From the NCBI RefSeq assembly GCF_963921235.1, contig NC_086097.1, positions 21,020,001 to 21,084,000 on the forward strand: a stretch of 64,000 nt of DNA. The letters are read 5' to 3'. A program made the translations under genes and the position numbers. Source of the stretch: Mobula hypostoma. Its lineage: Eukaryota. The notes beneath the pieces are model-generated. The model was not told where the DNA came from. It did no database searches and saw only the letters and a list, made by a program, of their open reading frames with translations. Shown here one piece after another: positions 1 through 64,000 of the stretch. Within the stretch, counting starts at the first letter, position 1, and each line of letters opens with the position of its first letter.

Positions 1-665
1 GCATAATCTTGTGTCTGATTACACTTAATAAGCCCATGTTATTGAGAATCCCGACTCCACACACCAGGAGCACCAAAGCCCAGGTTAAAGGGCTCAAGAG
101 GTGCACCACTTCACAAACCAACCAGGCCCACCTACACTTCTAGCTCAGTTACCTCAGGGCCCAGGAATCAAGAGTGGAAGTTAATAAACCTCTTGTTAGG
201 CCGTCTCTTGGGATTGATAAGGGGTAAAAAAAAAATTGCAAACTATCAGACTAGTGGCTGGATGAAAAGCAAAGGCACAAAACAGAACAGAAGCAGGAAC
301 AAGTGGATTCATTAAAACCTGATGGTAAATACAATTGCTTTCTCAACAGTAAAGAACGTAACATACCAGACATCAATGGACTAGAGGACTACAAAATGTC
401 TATGGATGTTTTATTGACTTTCAAAGTCTTTTCCTCAAGACCAAGTTACAGGAAATAAACTGGGAAGGAAATTGAGGAGACAAAGGGCAACTGGGAAGCT
501 TCTCAAACTGGCAGGAAGCAGAACCAGTAATATTCTGCAAACTCATACTGAAGCCTGACCAATGCCAGGTATCAAGATAAAAAGCTACATATCCAAGTTT
601 GCTAATGACACCAAGATGTAAGCAATAGATTTGCCCCTCCCTTTTCTGAAGCAGGCCAACCCTCA

Positions 666-1047
666 CAACACACGAAATGCTGGAGGAACTCAACAGGCCA
701 GGTGACATTTATACAAGAGTGGATTTTCTTGGGCCGAGACCCTTCATCAGGACTGGGAAAAAAAGATGTCAGAATAAGAAGGTTGGGGGTAGGGTGGGGA
801 AGGGGTGAAGTAAGGAACTGGGAAGTTGATTGGTGAAAAGGATAAGGGCAGGAGAAAGGGGAATCTAATAGGAGAAGGTAGAAGGCCATGGAAGAAAGGA
901 GAAGAGGAGTATCAGAGTGGGGTGATGGCCAAGTAAGGAGATAAAGAGAGGGAAAAAGGAATGGGGAATAGTGAAGGGAGGCAATTACTGTAAGTTTGAG
1001 AAATCAATGTTGCTTAGATTTCCAGCACCTGCAGATTTTCGTGTTTT
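666..1047 (-). mobile_element. Penelope-like element 3' fragment with decayed hammerhead motif and short inverted tail
   Basis: Family head ACACACGAAATGCTGGAGGAACTC; CAGTCCTGATGAAGGGTCTCGGCCC on the minus strand at 731-755; imperfect TSD caggccaaccctca (652-665) / caggccgacccgca (1048-1061). Confidence 0.75.
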
Positions 1048-1797
1048 CAGGCCGACCCGCAACTCAGTGCTGAGCTGTTTGCTGAAGAGGCCACTGTGGT
1101 GCTACTGTGTAAGTAGTTCTTACATTTAGATGCTGACAATAAAATAAGATCATCCTTACTTGCACATATAAATGGGGAAGTGATGCCATTCCCATGTTTG
1201 TTCAGTTTTTTCATTCTGGCGATGCAGTTCAATAAGTCTTAACAAGTTACCGCATGAATTTTATCAATGATACTAAAGGTCTGGAGCACCTGTGTTGCAA
1301 GGGCTGCCAATCAAACAGCTTGGCTGCTGCAAGACTGTGAATATTCCTGACGCTGCACTGATCTAAACGAATGGAGACGACCACATTTACTGGAGTTTGT
1401 TCTCCACCTGTACTGCTAGAGACAGTACACCTGACCTGTACGTACCTTTTATGGGCATGTAGCAGCAATGCCCACCTGCCACTGGGGGATTAAACCAAGA
1501 TCATCCTCTTTAGAACTCAGTTCAGAAATATTACGAGCTAAAATTAATAGACACGAGATTCTGTAGATGCTGGAAACCTTGCGCAACACACACACACAAA
1601 GTGCTGAAGGAACTGAGAAAGTCAGACAGCATCCATGGAGAGGAATAAACAGTTGATGTATCCAGATCCACAAACTCAGGATCAATATATACGTAATGAT
1701 AGAGTACAGAAAACACCAATGAACTAACAGAAAGGAATGCAGTGAAAAAAGACACTCTGAATACTCCCATGGACATGCTTGTACCCCTTGTGTACAC

Positions 1798-2452
1798 AGG
1801 TGTGATGTGCAGAACTTGTTGCCAGCCAATACATTCAACCTGTCCTTGGACTCTGTGGAAGTCTCACAGAAAATTAGTGAAATACCAACTACAACAATGA
1901 ATTTGATAGATATTTTGGGAGAAACAGAATGTTAGTGTAGATAATTTTATGGAAATAATTCATTATAGGATAATATTACTAGTTTAAAAAAAATCTATTA
2001 GGGCAAAGTAGCACAAAATGATACTTCATTACTACAACGAATTACAAAATCAAATGACATTCAAAAACTGCTCACCAGATGTGTATACGGTTTTTCCAGA
2101 AACTATTTCAAAATATTCCACACCGCAGTAAAGATTTAGATCAAGTGGGCAGACACCATTTTTCCAGTGAGTCTTGACAAAACTTCAATTACATAGGCGG
2201 CTTATAAAATTACTCTAGATTAGTTCAACAGTCAGCCCATGTTTTCGATACAATTTTAGCAAGAGTTAACGTTATCCTTGGTGCAGTTACATTTAAATGG
2301 AATAGTTGCTAAAGAACTTCGAGATTAGAAAATTAAGTAATATCGCAGGAAATGGTCAACGTTCCCAAATGTCTTCACTTTGCTTTTCTACGTGAGACTT
2401 CCACAATGTCCAAGGACGTATTGGCCGGCAACAAGTTCCACACATCACACCT
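1798..2452. repeat. Imperfect ~80 bp inverted repeat pair (1798-1881 and 2374-2452) flanking an AT-rich core; possible MITE or inverted duplication in intron 1
   Basis: AGGTGTGATGTGCAGAACTTGTTGCCAGCCAATAC..GTCCTTGGACTCTGTGGAAGTCTCAC is the reverse complement of GTGAGACTTCCACAATGTCCAAGGACGTATTGGCCGGCAACAAGTTCCACACATCACACCT, apart from a few substitutions and an indel. Confidence 0.8.
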
Positions 2453-2516
2453 CACAAGCTTAACCATCCATAGCGCGTCCCTCAACACCTGGCCAGCCCC
2501 GGCGCCCCCGCCTTAC

Positions 2517-2651
2517 CTGCCCATTCTGAGCAAAGCCCAGCTTGACGAAACCGTTCTTCCAGGCGCTCGCTTTGCTCTCCGAGTGCGCTTTCTCCATGAA
2601 CCCGTTGACCGTGCTGTAAATGTCCCCGTTGGGCGCTAGCTTGCTCTCCAT
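2517..2651 (-). CDS. sptlc2: First coding exon of a host gene, most likely serine palmitoyltransferase long-chain base subunit SPTLC2 (SPTLC3 not excluded)
   Basis: ATG at 2651-2649, 45 codons MESKLAPNGDIYSTVNGFMEKAHSESKASAWKNGFVKLGFAQNGQ, then a strong phase-0 donor CAG|GTAAGG at 2517/2516. It lies just downstream of a CpG island. The NG-rich N-terminus, KNGFV motif and exon ending in GQ resemble vertebrate SPTLC2 exon 1 as I recall it. No further exon was recognised in the window. Confidence 0.55.
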
Positions 2652-2659
2652 ACTGCTCG

Positions 2660-3030
2660 CCTCCTCAGCTCTCCCCACCGGGTCCCCTGCTCGGCCACCC
2701 CTCGCCCAGCACCGTCTGCGGATCAGCTGGAACCCCTGCCCACTCGCCCTTCAGCCGCCGACTGAAGCGTGAGTCTGAGAGAGAGCGAGAAGAGACCCAG
2801 AACAGCTGGCGGGCTGAGGGGCGAACGAGAGGGGAGGGTAGACAAACACCGGAAGGTCGTCATGTCGCAACCCGCCGCCAATGGCAAGCCGCCGCGGCGT
2901 CCCACGTGCCTCTCCCGGTGACGTCGCGAAGGTGCGGCCCGGCATTCCGACGACTCCGCCCACTCGATGACGTCGTTGGCCGTGACCGCGAGTAACCTCA
3001 ACTCTAATATCTAATTCCGGAAGGATGCCT
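2660..3030 (-). promoter_or_regulatory. CpG-island promoter / 5' UTR of the minus-strand gene
   Basis: Sharp local rise in GC and CpG. ETS core CCGGAAG (~2849-2855 and ~3017-3023), CCAAT 2878-2882, E-box CACGTG 2903-2908, CRE-like TGACGTC 2919-2925 and 2968-2974, GC box CTCCGCCC 2954-2961. Confidence 0.75.
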
Positions 3031-3314
3031 ATTTCACCCACCTTTCGCTAGTTTTTGCTAAAAGATAAAAAATACCAAGTTTTCAGAGTGAGAGTCGTTG
3101 AACCACGTTTTCTTATTTTAGTTATACTCTCCATTGCATACAGGACATATTATTGTGGGAATTAAAACCTTTTAAATCCTTTACAACTTTTCTCTCTCAT
3201 TCCCTGCCTGTAGCTTTTGAATGTGACACTGTTTCTGTTAATTTTCTTACTAAAGTTATTGTCCGAGCTTCTGCCGTTTCTGACAATTCAATATTTCATA
3301 ATATTGAATGCCAT

Positions 3315-3585
3315 AGTACCATAGTGGTTAATGCTCACAGCGTCTAAGTTCGGAGTTCAATTCCAATGCAATTTGTGGGAGTTTCTGTACATCCTCCCTG
3401 TGGAACATGTGGGTTTCCTCCGGGTGCTCCAGTTTCCTCCCACAGTCCAAAGACATACTGGTTAGTAGGTTAATTGGTCATTGCAATTGTCCCGTGATTA
3501 GGGTAGGATTAAATTAGGGATTGCTAGGCTTTGCGGGTTGAAGGGCCAGAATGGCCCATTCTGGACTGTTTCTTAATAAATTAAT
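3315..3585 (+). mobile_element. HE1/V-SINE-like tRNA-derived SINE (related copies near 4255-4520 -, 11520-11705 -, 18825-19070 +, 35520-35805 -, 36800-37060 +, 42925-43195 -, 47275-47500 +)
   Basis: Degenerate A/B boxes followed by the V-SINE core GTGGGTTTCCTCCGGGTGCTCCAGTTTCCTCCCACAGTCCAAAGAC and a CR1-like 3' end; recurs through the window. Confidence 0.75.
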
Positions 3586-4657
3586 TAACAGGAAACCAAG
3601 TTTTCAAGTGGATCCGCAAAAAAAGTAGAGCTAATGAGAGCATTTTAAATGTTAAAGTATAATGTTATTGTAAAATATCTAAGAAATGGTGTTTAATCTC
3701 CTTTGCTTAAATATCTGCTGAATTTTGTTGTTCACTGACTCCCATTCTTTGACAAATTTTTCATAAACAGTAGCGTATTTTCATGTGTTTAAGGAACAAT
3801 GTGCTGTATCTCTAAATAAATAAATCAAATCAAATAAACTGTTTCCGTGCTGTCATTCTTATATGGTTAAATAAAATTGGCTATGTAACAGAAATAAGTG
3901 ATGCTGCAGATTGTAACATTGAAACAGCAGGCTGTTGTACTCCCTGTCATCTGTTGCAGGAGCAATATCTCTCCCTCACTAGTGAGACAGAGAGCCTGTC
4001 TGAGATGTTGAAGTGTTGAGACGGACTGTTATTTTTGATGGACTCTAGACCATGGTCTTTAGGGGGCTTTGCAGTTGCCTGCATGCTGGGTGGTGGGGAT
4101 TGACGCTTTTGCTGTGGCAAGTGGGGGGAGGGTTGATGCTTGTGTGTGCGAGGGGGAGCTCTACTGTTTTACTGAGTTTCATTCTTTTCTTCTGTTTTGT
4201 GGATGCCTGTGAGGAATATGTATTTCAGGTTGTAAACTATACGTTTGTTGTTTAGAGTCAACATGGAGTAGGCCCTTCTGGCCCTTCGAGCCACTCTGCC
4301 CAGCAATCCCCCAGTTTAATCCTAGCCTAATCACGGGACAATTTGCAACGACCAACTAACCGGCCAACAGCGTACGCCTTTTGGAACATGGGAGGAAACC
4401 GGAGCACCCGGAGGAATGCCGCACAGAATGTACAATCTCCTTACAGGCAGCGTCAGGAATTGAACCCATGTCGCTAGTACTGTAAAGCGTTGTGTTCGCC
4501 ACTATGCTACCATGCTACCCTATCTCTGGTATCAAATTGAACCACTGAAATGTAAGCAAAATATGCTGGAAAAACTTCACAGCTCAGGTAGATACTCATT
4601 AGTTGTCTGTGAGAAGACCTCTTCAGAATCACAATCGTGTTTATTATCACTAACATG

Positions 4658-5170
4658 CGCTCAGTAGCCATTTCATTTGGACACCATTAAAACCCAGTGT
4701 GGCCTTCTGCTGCTGGGGCTCATTCACTTCAAGATTGGACACGTTGTGCATTCAGAGATGTCCTTCTGCAACCACTGTCATAACACATGGTTATCTCAGT
4801 TACTGTAACCTTCCTGTCAACTTGAACCAGTATGGTCATTCTCCTCTGACCTCTCTCATTAACAAGACATTTTTACTCAGAAAACTGCCACTCACTGTTT
4901 CTGCACCATTCACGTAAACTCTAGAGACTGTTGCGCGTGAAATACCCAAAATCTGAGATACCCAAATCACCCTGTCTGGCACCAACAATTATTCTATGGT
5001 CAAAGTCGCTTGAATCATATTTCTTCCCCATTCTGGTGTTTGGTCTGAACAACAACTCAACCTCTTGACCACGTCTGCATGCTTTTATGCATTGAGTTGC
5101 TGCCACATGATTGGCTGATTCGATATTTACATTAATGAGCAGGTGTACCTACTGAAGTGTCCACTGAGAA
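4658..5170 (-). mobile_element. Internally deleted Tc1-type DNA transposon
   Basis: TIRs CGCTCAGTAGCCATTTCATTTGGACACC / GGTGTACCTACTGAAGTGTCCACTGAG, right end followed by TA. The internal frame MGKKYDSSDFDHRIIVGARQGDLGISD resembles the Tc1 transposase N-terminal HTH. Inserted into a LINE 3' tail. Confidence 0.75.
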
Positions 5171-5767
5171 TATGTCATGAAATTTGCTGCTTTACAGAAG
5201 CAGTACAGTGCAATAAATAAAATATATCATCAATTATAATAAGAAGAATATGTAAAGAATTCAATTAGCAGTGCAAAAAGCTAGTGAGGTAGAATTCATG
5301 GGTTCATCGTCCATACAGAAATGTGAAGGTGGAGTTGAAGAAGTTGTTCCTAAAATGTTGAGTGCGTGTCTTCAGGCTCCTGTACCTCCTCTCTGATGGC
5401 AGTAATGAGAAGAGGGCGTGTCCTGGGTAGTGGTCCTTTGGAGCATTGCCTGTTGAAGATGGCCTTGATACACAAACCAAAAGCCACGGATGAACCAGGG
5501 GATTCACAGACAGCTGAGGGCTGGATCTGTGGCATTCAAGACCAGTGATCCGGAACTATACAAGAAGTCCAAGTATAACCTAAGGAAGGTTATTTTAAGA
5601 GTGAAGAAACGATTCCTGTTGAAGTTAGAGACAGAACTGGATGCACGTCAGCTCTGGCAGAGTTTTCAGGACATTACTTCTTCTGAGGTGAAACCTATCG
5701 TCATGAATGGCTGTGGTGCTGCACTCCCAGCTGGACTCAATGACCCTTATGCATGCTTTGAAAGGGA

Positions 5768-6290
5768 TTGAATGCTCCCAATGGCATGAACCTGAAATAG
5801 CCTCTGACAACCAAGTGCAGTCCCTGGCCTTTGTTTTTGGCTCAGCTACAAAGCCCGGCAGAACCATTTCTCCTGACAGGAGAAGGGGCAAAGGCAGGAT
5901 ACTGGCACCTTGAAACCAGTCACTTTGGGTAGAAGGGGCTTATCAGCTGGTTGGCAGCTCATCTAGCAGAAGGAAAACTCTGATCGCAAACCTCCTCAGC
6001 CTTGCATGGGACTCATGGGCTTCAGATCCAATCCCCGAGGGGAAAATCCAGACCAGGTGTCCCTAAAACAGTCCCACGTTGAGTTCAACACTGACTGGTG
6101 ATTCCTGCAGTGTTGCTGGTGCCAAACTGTATCAGTCTTTGCCCTTACTTTGGGTTCATCAGATGAATGGAGAGCGGGAGTTTCCTGCATGGGCAACAGC
6201 TTGCTCTCCTTATTGTACTGCCCTAGCTTGCATATTTAGACAGCTAGAATGCATCATCCATGTTTGACTGTGACTGACGAAGGCTTCACG
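5768..6290 (+). mobile_element. ~520 bp non-coding, non-autonomous retroposon nested in the LINE (family uncertain, possibly Vingi- or RTE-derived)
   Basis: Interrupts the LINE precisely, flanked by direct repeat GAAAGGGA at 5760-5767 and 6291-6298; no convincing ORF. Confidence 0.6.
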
Positions 6291-7380
6291 GAAAGGGAGA
6301 ATAAAACTACACCTGTTCAAATCCTTGTATTACCTGGTGACCTTGTGACCTCTGTCTCAGAGGCCAACATCAGAACTTCATTCAAGAGGGTGAACCCTCA
6401 CAAGGCCTCAGGCCCTGTGATGGTGTACCTGGTGGGAGCTGAGAACCTGTGCCAACCAACAGGTGGGAGTGTTCGAGGACATCTTCAATCTCTCACTGCA
6501 GCATTTGGAGGTTCTTACCTGCTTCAGGATGGCAACAATCGTACCAGTGCCCAAGAAGAGCAGGGTGAGCTGCCTCAATGACTATCACCCAGTGGCACTC
6601 ACATCTACTGTGATGAAGAGCTTTGAGAGATTGGTCATGGTTAGAATTAACTCCTATCTAAGCAAGGGCCTGCACCCACTGCAATTTGCCTATCACCACA
6701 ACAGGTCGACAGTAGACGCAATCTCACTGGCTCTCCACTCAGCTTTGAAACACTTGAACAGTATAAATACCTATGTCAGGCTGCTGTTTATTGATTACAA
6801 CTCAGTGTTCAACATCATCATACCCTCAGTGTTAATCAACAAGCACCACAACCTGGGCCTCTGTACCTCCCTTGCATCTGGATCCCGAACTTCCTCACCG
6901 TGATGCCACAGTCAGTGCAGACTGGAAATACCATCTCCCCCTCATTGACAATCAACACTGGTGCAAGTCGATGATGCATCCCATTGCTCTACCCTCTCTC
7001 TAAACCCATGACTGTGTGGCTAGAGATGGCTTAAACACCATCTATAAATTTGCTGATGTCAAATTTGTTGGCAGTGAGATCGATCAGCTGGTTGAATGGT
7101 AGCACAACATCAACCTTATACTCCACATCAGTAAGACCAAGGATTTGATTATGGAGGTCAGGAAGGGGAGGTTGCGGGAACACGCATCAGTCCTCATCAA
7201 GTGATTAGCAATGGAACGGGAGAGCGGTTTCACACTCCTGGGTGTCAACATCTCTGAAGGTCTATCCTGGGCCCAACATATTGATGCTATTACGGAGAAG
7301 GCATGACAGTGGCTAAGTTTCATTAGGAGTTTGAAGAGTTTGAGTATGTCACCAAAGACACTCACAAATTTCTAACTGGT

Positions 7381-7966
7381 TGCACAGGACCTGGTATGGA
7401 GGGGCCACTGCACAGGACCTGGTATGGAGGGGCCACTGCACGGGACCTGGTATGGAGGGGCCACTGCACGGGACCTGGTATGGAGGGACCACTGCACAGG
7501 ACCTGGTGACCTGGTATGGAGGGGCCACTGCACGGGACCTGGTATGGAGGGGCCACTGCACAGGACCTGGTATGGAGGGGCCACTGCACGGGACCTGGTA
7601 TGGAGGGGCCACTGCACGGGACCTGGTATGGAGGGACCACTGCACAGGACCTGGTGACCTGGTATGGAGGGGCCACTGCACGGGACCTGGTATGGAGGGG
7701 CCACTGCACGGGACCTGGTATGGAGGGGCCACTGCACAGGACCTGGTATGGAGGGGCCACTGCATGGGATCTGGTATGGAGGGGCCACTGCACAGGCCCT
7801 GGTATGGAGGGGCCACTGCACGGGATCTGGTATGGAGGGACCGCTGTACGGGACCTGGTATGGAGGGGCCACTGCATGGGATCTGGTATGGAGGGGCCAC
7901 TGCATGGGATCTGGTATGGAGGGGCCACTGCATGGGATCTGGTATGGAGGGGCCACTGCACAGGAC
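7381..7966. repeat. 28-bp minisatellite, about 20 copies, unit TGCAC(A/G)GGACCTGGTATGGAGGGGCCAC
   Basis: Head-to-tail tandem copies; two identical variant blocks with an 8-bp GACCTGGT duplication lie 148 bp apart (7500 and 7648). Confidence 0.97.
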
Positions 7967-8330
7967 TGGAAAAAGCTGCAGGAAGTTGCAAACTCAGACA
8001 TCTCCAACGTGGGCACTGGCCACCGCAGCATCAAGGATGTCCTCGAGAGGTAATGCCTCAAAAAGGCGGCAGTCATCAAGGACGCCCATCACCCAGAACA
8101 TTCCCTCTTCTCATTGCTACCATCAAGAACGAGGTCTGAAGATACACATTCAGCATTCTAGGAACAGCTTCTTCTCTTCTGCCATCAGATTCAGGAATGA
8201 ACAATGAACACATATACGCTACCTCACTGTGATTTGCTCACTTTTTGCACGACTTATCTAATTTATTTGTGTATATATATATATATATATATATATAGTT
8301 CTCTCTCCGTCTATATATATATATATATAT

Positions 8331-10650
8331 ATGCCATACTAGATCTAGTACTAGGTAATGAACCGGGTCAGGTCACAGATCTCTCAGTGGGTGAGCATCT
8401 GGGGGACAGTGACCACCGCTCCCTGGCCTTTATTATTATCATGGAAAAGGATAGAATCAGAGAGGACAGGAAAATTTTTAATTGGGGAAAGGCAAATTAT
8501 GAGGCTATAAGGCTAGAACTTGCGGGTATGAATTGGGATGATGTTTTTGCAGGGAAATGTACTATGGACATGCGGTCGACGTTTAGAGATCTCTTGCGGG
8601 ATGTAAGGGATAAATTTGTCTCGGTGAGGAAGATAAAGAATGGTAGGGTGAAGGAACTATGGGTGATAAGTGAGGTGGAAAATCTAGTCAGGTGGAAGAA
8701 GGCAGCATACATGAGGTTTAGGAAGCAAGGATGAGATGGGTCTATTGAGGAATATAGGGAAGCAAGAAAGGAGCTTAAGAAGGGGCTGAGAAGAGCAAGA
8801 AGGAGGTATGAGAAGGCGTTGGCGAGTAGGGTAAAGGAAAACCCCAAGGCATTCTTCAATTATGTGAAGAACAAAAGGATGACAGGAGTGAAAGTAGGAC
8901 CGATTAGAGATAAAGGTGGGAAGATGTGCCTGGAGGCTGTGGAAGTGAGCGAGGTCCTCAATGAATACTTCTCTTGGGTATTCACCAATGAGAGGGAACT
9001 TGATGGTGAGGACAATATGAGTGAGGTTGATGTTCTGGAGCTTGTTGATATTAAGGGAGAAGAGGTGTTGGAGTTGTTAAAATACATTAGGATGGATAAG
9101 TCCCTGGGGCCTGACGGAATATACCCCAGGCTACTCCACGAGGCGAGGAAAGAGATTGCTGAGCCTCTGGCTAGGATCTTTATGTCCTCATTGTCCATGG
9201 GAATGGTACCGGAGGACTGGAGGGAGGCAAATGTCCCCTTGTTCAAAAAAGGTAGTAGGGATAGTCCGGGTAGTTATAGACCAGTGAGCCTTACGTCTGT
9301 GGTGGGAAAGCTGTTGGAAAAGATTCTTAGAGATAGGATCTCTGGGCACTTAGAGAATCATGGTCTGATCAGGGACAGTCAGCATGGATTTGTGAAAGGC
9401 AGATTGTGTCTAACAAGCCTGATAGAGTTCTTTGAGGAGGTGACCAGGCATATAGATGAGGGTAGTGCAGTGGATGTGATCTACATGGATTTTAGTAAGG
9501 CATTTGACAAGGTTCCACATGGTAGGCTTATTCAGAAAGTCAGAAAGCATGGGATCCAGGGAAGTTTGGCCAGGTGGATTCAGAATTGGCTTGCCTGCAG
9601 AAGGCAGAGGGTCATGGTGGAGGGAGTACATTCAGATTGGAGGGTTATGACTAGTGGTGTCCCACAAGGATCGGTTCTGGGACCTCTACTTTTCATGATT
9701 TTTATTAACGATCTGGATGTGGGGGTAGAAGGGTGGGTTGGCAAGTTTGCAGATGAGTCAAAGGTTGGTGGTGTTGTAGATAGTGCAGAGGATTGTCGAA
9801 GATTGCAGAAAGACTATGATGGGTTGCAAAAGTGGGCTGAAAAGTGGCAGATGGAGTTCAGCCCGGAGAAGTGTGAGGTGGTACATTTTGGAAGGACAAA
9901 CTCCAAGGCAGAGTACAAAGTAAATGACAGGATACTTGGTAGTGTGGAGGAGCAGAGGGATCTGGGGGTACATGTCTACAGATCCCTGAAAGTTGCTTCA
10001 CAGGTAGATAGGGTAGTTAAGGAAGCTTATGGGGTGTTAGCGTTCATAAATCGAGGGATAGAGTTTAAGAGTCGCGAGGTAATGATGCAGCTCTATAAAA
10101 CTCTGGTTAGGCCACACTTGGAGTATTGTGTCCAGTTCTGGTCACCTCACTATAGGAAGGTTGTGGAAGCATTGGAAATGGTACAGAGGAGATTTACCAG
10201 GATGCTGCCTGGTTTAGAGAGTATGGATTATGATCAGAGATTAAGGGAGCTAGGGCTTCACTCTTTGGAGAGAAGGATGATGAGAGGAGACATGATAGAG
10301 CTATACAAGATATTAGGAGGAATAGATAGAGTGGATAGCCAGCGCCTCTTCCCCAGGGCACCACTGCTCAATACAAGAGGACATGGCTTTAAGGTAAGGG
10401 GTAGGAAGTTCAAGGGGGATATTAGAGGAAGGTTTTTTACTCAGAGAGTGGTTGGTGCATGGAATGCACTGCCTGAGTCAGTGGCGGAGGCAGATACACT
10501 AGTGAAGTTTAAAAGACTACTAGGCAGGTATATGGAGGAATTTAAGGTGGGGGCTTATATGGGATGCAGGGTTTGAGGGTCAGCACAACAATATGGGCCG
10601 AAGGGCCTGTACCGTGCTGTACTATTCTATGTTCTACATGTTCTATGTTC
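8331..10650 (+). mobile_element. Young 5'-truncated CR1 LINE inserted in a (TA)n tract
   Basis: End of endonuclease (SDH motif), RT domain, CR1 C-terminus (TRGHGFK..WNALP) and (TTCTATG)n tail at ~10625-10650; (TA)n on both sides. Confidence 0.95.
8819..10576 (+). pseudogene. CR1 ORF2 reverse transcriptase remnant (585 aa open frame)
   Basis: [21 protein letters not shown] and [10 protein letters not shown] motifs. The catalytic FADD reads FADE, there is an in-frame stop upstream at ~8732, and the endonuclease is truncated. Confidence 0.9.
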
Positions 10651-10739
10651 TATATATATATATTTCTTATCGTAATTGATAGTTTTGTGTTGTGTATTGC
10701 AATGTACTGCTGCTACAAAACAACAAATATCATGGCATA

Positions 10740-10932
10740 GCAACACACACAAAACATTGGGGAAACTCAGCAGGCCATTCAACATCTGTGGAGAAGAATC
10801 TAGCTGACGCTTCGTCCTGAAACGTTGACTGTTTACTCTTCTCTATAGATGCTGCCTGGCCTGCTGAGTTCCTCCAGCATTTTGTGTGCGTTGCTTGGAT
10901 TTCGAGCATCTGTAGATTTCCTCTTGTTCATG
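10740..10932. mobile_element. Penelope-like inverted pseudo-LTR pair with 14-bp TSD
   Basis: Two family heads in opposite orientation joined at ~10812; AATATCATGGCATA at 10726-10739 and 10933-10946. Confidence 0.85.
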
Positions 10933-13908
10933 AATATCATGGCATATGCCAGTTAAATTAAACGTGATCCTGATTCTGAGCGCTGAGCTGTTATCAACAA
11001 ACAAATGCCTGACGTCGTTATTGCTGTTGTTCAGATGAGATTACCTACGTTTTGGATTTTATTCACTTTTGTTTCTGGTGTGAAACACCCACAGTTGTAT
11101 AAGATGCAAACATTATTTGCTACGTGACTTTAACTCACCCCCCAAAGATGTTTTTCAATTTAATCTTCAATTCTGCAATATCTCTTCATCACTATTTGTT
11201 TAAATGTCAAATGTTGCCATCAGTAACTGTACCTGTTCTGTAACTGGCTTACAATGAGATCTTATTTCAGAAAGAGGCATTCTGATACTACCTTCTCATG
11301 TGTGTCGTCTGTTCTTCCCCCGTAATAGTCTTCATCTCCCCCCCGCCACTCTGATTTTTCCTGTTTTCATTCTCCATTCCCTCTTTCACTCTGACTCTCT
11401 TTTTCTGGGCTTTGACTTCTACTTTTGTCCTTCTCCATCTGTCAGTCTCTGCCCCTTCTCTCATTCCCTGCTGTTGTTTCTTCTCTCTCTCTTTCTCCTC
11501 TCCCTGTGCTTGCATCCCTTATTTATTTAACGCGATACAGCACAGAATCAGAGCCATGCTGCCCAGATTTAATCTTAGCTATCCATGGGACTGTGGGAGG
11601 AAACTGGGAGAATGTACAAACTCGTTATAGGCAGCGGCAGGAATTGAACCCGGGTCGCTCACACCGTAAAGCATTGTGCTAACCATTATGCTACAACGCT
11701 GTCCCTTTCTCTTCATCTCCCAACCACTTGTCTACTGTCACTTCTTCGCTGCCATTTCTACCTCCCCTTCCCTTTACCTCTAGGTTGATAGGTTCTCAAT
11801 TGGTGAGTATGTTGTGGGGAGAAGGCAGGAAAATGGGGTCGAGAGAGAAAATAAATCAGCCGTGATTGGATGGTGGGGCAGACTAGATGGCCCGAATGGC
11901 CTAATTCTGCTCCTATGTCTCATGGTCTTATTAAGTAGCAATTTTGTTCACATAGTAGCTGATAACAATCTGTGATTATTTGTTTTGAAAGCAGATTCAG
12001 TCATGACTTTCAAAAAGGTATAAGCAAGGAAAGGAGGGCTGAGTTCAAGCAGGTTTCTTTGCTTTGTTTACAACATATTAGAAAGACTTGTAATTACAAA
12101 GTAGAGAGACTTCCTTGCATAGATGCAGGGAAAAATATGATGAGTTCCTTCCTGCAGTAACACCAGCTTACAGAGTATTATGTTTTCCATGTTTACTTTT
12201 CTGTATTCCGAACAATGGCTGCGAACTCACTGTGCATTATTTGCATGGATACATGATACCAGTAAGCCATCTCCTGCATGTTCGGGTGTAGCTGCATCAA
12301 CTGTACAGGAGGGTGAAATGGATACTCCTCCACTTTAATCTGCATGAAAAGCCAGTTCAGCTTATCCACAGGAATTTCAGCAAAACGGCTCTAAAGTAAT
12401 CACCAATGCTGGAAATTCAAAATAAAGTTCGGATGAGAGGTCCCAGACCTGAAAAATTAACTATTTCTCTTTGCACAGTTTCTGCCTCATCTGCTGAATT
12501 GTTCCTTTCTCGGTCTGTTGGTGCATGGGGTGGCATTTTTGCCATTTTCAGAGTGCTTGACTGTTTTTTTTAACGAGGTAGAGTTGCCAGCTCAATGCTC
12601 AACCCAACACGGCCAGAAAGCATGCAAGGAGAAGCCAGATTTGAACCCAGGACCATTCGCCTCAAAGTCTGATGCCAATGCTACTACACCACCGGCCGGC
12701 ATATCCACTGGATATTTTTTTCTCTCTCGGAAGAATATCATTTGATTTCCTTGGAGAGACAGAAGACTGCAATGCTGGAATCTGGAGCAAAACGAAAACG
12801 AGCTGCTGGAGGAACTCAGTCGTTCAGGCAGCATCTGGTATTAGTATTGGCTTATTATTGTCACGTGCACTAAGATACAGTGAAACTCTTGTACTACAGA
12901 TCAAAAATTATTGTGCACTGGTGTAGAACTAGGCCAAGCAATAACAATGCAAAGTGAAGTGTAAAATCTACGGAAAGTGTAGTGCAGGTAAACAACAGAG
13001 TGCAAGATGAGGTAGATGGTAAGGTCAAGAGTCTATCTTTGGATGCCGCAGGAGGGAATGCCCCTATTACATGAAGTGTTTCGTGCAGATGAATGGCTCC
13101 AAGGAGGAAGGTCCAGTACTCCTGAGAGAGAGCCCATTGGTTTGAGATGGACTTTGAGTGAAGTTCGGAATGTGGTGTGTGCTTTCACGCAGACTGAGGG
13201 ACTGGAGCGTAAGTAAAGAGGACAACTTCAAGATGAGTTCCAACTCTAAGTGCACATTTGGTCTGGGTTAACTGTAATGGACTCTTTTACGTTTTTTTTC
13301 CTTTTCTTTTTCCTCCTAACTGTTGAATAAAGCTGAAATCTGTAAATACACTAACTTTACATTTTATGTGGTGTACGATCTGTTATTTCATGCCAACCGG
13401 CGATTGTGCATGGGCAGTATTTACACAGCATTAGCTCAAATCGAGGTTCCTTTAATCGGAACATCATGATGTTCCTGTTTGGCTGAACCTCAAATCATAT
13501 TGACCCTAGACGTGTATCGTTTACGGAAGATGGCTTTCTCACTGCTGCGTCCCGTGGCTGTTAGCAGAGCCGGCTAATGGGCCAAGTTCTCAGACGAGCC
13601 CAGTGAGGGGGGTTGCATATTTTATGAAGTACCTCGGCCCAAAATGTCGACTGTTTATTCTTTTCCATAGATACTGCCTGACCTGCTGAGTTCCTCCAGC
13701 ATTTTGTGTGTGCTACTTGGATTTCCAGCAACTGCTGAATCTCTGTGTTCCTATTTAATTATCTTCATCTTCCCATCAACTTCCCCTCAGATTCTAACAA
13801 TCACCTAAAAATAGGGGCACTTTACAGTGGCAGATTAACCTCCTAATCTGTGTAATTTTGGGAGGAACTCCATACAGAACAGGCAGATTTTGCAAATGCT
13901 ACCTAGAC

Positions 13909-14680
13909 TTTACTTTATACTTTATTGTCGCCAAACAATTGATACTAGAACGTACGATCATCACAGCGAAATTTGATTCTGCGCTTCCAGCTCCCTGGAT
14001 TACAAATCGATAGTAAATATTAAAAATTTAAATTATAAATCATAAATAGAAAATAGAAAAATGGAAAGTAAGGTAGTGCAAAAAAAACCGAGAGGCAGGT
14101 CCGGATATTTGGAGGGTACGGCCCAGATCCAGGTCAGGATCCGTTCAGCAGTCTTATCACAGTTGGAAAGAAGCTGTTCCCAAATCTGGCCGTACGAGTC
14201 TTCAAGCTCCTGAGCTTTCTCCTGGAGGGAAGAGGGATGAAAAGTGTGTTGGCTGGGTGGGTCGTGTCCTTGATTATTCTGGCAGTACTGTTCCAACAGT
14301 GTGCGGTATAAAGTGAGTCCAAGGATAGAAGATTGGTTTGTGTGATGTGCTGTGCCGTGTTCACGATCTTCTGCAGCTTCTTTCGGTCTTGGACAGGACA
14401 ACTTCCATACCAGGTTGTGATGCACCCTAGAAGAATGCTTTCTACGGTGCATCTATAAAAATTAGTGAGGGTTTTAAGGGATAGGCCAAATTTCTTTAGC
14501 TTTTTTAGGAAGTAAAGGCGCTGGTGGGCCTTCTTGGCAGTGAACTCTGCTTGGTTGGTCCAAGTCAGGTCATTTGTGATATTGACCCCGAGGAATTTAA
14601 AGCTTTTGACTTGTTCCACTTGTGCACCACTGATGTAAATTGGGTCATGTGGTCCGCTACTCCTCCTGATGTCAACAACC
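13909..14680 (-). mobile_element. Rex1/Babar-like LINE 3' end (a second, shorter copy of the same 3' end lies at ~28700-28963 inside the hAT element)
   Basis: ORF 14134-14766 with FKFLGVNITNDLTW..KKAHQRLYFLKKLKKFG..NSFFPTVIRLLN; tail AATAAAGTATAAAGTAAAG on the minus strand. Confidence 0.85.
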
Positions 14681-15159
14681 AACCAGGACAGGACCAGGAT
14701 CAGGTTTAATATCACTGACATATGTCGTGAATTTTGTTTTTGTTTTGTGGAAGCAGTACGTTGCAATACACAATAATTTTAAAAAAATGTAAGCTAAGAA
14801 ATATATGAAAATAGACAGCAAATTAGTGAAGCAGTGTTCGTGTCCAGGACAACACCTGAGGCCAGAACTGAACCTGGCTCTCTGGCAGTGTGAGGCAGCA
14901 GCTCTGCTGTCATGGGAAGAGAGTAACAGGTGCACAGAAGAAAAAGTACGAAGGCTTACACAAATCTACCTGGAAGAGCTGCAACACGATCTAATTTTGG
15001 AATGTCTGGCCCATAAAGAAGGTCATTTTGAGGACTGAAGGGACTGTACTGTGCTGTAGTGTTCTACGTTCTGTGTAACATCCAACCCATGTTATGGGAG
15101 CACACAGTAGCCCTGTGTAAATAGTATAATGAATGCACCACCCACCCAGCCAGCCTTAT

Positions 15160-16145
15160 TTAGAAGATAGAACAGTATGCTGCTGCACCAGCCTGAATAA
15201 TCCTAACCACTCCCTCCTACATGGCTCATAATCCTCCATTTTACTTGTGCCTAACTAGGAGACTCTGAAATGTCCCTATGTTGTCAGCCTCTATTACCAT
15301 ACCCGGCAGTGTTCTGGGTACCTACCTGTCTGCGGGTAAAAAACCTACTTCTGACATTTCCCCTAAATTTTCCTCCACAACTTAAAAGGATGTCCCCTGG
15401 TATTGGCCATTGCATCCTGGGAAAAACGTTCTGGCTGTCCACTCTGTCTTTACCTTTCATAATCTCATAAGCCTTTATCAAGTTGTCTCTCAACAAGTTG
15501 CACCAAAGAGAAAAGCACTAGTTCACTCAACCTATCCTCATAAAACGTGTTCTCTAATCCAGGAAGCATCCTGCTAAATCTCCTCTGCACCCTCTTTAAG
15601 GCTTCCATGTCCTTCCTATAATGAGGGACAATACTCTAAATGTAGTTAGAGAGTCAAAGAACAGTGTAGCACAGAAACTGGCCCTTTGGCCCATCCAGTC
15701 CATGCTTAACCATTTAAACTGGATACTCCCATTGACTGGCATAGGGACCATAGCCCTCCATCGACCTGTGGTCTATCCAGAAGCTTATAGAGTTGCAACA
15801 TTACCTCATGGTGCTTGAACTCAGTTCCCTGACGAATGAAGGCCAGCACACCATATGCCTTCTTAACCACCCTATCAACTTCTGCAACAACTTTGAGGGG
15901 GCTCTGGACTTGGACTGCAAGATCCCTCTGTTCCTGCACACTGTTAGGAATCCTGTTTATTAACTTTATACTGTGCTGTGAAGTAAGTACTACCTTCCAA
16001 AGTGAATTACTTCACAATTTTCCAGATTGAACTACATCTGCCACTTCTCTACCCAGCTCTGCAAATTGTCAATGTCCTGTTGTAACCTATGACAAGCCGA
16101 TACACTATCCACAACACCACCAACCTTCGTGTCATCTGCAAACTT
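15160..16145 (-). mobile_element. Decayed CR1 LINE 3' fragments
   Basis: [33 protein letters not shown] and C-terminal fragments in broken minus-strand frames. Confidence 0.8.
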
Positions 16146-16636
16146 GTGAATTGTGGTTTCCATATTAGATTCATAATCTGTCTGAGGACCCATAAACCTG
16201 AAGTGGAAAAAAGGCATTTTTGATCTCAAGGGACTGCCTAATAATGTGGAAAAAGTGACATCATCCATATTATTACATAAAAATGGAAAGGCAAAGTAAT
16301 TTCCAAATGTTGAGGGATTGAAAGATGTTTGTGTTCAGATGGACCCAGGTGTCCTTTACACATTTTTAATGCAGAAGTTGATGTGCAGGTACAGCAAACA
16401 ATTAAGGAGTAAACAACAATGTAATCAGCAGTTTGAGAACAAAAATAAAGATATAATTATATCGGGTTCCAGGGAGACCACATTTAGAATATTGTGTACA
16501 GATCTACTTTCCCATCTGAAGAAGGCTATACCTGCAGCAGAGGCACTAACATGAATATTTACTGGGTGATTCTTAGTATGAGGGGTTTGTCCTATAACAT
16601 ACATTAAACAGCCTTTACATAATAAGAGTCCTCCAA

Positions 16637-16970
16637 GGGGACCACAACTTTGTCATAGGGTTTGGAGGCTTGCATGCTCAATGACCCGGAGAGCTGTGCT
16701 GGCTGGAGTCAGGGCTTTATGCTTTGGCTCTTGGTAGGGTCACCCATGTCAAACAGGTCAAAGGATAGAGGCCAGACTAAGAAAGGGCCACTGATCCTCC
16801 AGGTTCAGGGGTTCAGCTCAGGACCAACAACCTTGACTCATAAAACAGAATTGTTACAGAAACAGCAATGAAGAACCCTTCTATATCTGGGTGCAACAGT
16901 ATGGACAGACAGAGATAGAGGACCTTCATTGCTATCCTAAAAGCCAGTGGTGCAATGGACAGTAAGTAAG
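16637..16970 (+). mobile_element. Bipartite non-autonomous RTE derivative (Expander/Rex3-like 5' UTR fused to an RTE 3' end)
   Basis: 5' UTR motif TGGTAGGGTCACCCA (16732-16746) and CCAGACTAAGA, followed directly by an RTE-type 3' end terminating in GTAAGTAAG; no ORF. Confidence 0.65.
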
Positions 16971-17631
16971 CATGTGGTAGAGTCTAGAAGAATGGGAAGG
17001 GACCTCACTGAAAGGTATAAAATTCATTTTGGTTGTTGGCAGCATAGATTGGATGAATTTTCACCTGGATCGGGTGTCAAGAATCGGGGGTTAAGATTCT
17101 AAATCAATGATCAGAATCGGGTTTATTATTGCTGACATATGTCATGAAATTTGTTCTGTTGTGGCAGCAGTACAGTGCAGGACATTAAAAATTACTATAA
17201 GTTACAGTAAGAAATATTTAAAAAATAAGTAATGCAAAAAGAGCAAAATGGTGAGGTAGTTTTCATGGGTTCGTGGACCGTTCAGAAATCTGATGGTGGA
17301 GGGGAAGAAGCTGTTCTGAAACTGTTTAGTGTGTGTCTCATGCTCCTGTACCTCGTCCCTGATGGTAGTAATGAGGAGAAGTGATGTGCTGGATGGTGAG
17401 GGCCTTAATGATGAACGCTGTCTTCTTGAGGCACCGCCTCGTAAAGGTGGACTTAATGTACCCGTGCTAGAGTTGGCTGAGCTTACAGCCCTCTGCGGTT
17501 TTTGCTGATCCTGCTCCATGCCCATGCTATTCAGGACAGAGGTGAGAAGAAATTTCTTCACCCTATGTATCTGCCCACTGTGGCCTTCCAGGCTTAGGGC
17601 AGGACGTTGGAACTGAGGTATAAGATTAGCT

Positions 17632-17883
17632 ACATACATCAAAGTTGCTGGTGAACACAGCAGGCCAAGCAGCATCTATAGGAAGAGGCGCAGTCGATGT
17701 TTCAGGCCGAGACCCTTCATCAGGACTAATCCCTTACTCACTCTTCCTTCAGTTAGTCCTGATGAAGGGTCTCGGCCTGAAACGTCGACTGCGCCTCTTC
17801 CTATAGATGCTGCTTGGCCAGCTGCGTTCACCAGCAACTTTGATGTATGTTGCTTGAATTTCCAGCATCTGCAGAATTCCTGT
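17632..17883. mobile_element. Young Penelope-like inverted pseudo-LTR insertion (98-bp arms, 23-nt spacer) with 13-bp TSD
   Basis: Arms 17632-17729 and 17753-17850 are reverse complements with 3 mismatches by eye; TATAAGATTAGCT at 17619-17631 and 17884-17896. Confidence 0.92.
17755..17790 (+). ncRNA. Minimal type I hammerhead ribozyme motif (Penelope type)
   Basis: AGTC-CTGATGA-AGG GTCTCGG CCT-GAAA-CG-TC-GACT. Stem I is AGTC/GACT, the core is CUGAUGA, stem II is AGG/CCT, then GAAA, palindromic ACGT in place of stem III, and a GUC cleavage triplet ending at 17786. Confidence 0.85.
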
Positions 17884-19069
17884 TATAAGATTAGCTGTGA
17901 CCTTACTGGTGCAAACATGAAGAAGGCACACCAGTGGCTATACTTTATTAGGAGTCTGAGGAGATTTGGTAGGTCACCAAAGACTCCAGCAAATTTCTAC
18001 AGATGTACTGGGGAGAGCATTCTGACTGGTTGCATCACCTCCTGCTATGGCGGTTCCAATGCGCAGGAACGCATGAAGCTGTAGACTCAGACACCTCCAT
18101 CTAGGGCACAAGCATCCCTGCTTCTGAGGGCATCTTCAAAAGGCAGTGCCTCTAGAATGGAGCATCCATCATTAAGTCCCCTCATCACCCGAGACATGCC
18201 CTCTCCTCATCACTACCATCAGGGAGGAGGTACAGGAGCCTGATGACCCACACTCAATGTCTAAGGAAAGCTTCTTCCCCTCTGCTATCAGAATTTCAGA
18301 GCACTATCTCGCTCATCCTCTTTTGTACTTTTTAAAATTGTAACTGATAGTAGTTTGATATGTCTTGCAATGCACTGCTGCCACAAAGGAACAAAATTCA
18401 TAACATATGTAAGCCTGGTTCTGATTCCCAAGTAGAGAATTCCAAAGGTTTACAGTGAAGTAGTTTCTCCATCTTTCAGTCCTGAGTGGCCAACCCCTTA
18501 AAGTCCCTCGTTGTTGACTCTCCAAGCTGAGGAAGCTCTCCATATCTCTTCAAACTGGACCCTTTACACCCATCTGAAAGAGCAGCAGGGCCACTATCTG
18601 CCATCTTCTCTCAAAAGCAGAGCCTCACTCTCCCCATGAGATTCAGCTGAGCTCACTTTGCAGGCTTGAACCCACATCCTTCTGATTCAGAGCCAGCTAA
18701 CCACGGTGAGACACACTCAGAGGGGCTAAATAAATATAACAAAACCTGCCCCCTTAGCCAGGTTTGGGTGTGGACAATAGATTTTTTTTCCCCTTCAGGA
18801 AGTTTAACAACCCTGGCCGATTAGGGGCGGCAAGGCAGTGAGGCCGTTGGCATAATGCTGTTACAGTGTCTGAGACCCGGGTTTAATTCTACTACTGTCT
18901 GTAAGGAGTTTGTACGCTCTCCCTGTGACCACATGGGCTTTCTCTGGGTGCTCCGGTTTCCTCCCACATTTCAAAGACGTATGGTTGGGTTACCAGGTTA
19001 ATTGGTCACATGGATGGATTTGGACACATCGGCTCATTGGCTAGAAGGGCCGGTTACCGTGTGGCATCA

Positions 19070-20340
19070 AAGTTCAAAGTTGAAAGTTTACAGTAAATTT
19101 ATTGTCAAAGTACATATATGTCACCATATACAACCCTGAGATTCATTTTCTTGTGGGCATACTCAATATATCGAATACCATAAGAGAATCAGTGAAGGGC
19201 CGTTCCAACAGGGCAGACAACCAGTGTGCAAGAGACCACAAACTGAGCAAACACAAAAAGAAAGAATAAAAATAATAATGACACTAAATAAGCAATAAAT
19301 ATTGAGTAAATGAGAAGAAGGTGGAAGTGAGCCCCTAGGTTTTGGGAACATTTCAACGATGGGGCAAGTGAAGTTGAGTGAAGTAATCCCCCTTTGTTTC
19401 AAGAGCCTGATGGTTGAAGGGTGATAACTGTTCCTGAACATAACGGTGTGAGTCCTGAGACTCCTGTACCTTCTTCCTGATGAAAGCAGTGAGAAGAGAG
19501 CATGACATAGGTGGTGGAGGTCCCTGATGATGGATACTGCTTTCCTGTGACAATACTCTGTGTAAATGTGGACGATGGCAGGGATGGTTTTACCCATGAT
19601 GGACGGGGCCGTATCCACTACTTTATGTATGATTTTCCGTTCAAGGAAATTGGTGTTTCCATACCAGGCTGTGATGCAGATAGTCAATGTACTCTCCACC
19701 ACACATCTGTAGTAGTGTGTCAAAGTTTTAGATGTCAAACCAAATATTTGCAAACTCCTGAGGAAGCAGAGGCATTGCTATGCTTTCTTTGTAATTGCTC
19801 ATGTTCTGGTCCCAGGACAGGTCTTCTGAAGGGATACCAAGGAATTTAAAGTTGTTGACCCTCTCCACCTCTGATCCCCCGATGAGGACTGGCTCCTGGA
19901 CCTCTGGTTTCCTCCTCCTGAAGTCAATAATCTGCTCCTTGGTCTTGCTGACATTGAGTGAGAGGTTTTTGTTGTAACACCACTCAGCTAGATTTCCAAT
20001 CTCCCTCTTATATGTTGATCCATCACCACCTTTCATTTGGCTAATGACAGCGTTGACATCAGCTAACTTAAATATGGCACTGGAGCTGTGCTCAACCACA
20101 CAGTCATAAGTGTAAAATGAGGAGAGCAGAGAGCTAAGCACACAGCCCTGTGGTGCACCTGTGCTTATGGAGATCGTGTGAGGATACTGTTGTCAATCCG
20201 AACTGACTGGGTCTGCAAGTGAGGAAATTGAGGACTTGGAGGTATTGAGGCCAAGGTCTTGAAGCTTATTGATTAGTTTGAGGGGATGATAGTATTGAGT
20301 GCTGATAAATATGCATCTTCACTGTCCAGGTGCTCCGGGG
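19070..20340 (-). mobile_element. Decayed Rex1/Babar-like LINE (RT C-terminus and 3' tail)
   Basis: ORFs 19728-20141 and 19163-19753 (LSLNVSKTKEQIIDFRR..FKFLG; YRCVVESTLT..WYGN); tail ending in (AACTTTG)n on the minus strand. Confidence 0.8.
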
Positions 20341-20526
20341 TCTAATTAATTTATCTCTAAATAGATAAAGCTAAAAATTATTTTGGGTTTTAAATGATAA
20401 TAGAGTCTGATGGTCATTTTAACTGCAATATCTGTTCTGTTATAAACACAACAGATTCTGCACATGCTGGAAATCCTGACGAAGGGCCTTGCCCCAAAAT
20501 GTCAACTCTTTGTTCCTTTCACAGAC

Positions 20527-21178
20527 ATGAGAAAATCTGTAGATGCTGGAAATCCAAGCAACACACACACAAAGTGCTGGAGGAACTCAGCAGGCCAGGT
20601 AGCATCTATTGAAAAGTGTAAACAGTTGGCGTTTCGGGGCAAGTCCCTTCATCAGGACTGAAATAAAAATTAGAAGTCATAATAAGAAAGTGGGGAGGAG
20701 GGAAGAAATACAAGGTGGTGGGTGATCGGTGGGAGGGGGGGTGAAGTAAAGAGCTGGGATATGATTGGTGAAAGAGATAAAGGGCTGGGGAGGGGGATTC
20801 TGATAGGAGAGGGTAGAAGATCATGGAAGGAAAGGAAGGAGGAGGGCCACCAGAGAGAGGTGATAGGTGCTAAAGGAGATGAGGTGAGAGAGGGAAACGG
20901 GAATGGGGAATGGCGAAGGTGGGGGTGGGGGGGGGAACAATATTTGGAGGTTTGAGAAATCGAATTTCACGCCATCAGGTCAGAGGCTACCAGATGGAAT
21001 ACAAGATGTTGCTCCTCCAACCTAAGCGAGGCCTCATTGCGGCAGTAGTGGAGGCCACGGACTGATGTCGGAATGGAAATGGGAAGTAGAATTGAAATGG
21101 GTGGCCACTGGGAGATCCCTCTTCCATGGATGCTGCCTGACCTGCTGAGTTCCACCAGCACTTTTTGTGTGTTACTTG
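20527..21178 (-). mobile_element. Penelope-like 3' fragment: pseudo-LTR with hammerhead motif (20623-20660), GIY-YIG C-terminus and inverted end
   Basis: CAGTCCTGATGAAGGGACTTGCCCCGAAACGCCAACTG on the minus strand; peptide GLHYCRNEASLRLEEQHLVFHL; inverted family head at ~21120-21178. Confidence 0.8.
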
Positions 21179-21736
21179 ACATCGTTTTCTTTCCCCCACA
21201 TTTTTAAAGCTCGGTACAAACTCTTAATCCGTGATGGATAAGAATGGTGTACTCCAGGGGTAAAGCCACTAAGCCAGCCCGGGTTGGCCATGAACCTTTG
21301 TCTTTTGAATCCTTTAAAAGGAACCCGGAGCTGTTGCCAAGCCAGCTCAGCCTGCGATTAATGGTGACCCATCTCCATCTGCTGGTCACCCGGTGCAGGG
21401 ACAGTGTTCCTACTCTTCCCTGAACCATTCCCACGCTTGTGGTGTCAGCCTTGTAATTTGTCCCTCTCCAATGTTACTATCTCCTTTCTATGATATTTAT
21501 AAAATATAATTTGCATCATTGTGGATCTGAATTGTTTGCAGCACTTCCAGTATGGCCAAGTTTAAGATTTCTTTCACTATTTTCAGTTTTACTTTCTCTA
21601 GTAATAAACATTATTGTTGGTATTTGATATTTTCATGTTTTTTTCAATCTACGCTATGACTTTGAGTGATTTTGTATTTATATGCCCATATCTCTCTTCG
21701 CTTCCATCTTACCGAGATCATTGTTTCCATAGCAAT

Positions 21737-22345
21737 TCGTGCGCGGCCGTTCCAAATGATGTCGTATGTGTTAACTAGGGGGCCGTGCGCAATCCTGATT
21801 TGATGGAGACAGCCATGAGAAGCACGGAGGAACACCTGGAGAAACTTCTGAAATGCCCGCTTCGCTGCCGCAGTTACTGTGCGATCGAGAATCTCCGGAA
21901 GGGAAGGTCCCAAATCCTCGGCATTGCCTGTTGCCGGGGTCGAAGCGCACGGCAGAGATGGTGCTCAGTGCTTGGTGTCGGAGAGCTGGTCGGAGGCTCG
22001 GAGTTTTCGGACGGACTCGGAGTCAGACTGTGGTCGGATGCTTCCAGTATGCTGCATCGGCAAGTTTGCGGTGCTGGAGGTTCACCGTCTGCGTGAGATG
22101 ATGGGACTTTCGAGAGACTTTGAGACTTTTACCGTGCCATGGTCTGTTCTTATCAAATTATGGTATTGCTTTGCACTGTTGTAACCATATGTTATAATTA
22201 TGTGGTTTTTGTCAGTTTTTCAGTCGGTTTGTCATGTGTTTCTGTGAAATCATTCTGGAGAAACATTGTATCATTTCTTAATGCATGCATTACTAACAAT
22301 AAAAGAGGACTGCGTGTCCTCATAATCTAATCTAATCTAATCTAA
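21737..22345 (+). mobile_element. ~620 bp CpG-rich non-autonomous retroposon, copy 1 (5'-truncated)
   Basis: Aligns by eye with 25909-26527 (-) and 39771-40403 (+); ends AATAAAAGAGGACTGCGTGTCCTCA(TAATC)n. Confidence 0.85.
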
Positions 22346-22582
22346 AATTCATATTACACGTAGAACAGTACAACACAGAAACAGGCCCTTCGGCCCACAG
22401 TGTCTGGACTGACCATAACTCAAATGAGTCCCACCTGACTGCACATGATCCCAGTCTTCCTCATTCCCTGCGTGCCCATGTGCCTGTTTAAATGCCCTTT
22501 GAATACGATTACTGTGTCTGTTTTCATCCTCGCCCCCTGGCAGTGTATAACAGACACTTACCATTCTCTGTGTAAAGAAGCA

Positions 22583-24995
22583 TCCTTGCGGGAAGGTTTG
22601 CTAGTGCTGCTCTGGGGGGTTTAAACTAGATTTGCAGGGGGAGGGGAACCAGAGTGTTAGAGCAGATAGTGAGGTGGAGAAGGATAAAGGTCATGCGAGA
22701 ACTACAAGTATAACTGCAAAGACTGCAAGTATATCTCTAACATATAAAGAGGCTTTGAGGAAAGAGAAGCAGAACAAACGGTGTAAAGACAGTAAGGTAG
22801 AAAGGCTAAAGTGCGTGTACTTCAATGCAAGAAGCATCAGGAACAAAGGTGATGAACTGAGAGCTTGGATACATACATGGAATTTGATGTAGTGGTCATT
22901 ACAGAGACTTGGCTGGCACCAGGGCAGGAATGGATTCTCAATATTCCTGGATTTCAGTGCTTTAAAAGGGTTAGAGAGGGGGGGAAAGAGGAGGAGGGTG
23001 GCATTACTGGTCAGGGATACTATTTCAGCCACAGAAAGGGTAGGTAATGTAGCAGGATCCTCTTTTGAGTCAATATGGGTGGAAGTCAAGAACAGGAAGG
23101 GAGCAGTTACTCTATTGGGAGTATTCTATAGGCCCCCTGCTAGCAGCAGAGATACCAAGGAGCAGATTGGGAGGCAGATTTTGGAAAGATGCAAAAATAA
23201 CAGGGTTGTGATCATGGGTGACTTTAACTTCCCTAATATTGACTGGCACCTGATTAGTTCCAATGGTTTAGACGGGGCAGAGTTTGTTAAGTGTGTCCAG
23301 GACGGATTCCTGTCACAGTATGTGGACAGGCCGACTAGGGGGAATGCCACACTAGATCTAGTATTCGGTAACGAACTGGGTCAGGTCACAGATCTCTCAG
23401 TGGGTGAGCATCTGGGGGACAGTGACCACCGCTCCCGGGCCTTTAACATTATCATGGAAAAGGATAGAATCAGAGAGGACAGGAAAATTTTTAATTGGGG
23501 AAGGGCAAATTATGAAGCTATAAGTCCAGAACTTGCGAGTGTGAATTGGGATGATGTTTTTGCAGGGAAATGTACTATGGACATGTGGTCGACGCTTAAG
23601 GATCTCTTGCAGGATGTTAGGGATAAATTTGTCCCGGTGAGGAAGATAAAGAATGGTAGGGTGAAGGAACCGTGGGTGACAAGTGAGGTGGAAAATCTAG
23701 TCAGGTGGAAGAAGGCAGCATACATGAGGTTTAGGAAGCAAGGATCAGATGGGTCTATTGAGGAATATAGGGTAGCAAGAAAAGAGCTTAAGAAGGGGCT
23801 GAGAAGAGCAAAAAGGGGGCATGAGAAGGCCTTGATGAGTAGGGTAAAGGAAAACCCCAAGGCATTCTTTAATTATGTGAAGAACAAAAGGATGACAGGA
23901 GTGAAGGTAGGACCGATTAGAGATAAAGGTGGGAAGATGTGCCTAGAGGCTGTGGAAGTGAGCAAGGTCCTCAATGAATACTTCTCTTGGGTACTCACCA
24001 GTGAGAGGGAACTTGATGATGGTGAGGACAATACGAGTGAGGCTGATGTTCTGGAGCATGTTGATATTAAGGGAGAGGAGGTGTTGGAGTTGTTAAAATA
24101 CATTAGGACGGATAAGTCCCCGGGGCCTGACGGAATATACCCCAGGCTGCTCCACGAGGTGAGGGAAGAGATTGCTGAGCCTCTGGCTAGGATCTTTATA
24201 TCCTCGTTGTCCACGGGAATGGTACCGGAGGACTGGCGGGAGGTGAATGTTGTCCCCTTGTTGAAAAAGGGTAGTGGGGATAGTTCGGGTAATTATAGAC
24301 CAGTGAGCCTTACATCTGTGGTGGGAAAGCTGTTGGAAAAGATTCTTGGAGATAGGATCTATGGGCATTTAGAGAATCATGGTCTGATCAGGGACAGTCA
24401 GCATGGCTTTGTGAAGGGCAGATCATGTCTAACAAGCCTGATAGAATTCTTTGAGGAGGTGACCAGGCATATAGGTGAGGGTAGTGCAGTGGATGTGATC
24501 TACATGGATTTTAGTAAAGCATTTGACAAGGTTCCACACAGTAGGCTTATTCAGAAAGTCAGAAGGCATGGGATCCAGGGAAGTTTGGCCAGGTGGATTC
24601 AGGATTGGCTTGCCTGCAGAAGGCAGAGGGTCATGGTGGAGGGAGTACATTCAGATTGGAGGGTTATGACTAGTGGTGTCCCACAAGGATCGGTTCTGGG
24701 ACCTCTACTTTTCGTGATTTTTATTAACAACCTGGATGAGGGGGTAGAAGGGTGGGTTGGCAAGTTTACAGATGACACAAAGGTTGGTGGTGTTGTGGAT
24801 AGTGTAGAGGATTGTTGAAAATTGCAGAGAGACATTGATAAGATGCAGAAATGGGCTGAGAAGTGGCAGATGGAGTTCAACCCAGAGAAGTGTGAGGTGA
24901 TACACCTTTGAAGGACAAACTCCAAGGCAGAGTAGAAAGTAAATGGCAGGATACTTAGAAGTGTGGAGGAGCAGAGGGATCTGGGGGTACATGTC
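22583..24995 (+). mobile_element. Young CR1 LINE of the same family as 8331-10650: end of ORF1, APE endonuclease and RT, 3'-truncated
   Basis: [29 protein letters not shown] and RT motifs in ORF 22998-24818; FTDD motif then a stop; breaks abruptly at 24995 against a Penelope element. Confidence 0.95.
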
Positions 24996-25908
24996 AACAC
25001 TCACAACACGCTGGAGGAACTCAGCAGGTCGGGCAGCATCCGTGGAAAAGATCGGTCGATGTTTCGGGCCGGAACTCCTCGTCAGGACTGTAGAGGGAAG
25101 GGGCAGAGGCCCTATAAAGAAGGTGAGGGGAGGGTGGGAAGGAGAAGGCTGGTAGGTTCCAGGTGAAAAACCAGTAATGGGAAAGATAATGGTGTGGGGG
25201 AGGGGAGGCAGGGAGGTGATAGGCAGGAAAGGTGAAGAAAGAATAGGGGAAAACACAATGGGTAGTAGAAGGAGGTGGAACCATGAGGGAGGTGATAGGC
25301 AGCTGGAGGAGGGGGCAGAGTGAAGTAGGGATAGGGGAAGGGAGGGGGAGGGAATTACCGGAAGTTGGAGAATTCTATGCTCATACCAAGGGGTTGGAGA
25401 CTACCTAGACGGTATATGAGGTGTTGCTCCTCCAACCTGAGTTTAGCCTCATTGTGGCAGTAAAGGAGGCCATGTATGGACATATCTGAATGGGAATGGG
25501 AAGCAGAGTTGAGGTGGGTGGCTACTGGGAGATCCTGTCTGTTTTGGCGGATGGAGTGGAGGTGCTCGACGAAGCGGTCCCCCAATCTGCGTCGGGTTTC
25601 ACCGATGTAGAGGAGGCCGCACCGGGAGCACCGGATGCAATAGATGACCCCAACAGACTCACAAGTGAAGTGTTGCCTCACCTGGAAGGACTGTTTGGGG
25701 CCCTGAATGGTGGCAAGAGAGGAGGTGTAGGGACAGGTGTAGCACTTGCGCTTACAGGGATAAGTGCCAGGTGGGAGATCTATGGGGAGGGACGTGTGGA
25801 CCAGGGAGTTGCAGGGGGACCGATCCCTGCGGAAAGCGGAGAGGGGTGGAAAGGGAAAGATGTGCTTAGTGGTGGGGTCCTGTTGAAGGTGGCGGAAGTT
25901 GCGGGAGG
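24996..25908 (-). mobile_element. Penelope-like element 3' part with GIY-YIG endonuclease coding region and hammerhead-bearing pseudo-LTR (25053-25090)
   Basis: Frame 25355-25908: GTYPCKRKCYTC..VIYCIRCSRCGLLYIGETRRRLGDRFVEH..RLEEQHLIYRLGSLQPLGMS; CAGTCCTGACGAGGAGTTCCGGCCCGAAACATCGAC on the minus strand. Confidence 0.92.
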
Positions 25909-26527
25909 TTAAGAAATGATACAATGTTTCTCTGGAGTGATATCACAGAAAACAGGACAAACCAGAGACTAACACTAACAGAACCACATACAGTTACAGC
26001 AGTGCAAAACAATACCATAATTTGATGAAGAACAAACCATGGGCATGGTAAAAATAGTCTCAAAGTTCCCGAGTCCATCGACTCCTGAGTCCCCGATAGC
26101 AGACGGCAAAAGGGAGAAACTCCCTGCCATAAGCCTCCAGGCACCGTCAACTTGCCGATGCCTTGGAAGCAGCCGACCACAGCCGACACTGAGTCCGTCC
26201 ATCCGAAAACTTCGAGCTTCCGACCAGCCTCTCCGATACAGCCTCCCGAGCGCCATCCTCTGCCGAGTGCCTTTGACCTCGCCCCGGCCGCTGAAACACG
26301 CAAAGCTGAGGATTTCGGGGCCTTTTGCTCCAGAGATTCCGGTTACCACACAGTAGGAGCGGCAGCGAAGCGGGCATTTCAGAAATTTTCCAGATGTTCC
26401 TCCGTACTCTCACGTCCGTCTCCATCAAATCAGAATTGTGCACGGTCCCCTACTTGACAAATAACAGATACCATTCATTTACTGGAGAGGCTGCGCGCTC
26501 TGCTGTCGCGCCGCCATCTTCACCTCC
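25909..26527 (-). mobile_element. ~620 bp CpG-rich non-autonomous retroposon, copy 2 (intact head, tail missing)
   Basis: Begins GGAGGTGAAGATGGCGGCG; ends at ..GTATCATTTCTTAA, lacking the AATAAA/(TAATC)n tail of the other copies. Confidence 0.85.
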
Positions 26528-29168
26528 TTTACAAAATATTTGACATAAAACTGCACAGAATAACAGCAAAATAACATACATATTTAAGTCACTCAGTTAC
26601 TTTTTCTCTCTCCTGTCTTTGGCATTTACCCATTCTTTGTAAACTCTATCTAGACTAATAGAACTTCCATCCAATTGATAGCTTTTGATTCTCATTAACA
26701 TATACAAATGACATTCACCTAAACGGTTTCTCAGCTTGTTTTTGAGTTGATTCATTAGACACAAACCTCGCTCACAGTCCGCACTAGACACAAGAAAGGT
26801 TCCCCCAATGTCCATCAACTGTGCAAGGTCGCAAAACTGTTCATTTTGAAGTACAAATGCCACCATTTGAGCAAAGTTTGAAATCAGTTTGGATTTAATT
26901 TTTTCTTGCACGGAAAATTTGAAATCATTAAACTGTCTAACTATTACAGTATTTTCAGCTAGAAAATCATGATATTTTAGGCATAAGGCATTAACTTGGT
27001 TCAGCGCCAAATGTGAAGTCACAATCTGCAATTGCGGAGAAATCAAAACCTGACCATTCTTGTACCTCATCTTCAGGAAACCTTTCTTCTAGATGAACAC
27101 AAAGAGTATTTATAAAAGTCAACAGCGAACTTGCACCTTCTGTGACGTTTCTTTCATGTTATTGGCTTAGCAAAACTTTAACTTTGTCACTCCATGAAAC
27201 ATTGTCTCCCAGATACTGCTTTCTTATCTTGTTAATCTTGTCTAGCACAAAATGAAGTGAATCAATCGGTGTCAGGCCACTCTTTTGCAGAATCTTGCAC
27301 AGTGCAGCCAGTTCATCAAAGACATCACCTAAAATCTCTAAAGCTACTCTGTATGTGATGTTCATCAATTTCTTGTGATAGTATTTAGCCACAAGGTCAT
27401 TTGACTGATCTTCTTCAAAGCCTCATAATTTTTTATTATTGCTTGCAATGCAATGTGTCTAGATAACTATCTGACTTCATTAAGTGGTCTGAAAGCAACA
27501 GCTTCATTTTCAGAGGCCTCTGCAATTTCTTTACATTCACATCCTTTAACTGCAGATTGAGAAAACATTGTATAGATTGTTCACATCAAAGTTTCAATGT
27601 CTCTGATTAAATTGACTTCTTTCCATGCATCACGAATCCCCAGATCTTCACGATGTGCTACACAGTGTTGCTGAACTAAGTGTGGAGTGTCCTGTTAAAT
27701 TCTTGCTGCAACACTATTAACTCTGCCCAACAGTACTGACGCCCCATCAGACGTAAACATCACCATTTTATGGAGGTCAAGTTTCTTCTCTTCATAAAAC
27801 TGCTTGATCACTGAAACAACAGAAGAAGCATCACACGCCTGCAGATGAACTATTCCGCCAAAAAACGTTTTATGAACAGTACAATCTTTAGTTCTGAATT
27901 TGCAGTACAGAATGAGACATTTGTTAACAGATATGTCTGTGGTTTCCTCAGCTGCTAATCTGTGAAAATCTGCTGATGCTATTTCTTCAAACATGTCTTT
28001 CTGAACGATATAGTTGACAGTCTCCAGAAAGTCGAACGCATAATTTTTGCTTCGCCAGCTGTCTGGGAGTTGAACATACTTTTCCATATGTTCATTAATC
28101 TGTTGAACTGAATGTAAAAAGTTAATCATTTTAACAGCTAACAACACACTGTCGATAAGAACTTTGATCTCCTCTGGGTTTGATCGTTTTCGCTCTTGCT
28201 CGTCTGCACTCAACCATAACATGCGTAGCACTCCTGTAATGGGTAATGATGGATTCTGTTGCCTGAGCTTTTGTACACTGTCCAAATGCGATTTACTTGC
28301 CAAATGACACTTCAAAAAGTCAAGTTTCCAAATATTGTCCCATTTCTTTCCACTAGCAAATTCTCCAGCAACAGATAACTCCAATTTCCGAATCATACAT
28401 AAATATTTCTCGTAGCTCAACGTTCATGACCTCATGAGCTTTCGGTGTAGCAATTTCTACTATATTGTTAAGCCATTCAACTTTAAACAAATTTGCAGTT
28501 CTTTTGCGCTTCACGCCCTTCGCTTCTTTTGAATTTGATAGAGTGAATCAATTTTTTTTTCAATAAAAACTTAGTAAGCTATCTACAGGGTTTGAAACAG
28601 ATCTTTGTAAACTTTACGATATGGACACTGTCTGCCAAAGATGGCCACCGCCGTGATGCAGTAGTACAAACCAGAACAGGAAAGGTGAGGTGACGTAAAT
28701 TATACTTTATACTTTATTGTCGCCAAACAATTGGTGCTAGAACATACAATCATCACAGTGGTATTTGATTCTGCGCTTCACACTCCCTGGATAACAAATA
28801 TTAAATATTAAAAATAGTTAAAATTAGTGAATATTAAAAATTTAAATTATAAATTATAAATAGAAAATAGAAAAATGGGAAGTAAGGTAGTGCAAAAAAA
28901 CCGAGAGGGAGGTCCAGATATTTGGAGGGTACGGCCCAGATCCGGGTCAGGATCCGTTCAGCATTTGTGACGTGCATTGTGGTATTTGAAGAACTGACTA
29001 ACTAGCTAACAGAAACATTTAGCTAAAAGATTATTTTCAATAAGTATAATTATTAATTACTACATTATTTTAGGTAACTAACCTTTTGTGTGCACATTAA
29101 TTTCCTTTGTGCGTTGGTTGAAAAACGTGTGTGCACGCGCACATGCGCACAGCTTAGAGGGAACATAG
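26528..29168 (-). mobile_element. Decayed hAT DNA transposon (ZNF862-like transposase), one terminus retained
   Basis: Broken minus-strand frames ~28545-26597 with EETTDIS, FTSDGASV and the hAT dimerisation motif SSADCERG..MNQLKNKLRNRL; TIR-like end GCGCACAGCTTAGAGGGAACATAG finishing at 29168. Confidence 0.88.
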
Positions 29169-29677
29169 GCCCTAGGTGGGTGTGGGGATTGATTCCTGGC
29201 CTAAACTCGCAGACATCGGGCCTCTGACTTCTGGAGATGTCAACCCAGGACTTAAAGTATCGGGCCTTGACTCTGGGACTCACCAACTTCAGTCTTTGCC
29301 CTTCAGGCTTCAAGCTTCAGTATCAAGCCCAGGATTCGCTGATCATGGGGCTTTGAACTCAGTATACTCAGACTCATACTGTATAGCAAACCCCTCATGC
29401 CTAGAATCAGTCTAGTGAATTATTGAGCACCTCATCTTCCTTTGCTCGTTAGTTGACTGAAATTCACTTTCACTGCACAGCATTGATTAATTGGTGCATT
29501 AAATGCCAAGACTATTATAGCACTGTCACATTTGGTTAAGATTATGCTCTCAGTAAATGCTCCCAGAGAACACAATCTTACATCTCCCCTGCACCACTGG
29601 GGTGCAGTCTGATACAGGGAGATCACTGGAGTGATGAAGCAGCCGCCACAGGAGACAAACAGCAATGATTTAAGGAT

Positions 29678-30240
29678 AAACACAAGAGATTCTGCAGGTG
29701 CTGGAAATATTGAGCAACACACACAAAATGCTGGAGGAACTCAGCAGGCCAGGCCGCATCTATAGAAGGTAATAAATAGTCGGCGATTCAGGCCGATACC
29801 CTTCATCAGGACTGAAAGGGAAGCGGGTAGAAGCCCGAATAAGGAGGTCGGGGGAGGGGAAGGAGAACAAGCTGGTAGGTGATAGGTGAGACCAGGTGAG
29901 GGGGAAAGGCTGAATGGGGGAGGGTGGGATGCCGGGAGGTGATAGGTGGGAGAGGTGAAGGGCTGAAGAAGAAGGAATCTGATTGGAGAGACAGCAGACC
30001 TTGGAAGAAAAGGAAGTAGGAGGGGAACCAGAGGGAAGATGAGGAGTTGGGAATGGAGAATGGAAAAAAGAGAGAGGAGAGAGGGAAGAAGGAATTACCA
30101 GAAGTTAGAGAAATAGATGTTCATGCCAATAGACAGGATGTTACCCAGATGGAATGAGGTGTTGCTGTTCCAACCTGAGTGTGGTATTATAGTGGCAGTA
30201 GAAGAGACCATGTTCAGACATGTTGGAATGGGAATGGGAT
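29678..30240 (-). mobile_element. Penelope-like 3' fragment with decayed hammerhead motif (29777-29814)
   Basis: Family head, CAGTCCTGATGAAGGGTATCGGCCTGAATCGCCGACTA on the minus strand, purine-rich tract and GIY-YIG C-terminal remnant. Confidence 0.8.
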
Positions 30241-32008
30241 AACAGTCTCTAACAGACCAACATTAGCTAAAGAGCTTAGTTCCGAAAGAGGTACAAGAAC
30301 AGAGATTTCCAGGAGCAGATGGATGTAAATTGTTGTTGCAGGATAGGTTACAAAAGTTGTCAAAAAAACACATGCTGTGATTTTATGGGATAGGCTGCAA
30401 AAGCAAGAATGTCAGCACGAACCTTCACAAGACAGGAATATGGTCACAAAAATAATATTTCCTTTTAGGAAAGATGAGAAGACCTGTTACATCAAGGAGA
30501 GAGGCTATTTTTGCCATCAAGTCAATGTTTAGTGAGTCTAACCCCTCTGTCCCCTCTCTGTGGCCATAATTCTTTCTTTCTGGTGCCTATCCAGCTCTTG
30601 TTGAACCCTGTGATTGAATCTGCCCCCACTGCTACCCCCAATCACTAAGCCACGCACAGTGTGAACATTTTTTCCTCGTGATCCGTTTAGTTCTTTTGTT
30701 AAATGTCTTCAGTCTCTGTCTCCTGGTTCACGGTTGTTTTGCCAATGGGCAGTATTTCTTTTAACCTGATCTGTTGTGGTTTTCAAAGTCTCTATCAGAT
30801 ACTCATTAATCTTCTCTGATCCAAGGAGAAGAACACCGGTCTCTGATCCCCCTCATAACCAAAGGTTAGCAGACTAGATGTAGAGAAGATGGCTCCCCTG
30901 GCTAAAGAGACTAGCACGAAGGGCTGGGATACTCGGCGCAGAGAAACACCTGCACCTGGAGGGTGTGAATCTTGGAAGTTGTAAATTCTGGAAGCCAGGT
31001 GATGAATTTATTCCAAACAGAGAAGCATAGAGGTCAGTCTGGCATGTGAAGGGGAGGTAGATGAGTTTCGAAAGTTTGAAAGATCAACTCTTACCAATGT
31101 TTATCCATGCACCATAGAAACCATTCTGTCTGGATGCGTAACGGCTTGGTATGGCAGCTGCTCTGCACATAACAGCAGAGAGTTGTGAACACAGCTCAGC
31201 ACAAGACAGGAATAACCCTCCCCTCTAAGGACTGACTATACTTCTCACTGCCTCAGTAATGCACCCAGCATAATCAAATACCCCCACCCACTATGAACAC
31301 ACTATTTTCTCCCCTCTCTCATTGGATACAAGATACAGAAACACCTACTACCAGGGTCAAAGCCAGCTTGCACCCCACATTTATAAGACTATTAAACATT
31401 CACAATCTGTTATGATCTTGCACCTTGTTATTTACCTGCAGTGCACTTTCCCTGGAGCTGTTAGATTGCATTCTGCATTGTTACTGTTTTACTTGCTTTA
31501 CCTCAATGCACTGCGTGATATTTTGATCTGAACAGTCTGTGAGATGAGCTGTATGTTGGTGTGTGTGACAACAATAAACCAATACCAATATCAAATGCAG
31601 CCTGTGGCGAACTGGCACAGGAGAGGAGGTGAGGCCTGGAGCAGATCAACCATGATCTCGTTGTCTTGAGGAGCTGGTGGTCTACTTCCACTCCTACTTT
31701 CTTGCGTTCTTCTGTTCTTTAGATTTCTGATAAAGGAATCAAGGTTTATGGGGATATTGCTAAGATAGGGCACTAAGGTAGAATATCGGCCACAATCGTA
31801 ATGAGGGGACTGAGCTGGAAATCCTGATGACCTATTCCTTCTACTCATCCTTATTTTCCAATGTTCCCTCATCCATGGAGTCTGTGTTGCCCTTAAGGCA
31901 TTTGTTTGACTTCGTTGGGTCTACACTTTAAATGATTTGTTTGTAACTATTCTCTAGTTAAAGTTAAAGGTTGATAATTAAGTTACAGTATAACAAAGGT
32001 AAATTCAT

Positions 32009-32302
32009 TGTCTATGGTATATCGCAGCGTATGATGACGTCACTTCCAGTTTCGCCGTGTCTTATGTGTAACCTCCGGTTCGGAGAAGGTGTGAAGGTGG
32101 GTGCCATGCGTGCAGCAAGATCGTGAAGAACTCCGTTTCTACCCTTGAAGAAACATTATAGAAGCAACACCTTTTCACCATACGACGTTAATGTGGAAGA
32201 GTGAACAGTAAATGGTTAACCTTACTACGACTCTGTCTTCATTGGTTCCGGTTTAACTTGGTGTTTGGTCAGAGTTTCAACACACTGCACGAGAACACTA
32301 CA
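32009..32302. mobile_element. Possible solo LTR
   Basis: CpG-containing ~290 bp block bounded by TG..CA with TGACGTCACTTCC inside AT-rich DNA; no convincing TSD found. Confidence 0.3.
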
Positions 32303-34537
32303 GAGTCATTTCCACTAATGTCCTGTACACTCTCCCAAAGCCTTCATATCTTTTCTAAATACACCGACAGTGGTGAGACCAGGGTTACGTTTCGATTTCC
32401 TTGCTCTTGTCTTTCCTTCATGCCTCCATTGATGAAGCCCAGGACTCCACATGGTTTTACAACTTGCTGGTCCAGATTCTATGAACTGTGCACATTTATT
32501 TCCTGAATCTCTCAGTTCTTTTAGCCCTTCTAGAACTTTTCTCATTGGCTTACATTGGCTTTCCTCAGTTTTTCAATCAAGAAGCAATATTTTGCATTTC
32601 ACAGCACTAACCTTCACCTGTCTCCTAGTCACCCCATCCATCAAACTGTCTGTAAGTCCTTGAAGTCAGTTACTATCATTCTCAGAAATAACTAATTTCC
32701 AAGTTACATGTCATCAGCAAATATGGAAAATGTCCAGATTCACAGAATACAAAGAAATGTCAGCACTTCTGTGATATTTTAAGGCCTGGCCTTTGCACTT
32801 ACTACCACTTGTGAACATCATGATAAAGAAACAGGTTAGGGACAGATCTCTGCGGCAGATGGAAAACTACAAAACGAATCAATGCCATATGGTCTTGAAA
32901 AACCCCAGATAATTAACTGTTAATATTTTCTTTCAATAGCTCAATTTTAACATTTGCCTTTCCATTTATACAACATTAGATTTATTTTTATATCAGTTCC
33001 CTCTGAGATCCGCACAACAGGACCACTCAGAGAATGACATTCATCTCCTTCCAGGTTCTGAGCTCAAAACTGACACCTTCTCATCACCTAAAGCTATATT
33101 TAAACTATTATTTTTTTCATTCTTTATTCTCCTTCTTCTGTATTCTCCATCCTTTGATTTTGTTTTCTTTGCTGCTTTTATGATCTTCTGGCTTTTGAAG
33201 GCAAATGAATCCTGGGATTTAATGCCAGTTATGGTTAAATGTCATTACAACTTTTTGATGTGGGTCTGCTGCAAGATATCACAGTTTTGCGTTATCCCAT
33301 TTTCCAGGGAAATTATGTCTGGAATATAAATGGGAGAAGGGAAAAAATGCAGTCGGGAGATACTACTGGGATGAAAGATATTGAGAGGGAAATATAAAAC
33401 AGTAACATTGTGTAATTTCTTTTAACTCTGTTATTTTATCTCGTGCTGACCAAGAATGTGCAACTTAAAGCCACAGACAGCATTTTCTGAGTCTTTCAAA
33501 GCTAAGCCCACCCTAAAATATTAACTTTAATCTGCCAGAGTTGCTGTGTTCTGTACAGAACTCAAAACTGAGGTTATGTCTGCCTACTTAGCTGAATGTG
33601 GAAGATCTTATCACCTCTATTTGTGGTACATTTCAGGTAAATGACTTTTTTGAATTGATAAATTAGTAAAGTGGTTTATTGTTGTCACATGTTCTGAGGT
33701 ACAGTGAAAAACTTGTCTTGCACACTGTCCATACAGATCACTCCCACATTGGCATTGAGGTAGACCAAAGTAAAACAGTAACAGCATGCAGAGTAGAGTG
33801 TTACAGCAACTGAGACACCCTGAACGTGCCCTGTTCTCACTGCTGCCATCAGGAAGAAGGTACGAGAGCCTTAGGACTCAGGCTACCAGTTTCAGGAATA
33901 GCTACTACCCCTCAGCCATCAGGCACCTGAACCAAAGGGAATAACTTCACTTTACTTCACTTGCCTCATCGTTGAAATGCTCCCACAACCTATGGACTCA
34001 CCTTCAAGGACTCTTCATCTCATGTTCTCAATATTATTGCTTATTTATTTTTTATTATTATGATTTCTTCTTTTTGTATTTGCACACTTTGTTGTCTTCT
34101 ACACTCTGGTTGAATGCCCCATTTGGGCACTCTTCCATTGGTTCTATTAAGGCCATTACTCTATAGATTATTGTGTATGCCCACATGAAAATGAATCTCA
34201 GGGTTGTATATGGTGACATATATGTATTCTGATAATAACATTTACTTTGAACTTTGAAAGTGCAGTACAGACAGGCAGTAAGTGCAAGGCCATAACGAGG
34301 TAGACTGTGGGGTCATGATTCCATCTTGTCATGCTAGGGGGACTGTTCAATAGTCTTACAATCACAGGATAGATAGGGAAGTTTTTCATCAGAACTGTGA
34401 AAAGTTAGGTGAAACACACCGTCAGGAAAGTGTTGGAAGCAGATATGATAGCAATGCTTAAGAGCCATTGAGACGGGCACATGAAGAAAAGAGAACTCAG
34501 GATCTTTGGAGAGGAATAGACAGCTGACATTGAATAG

Positions 34538-34671
34538 GGTCCTGATGAAGGGTCTCAGCCCAAAATGTCTACTATTCCTTTCCACAGATACTGTCTGACC
34601 TGTTGAGTTCCTCTATCATTTTGTGTGTGTGTTACTCTGGATTTCCAGCATCTGCAGAATCTCTTGTGTTT
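34538..34671 (+). mobile_element. Penelope-like pseudo-LTR with decayed hammerhead motif
   Basis: GTCCTGATGAAGGGTCTCAGCCCAAAATGTCTAC followed by the family body and tail TTTCCAGCATCTGCAGAATCTCTTGTGTTT. Confidence 0.8.
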
Positions 34672-35595
34672 AAGCAGGCAGATGGGATTAGTTTGGATTC
34701 GTATCACGGTCAGTTTGGATATTGTGTGCTGAAGGGTCTGTTCCGATACTGTACTGTTCCATGTTCCACACTGATCGTGATCAGATCTCGGTTATTGGAA
34801 GCTTGCTGCTTTCAGATCGATGGCTATTTTTCTTGTTTTGCCACAGTAGCTACACTTCAGTAGTAAATATATAAAACTGGATGGGATATTAGCCAGAGAG
34901 GCAACTGGTCCATGCTCCATTTGAACCTTCTCCATGATCTCCATATCTAAATCTATCACCATATCCCTAAGGGTTGGAAAAAGTTGTGGCAAGTTGTGAA
35001 CTCTGCCAACCCCGGCATGGGCACCAGCCTCCCCAGCATCCCGGACAGCATCAAAAGGCAATGCCTCACAAAGGCTGCATCCATGATTAAGGACCCTCAT
35101 CACTCAGGACATGCCCTCTTCTCATTGCTACCATCAGGGAGTACAGGAGCCTGAAGCCAAACACTCAACAGTTCAGTAACAGCCTCTTCTCCTAGGCCAT
35201 CAGATTTCTGCCAGAAAACTAAAATTTTCGCAACATAGAGTATGCCAGTGACATTAAACCTGACTCTGATTCTAAGGTACCCTTTGCTCCCGTAGGGTTT
35301 ACGTTTGGCTTGTCCACCCTTCCATGAATTGCTATTTGCTGCATGCACTCCATACAACAGAAAGGCAAGCCTTTTGCCACCCCTCAGGCATCCATTGTAT
35401 AATTGACATTCAGAATCTGATTGCTGGGGAAAACACTCCCTCTTCGTTATACCACCATGGACTGTCGGAGGTGCATGATTGGCTTGCAGTCATTTCACAA
35501 GCTACCCTATCTATTGTGTTTATTTAAAGATGCAGCACATTATTAAGTCGTTTCAGACCAAAGAGCCAGTGCTGCTTAATTACACCCTTGTGACC

Positions 35596-35663
35596 AATTA
35601 ACCTACTGTATTAATTAACTTACTGTATTAATTAACTTACAGTATTAACTAACCTACTGTATT
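35596..35663. repeat. 17-bp tandem repeat x4 inside a SINE
   Basis: Unit AATTAACCTACTGTATT with minor variants. Confidence 0.85.
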
Positions 35664-36333
35664 AACCGTACATCTTTGGAATGTGGGAGGAAACCCATGT
35701 TGTCACGAGGGAATGTTCAAACCCTTTACAGACAGCGGTGGGGTTGAACTGGGATTGCTTGCACTGTAATATCGGTATGCGAACAGCTACGCGGCTGTAC
35801 CACGCTGAACTAATCTCCTGTTGTCAGCAGCGTATCCAGTGAAAACAATAAACAAACGAGATTAACGTGTTCCCACTCTCACAGTGGCCATAGTTTGGAG
35901 TGTTGAGTTCCAGTTTATGCCAGTATGGTTTTGTGTCTGCTTATGCCTACCTATTGAATATTGAAAGGCCTAGATAGAGTGGATGTGGAGGGGATGTTTT
36001 CTACAGTGGGAAAATCTAGGGCCAGAGGGCACAGCCTCAGAATGGAGGGTCGACCCTTTAGAATAGAGATGAGGAGGAATTTCTTTAGTGTGTGGGTGGT
36101 GAATCTGTGGAATTCATTGCCACAGATGGATCTGGAGGCCAAAGTATATTTAAAATGAAGGTATATAGGTGTTACAGGGAGAAGGCAGGAGAATGGGGCT
36201 GAGAGGTATAATTAATCAGCCATGATGGAATGGTGGAGCAGACTCAATAGCCTGAATGGCCTAACTCTACTCCTATGTCTTACGCTCTTGAGGGTGGAAA
36301 CACAAATATTGTCCAACATGCATCTTCTACTGG

Positions 36334-36384
36334 AACTCCCCCATGGACGGTTCCAAACCCGGCTGCAAAAGGAGGAGGGTTGGG
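36334..36384 (+). ncRNA. Twister ribozyme relic (3' cleavage-product form) at the 5' end of an RTE-derived element
   Basis: AA-CTCC-CCC-ATG-GACG-GTTCCAAACC-CGG-CTGCAAAA-GGAG-GAGGG-TTGGG follows the P1-type twister layout (P2 CTCC/GGAG, L4 resembling GUCCCAAGCC, GAGGG) with several substitutions. Confidence 0.65.
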
Positions 36385-36514
36385 CACGGGGCTAGCAACC
36401 TCATCCCGTAAATACTAGAGCTACAGAAATGCTCCAAAGCCCTCATCCCTGGGAAAGGAAAGAGAAGGTGTGGGCTACACTTGGGGACAACTTGAAAGAC
36501 TGTCCCAGGTCAGA
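36334..36514 (+). mobile_element. Short bipartite RTE derivative (5' UTR joined to ORF C-terminus)
   Basis: GGGTTGGGCACGGGGCTAGCAACCTCATCCCGTAAA RTE 5' UTR motif, then a segment encoding GYTWGQLERL like RTE ORF C-termini. Confidence 0.6.
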
Positions 36515-37770
36515 TGCGTTAATGTGTACGGCACATGGGAGGTGGCTGGTTCACTTTCTGTCTGGTGGACTTCTCATGGCTCCAATTCAGGCCGTCGTGT
36601 AAAGCCAGAATCCTGAGATAGAGCATTCACAACTCAGTTGTTACATCATCCAGTTTTAGGGCCTCAGTGTCAGATTGTATTTGCTGTTCCTTTTAATCTG
36701 ACTCTACTACCTCAAAAACAATATATCATTTGACAATGATAAGTACTTCCCGAAAGCAACAGTGAGTGCAGGGGAGATTTACCAATATGCTGCCTGGATG
36801 CCATGGTGGCGTAGTGGTTAGCACGATGCTATCACAGCTTGGGGCTTTGGGGTTTGGAGTTCAATTCCAACATCCTCCGTAAGGAGTCTGTACATCCTCC
36901 CCGTTGTCTCCAGGTGTTCTGGTTTCCTCCCACAGTCCAAAGATGTACCAGTTAATAGGTTAATTGGTCATTGTAAATTATCCCGTGATTAGGCTGGGGT
37001 TAAAATGGGGGGTTTCTGGGTGGCCAGAAGGGCCTATTCGCATTGTAACCCTATAAATAAATAAATGCAAGAGCACGTTCTTTGAGGGTGGGTTGAGAGT
37101 TTCCTAGACATGGATGAAAGAAAAATAGAGGACTATGGGCTATGTAAGAGGAAAGGGTTAGATTGATTGTAGAGTAGGTGAAAAAATTTGAATCATTGGC
37201 TGAAGAGCCTGTTCTGTGTTCTACGTTTGATGAAAGGTCAAAAGAGGAAGTGAAATTGGTCACAGGTTCTGGTTTCGGTAGTGGGTGGTGCAGGCTGTGG
37301 AGAGCTCTGGAAGCATCAGAGGAAGATAGGGCAAGTAGTGAGGAGTAAGAAGGAGGATTTGAAAGCTGGCTGTAATAAGATGGTGAAGACAGAGCCCAGT
37401 CTAGCTCCGAATGCCCCCCCTCCCCCAACATCTTCTTACAGCCACCATCCAAGCCAAGGTGTGAACAAAGGCTCTTTGGATTGTGAGAATCCCACAACCC
37501 AGTGTGGTCAGCAAGGAAAGAAAAGGGAAAGCTGAAGAAATTTTGAAATCATTAAAAGTAAACTTTACCGGTCGGTAAATATTCTGCTCTGCTGGAGTCA
37601 ATGGGTGCAATTGGCTTGTTGGGCTCCTTCTTGTGCCTTGGAGCGTTGACATTAACGTGTGGTTCCTTAGAGTGTTTGCTTCTCACACCTACAATTCAAT
37701 AATGGAGAGTCAGCATAATAAAAAGTGGTCAAACAAATAAAGTATCTATACTCACACATACGTGTGCACA

Positions 37771-37823
<53 letters not shown>

Positions 37824-38809
37824 GAACTGGATGGTCATGTGGGTTCCGAGTGAGGATTTGGGGTGCTGGCAACAGGTTACATGACCAGGCACGTGCACAG
37901 CCAATGGAATATAATGTAGGAAATGTGAGGTCATCTTCTTTGGCAGACAAGACGGAAAACCGGAGTAATTTTTCAAGAGTGTGAGACTGAAGGGTGTTGG
38001 TGTGTAGAGGAACATGGTTTCCTTACACAAATCCGTGGAACTTAATGAACAGGTACAATACTCCATTAGGAAGATAAATGGCATGTTGGGTTTTGTTGCA
38101 AGAGGATTTAATACAAGGGTGAACATACATTACTGCAGGTATACAGGGGTGCGAGTAACAACACACCTGGAATATTATTTGTAGGTTTGGTCTCCTTACT
38201 GAAGGTAAGAAGTACTTGTTTCACTGGACTTATTCCTGGAGAGAGATCAAGCAGGCAGGACTCACGTTGTCTTGAATTTAGAAAGAATGCGAGGTAACTG
38301 CAGATTATTACGAGATTTGACAGGGTGAATCCAGGAATGATCTATCTCTTGATCCCAGTGTCCAGAACAAAAGGCAAAAGTCTTAAAATATGGGATCAGT
38401 CATTCAAAACTGTGATGAGAAATGTGAGGCATGTTGCTTCTCGAAAGCTATTGGTATCATTAAGTATGCCTACCACCTGGCCATTGCCTTTTCTTTCTCT
38501 TTGACCTTTGAGGAGAAGATACAGGAGCCTGAACACACCGATGAATTTGGGCTTGAGTTTGGTTGTGTGGGCTTTTAAACTCCTGTATGTTCTCTCAGAA
38601 GGTATATAAAATAATGAGGGATCTAGATAGGGTGAATGCATACAGGCTTTTTCCACTGAGGGTTGAACTGAGGTCAAAGGTTTAGAGTGAAAGACAAAAT
38701 ATTTAGGGGGAATACAAGGGGAAACTTCTCCACAGAGGGTGACGTGAATGTGGAATGAGCAGCCAGTGGAACTTCAAATGTGACATTTAAGAGGGTTTGG
38801 ATAAGTACA

Positions 38810-39097
38810 GTGTGGGCATGTGGTCAAGTGGTTAAGGCATTGGACTAGCGACCTGAAGGTCGTGAGTTCGAACCCCAGCCAAGGCAGCATGTTGTGTCCT
38901 TGAGCAAGGCACTTAATCACACATTGCTCTACGACAACACTGGTGCCAAGCTGTGTGGGTCCTAATGTCCTTCCCTTGGACAACATCGGTGTCGTGGAGA
39001 GAGGAGACTTGCGGCATGGGCAACTGCTGGTCTTCCATACAATCTTGCCCAGGCCTGAAGACTTTCCAGGCGCAGATCCATGGTCTCACAAGAGTAA
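38810..39097 (+). mobile_element. tRNA-derived SINE, copy 1, 12-bp TSD
   Basis: A box TGGTCAAGTGG, B box AGTTCGAACCC, GTCCTTGAGCAAGGCACTTAA core; TGGATAAGTACA at 38798-38809 and 39098-39109. Confidence 0.9.
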
Positions 39098-39770
39098 TGG
39101 ATAAGTACATGGGTGGGAGGAGTATGGAGGGCTGTGGTCCAGGTGCAGCTCAATGGGACTAGGCAGAAGATCAAGTTGCCATAGACTAGGTAGGTCAAAG
39201 GGCCTGTTTCATCGCTTGCTCTTTGTGATATCCACTCCTCTTTCCAGGGTGTGGAGCCTTTCCCTGTTCCACCATTGGGTCAATTTAAATGCCAGCTCAG
39301 ACAGACTGAAAAAACAGGGTGTCCATTGGGACGGGCCGTTCTCAGTGATGGTCATCTCCATGGTGCTGAGGTTAATGAAGACAGCCCCGGCTGCTGTGCT
39401 CCGTGCCCACTAATATGATGAACTGATAAGCGAAGCTTCGAGCCTATTCCAGTCTGCTCTGGGGTGGGATCTGAAGGCTCAGATTTAGTTCGGATTGTTG
39501 TTGTTCACTTCAATTGCTTGCATGATTTGTATTTTTTTTCTTTCTCTTGCGTGTTGAGAGTTGATCTTTTTTTTTTGAAATTGGGTTCTTTTTGGGTTTC
39601 TTGCTTTGTGGCTATCTGTGAGCAAGGAAATCTCAAGGTTGTATAATTTATATATTCTTTGATAATAAATGTACCTGATTTGATTTTCCATGCTGTAGTA
39701 CTCTATGAATCTAAGGTAGAAGAGAGCAGAGGGAATGGCCAGAGTGGTAGTATCCTTGACAATATGGGCG

Positions 39771-40403
39771 GGAGGAGAAGATGGCAGTGCGATGCAGTGC
39801 GCGCAGCTCTCCAGTGAAATGATATTGTATCTGTTAAATAGGGGCCGTGGACAATTTTGATTTGATGGAGACAGACATGAAAGCACAGAGGAACATCTGG
39901 AGAAATTTCTGAAATGCAAATTTGTTGTTGCTGCTACTGTGTGATTGAGAATCTCCGGAGGGAAGGCCCCAAAATCCCCGGCTTTGCCTGCTGCTGGCGA
40001 CCGAGGTTGAGGTCGAATCGTTCGGATAGAGATGGCGCTCGGTACTTGGTGTCAGAGGGCTGATCAGAGCTCGAAGTTTTCGGACGACTCAGAGTCGGAC
40101 TGTGGTCGGGCATGGCAGGGAGAGTTGTCTTCCTTCTCCCGTCTGCGTGAGATGTGGGACTTTCGAGAGACTTTGAACTTTTTTACTGTGCCATGACCTG
40201 TTCTTCATCAAGTTATGGTATTGTTGCGCTGTTGTAACTATATGTTATAATTATGTGGTTTTGTTAGTTTTTCAGTCTTGGTCTGTCCTGTGTTTCTGTG
40301 ATATCACACCGGAGGAATATTGTATCATTTCTTAATGCATGCATTACTAAATGACAATAAAAGAGGACTGCGTGTCCTCATAATTTAATAATCTAATCTA
40401 ATC
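39771..40403 (+). mobile_element. ~620 bp CpG-rich non-autonomous retroposon, copy 3 (full length)
   Basis: Head GGAGGAGAAGATGGC, body homologous to copies 1 and 2, AATAAA and (TAATC)n tail. Confidence 0.85.
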
Positions 40404-40887
40404 TTATTTGTTATACTGTAATTCACAAGAACAATTTATGAACATATTCAAAGTTCAAAAATTTAAAGTAACTTTATTATTAAAGTACATATTTATCACC
40501 ATGTACAATCCTGATATTCATTTTCTTTCAGGCATTCACAGTAGAACAAAGACATACAATAGAATCAATGAAAAACTGCACACAAAGACTGACAAACAAC
40601 CAACGTGCAAAAGAAGACAAGCTGTGCAAATAAAAAATAAGTAATTAAATAATACTGAGGATATGAATTGTGGAGTCATTGAAAGTGAGCACATGGGTTG
40701 AGTTGATGATCAGTTCAGTGAGTGAAGTTATCTACCATGGTTCACGAGCCTGATTGCTAAAGGGTGATAACTGTTCCTGAACCTGTTGGTGTGGGACATA
40801 AGACTGCTGTCCCTCCTTCCTATTGGAAAATGATAATCAGAGCACCCAATATCTTTAAAGCCACCACCTTCAAAACTCTAGGACCTG

Positions 40888-40954
40888 CAGTACCGTGCAA
40901 AAGTCTTAGGCACATAGATATAGCTAGGGTGCCTAAGACTTTTGCCCAGTACTT
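40888..40954. mobile_element. Tiny Tc1-type MITE, copy 1
   Basis: TIRs CAGTACCGTGCAAAAGTCTTAGGCAC / GTGCCTAAGACTTTTGCCCAGTACT separated by ~15 nt. Confidence 0.75.
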
Positions 40955-40991
40955 CAGTAATTTGATGTATTGCACTGTACTGCTGCCACAA

Positions 40992-41297
40992 TGTGGGCAC
41001 GTGGCCAAAGTGGTTAAGGCATTCGACTAGCGATCTGAAGGTCGCTAGTTCAAGCCCCAGCCGAGGCAGCGTGTTGTGTCCTTGAGCAAGGCACTTAATC
41101 ACACAGTATTCTGTGATGACACTGGTGCCAAGCTGTATGGGTCCTAATGCCCTTCCCTTGGACTACATCAGTGTCGTGGAGAGGGGAGACTTGCAGCATG
41201 GGCAACTGCCAGTCTTCCATACAACCTTGCCCAGGCCTGCGCCCTGGACAGTGAAGACTTTCCAGGCGCAGATCCATGGTCTCGCAAGACTAACAGA
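40992..41297 (+). mobile_element. tRNA-derived SINE, copy 2, 11-bp TSD
   Basis: Same family as 38810-39097; TGCTGCCACAA at 40981-40991 and 41298-41308. Confidence 0.9.
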
Positions 41298-41455
41298 TGC
41301 TGCCACAAAAAAGCAACAATAAACCTGATTCTGATATGTAGCCTGAGATTGGGAAGGGGGCAGGGAGAGGAAGATCATGGTTGGGAAATGGGAAGGGAGA
41401 GGAGAGGGAGTACGAAGCGCCAGAGAAACAGTCTGTAGTGATCAATAAACCAATT

Positions 41456-41550
41456 CAACTCACACAAAATGCTGGAGGAACTCAGCAGATCAGGCAGCAC
41501 CTATGGGAATGAGTAAACAGTCGACGTTTTGGGCCGAGACCCTTCTTCTC
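41456..41550 (-). mobile_element. 95-bp Penelope-like pseudo-LTR fragment with 13-bp TSD
   Basis: Family head and partial hammerhead; CAATAAACCAATT at 41443-41455 and 41551-41563. Confidence 0.85.
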
Positions 41551-41755
41551 CAATAAACCAATTGCTTGGAATCAGACGATGTTGCCTGTTGTCTCAGGGC
41601 TGGGTGTGTCTGCACCCTCTCCACTGTCTGCTCCTGGCACTCCTTCTCTGCCACCTGTCCCACACATCTCCTGCAGCACTCCACCATCGCCATTCCCAAC
41701 ACCCTTCGCTCCCGCCAACTTTACAAACTGGTTCTCCACTCTACATTGATAAGTA

Positions 41756-41825
41756 GAGTACTGCACAAAAGGTCTTGGGCACCTTCGTGTTATATATATG
41801 TGCCAAAGACCTTCGCACAGTACTG
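41756..41825. mobile_element. Tiny Tc1-type MITE, copy 2
   Basis: Same TIR family as 40888-40954, flanked by TA at 41754-41755 and 41826-41827. Confidence 0.75.
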
Positions 41826-43194
41826 TACAGTATCAGGCCCTTGGGCCTCAGACTCACCAACTTCTCCACAGGTTGTGTGTGTTTTTTTAACAAGTGCTTA
41901 TTTCCCTCAATAGTACTGATCGAAAATAACATACTGATGCTGGCAACTAGGACTTCAGGTCCCTCCCCAGTAGAGCTGGAGCTTTACAACACACAGACAA
42001 GTGACACACTGATGCGTAAAAGAACATACTTTTTGTAGTGTTAATAACTATAATCTGTTATATCCATAGCAAGAAATGAGATCTGAATGTCCTGTCAAAT
42101 CAGTCTGCCAATGACACTCCTCTCCTCCTCTCCTGTTGTATACTGTTATTTGCTGCATCAGCTCCACAGTTAGTTTCTACACGACTCCACTTCTGCCGTT
42201 ACAGCAGAAATATTTTAACCCTGTACCTGGCCCTGGACTCAGTTTGTGGGAGAGTCCTCTGACATCAGTAACAGAAGTGTCAACACCGATAACAGCGAAG
42301 GTGTTTGTCAAACTGCAGCTGGAGTATTGTGAGCAGTCTTGGGCCCCTTACCTAAGAAACGGTGTGCTGTCATTGGAGAGGGTCCAGAGGAGGATCATGG
42401 GAATGAAAGGGTTAACACATGAGAAGCGTTTAATGGCTCTAGACTTGTACTCACGGGAGTTTGGAAGAATGAGGAGGGAGGATCTCATTGAAACCTATTG
42501 AATGTTGAAAGGCTTAGATAGGGATATGGAGAGGACATTTCCAAGGTTTGGGGAGTCTAGCATTAGAGTACACAGCCTCAGACTACAAGGACGTTCCTTT
42601 AGAACAGAGATAGAGGAGAAGTTCTTCAGCCTGAGAGTGGTGAATCTGTGGAATTCATTGCCACAGATAGCTCTGGAGGCCAAGTCAACAGGTATATTTA
42701 AAGCAAAGGTTGAGAGGCTCTTCATAAGTCAGGGTATCAAAGGCTGAAGAATGGGATTAAAAAGGATGATAAATCAGCCTCTTAACCCCATTCTCCAGGG
42801 GCCGAATGACTTAACTCTCTGTTCCTTTGACTTACGGTCTAGAAAGTTTCCTCAGGTATCCGTCTTGTGCTTTACACCTCATCCAATATTCCCCTCTTTT
42901 TCAGTTCAGCAAAGAGTTTTTAAAGATTAGCTTTATCTGTCACATCTAAATCGAAACATACAGTTGAAATGTGTTGTTTGTGTCAATAACCAACACAGTC
43001 CGCAGATGTGCTGGGGGCTGCCTACAAGTGTTGCCATGATTCCAGTGCCAACATTGCCTGCCCGCAACTTGCGCCTTTGGAATGTGAAAGTCTGAGCATC
43101 GCGAGGAAACCCACGTGGTTGTGGGGAGAATGTGCAAACTCCTTACAGACAGAGGCGGAAATTGAACCTGCATCACTGGTGGTCTAAAGCATTA

Positions 43195-46100
43195 CAGCAA
43201 AAAGTATTCCCTCTTGGATACTACTTGGGGGGGGGGGGTTGGGGTGGATGACCTATCAGGGAACAGCAGCAGCAGTCAGCCCAGTGGCACTGTGTCCAGC
43301 TCTGAGGTTCAGCAGGGAAGGGTCAGGCAGAGAGGTAGTGATAGGAGATTTGATAGGGGGACGGACAGGAGATCCTGCAGCTGTGAAAGAGATGACAGGA
43401 TGGTGTGTTTCGTCTCCCAGGTGCTAGGGTCCAGGATGTCTCAAGAGGGAAGGTGATCAGCCAGCTGTTGTGGTGCACATTGGCACCAATGAAATAGGCA
43501 GAAAGAGGGAAGAGGTCCTGCACAGTGAGTACAGGGAGTTAGGAAAGCGGCTGAAGAGCAGGATCTCTAAGGTAGTAATCTCTGGATTACTCCCAAGACC
43601 AGGAAGGGAATAGGATGATGGAACAGATGAATGAGTGGTTGAGGAACTGGTGCAGGGGGAAGGGCTTCAGATCTCTGGATCTTTGGGATCACTTCTGGGG
43701 GAGGTATGACCTGTACAAGAAAGGATGGGTTACACCTGAACTTGAGGGGGATTGATAGCCTTGCGGGCAGGCTTGCTGGAGCTGTGGGGGAAGGTTTAAA
43801 CTAATTTGGCAGGGATGTGGGAACTGTAGAGAAAGGGCTGAAGGTGGGGCAGCTGCTAAGCAAGTACTTACAGTGTGTAGTGAGACTGTGAAGAAGGACA
43901 GGGAAATGATAGGGCAAAATTGCAGTCAGTGGGACGAGGCGTAGTGTAATGGGGGCGAAATTGAAAAGGATGTTGAATACAGAATTGGATGTGTTAAATT
44001 GGAATGCATGCAGTGTATGGTACAAGGCAGATGATCTTGTAGCACAGTTAGAGATTGGCAGGTATGATGTTGTGGGCATCACTGAGACATGGCTAAAGGA
44101 AGATTATAGTTGGGAGCTTAACATCCAAGAATACATGTATTGATAGGGCAGGCAGGTAGGTGGAGGGGTGGAGTGGCTCCATTGGTAAAAAATGAGATCA
44201 AATTCTTAGAAAGAGGTGACATAGGATCAGGAGATGTAGAATCCTTGTGGGAAGAGAAAAGAGACTGCAAGGATAAAAAGAACCCTGATGGGAGTTTACA
44301 AAGGACTCTGAACAGTAGGCTGGATGTGGGGTATAAATTACAACAGGAGATAGAACAGGCATGTAAAAAGGGCAATGTTACAATAGTAATGGGGGATTTC
44401 TATATGCAGGTAGATTGGGAAAATCAGGTTGGTGCTGGATCCCAAGAGAGGGAATTTGTAGAATGCCAATGAGATAACTTTGTAGAGCACACTGGTTGAG
44501 ACCACTAGGGGAAAGGTAATTCTGAACTGGGTGTTGTGTAATGAACCAGATGTGATTAGGGAGCTTAAGGGAAAGGAATCCTTAAGATGCAATGGTAATA
44601 ATGATAGAATTTACCCTGTAGTTTGAGAAGGAGAAGATAAAGTCAGATGTATCAATAATACAGTGAAGTAAAGGGAATTATAGAGGCATGAGAGAGGAGC
44701 TGGCCAAAGTTGATTGGAAGGGGACATTAGCAGGGATGATGGCAGAACAACAATGGTTAGGATCGCTGTAACGCTTCAGATGTGCAGGATAGATGCATCA
44801 CAAAGATGAAGAAGTATTCTAAAGGGAGGATGAGGTAACCATGGGTGACAAGGTAAGTCAAAGTCAGCAGAAAAGTGAAAGAGAGGGTATATATCATAGC
44901 AAAAGTTCATGGGAAGTTAGCGAATTGGGAATCTTTTAAAAACCAACAGAAGGCAACTAAAAACTCCATAAGGAGAAAAAGATGAAACATGAAAGTAAGC
45001 TAACCAATAATACCAAAGAGGATACCAAAGTTTTTTCAGATATATAATGATTTAAAGAGAGATGATAGAGGATATTGGACCATTGGAAACTGGCATTGGA
45101 GAGGTCAAAATGGGGTATAAAGAATAGTGGACAAATTTAATAAATATTTTGAGTCAGATTTCACTGTGGAAGACACTAGCAGTCGGCCAGAAATTCAAGA
45201 GTGTCTGGGGGCAGAAGTGAGTGTCATTGATATTACTAAGGAGAAGGTACCTGGGAAGCTGAAAGGTCTGAGGTAGATAAGTCACCTGAACCAGACGGAC
45301 TATACCCTAGAGTACAGAAAGAGGTAGCTGAGGAGAATGTGGAGGCATTGGTAATAATCTTTCAAGAATCACTAGATTCTGGAATGGTTCCAGAGCACTG
45401 GAAAATTGCAAATGTCACTTCACTCTTTAAGAAAGGAGGAAGGCAGAAGAAAGGTATTTTTTGGCCAGTTAGCCTGATCTCAGTGGTTGAGAAGATGTTG
45501 GAGTCCACTATTAAGGATGAAGTTTCAGGGTACTTGGAGGCACATGATGAAATGGGCCAAAAGTCAGCATGGTTTCCTTAAGGGGAAATCTTGCTTAACA
45601 AAGCTTTTGGAATTTTTTGAGAAATAACAGGCAGGATAGACAAAGGAGCGTCAGTGGATGTTGTTTACTTGGATTTTCAGAAGGCCTTTGACAAAGTGAT
45701 GCACATGAGGCTGCTTAACAAGATAAGAGCCGATGATATTACATAAAAGGAGAGCATGGATAGAAGATTGACTAGGAGGAGGCAAAAAGTGGAAATAAAA
45801 GGAGCCATTACTGATTGGCTTCTGGTGACTAGTGGTGTTCTGCAGGGGTTGGTGTTGGGACTGCTTCTCTTCACATTATATGTCAATGATTTGGATGATG
45901 GAGTTGATGGCTTTGGGGCCAATTTTGTCAACGATACGAAGATAAGTGGAAGGGCAGGTAGTGTTGAGGAAGCAGGGAGTTTTCAGAAGGACTTAGGCAG
46001 GTTGGGAGAATGGGCAATGAAGTGGCAGATGGATTATAGTGTCAGGAAATATATGGTCATGCACTTTGGTAGAAGGAATAAAGGCTTAGACTATTTTATA

Positions 46101-46475
46101 AATGAGCAGGATTTCCGAAAGGCTACATTACAGGTTGAGTCAGTGATAAGGAAGTCAAATGCAATGCTAGCATTCATTACCAGCGAACTAAAATATAAGA
46201 TCAAGGATGTAATGCTGAGGCTTTTTAAGGCATTGGTCAGAGCGTACTTGGAGTACTGTGGACAGCTTTGGGTCGGTAATCAAAGAAAAGATGTGCTGGC
46301 ATTGGAGAGGGTCCAGAGGACGTTCATAAGAATGGTTCCATAAATGAAAGAGCTCATGTAAGAGGAGCATTTGATGTCTCTGGGCTTATATTCTCTGGAG
46401 TTTAGAAGAATAAGGGGGTTCTCATTGAAACTATCGAATATTAAAATGCCTAGATAGAGCAAATGTGGAGAGTCT
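43195..46475 (+). mobile_element. Old, long CR1 LINE: ORF1 SGNH-esterase remnant plus ORF2 endonuclease and RT, heavily decayed
   Basis: VVHIGTNEI (~43470) and GLHLN (~43730) esterase motifs; WNACSV..VGITETWL, VMGDF, VLQGLVLG and RT C-terminal fragments in broken plus-strand frames. Confidence 0.88.
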
Positions 46476-47939
46476 GAAAAAGTGCTTCCTCAGTTTTAAA
46501 GAGAAAATCAAAATGGCTACGTGAGTATGAATAATTTAAAGGATAAAATATTTTAAAAACTAAAAGTGAGTCCATAGGTTATGGGAACAGTTCAGTGATG
46601 GGGTGAGTGAAGTTGAGTGAATTTATCCCCTCAGGTTCAAGAGCCAGATGGTTGAGGGGTAATAACTGTTCCTGAACTTGTTGGTGTGTAAATGCTACCA
46701 ACCAACCATCGAAACAAAAAAAAAAACAAATGAAACCAACAGCAGTGTTCGGCTCACTGTTACTTTCTTCAAACTGCAAATTGGTGGTGCTAGGCTGTTA
46801 AGAACGGTTTCAAAATCTTCTACATGAAAGTTGTACTTTATCTTGATCTCTCAGTTTTTTGGTGTTTTCTCTCTTGTGGCCAATGGGTGGGTGAATGACC
46901 TGTTAATTCTTTGTGTGTAACAGTGTGAGTTGGGGGTTTTGATTCTATGGTTACTGTTCTTTTCTGTGGGTGAGGGGGTCGGGGATTGCTATTATTGCTG
47001 TTTTTTCTGTGGGGGAGGGGGTGAGGACTTTGGGGTCTGCAAGTTTTGTTTCTTTTCTTTCTCATGCTGGTGGGGGGTGGGGGGAGTTGATGTCTCTTCT
47101 TTCATCAACTCCCATGGTCTTTCTGTATTTCGTGGCTAGCTGGAGAAGACAAATATCAGAGTTGTATTGTACATGCATACTTTGACAATAAAATGAACCT
47201 TTGAACCTTTGAACCTTTGGTTTCCAGTTGTTGGCTTTCATTTTAATCTGAAGGAAAGTAACATCTGATCAGGTGTTAAGTTTGTATGTTCTCCCTGTGA
47301 CCATGTGGGTTTCCTCCTGATACTCTGGTTTCCTCCCACATTCCAAAGAAGGATGAATTAGGGCTAGTAAGTTGAGGATATGGTGACACTCGTGGGTTGC
47401 CCCCAGCACATCCTCAGACTGTTGGTTATTGATGCAAAGAATGTATTTTACTGTATACTTTGATATTTCAATGTACATTTGACAAATTAGGCTAATCTTT
47501 CTATTGTGTATCTGGTCTACTAGTGACAACAATGTAGTTGACTCTGGGAAGGCTCAACAAAACAGTTAGGTCAAGGACGTGGTTAATCAGGAGCTGCCTT
47601 TGACAGTGATAACCATAACCTTTGAACAGATTAAAAAGAGAAACTACACTTGGGGGAGCTAGTTGGCTGTCTGTTTGAGTTGAAGCCGCCGAGAGAGTAC
47701 AATAACACTTTTTAAGAAAACGCTGTAGGAAAGGACATTATGAGGATGTGTGCTTTGCCAGGAGAGTCTCCACTGATTGCCACCCCTAAATGATCCATGT
47801 GAAAGCGGTGACGAGCTACTTCTGATGTCTCTCTGTTCCTTGTGGTGAACCCCCATTCCCACCCCCCCCCAACTCCACCCTACAGTTCTGTCAGGTAGAG
47901 GGAATCAGGATTCAGACCCCTGGCAATAAGAGAATGCTA

Positions 47940-48455
47940 ATCTATAAGACCAAAAGACATAGGAGCGGAATTAGGCCATTCGGCCCATCGAGTCTGCACT
48001 GGCTTTTTATCATGGCTGATCTATTATCTCCCTCAACCCTATTCTCCTGTCTTCTCCTTGTAACCTTTGACCTCCTTACTAATCAAGAACCTATCAACCA
48101 CTGCTTTAAATGTACCCAGTGACTTGGCCCCCACAGCTGTCTGTGGAAATGAACTGCACAGAGTCATCATCCTCTGGCTAAAGAAATTCGTCCTTATCTC
48201 TGCTCTAAAGGGACATCCTTCTTTTCTGAGGCTGTGCCCTCTGGTCCTGGACTCCCCCACTATAGGAAACATCCAATGAGATCCCTCTTCATTCTTCAAA
48301 ACTCCAGCGAGTCTAAGCCCAGAGCCATCAAATGCTCCTCCTACATCAACCCTTTCATTCTCGGGATCATTCTTGTGAACCTTCTTTGGACTCTCTCCAA
48401 TGTCAGCACATCCTTTCTCAGATAGGGAGCCCAAAACTGCTCACCATATTCCAAT
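47940..48455 (-). mobile_element. CR1 LINE 3' fragment (similar fragments at ~35950-36290, 37870-38430, 42300-42840 and 59805-60150 on +)
   Basis: MFPIVGESRTRGHSLR..NFFSQR..KAVVDRFLISKEVKGY and CR1 3' UTR. Confidence 0.85.
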
Positions 48456-48466
48456 TGCCTTATAAA

Positions 48467-48780
48467 AGGGCATCCTTTAGTCTTGCAGGACCATGGATCT
48501 GCGCCTGGAAAGTCTTCACTCTCCAGGGCGCAGGCCTGGGCAAGGTTGTATGGAAGACCAGCAGTTGCCCATGCTGCAAGTCTCCCCTCTCCACAACACC
48601 AATGTTGTCCAAGGGAAGGACATTAGGACCCATACAGCTTGGCACCAGTGTCATCACAGAGCAATGTGTGGTTAAGTGCCTTGCTCAAGGACACAACACT
48701 CTGCTTCGGCTGGGGCTCAAACTCATGACCTTCAGATTGCGAGTCGAACGCCTTAACCACTTGGCTATGTGCCCACGAAA
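48467..48780 (-). mobile_element. tRNA-derived SINE, copy 3, 11-bp TSD
   Basis: Reverse complement of the 38810/40992 family; TGCCTTATAAA at 48456-48466 and 48781-48791. Confidence 0.9.
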
Positions 48781-50059
48781 TGCCTTATAAAGCCTCAGCG
48801 TTACATCCTATTTGAAATTGTGAAGCTGGGTAAGGTGTATGACTGAGAAAGGCACTGACAGATAGCGGGTTTCTTACACACCTGCTACTCTGGCCCCTCT
48901 AGGAGAAGCTCCTGGCATGGACAACTTGTTCAGGAGCTGTCAGTAGTTACTGCAGTGGATTTTTTAAATTTCAAAAGCAAACTTTATTTACAACAAGCTG
49001 AGAACAAGAGATCAAAGAGTGGCAAGTTGGGATTGGTTTATTATTGTCACCCGAGCTGCCAGCAGAGTGCTGGATGGGGGTTCAATCGCATCATTTAAGA
49101 GAAGTACATAGTTGGGAGAGGTACGAAGGGAAGTGGTCCGGGTGCTGGTTAATAGGATCAGGCAAAATAACAGTTTGGCATGAACTGGATGGGCTGAAGG
49201 GCCTGTTTCTGTGCTGTAGTGCTTTTTGACTCCATGTACCGAGATACAGTGAAAACTTTGTCTTGCATACTGTTCATTCAGATCAAATCATTCCACAGTG
49301 CATTGAGGTGAAACGGGGAAAACAATGACAATACAGAATGAAGTGTAAAAGCTACAGAGAAAGCGTAGCGCAGGTAAATGATCATAACGAAGTAGATTGT
49401 GAGATCAGGAGTCCATCTTATCACCAGAATCAGAATCAAGTTTAATATCAGATTCAAAGTACATTTATTATTAAAGAATGTATAAATTATACAGCATTAT
49501 AAAGAAGGCCCGAAGCCTCAGTATACAGTCTATATTAGCTTGGCAAGTTGCCACAAAGTTCTCAGACATGAAGACACAGCAGCCGGGGCAGTCCACAGCA
49601 TCAATGTCATGGAGAGAGGAAACCCCAGACTAGTTGGGCTGGTGTTTAAATTGTCCGAACCTCGCACTAGGAACTGGGCCACACCATGATGAATCGCTCT
49701 GGGCCTAGAGAAGTCATTCTTGACCTCTCCATATTGGCATGGCGCTTGAACAATCCAACCTTGCTTGACTCTCAACACCCATCCTTTCCAGTGTATCTGG
49801 GCCAGTGTTTAGATTGTCTAAACAACATAGACCCGGGCATTAGGACCCGGGCCTCCTGACGGCGAATTTCTCTGGGCCTAGAAAGTGCCACTCAGCGATT
49901 TGCTTCAGACCTGGATTTTGCTGCTAAAGAAGCTGTTCTCAACCTCTCCAAATTGGCTCGGCTCTTGGAGCGATGTACCCTCGCACTTCGGTTAGTTGGA
50001 CGGGAATTGGAACTCTTTCGTCTCGTCTTCTCCCCTCCGAATCGTCCTCTCGAACCACA

Positions 50060-51705
50060 GCATATGTCATGAAATTTCTTGTCTTTGTAGCACATACATA
50101 ATAACACACAAAACGCAAATTACAGTAAGTATATATATTTATTAAATAGTTAAATTAAATCATTAGCGCAAAATAAAAATTAAAATGTAGTGAGGTAGTG
50201 TTCATGAGTTCAATGTCCATACAGGAATTGGATGGCAGAGGGGAAGAAGCTCTTCCTGAATTGTTGAGTGTGTGCCTTCAGGCTCCTGTACCTCCTTCCT
50301 AATGGTAACAATAAGAACAAGGCATGGCCTGGGTGATGGGGGTCCTGAATGATGGATGCTGCCTTTTTGAGGCATTGCTCCTTGAAGATATCCTGGGTAC
50401 TATGGAGGCCAGTGCCCATGATGGAGCTGACTAAGTTTACAGCTCTCTGCAGCTTATTTCGATCCTGTGCGGTAGTCCCAGCGCACCCCCCCCCCCGCCA
50501 TGCCAGATGGTGACACAGTCAGTTAGAATGCCATCCACAGTATATCTGTAGAAAGTTGCGAGTGTCTTTGGTGACAAACCAAATCTCCTCAAATTCCTAA
50601 TGAAATACAGCTGCTGTTGTGCCTTCTTTGTAGCTGCATCGATATGTTGTGTCCAGGTTAGATCCTCAGAGATCTTGACACCCTGGAACTTGAAATTGCT
50701 CACTCCTTCCACCTCTAATCCCTCTATGAGGACTGGTGTGTGTTCCCTCATCTTACCCTTTCTGAAGCCCACAATCAGATTCTTTGGTCCGACTGACATT
50801 GAGTGTAAGGTTGTTGCTGTGACGCCCCTCAACTGGCTGATTTACCTCACTCCTGTACGCCTTCTCATCACCATCTGAATTTCTGCCAACAATACTTGTG
50901 TTGTCAGCAGATTTTTAGATGGCATTTGAGCTGTGCCTAGACGCACATTCATGGGTATAGAGAGAGTAGAGCGGTGGGCTAAGACCACACCTCTGAGGTG
51001 CGCCAGTGTTGATCGTCAGCGAGGTGGAGATATTATTTCCCATCCACACAGAGTGTGGACTTCCCGTTAGGAAGCTGAGGATCCAGTTGCAGAGGGAGGT
51101 ACAGAGGCCCAGGTTCAGTAGCTTTTTGATCAGCACTGTGGTGTTAAGTGCTGAGCTGTAGTCAGTAAAGAACATCCTGACATCTGTACTTGTATTGTCC
51201 AGGTGAAGAGCTACTGAGATTATATCTGCTGTAGACTTCTGTGGCAATAGGCAAATTGCAGTGGGTCCAGGTCCTTGCTGAGACAGGAGTTAATTCTAGC
51301 CATAACCAACCCCTCAAAGCACCTCATCGTAGATGTGTGTGCTACTGGATGTTAGTCATTAAGGGTGAGGTGCCTTGATGACTATCACCCAATAGCACTC
51401 TTCTTGGGCACTGGTATAATTGTTGCCATTTTGAAGCAGCTGGGAACTTCTGTCTGTAGCAATGAGAGATTGAAAATGTCTTTGAACACATCTGCTAGTT
51501 GGTTGGCATAGGCTTTCAGAGCCTTACTAAGTACTCCATTGGGGCCTGGTGCCTTGTGACAAACAGCCTGATGTTGGCCTCTGAGACAGAGATCACAGGG
51601 TCTCCAGGTGCTGCAGGGATCCTTCTAGCTGTAGTTTTATTCTCCCTTTTGAGGTAGGCATAAGCTCATCCTAGACTGAAACATCATAGTCATTCACACT
51701 AGGGA
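50060..51705 (-). mobile_element. Decayed Rex1/Babar-like LINE
   Basis: Fragments RMFFTDYSSALNT..TGAPQRCGLSP.LYSLYTHEC and KKAQQQLYFIRNLRRFG, plus family 3' tail. Confidence 0.85.
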
Positions 51706-54649
51706 AACATTTAATAGTCTTATTACAGAGAGGTAGAAACTGTCCTTGAGCCTGGTGATATGTGCTCTCAGGCTTTCGTATCTTCTGCTTGATGAAAGGG
51801 GGAGAAGAGGGAATATCAGGATAGGACAGGAACTTTGATTATGCTGTCCGATTTACTGAGGCAGTGAGAAATGTAGACAGAGTAGGTGGAGGGGCTGCTG
51901 TTTCTATAATGTGGTGAGCTGTGTCCGCAACTTGTGTCATTTATTCAATACGTTCAGTAACGTTAGCACATATTTCTTTGACATAGCACCATTGCCAGTC
52001 CCTGAGGTGATACAGTCTCCTGTTGTTTAAAAGGTTTCCGCCACCATGCTCAGCACCTGAAGGTCCGGAAGACCATAGACACAGGTGCAGAATTGGGCCA
52101 TTTGGCCCATCGAGTCCAGTAGCAGAAGGACCAGCAGGTGATCCTTCTCCTGAAAGCCTTTTCATTGGCTGCACCCTGCTTCAGTACATCCTTCAACACC
52201 TCCTCCTGCAGCATGGAACGCAAATGGCGCACGCTCCAACGAACTGGTTGGAGTGAATTTTCAGCAGAACGACCGGAGACTTTTGGAGGGCGTTGGCAGC
52301 CCTTCCGCTGCTTTGCTGTTGGCCACTGTAGGCTGCCACTCTTTGACTGAGTGATCTTTGAATGCCCTGATTGTGTGTAATCCTATTTACTTATCGATAT
52401 ATTCTGAGTCTTGAAATTTAAGTGCCACACATCCAAAAGCATGCCTGCAACACGAGCAATGCTGCCGACGCTGGAGCTTGAAAGCAACACACAGCAGGTC
52501 ACTCAGCAGGAGGAACTCAGCAGGTCAGGCGGCCTCTGGAGCAGAATAAACAGTTGACGTTTCAGGCCAAGACTTTGTCTGGGAGAAGGGAACCTCAGCT
52601 GCATCAGGCCCAGGCCCAGGCGCTGACTCTTTAGAAGTGGGATCCCATGACTGATCCACTTGGTCCAGAGCCTTTTTCCCCAGAGAAAGAGAAACAAGCA
52701 TTAGAGGGAATGGGCATAAGATGCGAGGGAGAAGAATTGAAGGGGATCAGAAGGGGACAGTTTTCACACAGAGGTTGGTGGGTGTGTGCAATGTGCTGCC
52801 AGAGGAGGTGGTGGAGACAAGTACAATAACAACATTCACTAGTTACTTGGACAGGTACATGGCTAGGGAAGGAGGGTTATGAGCCAAACAAAGGCAAATG
52901 GGACTAGCTTAAATAGGCATCATTATTATTGATTTGAACTAAAGGGATTGTTACTGTGCTGTATAAATTTATGACCCTGTCAGCTCTTATGTCAGAAATA
53001 TTCAAGCGGAATCGGTGATTCCGGTTTAGTCCAAAATTGCCTCTTTGCTCTCACAGTGGCCTTCTGGAGGTTGCCCCTGGCCTGGTGAGAGGGATAAACC
53101 CCCAAAGGGGTATTGTGCTTGTTCCCGTCCCAACTTCTGCATCCTCTGAGGTGAGGAATGTGGATGTGAAGAGCAGCAGGAAACAGGCCAGCGATTCTGT
53201 TACGAAACATGGCTAAGGTCACTTAGCACTTTCATGCAAGGGTGGTTATTAAGTGTGTCAAAAATCAAACATACAATAACTAGTGAAAATAGCAAAAAGG
53301 AAACTGCCAATATTAATAATAAGATATCTATCAGAAAATGCAATAAATAGATCCAAACTATGTCCATTGGGAACCACTGGCAGCTCGATCTCGCTCTCTC
53401 TCTGTCCCTGAGAGAGATCCACATGTTATTTTTAGGCACCAGAACATACCGGCTTTAATTACTCACAAGGTTAACTTAAGGCTATACTCGAATCAGAATA
53501 TGATGCACCCCACAGTGTGGTGGCATTCATATTACAAAATAAAAAGTAGTATCTAGCTTAAACACCGTATACAAACAACATATAGACATCCCCATTACTA
53601 AAGAAATGGAATATTCCGCTGTGTGTGGCGGGAAAGGCGCCATTAAGCCAACACGTTACTGGAATATACCAGGGGTAAGACATTGAAGTGTGCACACTCA
53701 ATATAATGACGAGGCGATGTTTGCGTGTGAGCGTAAAAATGCACTTGTGTGTAGAGTGCACAAGATTCTCCTCAAGCAGCAGACGAGCCAGCCAGCTTAA
53801 TAACACTGTTTGCAGGAGCTTGCTGTGCGTAAGTTAGCTGCTACAATTTCTGCAACGGGGACTGCAGTAAATTGGCTGCATTTTATTGGGATACTGTATA
53901 CTGAAAGAGATGTGACAAGTGCCATAGAAATGCAGGTGTGTCTTTTTGTTTGCAGCGTATTTAGGAGTACAGGAGCCTGAAGACACATGTACACTCAATA
54001 TTTTGGAAACAGCTTCATCCCCTCTGCCATCAGATCCCTGAATGGACAATGAACCAATGCATGAATACTACCTCATTACTTTTGCTCGCTTTTTGTAATA
54101 CGTATTTAATTTAGTTTTAATACATATTTCTTCTTGTAAGTTCTGGTATTTTAACGTATTTCACTGTACTGCTGCCACAAAACAACAAATTTCACGCCAT
54201 ATGTCAGTGCTATTAAACTTGATTCTGATTTCAGTCTTTATTTTCCACCATCGGCAGTCTCCTATACTTTTGCGGATACTCCACGGAATATAACTGACAG
54301 AAGCATCTCATTCCACAAGGAACGAGAGAGGAGTGTCACTGCCAGACACCCTGCACGTTCCCGGATGCCGCTGACTTGGGCTAATGGTGTGGGGCAGCTG
54401 GTATTGATTCAGACACTTGTGATTATTCCCCCCTGGTTTTCATATCCACGGATGTCACCAACAAATGATGCAAAACCTGCTGCTAAATCAATATTGCCCA
54501 CTCTCCGTCATCAAATCCAATCAAATGTAAAACCACTCCCTGCAAGCCTTTTGAATCTACTTCACAACTCACTTGGATAGGTTTTGTCTCCTTTGCATCC
54601 TGTGGAGAATCCCTACATACGACTAATGTCACGCTTCATTACCCTGCGA

Positions 54650-54840
54650 GGATCATCACCTTGTGGTGATGGAGATGCTGGTAAGTTCCTGAGATCCCGA
54701 GAGCGATGCTGTCTGGAGTTTAGCCGTCTGGAGCTTAGCTTCTGGTAGGGTCACCCAGGGTGGTAAGGTCAAGGGGGAGATTCCAGACGAAGAGTGATCC
54801 AACCAAGACCTCAGTGGTGGTGCTGGCAGAAGATGATGAC
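54650..54840 (+). mobile_element. Short RTE (Expander/Rex3-like) 5' UTR-derived element
   Basis: Shares TGGTAGGGTCACCCA (54743-54757), GAGAGC..TGCTG.CTGGAGT and CCAGAC.AAGA with 16637-16970; ends in GATGATGA. Confidence 0.55.
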
Positions 54841-55685
54841 ATAGTCATAGTCATAGTCATACTTTATTGATCCTGGGGGAAATTGGTTTTCATTACAGTT
54901 GCACCATAAATAATAAATAGTAATAGAACCATAAATAGTTAAATAGTAATATGTAAATTATGCCAGTAAATTATGAAATAAGTCCAGGACCAGCCTATTG
55001 GCTCAGGGTGTCTGACGCTCCAAGGGAGGAGTTGTAAAGCTTGATCGCCACAGGCAGGAATGACTTCCTATGATGCTCAGTGCTGCATCTCGGTGGAATG
55101 AGTCTCTGGCTGAATGTACTCCTGTGCCCACCCAGTACATTATGTAGTGGATGGGAGACATTGACCAAATTGGCATGCAACTTAGACAGCATTCTCTTTC
55201 CAGACACCACCGTGAGAGAGTCCAGTTCCATCCCCACAACATCACTGGCCTTACCAATGAGTTTGTTGATTCTGTTGGTGTCTGCTACCCTCAGCCTGCT
55301 GCCCCAGCACACAACAGCAAACATGATAGCACTGGCCACCACAGACTCGTAGAACATCCTCAGCATCGTCTGGCAGATGTTAAAGGACCTCAGTCTCCTC
55401 AGGAAATAGAGATGGCTCTGACCTTTCTTGTAGACAGCCTCAGTGTTCCTTGACCGGTCCAGGTTATTGTCAATTTGTATCCCCAGGTATTTGTAATCCT
55501 CCACCATGTCCACACTGACCCCCTGGATGGAAACAGGGGTCACTGGTACCTTAGCTCTCCTCAGGTCTACCACCAGCTCCTTAGACTTTTTCACATTAAG
55601 CTGCAGATAATTCTGGTCACACCATGTGACAAAGTTTCCTACCGTAGCCCTGTACTCTCCCTTGCTGATGCATCCAACTATAACA
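54841..55685 (-). mobile_element. Young Rex1-like LINE 3' end
   Basis: Open frame to 54995 (LQLNVKKSKELVVDLRR..YKYLG..LYFLRRLRSFN..KSFLPVAIKLYN); AATAAA and (GACTAT)n tail on the minus strand. Confidence 0.9.
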
Positions 55686-56013
55686 GATTCTGCTCTGCTG
55701 TTTAAGACAATTAAATAGATCCCTAGTATGATAAGTTGTACTCTTGACCTCACAATCTACCTCACTATGATCTTGCACCTTATTGTTTACTTGCAATTTC
55801 TCTGTAGCTGTTATACTTTGTTCAGCATTGTTCTTGTTTTATCTTGTTCTACCTCAATGCGCTGTGTAAAGATCTAATCTGTATTTTCTTCACTGTATCT
55901 CACTATGTATGATGATAATAAACCAATTCCAATTCTAGACTGAGGAACAATTTTCACTCAATGAGAGGAAGGGTTTGGAACTCACTATCTGAAAGGGTGC
56001 GGAGACAGAAACA

Positions 56014-57486
56014 TAGAAACATAGAAACATAGAAAATAGGTGCAGGAGTAGGCCATTCGGCCCTTCGAGCCTGCACCGCCATTTATTATGATCATGGCTG
56101 ATCATCCAACTCAGAACCCCGCCCCAGCCTTCCCTCCATACCCCTTGACCCCTGTAGCCACAAGGGCCATATCCAACTCCCTCTTAAACATAGCCAATGA
56201 ACTGGCCTCAACAGTTTCCTGTGGCAGAGAATTCCACAGATTCACCACTCTCTGTGTGAAGAAGTTTTTCCTAATCTCGGTCCTAAAAGGCTTCCCCTCT
56301 ATCCTCAAACTGTGACCCCTCGTTCTGGACTTCCCCAACATCGGGAACAATCTTCCTGCATCTAGCCTGTCCAATCCCTTTAGGATCTTATACGTTTCAA
56401 TCAGATCCCCCCTCAATCTTCTAAATTCCAACGAGTACAAGCCCAGTTCATCCAGTCTTTCTTCATATGAAAGACCTGCCATCCCAGGAATCAATCTGGT
56501 GAACCTTCTTTGTACTCCCTCTATGGCAAAGATGTCTTTCCTCAGATTAGGGGACCAAAACTGCACACAATACTCCAGGTGTGGTCTCACCAAGGCCTTG
56601 TACAACTGCAGTAGTACCTCCCTGCTCCTGTACTCAAATCCTCTCGCTATAAATGCCAGCATACCATTTGCCTTTTTCACCGCCTGCTGTATCTGTATGC
56701 CCACTTTCAATGACTGGTGTATAATGACACCCAGGTCTCGTTGCACCTCCCCTTTTCCTAATCGGCCACCATTCAGATAATAATCTGTTTTCCTATTTTT
56801 GCCACCAAAGTGGATAACTTCACATTTATCCACAATAAATTGCATCTGCCATGAGTTTGCCCACTCACCCAACCTATCCAAGTCACCCTGCATCCTCTTA
56901 GCATCCTCCTCACTGCTAACACTGCCACCCAGCTTCGTGTCATCCGCAAACTTGGAGATGCTGCATTTAATTCCCTCATCCACGTCATTAATATATATTG
57001 TAAACAACTGGGGTCCCAGCACTGAGCCTTGCGGTACCCCACTAGTCACCGCCTGCCATTCTGAAAAGGTCCCGTTTATTCCCACTCTTTGCTTCCTGTC
57101 TGCTAACCAATTCTCCACCCACACCAATACCTTACCCCCAATACCGTGTGCTTTAAGTTTGCACACTAATCTCCTGTGTGGGACCTTGTCAAAAGCCTTT
57201 TGAAAATCCAAATATACCACATCCACTGGTTCTCCCCTATCCACTCTACTAGTTACATCCTCAAAAAATTCTATGAGATTCGTCAGACATGATTTTCCTT
57301 TCACAAATCCATGCTGACTTTGTCCGATCATTTCGCCGCTTTCCAAATGTGCTGTTATCACATCCTTGATAACTGACTCCAGCAGTTTCCCCACCACCGA
57401 CGTTAGGCTAACCAGTCTATAATTCCTCTTTTAAAGGAATCTCCCTCCTTTTTTAAAAAGTGGGGTTACATTAGCCACCCTCCAAT
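56014..57486 (-). mobile_element. Young 5'-truncated CR1 LINE (second family) with uninterrupted RT frame 56111-57397
   Basis: 428 aa with [26 protein letters not shown] and CR1 C-terminus; (TTTCTATG)n tail; CAGAAACA direct repeat at 56006-56013 and 57487-57494. Confidence 0.95.
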
Positions 57487-60400
57487 CAGAAACACTCAGC
57501 ATTTTTTAAAAGTACTTGAACGAGCTCCTGATTTGCTGTAACCTCCAGAACTATAGGTCAAGTGAGGGAAAGCAGGATTTTTCCTAAGCAACACAGACAA
57601 AATGCTGGAAGAACTCAGCAGGTCAGGCAGTATCTATGGAAAGGAATAAACAGTCGACGTTTTGGGCTGAGATTCTTCATCACGACTGGAAAGGAAGGGG
57701 GAAGAAGCCAGAATAAGAAGGTGTTTATAAAAAATGACTTGCCAAGTTGTGAAAGGATTATAGAAATCCGAGTTCCTCACTGGTGAAACCATGTAAAACT
57801 CACACTTTATTCATCAGTGCTTTGAAACATGGCCTATTGGAAAACTAAACTAATGAAATATTTGTGTTAAGTCCATTGTAATCAGATCCAGAGAATATTC
57901 TTCTTTCTGAAAAAGAAGTAATTAATCTGAAGTCAATTCAAGGGCAGGTTTGTAAAACAGTCTGGCAAAATCTACCAAATTACCTCTCACATAGACAGCA
58001 TATGCTTCAGTGACCTTAATAGCAACTGTGACCTATATTCACTCGGGAGTGAAACACACCGTATCTCTGAATGGCTGATTAGATGGACTGCAGTGAGATT
58101 GAATGGCTACAGAGATGAAGCCAATTTAAAACAAACCAGTGTCTTCTGCGAGAAGCGTTTGGCAAATCATTTTTCTTTGAGAAGGGAGAAAATATTTTTG
58201 TACCGCAGTGACATTCTGTAAAAATGACTCTATTAAGTTGTTAAATGATATGTAATTGGTGAGTAGAAGAAATATGGCTTGTGAAATGTATTTGCAACAA
58301 GGATGCATCTTCTGTTGAAAAGGATTTTAAAGGAACCCCTCAGTGTCTCAGCTGAACCACATAGACTCAGAGGGCCCTGGTTCAATCCAGTTGTGGGCTT
58401 TTACTGCTCTGGTCTGGAGTTCTCGCCAAACAGGTGAATGCTGGGTAACTTCTTCCTGCCCCAAATTAAACGGCAGGCCCTGATCCATTTTAGCCTTCAA
58501 TTCAGAATCAAAACTGCTTCAAGTTCCCAGGTGTCAACATCTCAGAGGACTAATCATGGGTCCAGATTATAGACACAACCAGAAGAATTCAACTTTCTGA
58601 GAAATTTAAGGAGTTTTGGCATCTCATACAATCGGTCCACGTATGAAAGCTAATCTTATGCATTTATATCTACTAAGCTTTCTTATTCAGTCCTTTATGC
58701 TTATTGCATTTTCTTTATGCTGCATCGGATCTGGAGCAACGGTCATTTCATTCTCCCTCACGCTTGTGTACCGAAGAATGCCAAAAAATAAAATCTTAAA
58801 ACTTGAACGTCGTTGATGTCTGTTCTACAGATGTTGAGTGGAAGGCTTTCTGACTGGTTGTGCCAATGCACAGGAACACATGAGGTTATACAGTACGAAA
58901 CCTCGGTGCCAATCGGGAGGAAACTTTGGTGCCATTACCAAGCTTCCACAATCAATTTAAGTGATCTTCATTGAGGGGTTATTATTGGTCAAAAGACTGT
59001 GAACACTCTCCTCTAAATGCAGCTTCTGAGACAGACAGGGGCACCGGTTAATATTGTCGCAACCATGGATTCTGCCGCAGGGTCTACACGTCCCCACAGG
59101 GCTGCGTAACAGGGTTTGCAATTATGCTCGTGAGTATGCACGTTCCAGCTAATTACTGTTTCATTATGGCGGTACTTAACTCCCTTCTTTTCATTGTAGC
59201 CTTGACCAAAAGCACAGTAACGTTTACGTTCCCTGCTTACCCTAATCCTTGTCTAGGAAAGAGGACTACCATTTCGACTGATGCTGTAAAGGAGCTGTAC
59301 TTGTTTAGTATTTAGTTATTACTTCATGCCCTGATGTTGGTGTTTAACTTTCAGTTTGAGAGATTTAGTTAATTACACTGTTGGCCTAGTGTTCATTGTT
59401 TTTCTTTTCCTTTAAATTCTGCAACAGTTCTCATTAAAGTCAGTGAACTGTTGACCTGCTCCATTGTCTCCCCCTCTCTCCGCACACGGGCCATATCCAA
59501 ATGTCTCATCTGACAGGTGAGGTTCTGTACTGCAGTCTGCAGCACACTGGGACCTCACGAAATTGTGAAAGCGGAGAGCTGTATACAAAGCTCAGCACAT
59601 CATGGGTACCAGCCTCCCCTCAACGGACTCTGTCCACACTTCTCAGTGCAGCTAACAGAATCAAAGACCCTACCCACCCCGGACATTCTGTCCTATCCCC
59701 CCTCACATCAGGCAGAAGATACGGAAGTCTGAAAGCATGTACCACCAGGCATAAGGACAGCTTCTATCTACTGTTACCATAATCTCGAGAGACCTCCTGT
59801 ATTCTTGTGGATGTGGAGTGGATGTTTCCTGTGGTGGGGGAGTCAAACACCAGAGGACACAGGCTCAGAATAGAGGGACATCCTTTTAGAACGGAGATGG
59901 AGGAGGGATTTCTTTAGCAAGAGGGTGGTGAATCTGTGGAATTTGTTGCCACAGGCAGCTGTGGAGGCCAACTCATTGGGTATATTTAAGGCAGAGGTTG
60001 ATAGGTTCCTGATTGGCTGGGGCTTGAAGGGATACAGGGAGAAGGCAGGAGATTGGGGATGGGAAGAAAATTGGATCAGCCCTGATGTAAAGGCAGAGCA
60101 GACTCAATGGACCAAGAGGCCTAATTCTGCTCCTATATCTTATGGTCTTGTAAGCTGGACTCTTGACCTTACAATCTACCCTGTTATGATCTTGCACTTT
60201 ATCATTTACCCTTTCTCGGTAGCTGTTATACTTTATTCTTCATTGATATTGTTTTAGTTTGTTCTACCTTAATGCACTGTGCAATGACTCAGATTTGTTT
60301 ATCACATGTACATCGAAACATAGAGTGAAATGAGTCACTTGTGTTAACAACTAATACAAGTTAAGCTGTGCCGGGGGTTGGGGGGGGCAGCCCGCAAGTG

Positions 60401-60502
60401 TTGCCATATGTTCCCCAAATGCCCCAAATGTTCAGCAGAACAACACAAGCAATAAGATCAACAACAACAGCTACGATAAAACAAAACAACAGCAAATCAT
60501 AA

Positions 60503-61440
60503 GCACAAGAGATTCTGCAGATGCTGGAAATCCAGAGCAACACACACACACACACACACACACACAATGCTGGAGGAACTCAGCGGGTCAGGCAGCACCT
60601 ATGGAAAGGAATAAACAGTCGATGTTTTGGGCCGAGGCACTTCGTCAGGACTGGAAAGGGAGGGGGAAGGTGGGGGGGGGGGAAGGAGGCGAAGGAGTAC
60701 AAGCCAGAAGGTGATAGGTGGGTGGGGGAAGAGGAGATGCAGTTAGAAGTTGGGAGGTGATAGGTGGAAAAGGAAAAGGGTTGAAGAAGAAGAAGAACTC
60801 TGATAGTGGACCTAGGCAGGAAGTGAAGAAGGGGCACTGGGGGAGGTGATAGCGGATGAGGAGAGGGGAACCAGAGTGGGGAATGGAAGAAGAGGGAAGG
60901 GGAAGGGGAAAAACTACCGGTAGTTCTCTTTCAGCTCCTCCCACTTTCTCCAAACCCAGGCTGTAGCTATAGATACCCACATGGGCCCCAGCTACACCTG
61001 CCTCTTCGCTGGCTACATGGTACACTGGAAACGCTCCCCAACTCTTTCTGCGTTACATTAATAACTGCATTGATGCTGATCATGCACCCCTGCTGAGCCC
61101 ATCAATTTCATTAATTTAGCCTCCGTCTTCCACCTTGCCCTTAATTTCACTTGGGTATTTTTGACTCCTGTCTCCCCTTTCCTGATCTCTGTCTCCATCT
61201 CTGGAGACAATCTGTCCACTGGTATCTTACTGACTCTCACAGTCATCTTGACTATTCTTCCCACTCTGTCACCTGTAAAAATGCCATTCCCTTTTCTCAA
61301 TTTTTTCATCTCTGCCACATCTGTTCCTAGGATGAAGTTTGCTTTTCCAAAACATCCAAGGTGTTCTCCTTCTTCAAAGAACGGGATTTCCCTCCATCAT
61401 TGTGCTGCCCTCAGCCGCATCTCCTCCATTTCCCAGATGC
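60503..61440. mobile_element. Penelope-like composite: minus-strand 3' end (60503-60920) joined to a plus-strand RT fragment (~60925-61440)
   Basis: Family head and decayed hammerhead on the minus strand; then QTQAVAIDTHMGPSYTCLF, LRYINNC (RYIDD-like) and SVSISGDNLST on the plus strand. Confidence 0.75.
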
Positions 61441-61754
61441 CTCCTCGTGGTAGTAGAGGAAGGCATGGATTTTGACTTCTGACCTCGACCTCTCAGGACT
61501 TGCCAATAACACACTTTGACCTCCAGGCCATGACCTCCAAACTTGCATGGGCCTCAATCATTATTAAGGACCGTCACCACCTGGGACATACCCTCGTCTC
61601 ATTACTACCATCAGGGAGAAGGTATAGGACCTTCAGCATTTTAGGAACAGCTTCTTCTGCTCCACCATCAGATTTCTGAACGGTCCATGAATCCATGGAA
61701 CACTGCCTCACTATTCCACTCCTCATTTATTTTATTTCTTATTCTAAATTATAA

Positions 61755-64000
61755 TAAAAGTGAGGTAGTGTTCCTTGGTTCAATATCCATTCAGAAATCA
61801 GCTGGCAGAGGGGAAGAAGCTGTTCTAGAATCACTGAGCGTGTGGCTTCAGGCTTCTGTACCTCTTTGCTGGTGGCAACAATGAGAAGAGGGCATGTCCT
61901 GGGTGGTGGCGGTCCTTAATGATGGACCCTGTCTTTCTGAGACTTCGCTCCTTGAAGATGTCTTGGGTACTACGGAGGCTAGTACCCGAGATGGAGCAGA
62001 TTAATTTTACAACTTTCAATTCTGTGCAGTAGACCCCCCCCCCCCATATCAGATGGTGATGCAGTCAGTCAGAATGCTCTCTATGGTACATCTGTAGAAG
62101 TTTTCGAGTGTTTTTAGGTGACAAACCAAATCTCCTCAAAATCCTAATAAAAAATAGCCACTGTCTTGTCTTCTTTATAGCTGTATTGATATGTTGGGAC
62201 CAGGTTTGATCCCCAGAGATCTTGACACCCAGGAACTTGAAATTGCTCAATCCCTCCACTTCTGATCCCTCAATGAGGACTGGTGTGTGTTCCCTCATCT
62301 TACCCTTTCTGAAGCCCACAATCAGCTCTTTGGTCTGACTGACGTTGAGTGTTAGGTTGCTGCTGCAACACCATTCAGCTACCAATCATATCTCACTCCT
62401 GTACACCCTCTCGTCTCCATCTGAGACTCTGCCAACAATGATTATATCTTCAGCAAATTTATAGATGGCATTTGAACTATGCCTAGCCACACAGTCATGG
62501 GTATAGAGAAAGCAAAGCTGTAGGCTAAGCACATATCCCTGAGGTGCGCCAGCGTTGATCGTCAGCGAGGGGGAGTTATTATCACCAATCCGCACAGATT
62601 GTCACAGCAACACATACAAAATGCTGGAGGAACTCAGCAGGCCAGGCAGCATCTCTGGGAAAAAGCACAGTCGACGTTTCGGGCTGAAACCCTTCAGCAG
62701 GACTGGAGAATAAAAGCTGAGGAGTAGATTTGAAAGGTGGGGGGTGGGGGGAGAGAGAGAAACAGCAGGCGATAGGTGAAATGGACGGGGAGGGATGAAG
62801 CTGGAAAGTTGTTTGGTGAAAGAGACAGAAAGACAGAAGGCCATGGAAGAAAGAGAAAAGGGGGAGGAGCACCAGAGGGAGGCAATGGGCTGGCAAGGAG
62901 ATAACATGAGAGAGACAAGGGGATGGGAAATGGTGAAGGGGGCGGGGTGCGGTCATTACCAGAAGTTTGAGAAATCAATGTTCAGGCCATCAGGTTGGAG
63001 GCTACCAAAATGGAATACAAGGTGTTGTGCCGAAGGGTTTCTCCCCGAAATGTCAACTGTGCTTCTTTCCAGAGATGCTGCCTGGCCTGCTGAGTTCCTC
63101 CAGCATTTTGTGTGCGTTGCTCAGATTTCCAGCATCTGCAGATTTTCTCTTGTCCGCACAGATTGTGATCTTCCTGTTAGGAAGTCAAGAATCCAATTGT
63201 AGAGGGAGGCACAGAGGTCCAGGTTCTGTAGCTTATCGATCAGGATTGTAGGAATGATGGCGTTGAATGCTGAGCTATAGGCAATGAACAGCATCCTGGC
63301 ATAGGTGGTTGTATTGTCCGGGTGGTCTAAGGCCGTGTGAAGAGCCATTGAGATTGCACCTGCTGTAGACCTATTGTGGTGATAGGCAAATTGCAATGGG
63401 TCCAGGTCCTTGCTGTGGTAGAAGTTGATTCTGGCCGTGACCGACCTCTCAAACGTCTTCATCACCATAGATGTGAGTGCTAATGGACAATAGTCATTAA
63501 GGCAGCTCACACTACTCTTCTTAGGCTCTGGTATAATTGTTTCCCTTTTGAAGCAGGTGGGAACTTCCGACCTGAGAAGTTGAAAATGTTGGTTGGCAGA
63601 GTTTTTCAGAGCTTTACCAGGTACTCCGTTGGGACCTGCCGTCTTACAAGGGTTCACCCACCTGAAAGACAACCTAACATTGGCCTCCGAGACAGAGATC
63701 ACAGTGTCACTGGGTGCAGCAGGGATCTTCACAGCTGTAGTTATAGTCTCCCTTTTAAAGTAGCCTTAAAAGGTGTTGAGTTCATCTGGTAGTGAAGCAT
63801 CGCTGCCGTTCATGCTATTGGGCTTCACTTTGTGGGAAGTAATGACCTGCAAACCCTGCCAGAGTTGTCATGCATCCGATGTCACCTCCAACCTCACTCA
63901 GAATTGTTTCTTCACTCTAGAGGTTGCCCTCCACAAGTGATACCTGGTGTTCTTGTACAGGCCTGGGTCGTCAGATGTAAATGCTAACAGATCTGGCCCT
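61755..64000 (-). mobile_element. Decayed Rex1/Babar-like LINE running off the window end, interrupted by a Penelope insertion
   Basis: ORFs 63121-63732, 62386-62595 and 62065-62385 with LNDYCPLALTS..LDPLQFAY, GAPQG..KFAED, FKFLGV. Confidence 0.88.
62603..63152. mobile_element. Penelope-like insertion with inverted ends, hammerhead motif (62668-62705 -) and 14-bp TSD
   Basis: TCCGCACAGATTGT at 62589-62602 and 63153-63166; CAGTCCTGCTGAAGGGTTTCAGCCCGAAACGTCGACTG on the minus strand. Confidence 0.9.

Follow-up and report, generated by a model that had tools for sequence, protein, structure and literature searches.

A minimal type I hammerhead motif in a head-to-head Penelope-like element stub of Mobula hypostoma, likely inactive in place

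Results

A head-to-head insertion at 17619-17896

The window, a 64,000-nucleotide stretch of the Mobula hypostoma genome, carries at 17619-17896 a short insertion built from two copies of the end of a Penelope-like element (PLE). A 13-bp target-site duplication (TSD) encloses it, the left copy (17619..17631, + strand) matching 17884-17896 exactly and the right copy (17884..17896, +) sharing its first T with the element end. The inverted arm (17632..17729, - strand) is a 5'-truncated pseudo-LTR (pLTR) end without a tail, 92-93% identical to the pLTRs of an intact element at locus L043. The sense arm (17728..17884, +; 157 bp, ungapped) is also a 5'-truncated pLTR end, has a tail of about 30 bp, and is 96.2% and 94.9% identical to the two L043 pLTRs. 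Both alignments claim 17728..17729, a 2-bp microhomology that forms the head-to-head junction overlap. The inverted repeat covers 17628-17729 and is 96% complementary to the sense arm. Over 98 nt the arms differ at three positions, two of them CpG-type; one CpG-type change, at 17698, turns ACGU into ACAU and breaks the palindrome of the inverted arm. Five differences from L043, including a U at N7, are shared by both arms.

The sense arm opens with a pyrimidine-rich pLTR stretch (17730..17752, +), unpaired in the predicted fold, where it is the loop of a fold-back hairpin. Next come the hammerhead and a block (17805..17855, +) whose sequence is conserved between subfamilies and which is predicted to form a stem-loop; column conservation, folding and the histogram of 3' ends delimit it, and its far end is close to the family's proximal 3' terminus, at +95 to +105 counted from the A of AGTC. 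The remaining stretch (17856..17884, +) is the optional PLE tail of about 30 bp, found in the sense arm only and defined by the two 3' ends of young copies. No other part of the element was found adjoining the stub, which has no ORF. Between unrelated ends, TSD-like matches of at least 10 bp arose by chance in 6 of 2000 trials. The TSD is reported without empty-site confirmation, since none of 30 local BLAST matches of the joined flanks spans the junction. Two older dispersed-repeat relics, about 70% like other copies, flank the stub at 17200-17450 and 17900-18300, and the homology of the right-hand relic begins at the TSD.

Elsewhere in the window are about 20 further relics of the PLE end and LINE frames with RVT_1 at 8735-10576 (+), 22893-24818 (+) and 56111-57430 (-), the second of which also has an APE-type endonuclease and is about 94% like the first. 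A tRNA-headed repeat, probably a SINE, occurs in three copies about 90% alike (48470-48776, -; 38812-39057; 41008-41300). The window also holds a minisatellite with a 28-nt period at 7353-8020 (about 24 units by span) and a weak Rfam twister-P1 match at 36329-36383 (+; 26 bits, E=0.29, far below gathering).

The hammerhead motif

An earlier note on this DNA had described a minimal hammerhead at 17755..17790 with a GUC site ending at 17786, and all its parts read directly from the window sequence at the coordinates given there. On the + strand these are the 5' strand of stem I, AGTC (17755-17758); the core CTGATGA (C3-A9; 17759-17765); AGG and CCT, taken in that note as the 5' and 3' strands of stem II (17766-17768 and 17776-17778); GAA (G12-A14; 17779-17781); the palindromic ACGT (ACGU; 17782-17785), whose first A is A15.1 and was also counted in the GAAA of the note; C17 (17786), with the predicted cut 3' of it; and the 3' strand of stem I, GACT (17787-17790). 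With a possible fifth stem I pair, U17754-G17791, stem I is formed by 17754-17758/17787-17791 and the minimal type I hammerhead covers 17754..17791 (+), as delimited by sequence, descriptor, folds, family alignment and the consensus in Fig. S3 of PMC4209133. The catalytic core (C3-A9, G12-A14, A15.1, U16.1 and H17) is complete, in agreement with the claim that every core nucleotide is kept, and the palindrome and both stems are intact as well.

A hammerhead descriptor requiring a stem I of at least 3 bp and a stem II of at least 2 bp matched the window three times, at the 17755 motif, at its inverted twin (17729, minus) and at 25091 (minus), and matched none of 30 first-order Markov control sequences. 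An Rfam scan of the window gave no hammerhead family at E<=1, its other matches being weak or repeat-driven. The twin belongs to the inverted arm, whose start is the 5' edge of stem I and which bears this second hammerhead; the inverted copy, 23 nt upstream of the motif, was absent from the earlier description.

For stem II the letters stand and the pairing register does not hold for the family. The extra nucleotide between A9 and 10.1 is present as a bulged A (17766, +), followed by G17767-U17778 as the first pair of a stem (17767-17770/17775-17778, +) of G-U, G-C, G-C and U-G around a CUCG loop. This first pair holds in 106 of 118 full-span family copies, against 59 of 119 family copies for the first pair of the AGG/CCT register, and the window copy folds to -7.0 kcal/mol in the shifted register versus -5.6 in the other. 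We therefore rejected AGG/CCT pairing as the family structure in favor of a bulged A with GGGU/GCCU around CUCG, while it is still possible for the window copy. Stem II of the metazoan consensus in PMC4209133 opens with G-C at 10.1-11.1, a strict G-C that the window copy lacks; across the family this pair is G-C in 52 and G-U in 47 of 118 copies.

Judged from its sequence, the window motif is a real minimal type I hammerhead of a Penelope-like pLTR, beyond chance. Its proposed Penelope pLTR origin, with ACGU replacing stem III, is supported by 96% identity of the sense arm to the upstream pLTR of L043 and by its fit to the metazoan consensus as given in PMC4209133.

The parent element

Locus L043 encodes an intact PLE frame of 1043 aa (2315-5446, -) with a long Pro/Ser-rich segment before the reverse transcriptase (RT). 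Hammerhead sequence flanks the frame on both sides, the copies lying 3512 bp apart, and the first in-frame ATG is about 139 nt 3' of the cut site. Pfam matches to RVT_1 (E=2e-5) and GIY-YIG (E=0.002) were both below the curated cut-offs, the Atlas assigned the frame at 0.98 to RT/GIY-YIG/HTH_animal clusters, and a PDB sequence search with the frame returned no match. The parent family has a single ORF with RT (DKG motif) and, at the C-terminus, an endonuclease (EN) of GIY-YIG type, preceded by a linker, C-x4-C-x2-C, that fits CX2-5CxxC. A cysteine linker between RT and EN marks the Neptune and Nematis clades (described in PMC8557442), and by this motif alone the parent family would be of Neptune or Nematis type. 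The L043 family was probably active recently.

All five other loci examined have the motif twice, in the same orientation and about 3.5 kb apart, with broken frames. Copies L004 and L016 continue upstream into GIY-YIG coding sequence (Pfam found no family in their C-terminal fragments), and some copies, such as L007, continue downstream into the ORF start. Internally deleted units of pLTR, ORF start and pLTR occur at L007/L031 (G000:C1:8236528-8237000), L038, L040 and L042, with two same-sense hammerheads about 420 bp apart at L007/L031. Three ORF-start copies with a 310-bp period at G000:C2:157816592-157817364 may be a retrozyme-like array able to dimerise in cis.

Both 17730-17752 in the window and L043 5540-5640 are branch-point-like and pyrimidine-rich with CAG directly before stem I, making a candidate 3' splice site. 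This is similar to the D. virilis Penelope intron, which ends at helix I according to the account in PMC4209133. No genomic copy spliced at this CAG was noticed among loci L001-L030. Contigs from four sequencing runs of unconfirmed type cover the ribozyme-tail region of L043 (5000-6000) deeply, though contigs cannot reveal ends, strand or cleavage, and among the matches listed for L043:5000-6000 there is neither a sense-strand splice joint nor a pile-up of molecule ends.

Copy number, decay and covariation

The core pattern CTGANGA-N13-GAAACGTH has 100,750 matches genome-wide (control 103). Searched exactly, with either C or T accepted at position 11.1, the 34-mer is present 3,622 times across the 3.48 Gb of the genome (control 0). 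Three unselected regions totaling 864 kb contain 25 core matches, equal to the genome-wide density. A profile search of the same 864 kb returned 237 full or partial relatives, which extrapolates to roughly 1 million relics genome-wide. Only 17 of 122 sampled full-span copies keep core, palindrome and stems together; extrapolation from these 17 in 864 kb gives roughly 68,000 genome-wide. Decay of the copies is neutral and CpG-driven, with core letters unlike the majority at 7.6% for non-CpG and 28% for CpG-exposed positions. The core of the window copy is intact because the copy is young, being 96% identical to the intact element with only three arm differences.

The main family has one-sided changes only, at the outer stem I pair (C-G in 43 and U-G in 34 of 108 copies) and at 10.1-11.1, and we saw no clear case of a compensated, two-sided change there. 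U-A at the inner stem I position of the main 13-nt class was present in only 215 copies, mostly ordinary family sequences; these fit independent double decay and were rejected as covariation. In the class with a 14-nt stem II, T stands at the pairing position in 8 of the 9 rows that end in TTAAC and in 9 of the 91 others (P=1e-6). These figures were counted by hand over the first 100 rows of 183, and the copies are related and not independent events; the tally suggests a single C-G to U-A replacement in an older family. The earlier note held that lack of stem I/II covariation across genomic copies would count against the ribozyme. That test is not valid, since the copies descend from a few masters and decay neutrally. 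The hammerhead block is constant across subfamilies while the following 12 nt (+37 to +49) vary, suggesting selection in the source elements.

Insertion geometry of head-to-head pairs

We numbered positions from the A of AGTC (+). Young copies have 3' ends at two places about 30 bp apart, approximately +95 to +105 and approximately +133, so an arm can be scored as tailed or tail-less. We collected 45 head-to-head pairs, 21 from the unselected regions and 24 from loci chosen for intact motifs or an ORF start. Five could not be classified and were left out of the tail count. One tailed and one tail-less arm were found in 35 of the 40 classifiable pairs, against 47% expected from solo copies (P=9e-8). 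The proximal class had first been closed at +108; raising that limit to +110 once the 3' ends had been plotted moved two pairs from unclassified to discordant. In the unselected regions 14 of 17 pairs were discordant in tail status. Among pairs with a TSD of 10-16 bp (mode 14), the window stub included, exactly one arm is tailed in 23 of 23. The exceptions among the 45, four tail/tail pairs and one proximal/proximal pair, all lack a TSD of at least 10 bp. Further head-to-head pairs of the PLE end occupy 10738-10928 and 62602-63153 of the window; in both the TSD is 14 bp and a single arm is tailed.

The two arms of one insertion resemble each other more than arms of different insertions do (2.9% versus 5.6% non-CpG differences, P=2e-5). 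They also match at subfamily sites, as in 17 of 20 cases where 6.9 were expected. This likeness could come from gene conversion instead of a common source. Either arm may be the longer one (16 versus 11 pairs, 6 equal). At the junctions of the TSD pairs, 19 of 23 have overlaps of at most 4 bp or short gaps and 4 of 23 have overlaps of 12-22 bp.

Our inference is that both arms were primed on a single source RNA, each nick using its own RT start site. A wider reading, quite possible but short of even odds, is that a protein dimer holds one RNA at two RT start sites about 30 nt apart, one site per nick, that the integrated RNA is uncut at the hammerhead, and that the ribozyme serves as a brake or in processing other transcripts and has no part in integration. 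One start site per nick would give exactly one tailed arm per inverted insertion. For the window stub, the protein of the element would have made two staggered nicks 13 bp apart, each priming cDNA on one shared source RNA, one at the tail-end start site and the other at the proximal one. Each cDNA would have run through the ribozyme, uncut or re-ligated, and halted a short way 5' of it, and the two would have been joined at the 2-bp microhomology. For the anole, PMC11167929 reports a PLE protein that nicks both strands and extends them, is a predicted dimer, and starts RT at two sites that match the tail. In the same report start site use was equal on both strands in vitro, counting against strict use of one site per end. 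If true, this reading would supply an insertion step yet to be demonstrated experimentally for Penelope, and one that can be tested statistically with the relics of this genome.

The one-sided tail with an inverted pLTR has been published before, with self-priming offered as the cause (PMC3846280, PMC8557442). A single cDNA or antisense template would fold at a short palindrome and be copied back, as proposed for junction palindromes of Adineta PLEs in PMC3846280. Such snap-back accounts for the source variants shared by the arms and for the four TSD pairs with 12-22 bp overlaps. The 19 junctions with smaller overlaps or gaps argue against it, as does the fact that either arm may be longer, in some pairs by about 1 kb (-1267/-2291, -126/-1077), and the end of the second arm is no random one but coincides with a fixed terminus of the family. 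We consider self-priming unlikely overall, though a real contender.

The cut site and the integrated templates

Among 133 copies, 122 extend 5' of +30 and four end at +30 to +39. None of 90 pair arms starts at the cut site (+30 to +34), versus 37 at -10 to +19, a count inflated by motif-based choice of loci and by older families with unaligned upstream pLTR. Neither the 133 copies nor the 90 arms show 5' ends piling up at the cut site. As copies extend past the cut site and no arm starts there, the integrated templates were uncut or re-ligated. The arms of the window stub stop at -2 and -27; a single RNA giving rise to both would have had to extend past -2.

Re-ligation is the basis of a model in PMC4209133, in which cleavage and re-ligation would yield a circular RNA template and the genomic cut sites are re-ligated ones. 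Partial tandems (L043, L007/L031) fit this model, as does the hammerhead block that stays unchanged across subfamilies next to 12 variable nt, implying selection in source elements. DNA, however, cannot tell re-ligated from uncut templates, and for the anole element PMC11167929 describes a hammerhead that insertion in vitro can do without and whose cut site lacked RNA-seq ends. A circular template is, in our judgment, improbable, a little more so than self-priming.

Two hammerheads would come together in a live element, supplied either by both pLTRs of a single transcript or by a pair of RNAs on a protein dimer. Their paired ACGU palindromes may form a shared stem III, allowing a slow cut after GUC that the protein of the element probably assists. 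Cutting would probably be unnecessary for insertion; the anole hammerhead is likewise reported as protein-assisted and dispensable for insertion in vitro (PMC11167929).

Activity of the window copy

The stub is predicted to fold into a hairpin of about 100 bp (-213 kcal/mol, z=-22.8). Stem I has a predicted pair probability of about 1e-46 when the whole stub is folded and of about 4e-5 when the sense arm is folded by itself, in predictions that leave out tertiary contacts and protein help. We found no same-sense partner for a dimer in or near the stub. A nested dimer hammerhead can be drawn via ACGU, at -11.5 kcal/mol versus -26.7 for an alternative duplex, which agrees with the weak activity reported for such motifs in PMC4209133, where minimal hammerheads are inactive as monomers and weak as dimers. 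As pairing with the antisense arm is predicted to take up the whole ribozyme, the window copy is likely inactive in place; a transcript from either strand would meet the antisense arm before the ribozyme, which leads to the same conclusion.

The earlier note thought the copy possibly catalytically competent, and we could not sustain this: the antisense arm is predicted to abolish the fold, a same-sense partner is missing and the dimer fold is outscored. A competent copy would dimerise with a second transcript, cleave in that form, and possibly influence host RNA that reads through it. Its core nucleotides, palindrome and both stems are all intact, as in only 17 of 122 full-span copies sampled, and G10.1-U11.1 is known from several minimal hammerheads published in PMC4209133. 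Against this, on the + strand the antisense arm precedes the ribozyme and is predicted to pair with it fully, stem I remains improbable even without that arm, the stub offers no partner of the same sense, and youth explains the intactness. We regard competence in place as very unlikely.

Discussion

We conclude with good confidence that the motif is a minimal type I hammerhead of a PLE pLTR, located in a head-to-head stub with a TSD and likely inactive in place. That the stub is an independent non-autonomous element, a SINE or retrozyme amplifying alone, is the least probable reading and can nearly be dismissed: the very many short copies (237 profile matches in 864 kb) and the internally deleted tandem at L007/L031 speak for it, but 5' ends and junctions vary from copy to copy in a continuous range up to full length, the stub has no head-to-tail tandem array, and its arms are 93-96% identical to an intact autonomous element.

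The ribozyme motif itself is established biology of a known kind, PLE minimal hammerheads having been in the literature since 2014 (PMC4209133), and the window copy is likely a dead stub. Our literature search returned no paper on shark or ray PLE hammerheads, on the L043 family or on dual priming by PLEs, although Lunse et al. (RNA Biol 14:1499) may list the family. The 56 aligned examples consulted in the supplement of PMC4209133 include no shark or ray. A preprint on tandem retrozymes (bioRxiv 10.64898/2026.07.22.740005) includes one chondrichthyan.

Like the metazoan PLE hammerheads described in PMC4209133, those of Mobula have CUGANGA with one extra nucleotide, a stem II opening with G, a GAAA-CG-U-H palindrome and a short stem I, are present in both pLTRs, and occur mostly as dispersed single copies with close opposite-strand pairs. 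Unlike the metazoan consensus, stem II is short here (4 bp, with two G-U pairs in the window copy). Scale is the other difference: the 100,750 core-intact motifs, about 100,000, are some ten times the largest count we noted in that 2014 survey (about 9,000 in Xenopus tropicalis), with descriptors that differ between the two.

Poseidon_Ac (PAc) of the green anole (Frangieh et al. 2024, PMC11167929) shares with the Mobula family a hammerhead at the pLTR-ORF junction, two 3' termini defining the tail, and AT-rich target sites. Unlike PAc, the family has a cysteine linker of the Neptune/Nematis type between RT and EN, and the ORF of PAc starts inside stem II, whereas the ATG of L043 lies well 3' of the cut site.

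Non-LTR retrozymes, as presented in the preprint, are similarly non-coding, with a type I hammerhead and kinship to PLE pLTRs. They consist of at least two head-to-tail units, making dimers possible in cis, while the window stub is head to head, so any transcript of it holds one ribozyme and its antisense.

The family has the traits of EN+ PLEs: partial-tandem pLTRs, an inverted 5'-truncated copy, a one-sided tail and a TSD. The stub is accordingly similar to the inverted-pLTR insertions in PMC3846280 and PMC8557442, which combine a head-to-head 5'-truncated copy, a tail on one arm (30-40 bp there) and a short TSD. Unlike those insertions, the whole window insertion is under 0.3 kb and without an ORF, and TSDs here are longer than the 8-10 bp given for Adineta in PMC3846280. 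What is added here to the inverted-pLTR insertions of those two papers is a count of the one-tail rule, which held in every TSD pair. The geometry of the stub connects what PMC11167929 reports from in vitro work, two RT start sites and double-strand priming, with the tail and inverted pLTR that had lacked an explanation in PLEs, and the intact parent frame at L043 makes this link testable.

Follow-up and report, generated by a model that had tools for sequence, protein, structure and literature searches.

The window, by which we mean the whole 64,000-nucleotide (64-kb) stretch of Mobula hypostoma DNA that was analysed, contains at positions 36334-36514 of the forward strand a decayed, 3'-truncated copy of a non-autonomous element of ~190-290 bp (Table 1). 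This 181-base copy starts after a G at 36333 and is without the final ~60 nt and the repeat tail of its family. One of its frames encodes GYTWGQLERL, and the RTE 3' remnant that the initial annotation had recognised from this peptide was found again, with the frame at 36463-36514 and the same tail in the parent element described below. A twister relic had also been proposed to begin at 36334. When the 64-kb window was compared with Rfam, no match was obtained at the gathering score. In evalue mode, twister-P1 was the top match within 35800-37200 (36329-36383, 26 bits, E 0.0064; gathering score 67.2). Base pairing is kept in P2 (4/4), at 3/3 of the pairs tested in P4 and at 3/3 in T1, where one pair is a G.U, and the relic was confirmed. 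The predicted catalytic A and G are kept, and both T2 guanines are substituted, as had been read from the letters. No TSD above threshold was detected for this copy (the best candidate was an 8/10 match at 36570, score 4), and no second copy of the element was found within the window.

Table 1. Features of the element copy in the window
Feature	Positions	Strand	Basis
5' part of the copy	36334-36463	+	alignment to family references
3' RTE part of the copy	36463-36514	+	alignment to family references
Predicted twister core, 46 nt, type-P1 layout, no P3 helix	36334..36379	+	
First A, 3' of the predicted cut	36334	+	
P2	36336-39/36371-74	+	
T2, both pairs broken in this copy	36340-41/36357-58	+	
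P4	36347-50/36359-62	+	
T1	36352-54/36377-79	+	
Predicted general-base G	36375	+	
G>C at the T2 5' guanine, Osa G13 equivalent	36340	+	
G>A at the L4 T2 guanine, Osa G30 equivalent	36357	+	
Conserved hairpin directly 3' of the core, then A-tract; 2 substitutions in this copy	36381..36408	+	
Remaining parent 5' UTR to the deletion junction; 10-nt deletion near 36428	36409..36463	+	
RTE ORF 3' remnant (GYTWGQLERL), junction class 140/110	36463..36514	+	

Comparison of a 201-base probe with the genome (3.48 Gb, 200 contigs) gave 3,461 first-look candidates, of which 40 were scored. The 39 best other matches were 77-83% identical, and most began at query position 15, that is at 36334, the AA after the predicted cut at which the initial annotation had let the similarity start. 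The relatedness of the window copy to a genomic family is far beyond chance. We oriented 101 distinct copies from 127 fetched loci. Those left out were 2 duplicates, 4 members of other RTE families, 19 loci with the 3' end only and L109, whose head is interrupted. Exact 33-base cores occurred 7 times in the genome, cores with at most one mismatch (allowing CpG degeneracy) 620 times and hairpin matches with at most two mismatches 373 times; reversed controls gave 0 for both of the relaxed patterns. When the pattern counts were divided by the fraction of sampled copies matching each pattern (6/65; 3/36), a rough estimate of 4,500-6,700 heads resulted. The family was also present in contigs of four runs from two other organisms (23, 23, 39 and 22 contigs), which left the element at the same base and continued into unrelated flanks; thus, it is not confined to Mobula hypostoma. 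For 31500-41000 of the window, no RNA run was found among the sequencing runs. Among 98 copies, mean divergence from the consensus was 8.7% at non-CpG sites (a value that selection biases low) and 36% at CpG sites, and the window copy, with 7.9% non-CpG divergence, is typical in this respect. The family appears to be old and decayed, and by now extinct or nearly so.

The 5' boundary was analyzed with three probe sets that did not contain the 5' end. The alignment started at consensus positions 1-4 in 46 of the 65 copies fetched in this way (22/29, 13/20 and 11/16) and outside these positions in the other 19, giving the pile-up at the first A that the initial annotation had looked for. Upstream of position 1, every base stayed at or below 43% among 77 full-head copies. 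T was present at position -1 in 33/77 copies against a background of 29.6% (p 0.009, uncorrected), which is weak given that 12 positions were examined. TSDs of 7-13 bp scored above threshold in 23 of the 61 copies having both ends, compared with 0-1 in 12 shuffled pairings, and the other 38 had none. Nineteen of the 23 TSDs ended at position -1 (offsets were mildly penalised in scoring), and an A directly followed the downstream TSD copy in 13/23, a weak signal as well (p 0.02).

The 41-aa tail peptide had 38 protein matches in the representative library and no homologue among longer proteins. One of the 38, P0007, combines an N-terminus resembling the 5' part of the element with a matching C-terminus. 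Searches with these proteins revealed L108, an element of ~3.0 kb with the same head (28.3 bits) and the same tail, whose APE- and RT-like segments are interrupted by stops and shifts. L109 is 73% identical to L108 over 3,074 columns, and both follow, in broken pieces, a 1018-aa RTE-type ORF; two L109 fragments on their own had no Pfam match. The nearest homologues of the parent are ~1,000-aa single-ORF APE+RT+DUF6451 proteins (PF03372, PF00078, PF20049). No intact parent was found among the best candidates in the genome, where the APE start is kept at up to 3 mismatches in only 26 places. We regard L108 as the decayed full-length parent of the short family. It is called an RTE from its domain layout, its Perere-3-like head and a C-terminal motif that we take to be RTE-type. 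Parent-type ends carry (CTAA)n tails.

The short element consists of the 5' ~140 nt of the parent joined to the 3' end of the parent and is without coding capacity. This bipartite structure, with 5' and 3' parts only, was present in 83 of the 101 copies (lengths mostly 188-286 nt), in keeping with the short non-autonomous RTE derivative that had been annotated. At least ~130 5' bases were kept in every bipartite copy except the outlier L036. Several junctions were recurrent (5' length/3' length): 146/109 in 17 copies, 221/73 in 12, 217/73 in 8, 142/116 in 7 and 140/110, which includes the window copy, in 6; these classes were grouped by eye, and their counts reflect the search and not genome frequencies. 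Of 29 copies in a junction-unbiased set, 21 were bipartite, and these had 14 distinct junctions when a tolerance of 3 bases was allowed. Because several junctions are common to many copies, internally deleted elements must have arisen repeatedly; we read this as deleted forms that were born many times, a few of which would then have been amplified. A classical Pol III SINE was considered and rejected: the head is the parent's own 5' end, no B box is present in the first 230 nt of the element, and there was no tRNA, 5S or 7SL match in Rfam.

It is possible that the short copies were instead made afresh from full-length parent RNA, either when the RT left the 3' end and jumped to the 5' region or through repair at insertion, in which case the twister would still set the 5' end and hot spots would explain the shared junctions. 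The many unique junctions, with 5' parts of ~130 to ~380 nt and 3' parts of ~40 to ~320 nt, are consistent with this, as are the internally deleted copies with unique junctions in a second RTE family (L117, L119) and a 7-nt repeat that adjoins the 221/217 junction in both parent ends and could guide recurrent deletion. However, exact junctions recur at unrelated loci with 0-1 nt of microhomology. For 28 distinct gapless junctions the mean microhomology was 0.79 base versus 0.75 at random, with no overall excess, and microhomology-driven junctions were therefore rejected. In addition, short derivatives outnumber heads continuing into APE more than 20-fold, and the 221/73 and 217/73 classes have in common a 12-nt deletion that is absent from long copies, together with mostly (GAA)n tails, an association that is partly selected since these classes were fetched by a probe carrying the deletion. 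The shared junctions, the class-linked deletion and the tails favour amplification from deleted source copies. Thus, fresh deletion is unlikely as the general origin of the family, and it probably explains the singleton junctions.

The majority bases of the family form P2, T2, T1 and three P4 pairs, with A.G as the closing P4 pair, and keep the cleavage-site A and the general-base G, so that both pseudoknots are restored in the consensus, as the initial annotation had required. By our own criteria, all core pairs and key bases are kept in 12/101 copies, and L002, L036, L023 and L032 are natural copies with an intact core; the core contains four CpGs, and CpG decay accounts for most core losses in the other copies. 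Family positions 7, 8, 19, 20, 24 and 25 correspond to Osa-1-4 G13, C14, C25, C26, G30 and C31 with a constant offset of 6, a register inferred from residue names in PMC5113685 and PMC5408937. The covariance-model match that had been anticipated was found among 26 loci scanned with Rfam twister-P1: the best family copies scored 39.8 and 41.2 bits (E 2.3e-6), below the gathering score. This model (RF03160) expects P1 and P3, both of which are absent from the family, and its joining strand is 3 nt shorter. MFE folding gave no significant structure (z 0.13-1.06), a method that does not cover pseudoknots and is uninformative for a double pseudoknot. Judged by its consensus, the family has the structural features of a twister (P2, P4, T1, T2, key A and G) but neither reaches the Rfam threshold nor has a P1.

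A metagenome scan yielded 112 loci with the same twister layout, 67 of them in the same 46-base spacing. APE-like coding sequence comes next at many of these loci, and within one family the flanks are unrelated from locus to locus. The twister core was without covariation in this set, in which the search pattern itself had fixed core bases. Among 52 distinct metagenome heads of 46 nt, an A at the closing P4 position was present in only 2, and both have a C at position 30, as in the Mobula family, and are followed by APE-like coding sequence. The core of one metagenome locus, L159, differs from that of the Mobula family at 1/46 positions, and an open APE frame follows, which suggests that the A.G P4 variant is natural.

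These data bear on a different reading, according to which the twister-like head had lost its activity before, in this lineage, and transcription from an internal promoter starts at the sharp 5' end. The A.G at the base of P4, which is rare among the metagenome heads, the longer joining strand and the low Rfam scores would agree with it, and Pol II transcription of bipartite LINEs has been supposed (PMC5786205). However, the 5' end coincides to the nucleotide with the predicted cleavage base, TSDs abut it, and the B box is missing. P4 mismatches outside the apical pair are tolerated in twisters (PMC11662667), as is loss of P1 (PMC11662667, PMC5113685), and the two A-bearing metagenome heads resemble the Mobula family in C30 and in what follows them. 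An inactive head is, therefore, quite improbable.

The TSD has been proposed as the source of the P1 5' strand in Perere-3 (PMC8501958), and the initial annotation had likewise assumed a host-supplied strand. This part of it did not hold. Flanks giving at least 2 consecutive pairs with the putative P1 3' strand were found in 23/77 copies and, with shifted flanks, in 18-28; a host-supplied P1 was rejected since the flanks paired no better than shifted ones. A hairpin formed by family positions 48-58 with 66-75 occupies positions 48-51; of the four bases that drawings usually assign to the P1 3' strand, it uses three. In 13 RTE heads (12 metagenome loci, chosen by motif, 46-base spacing and presence of the hairpin, plus L024), two-sided changes were present in 6/10 hairpin pairs, which 0/500 shuffles reached, and slid registers gave 0-2. 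Pair 50-73, for example, is a G-C in 5 of the sequences and a U-A in another 5, and RNAalifold recovered the same hairpin. With most of the supposed P1 3' strand engaged in the covarying hairpin and no P1 pairing seen in the flanks, a host-supplied P1 would not be needed. In this the Mobula data argue against a TSD forming P1, as PMC8501958 proposes for Perere-3, and the hairpin offers a direct and cheap handle on the published model. P1 and the base preceding the cut have been reported to be dispensable or non-conserved (PMC5113685, PMC11662667, PMC5408937).

In the Osa-1-4 scan, G13 and G30 are among four positions where any substitution reduces activity below 0.2 (PMC5113685). According to PMC11662667, imperfections in P1, P2 and most of P4 are tolerated and the first pseudoknot is sensitive. 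As both T2 guanines are substituted at these intolerant positions, the window copy is almost surely dead, in agreement with what the initial annotation had concluded from the broken T2 pairs. That it is functional, either as an active ribozyme or as an exapted element, is hardly credible: the copy still has P2, P4, T1 and the predicted catalytic A and G, but the two least tolerant positions are changed, two PK1 imperfections lower mean cleavage from 0.76 to 0.36 (PMC11662667), the non-CpG divergence is close to the family mean, and the 3' end is gone. The copy seems to be a fossil, for which any function is not likely.

The reading that we prefer, with a probability of roughly 0.8, is that the window copy is a dead, short, internally deleted non-autonomous derivative (SIDE or bipartite LINE) of a Perere-3-like RTE. 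A source copy would be read through from a host promoter, and its 5' twister would cut before the first A, so that the 5' end of the freed RNA is fixed in any flanking context, as the boundary, the TSDs and the Perere-3 data suggest. A trans-acting RTE protein from the 3-kb parent would then recognise the retained 3' end, and target-primed reverse transcription would insert the copy, with the observed 7-13 bp TSD abutting the first A. Since the RNA is only ~250 nt, most copies would reach full length and retain the ribozyme. The distinct junctions show that the parent was internally deleted many times, and the shared junctions suggest that several deleted forms became self-amplifying source elements. 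Decay at the four core CpGs disabled most copies, and the window copy lost T2 by two further substitutions.

T-variant twisters head Perere-3, an element of the RTE clade, in Schistosoma mansoni (Liu et al. 2021, PMC8501958). Its layout as given in the initial annotation agrees with the first table of that paper (its Table 1) and with its supplement; the supplement lists similar heads in teleosts and snakes and gave no match to the Mobula family core or to the cartilaginous-fish names tried. The Mobula family has in common with Perere-3 the P2, T2, L4, T1 and following bases, the start at AA after the cut with an abutting TSD, short tandem 3' repeats including GTAA, and an RTE ORF downstream in the parent (PMC8501958). 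It differs from Perere-3 in the absence of a P3 helix and in the A.G closing P4 pair, and also in that most copies are ~250-bp internally deleted non-autonomous derivatives and that it is a decayed family of a 3.48-Gb, CpG-depleting animal genome. In Osa-1-4 (type P1, no P3/P5), P4 and L4 lie at the same distances from the cut (PMC5113685, PMC5408937), whereas the Mobula family has no fixed P1, a longer joining strand and the 3' hairpin.

The body of the element has other parallels. R2 SIDEs and R2/R1 hybrid SIDEs of Drosophila likewise join a ribozyme-bearing 5' end to a LINE 3' end, and they are freed from a host co-transcript and not transcribed by Pol III (Eickbush and Eickbush 2012, PMC3414825). 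However, they carry an HDV-like ribozyme, insert site-specifically into rDNA and are rare (PMC3414825), whereas in the Mobula family the ribozyme is a predicted twister, insertions are dispersed, copies number in the thousands, and there are several junction classes. Internally deleted 5' and 3' ends are also combined in the bipartite RTE LINEs Bov-A, RTESINE1/2, WALLSI3, MAR4_MD and hagfish derivatives, and such derivatives are called common for RTE (Kojima 2018, PMC5786205; Kojima 2020, PMC7245038). Retention of the extreme 5' end has been tied to self-cleaving ribozymes (PMC5786205); the ribozymes cited in these papers are HDV-like, and the word twister is absent from the main text of PMC5786205 and occurs 0 times in PMC7245038. 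RIME and NARTc of trypanosomatids are similarly short and internally deleted and keep the 5' ribozyme hallmark, but belong to the Ingi/L1Tc clade and have an HDV-like ribozyme (PMC5786205, PMC3414825). Thus, twister-headed RTEs and ribozyme-headed deleted LINEs are known separately, and their combination, a twister-headed non-autonomous RTE, was not found in the literature searched. Within that literature, the suggestion that the family is undescribed stands. By its sequence, the Mobula family would work like the Perere-3 T-variant placed on an R2-SIDE-like body.

Why RTE, Ingi and R2 LINEs spawn bipartite derivatives is regarded as an open question (PMC5786205). We tentatively propose, at somewhat less than even odds, that twister-headed RTE SIDEs form a widespread and recurrent, promoter-less, SINE-like class, in which P1-free cutting would be independent of the insertion site, and the hairpin and A-tract would be a separate RTE module, for protein binding or 5'-end protection, that is kept with other ribozyme types as in the L107 family described below. 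If true, this would explain why bipartite derivatives of RTEs are frequent: a 5' ribozyme could free a promoter-less mini-element from any host transcript. With Perere-3 as the single case documented so far, the predicted role of twisters would also come to cover non-autonomous elements, present by the thousands in a large animal genome. Outside the Mobula genome, support comes from short, TSD-flanked elements on metagenome contigs, each known from a single contig. L209 is a twister-headed element of ~245 nt that has a remnant of the RTE C-terminus and is flanked by a repeat of 8 bases. In L172 (573 nt), 415 bases of the 5' end of a longer relative are joined to a short tail and (GAA)n, and the TSD matches at 13/13 positions. 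L154 is 380 nt long. A fourth single-contig case, L187, is a 107-base twister-headed insert with an 11/11 TSD, which comes near to a ribozyme-only retroposon.

Some metagenome loci deserve separate mention. Over 340-400 bases of 5' UTR and ORF start, L151, L134, L199 and L234 are 73-77% identical in nucleotide sequence to the Mobula parent, which would be compatible with horizontal transfer or slow evolution. Two sets of other twisters (L131, L138, L181, L183, L207, L215 and L227; L140, L144, L157, L192 and L222) have conserved upstream sequence. By pairing with the bases downstream, this sequence can close P1 completely or form a longer stem around it. These twisters are not followed by an RTE ORF, and their context is different and possibly non-LINE.

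Other RTE families are present in the same genome. L107 (G000:C36:131599100-131602900, -), L117 and L119 represent a second, less decayed family, and L107 has a 1018-aa open frame; it was rejected as the parent because it belongs to this different family. L117 and L119 are internally deleted copies with unique junctions, and L122, internally deleted as well, represents a third RTE family, whose 5' end differs from the others. The heads of L107, L117, L119 and L122 matched no ribozyme family in Rfam; that of the L107 family presumably resembles HDV-like RTE ribozymes. Behind this non-twister head, the L107 family keeps a similar hairpin and A-tract, which suggests ribozyme swapping ahead of a conserved hairpin module. 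In L111 (G000:C36:137445060-137445860), a unit of ~63 bases that starts where the core ends and includes the hairpin occurs at least 3 times in tandem before the ORF start, and L052 and L069 have doubled heads.

The window contains additional repeats. Self-alignment revealed a tandem array with a period of ~56 bases at 7381-7969. Two 1.65-kb LINE fragments, at 8331-9980 and 23344-24999, are 93% identical to each other, have distant RT similarity to RTE proteins and appear to represent a younger LINE family. Finally, a near-palindrome of ~230 bases at 17628-17854 is 89% self-complementary and consists of inverted repeat copies.
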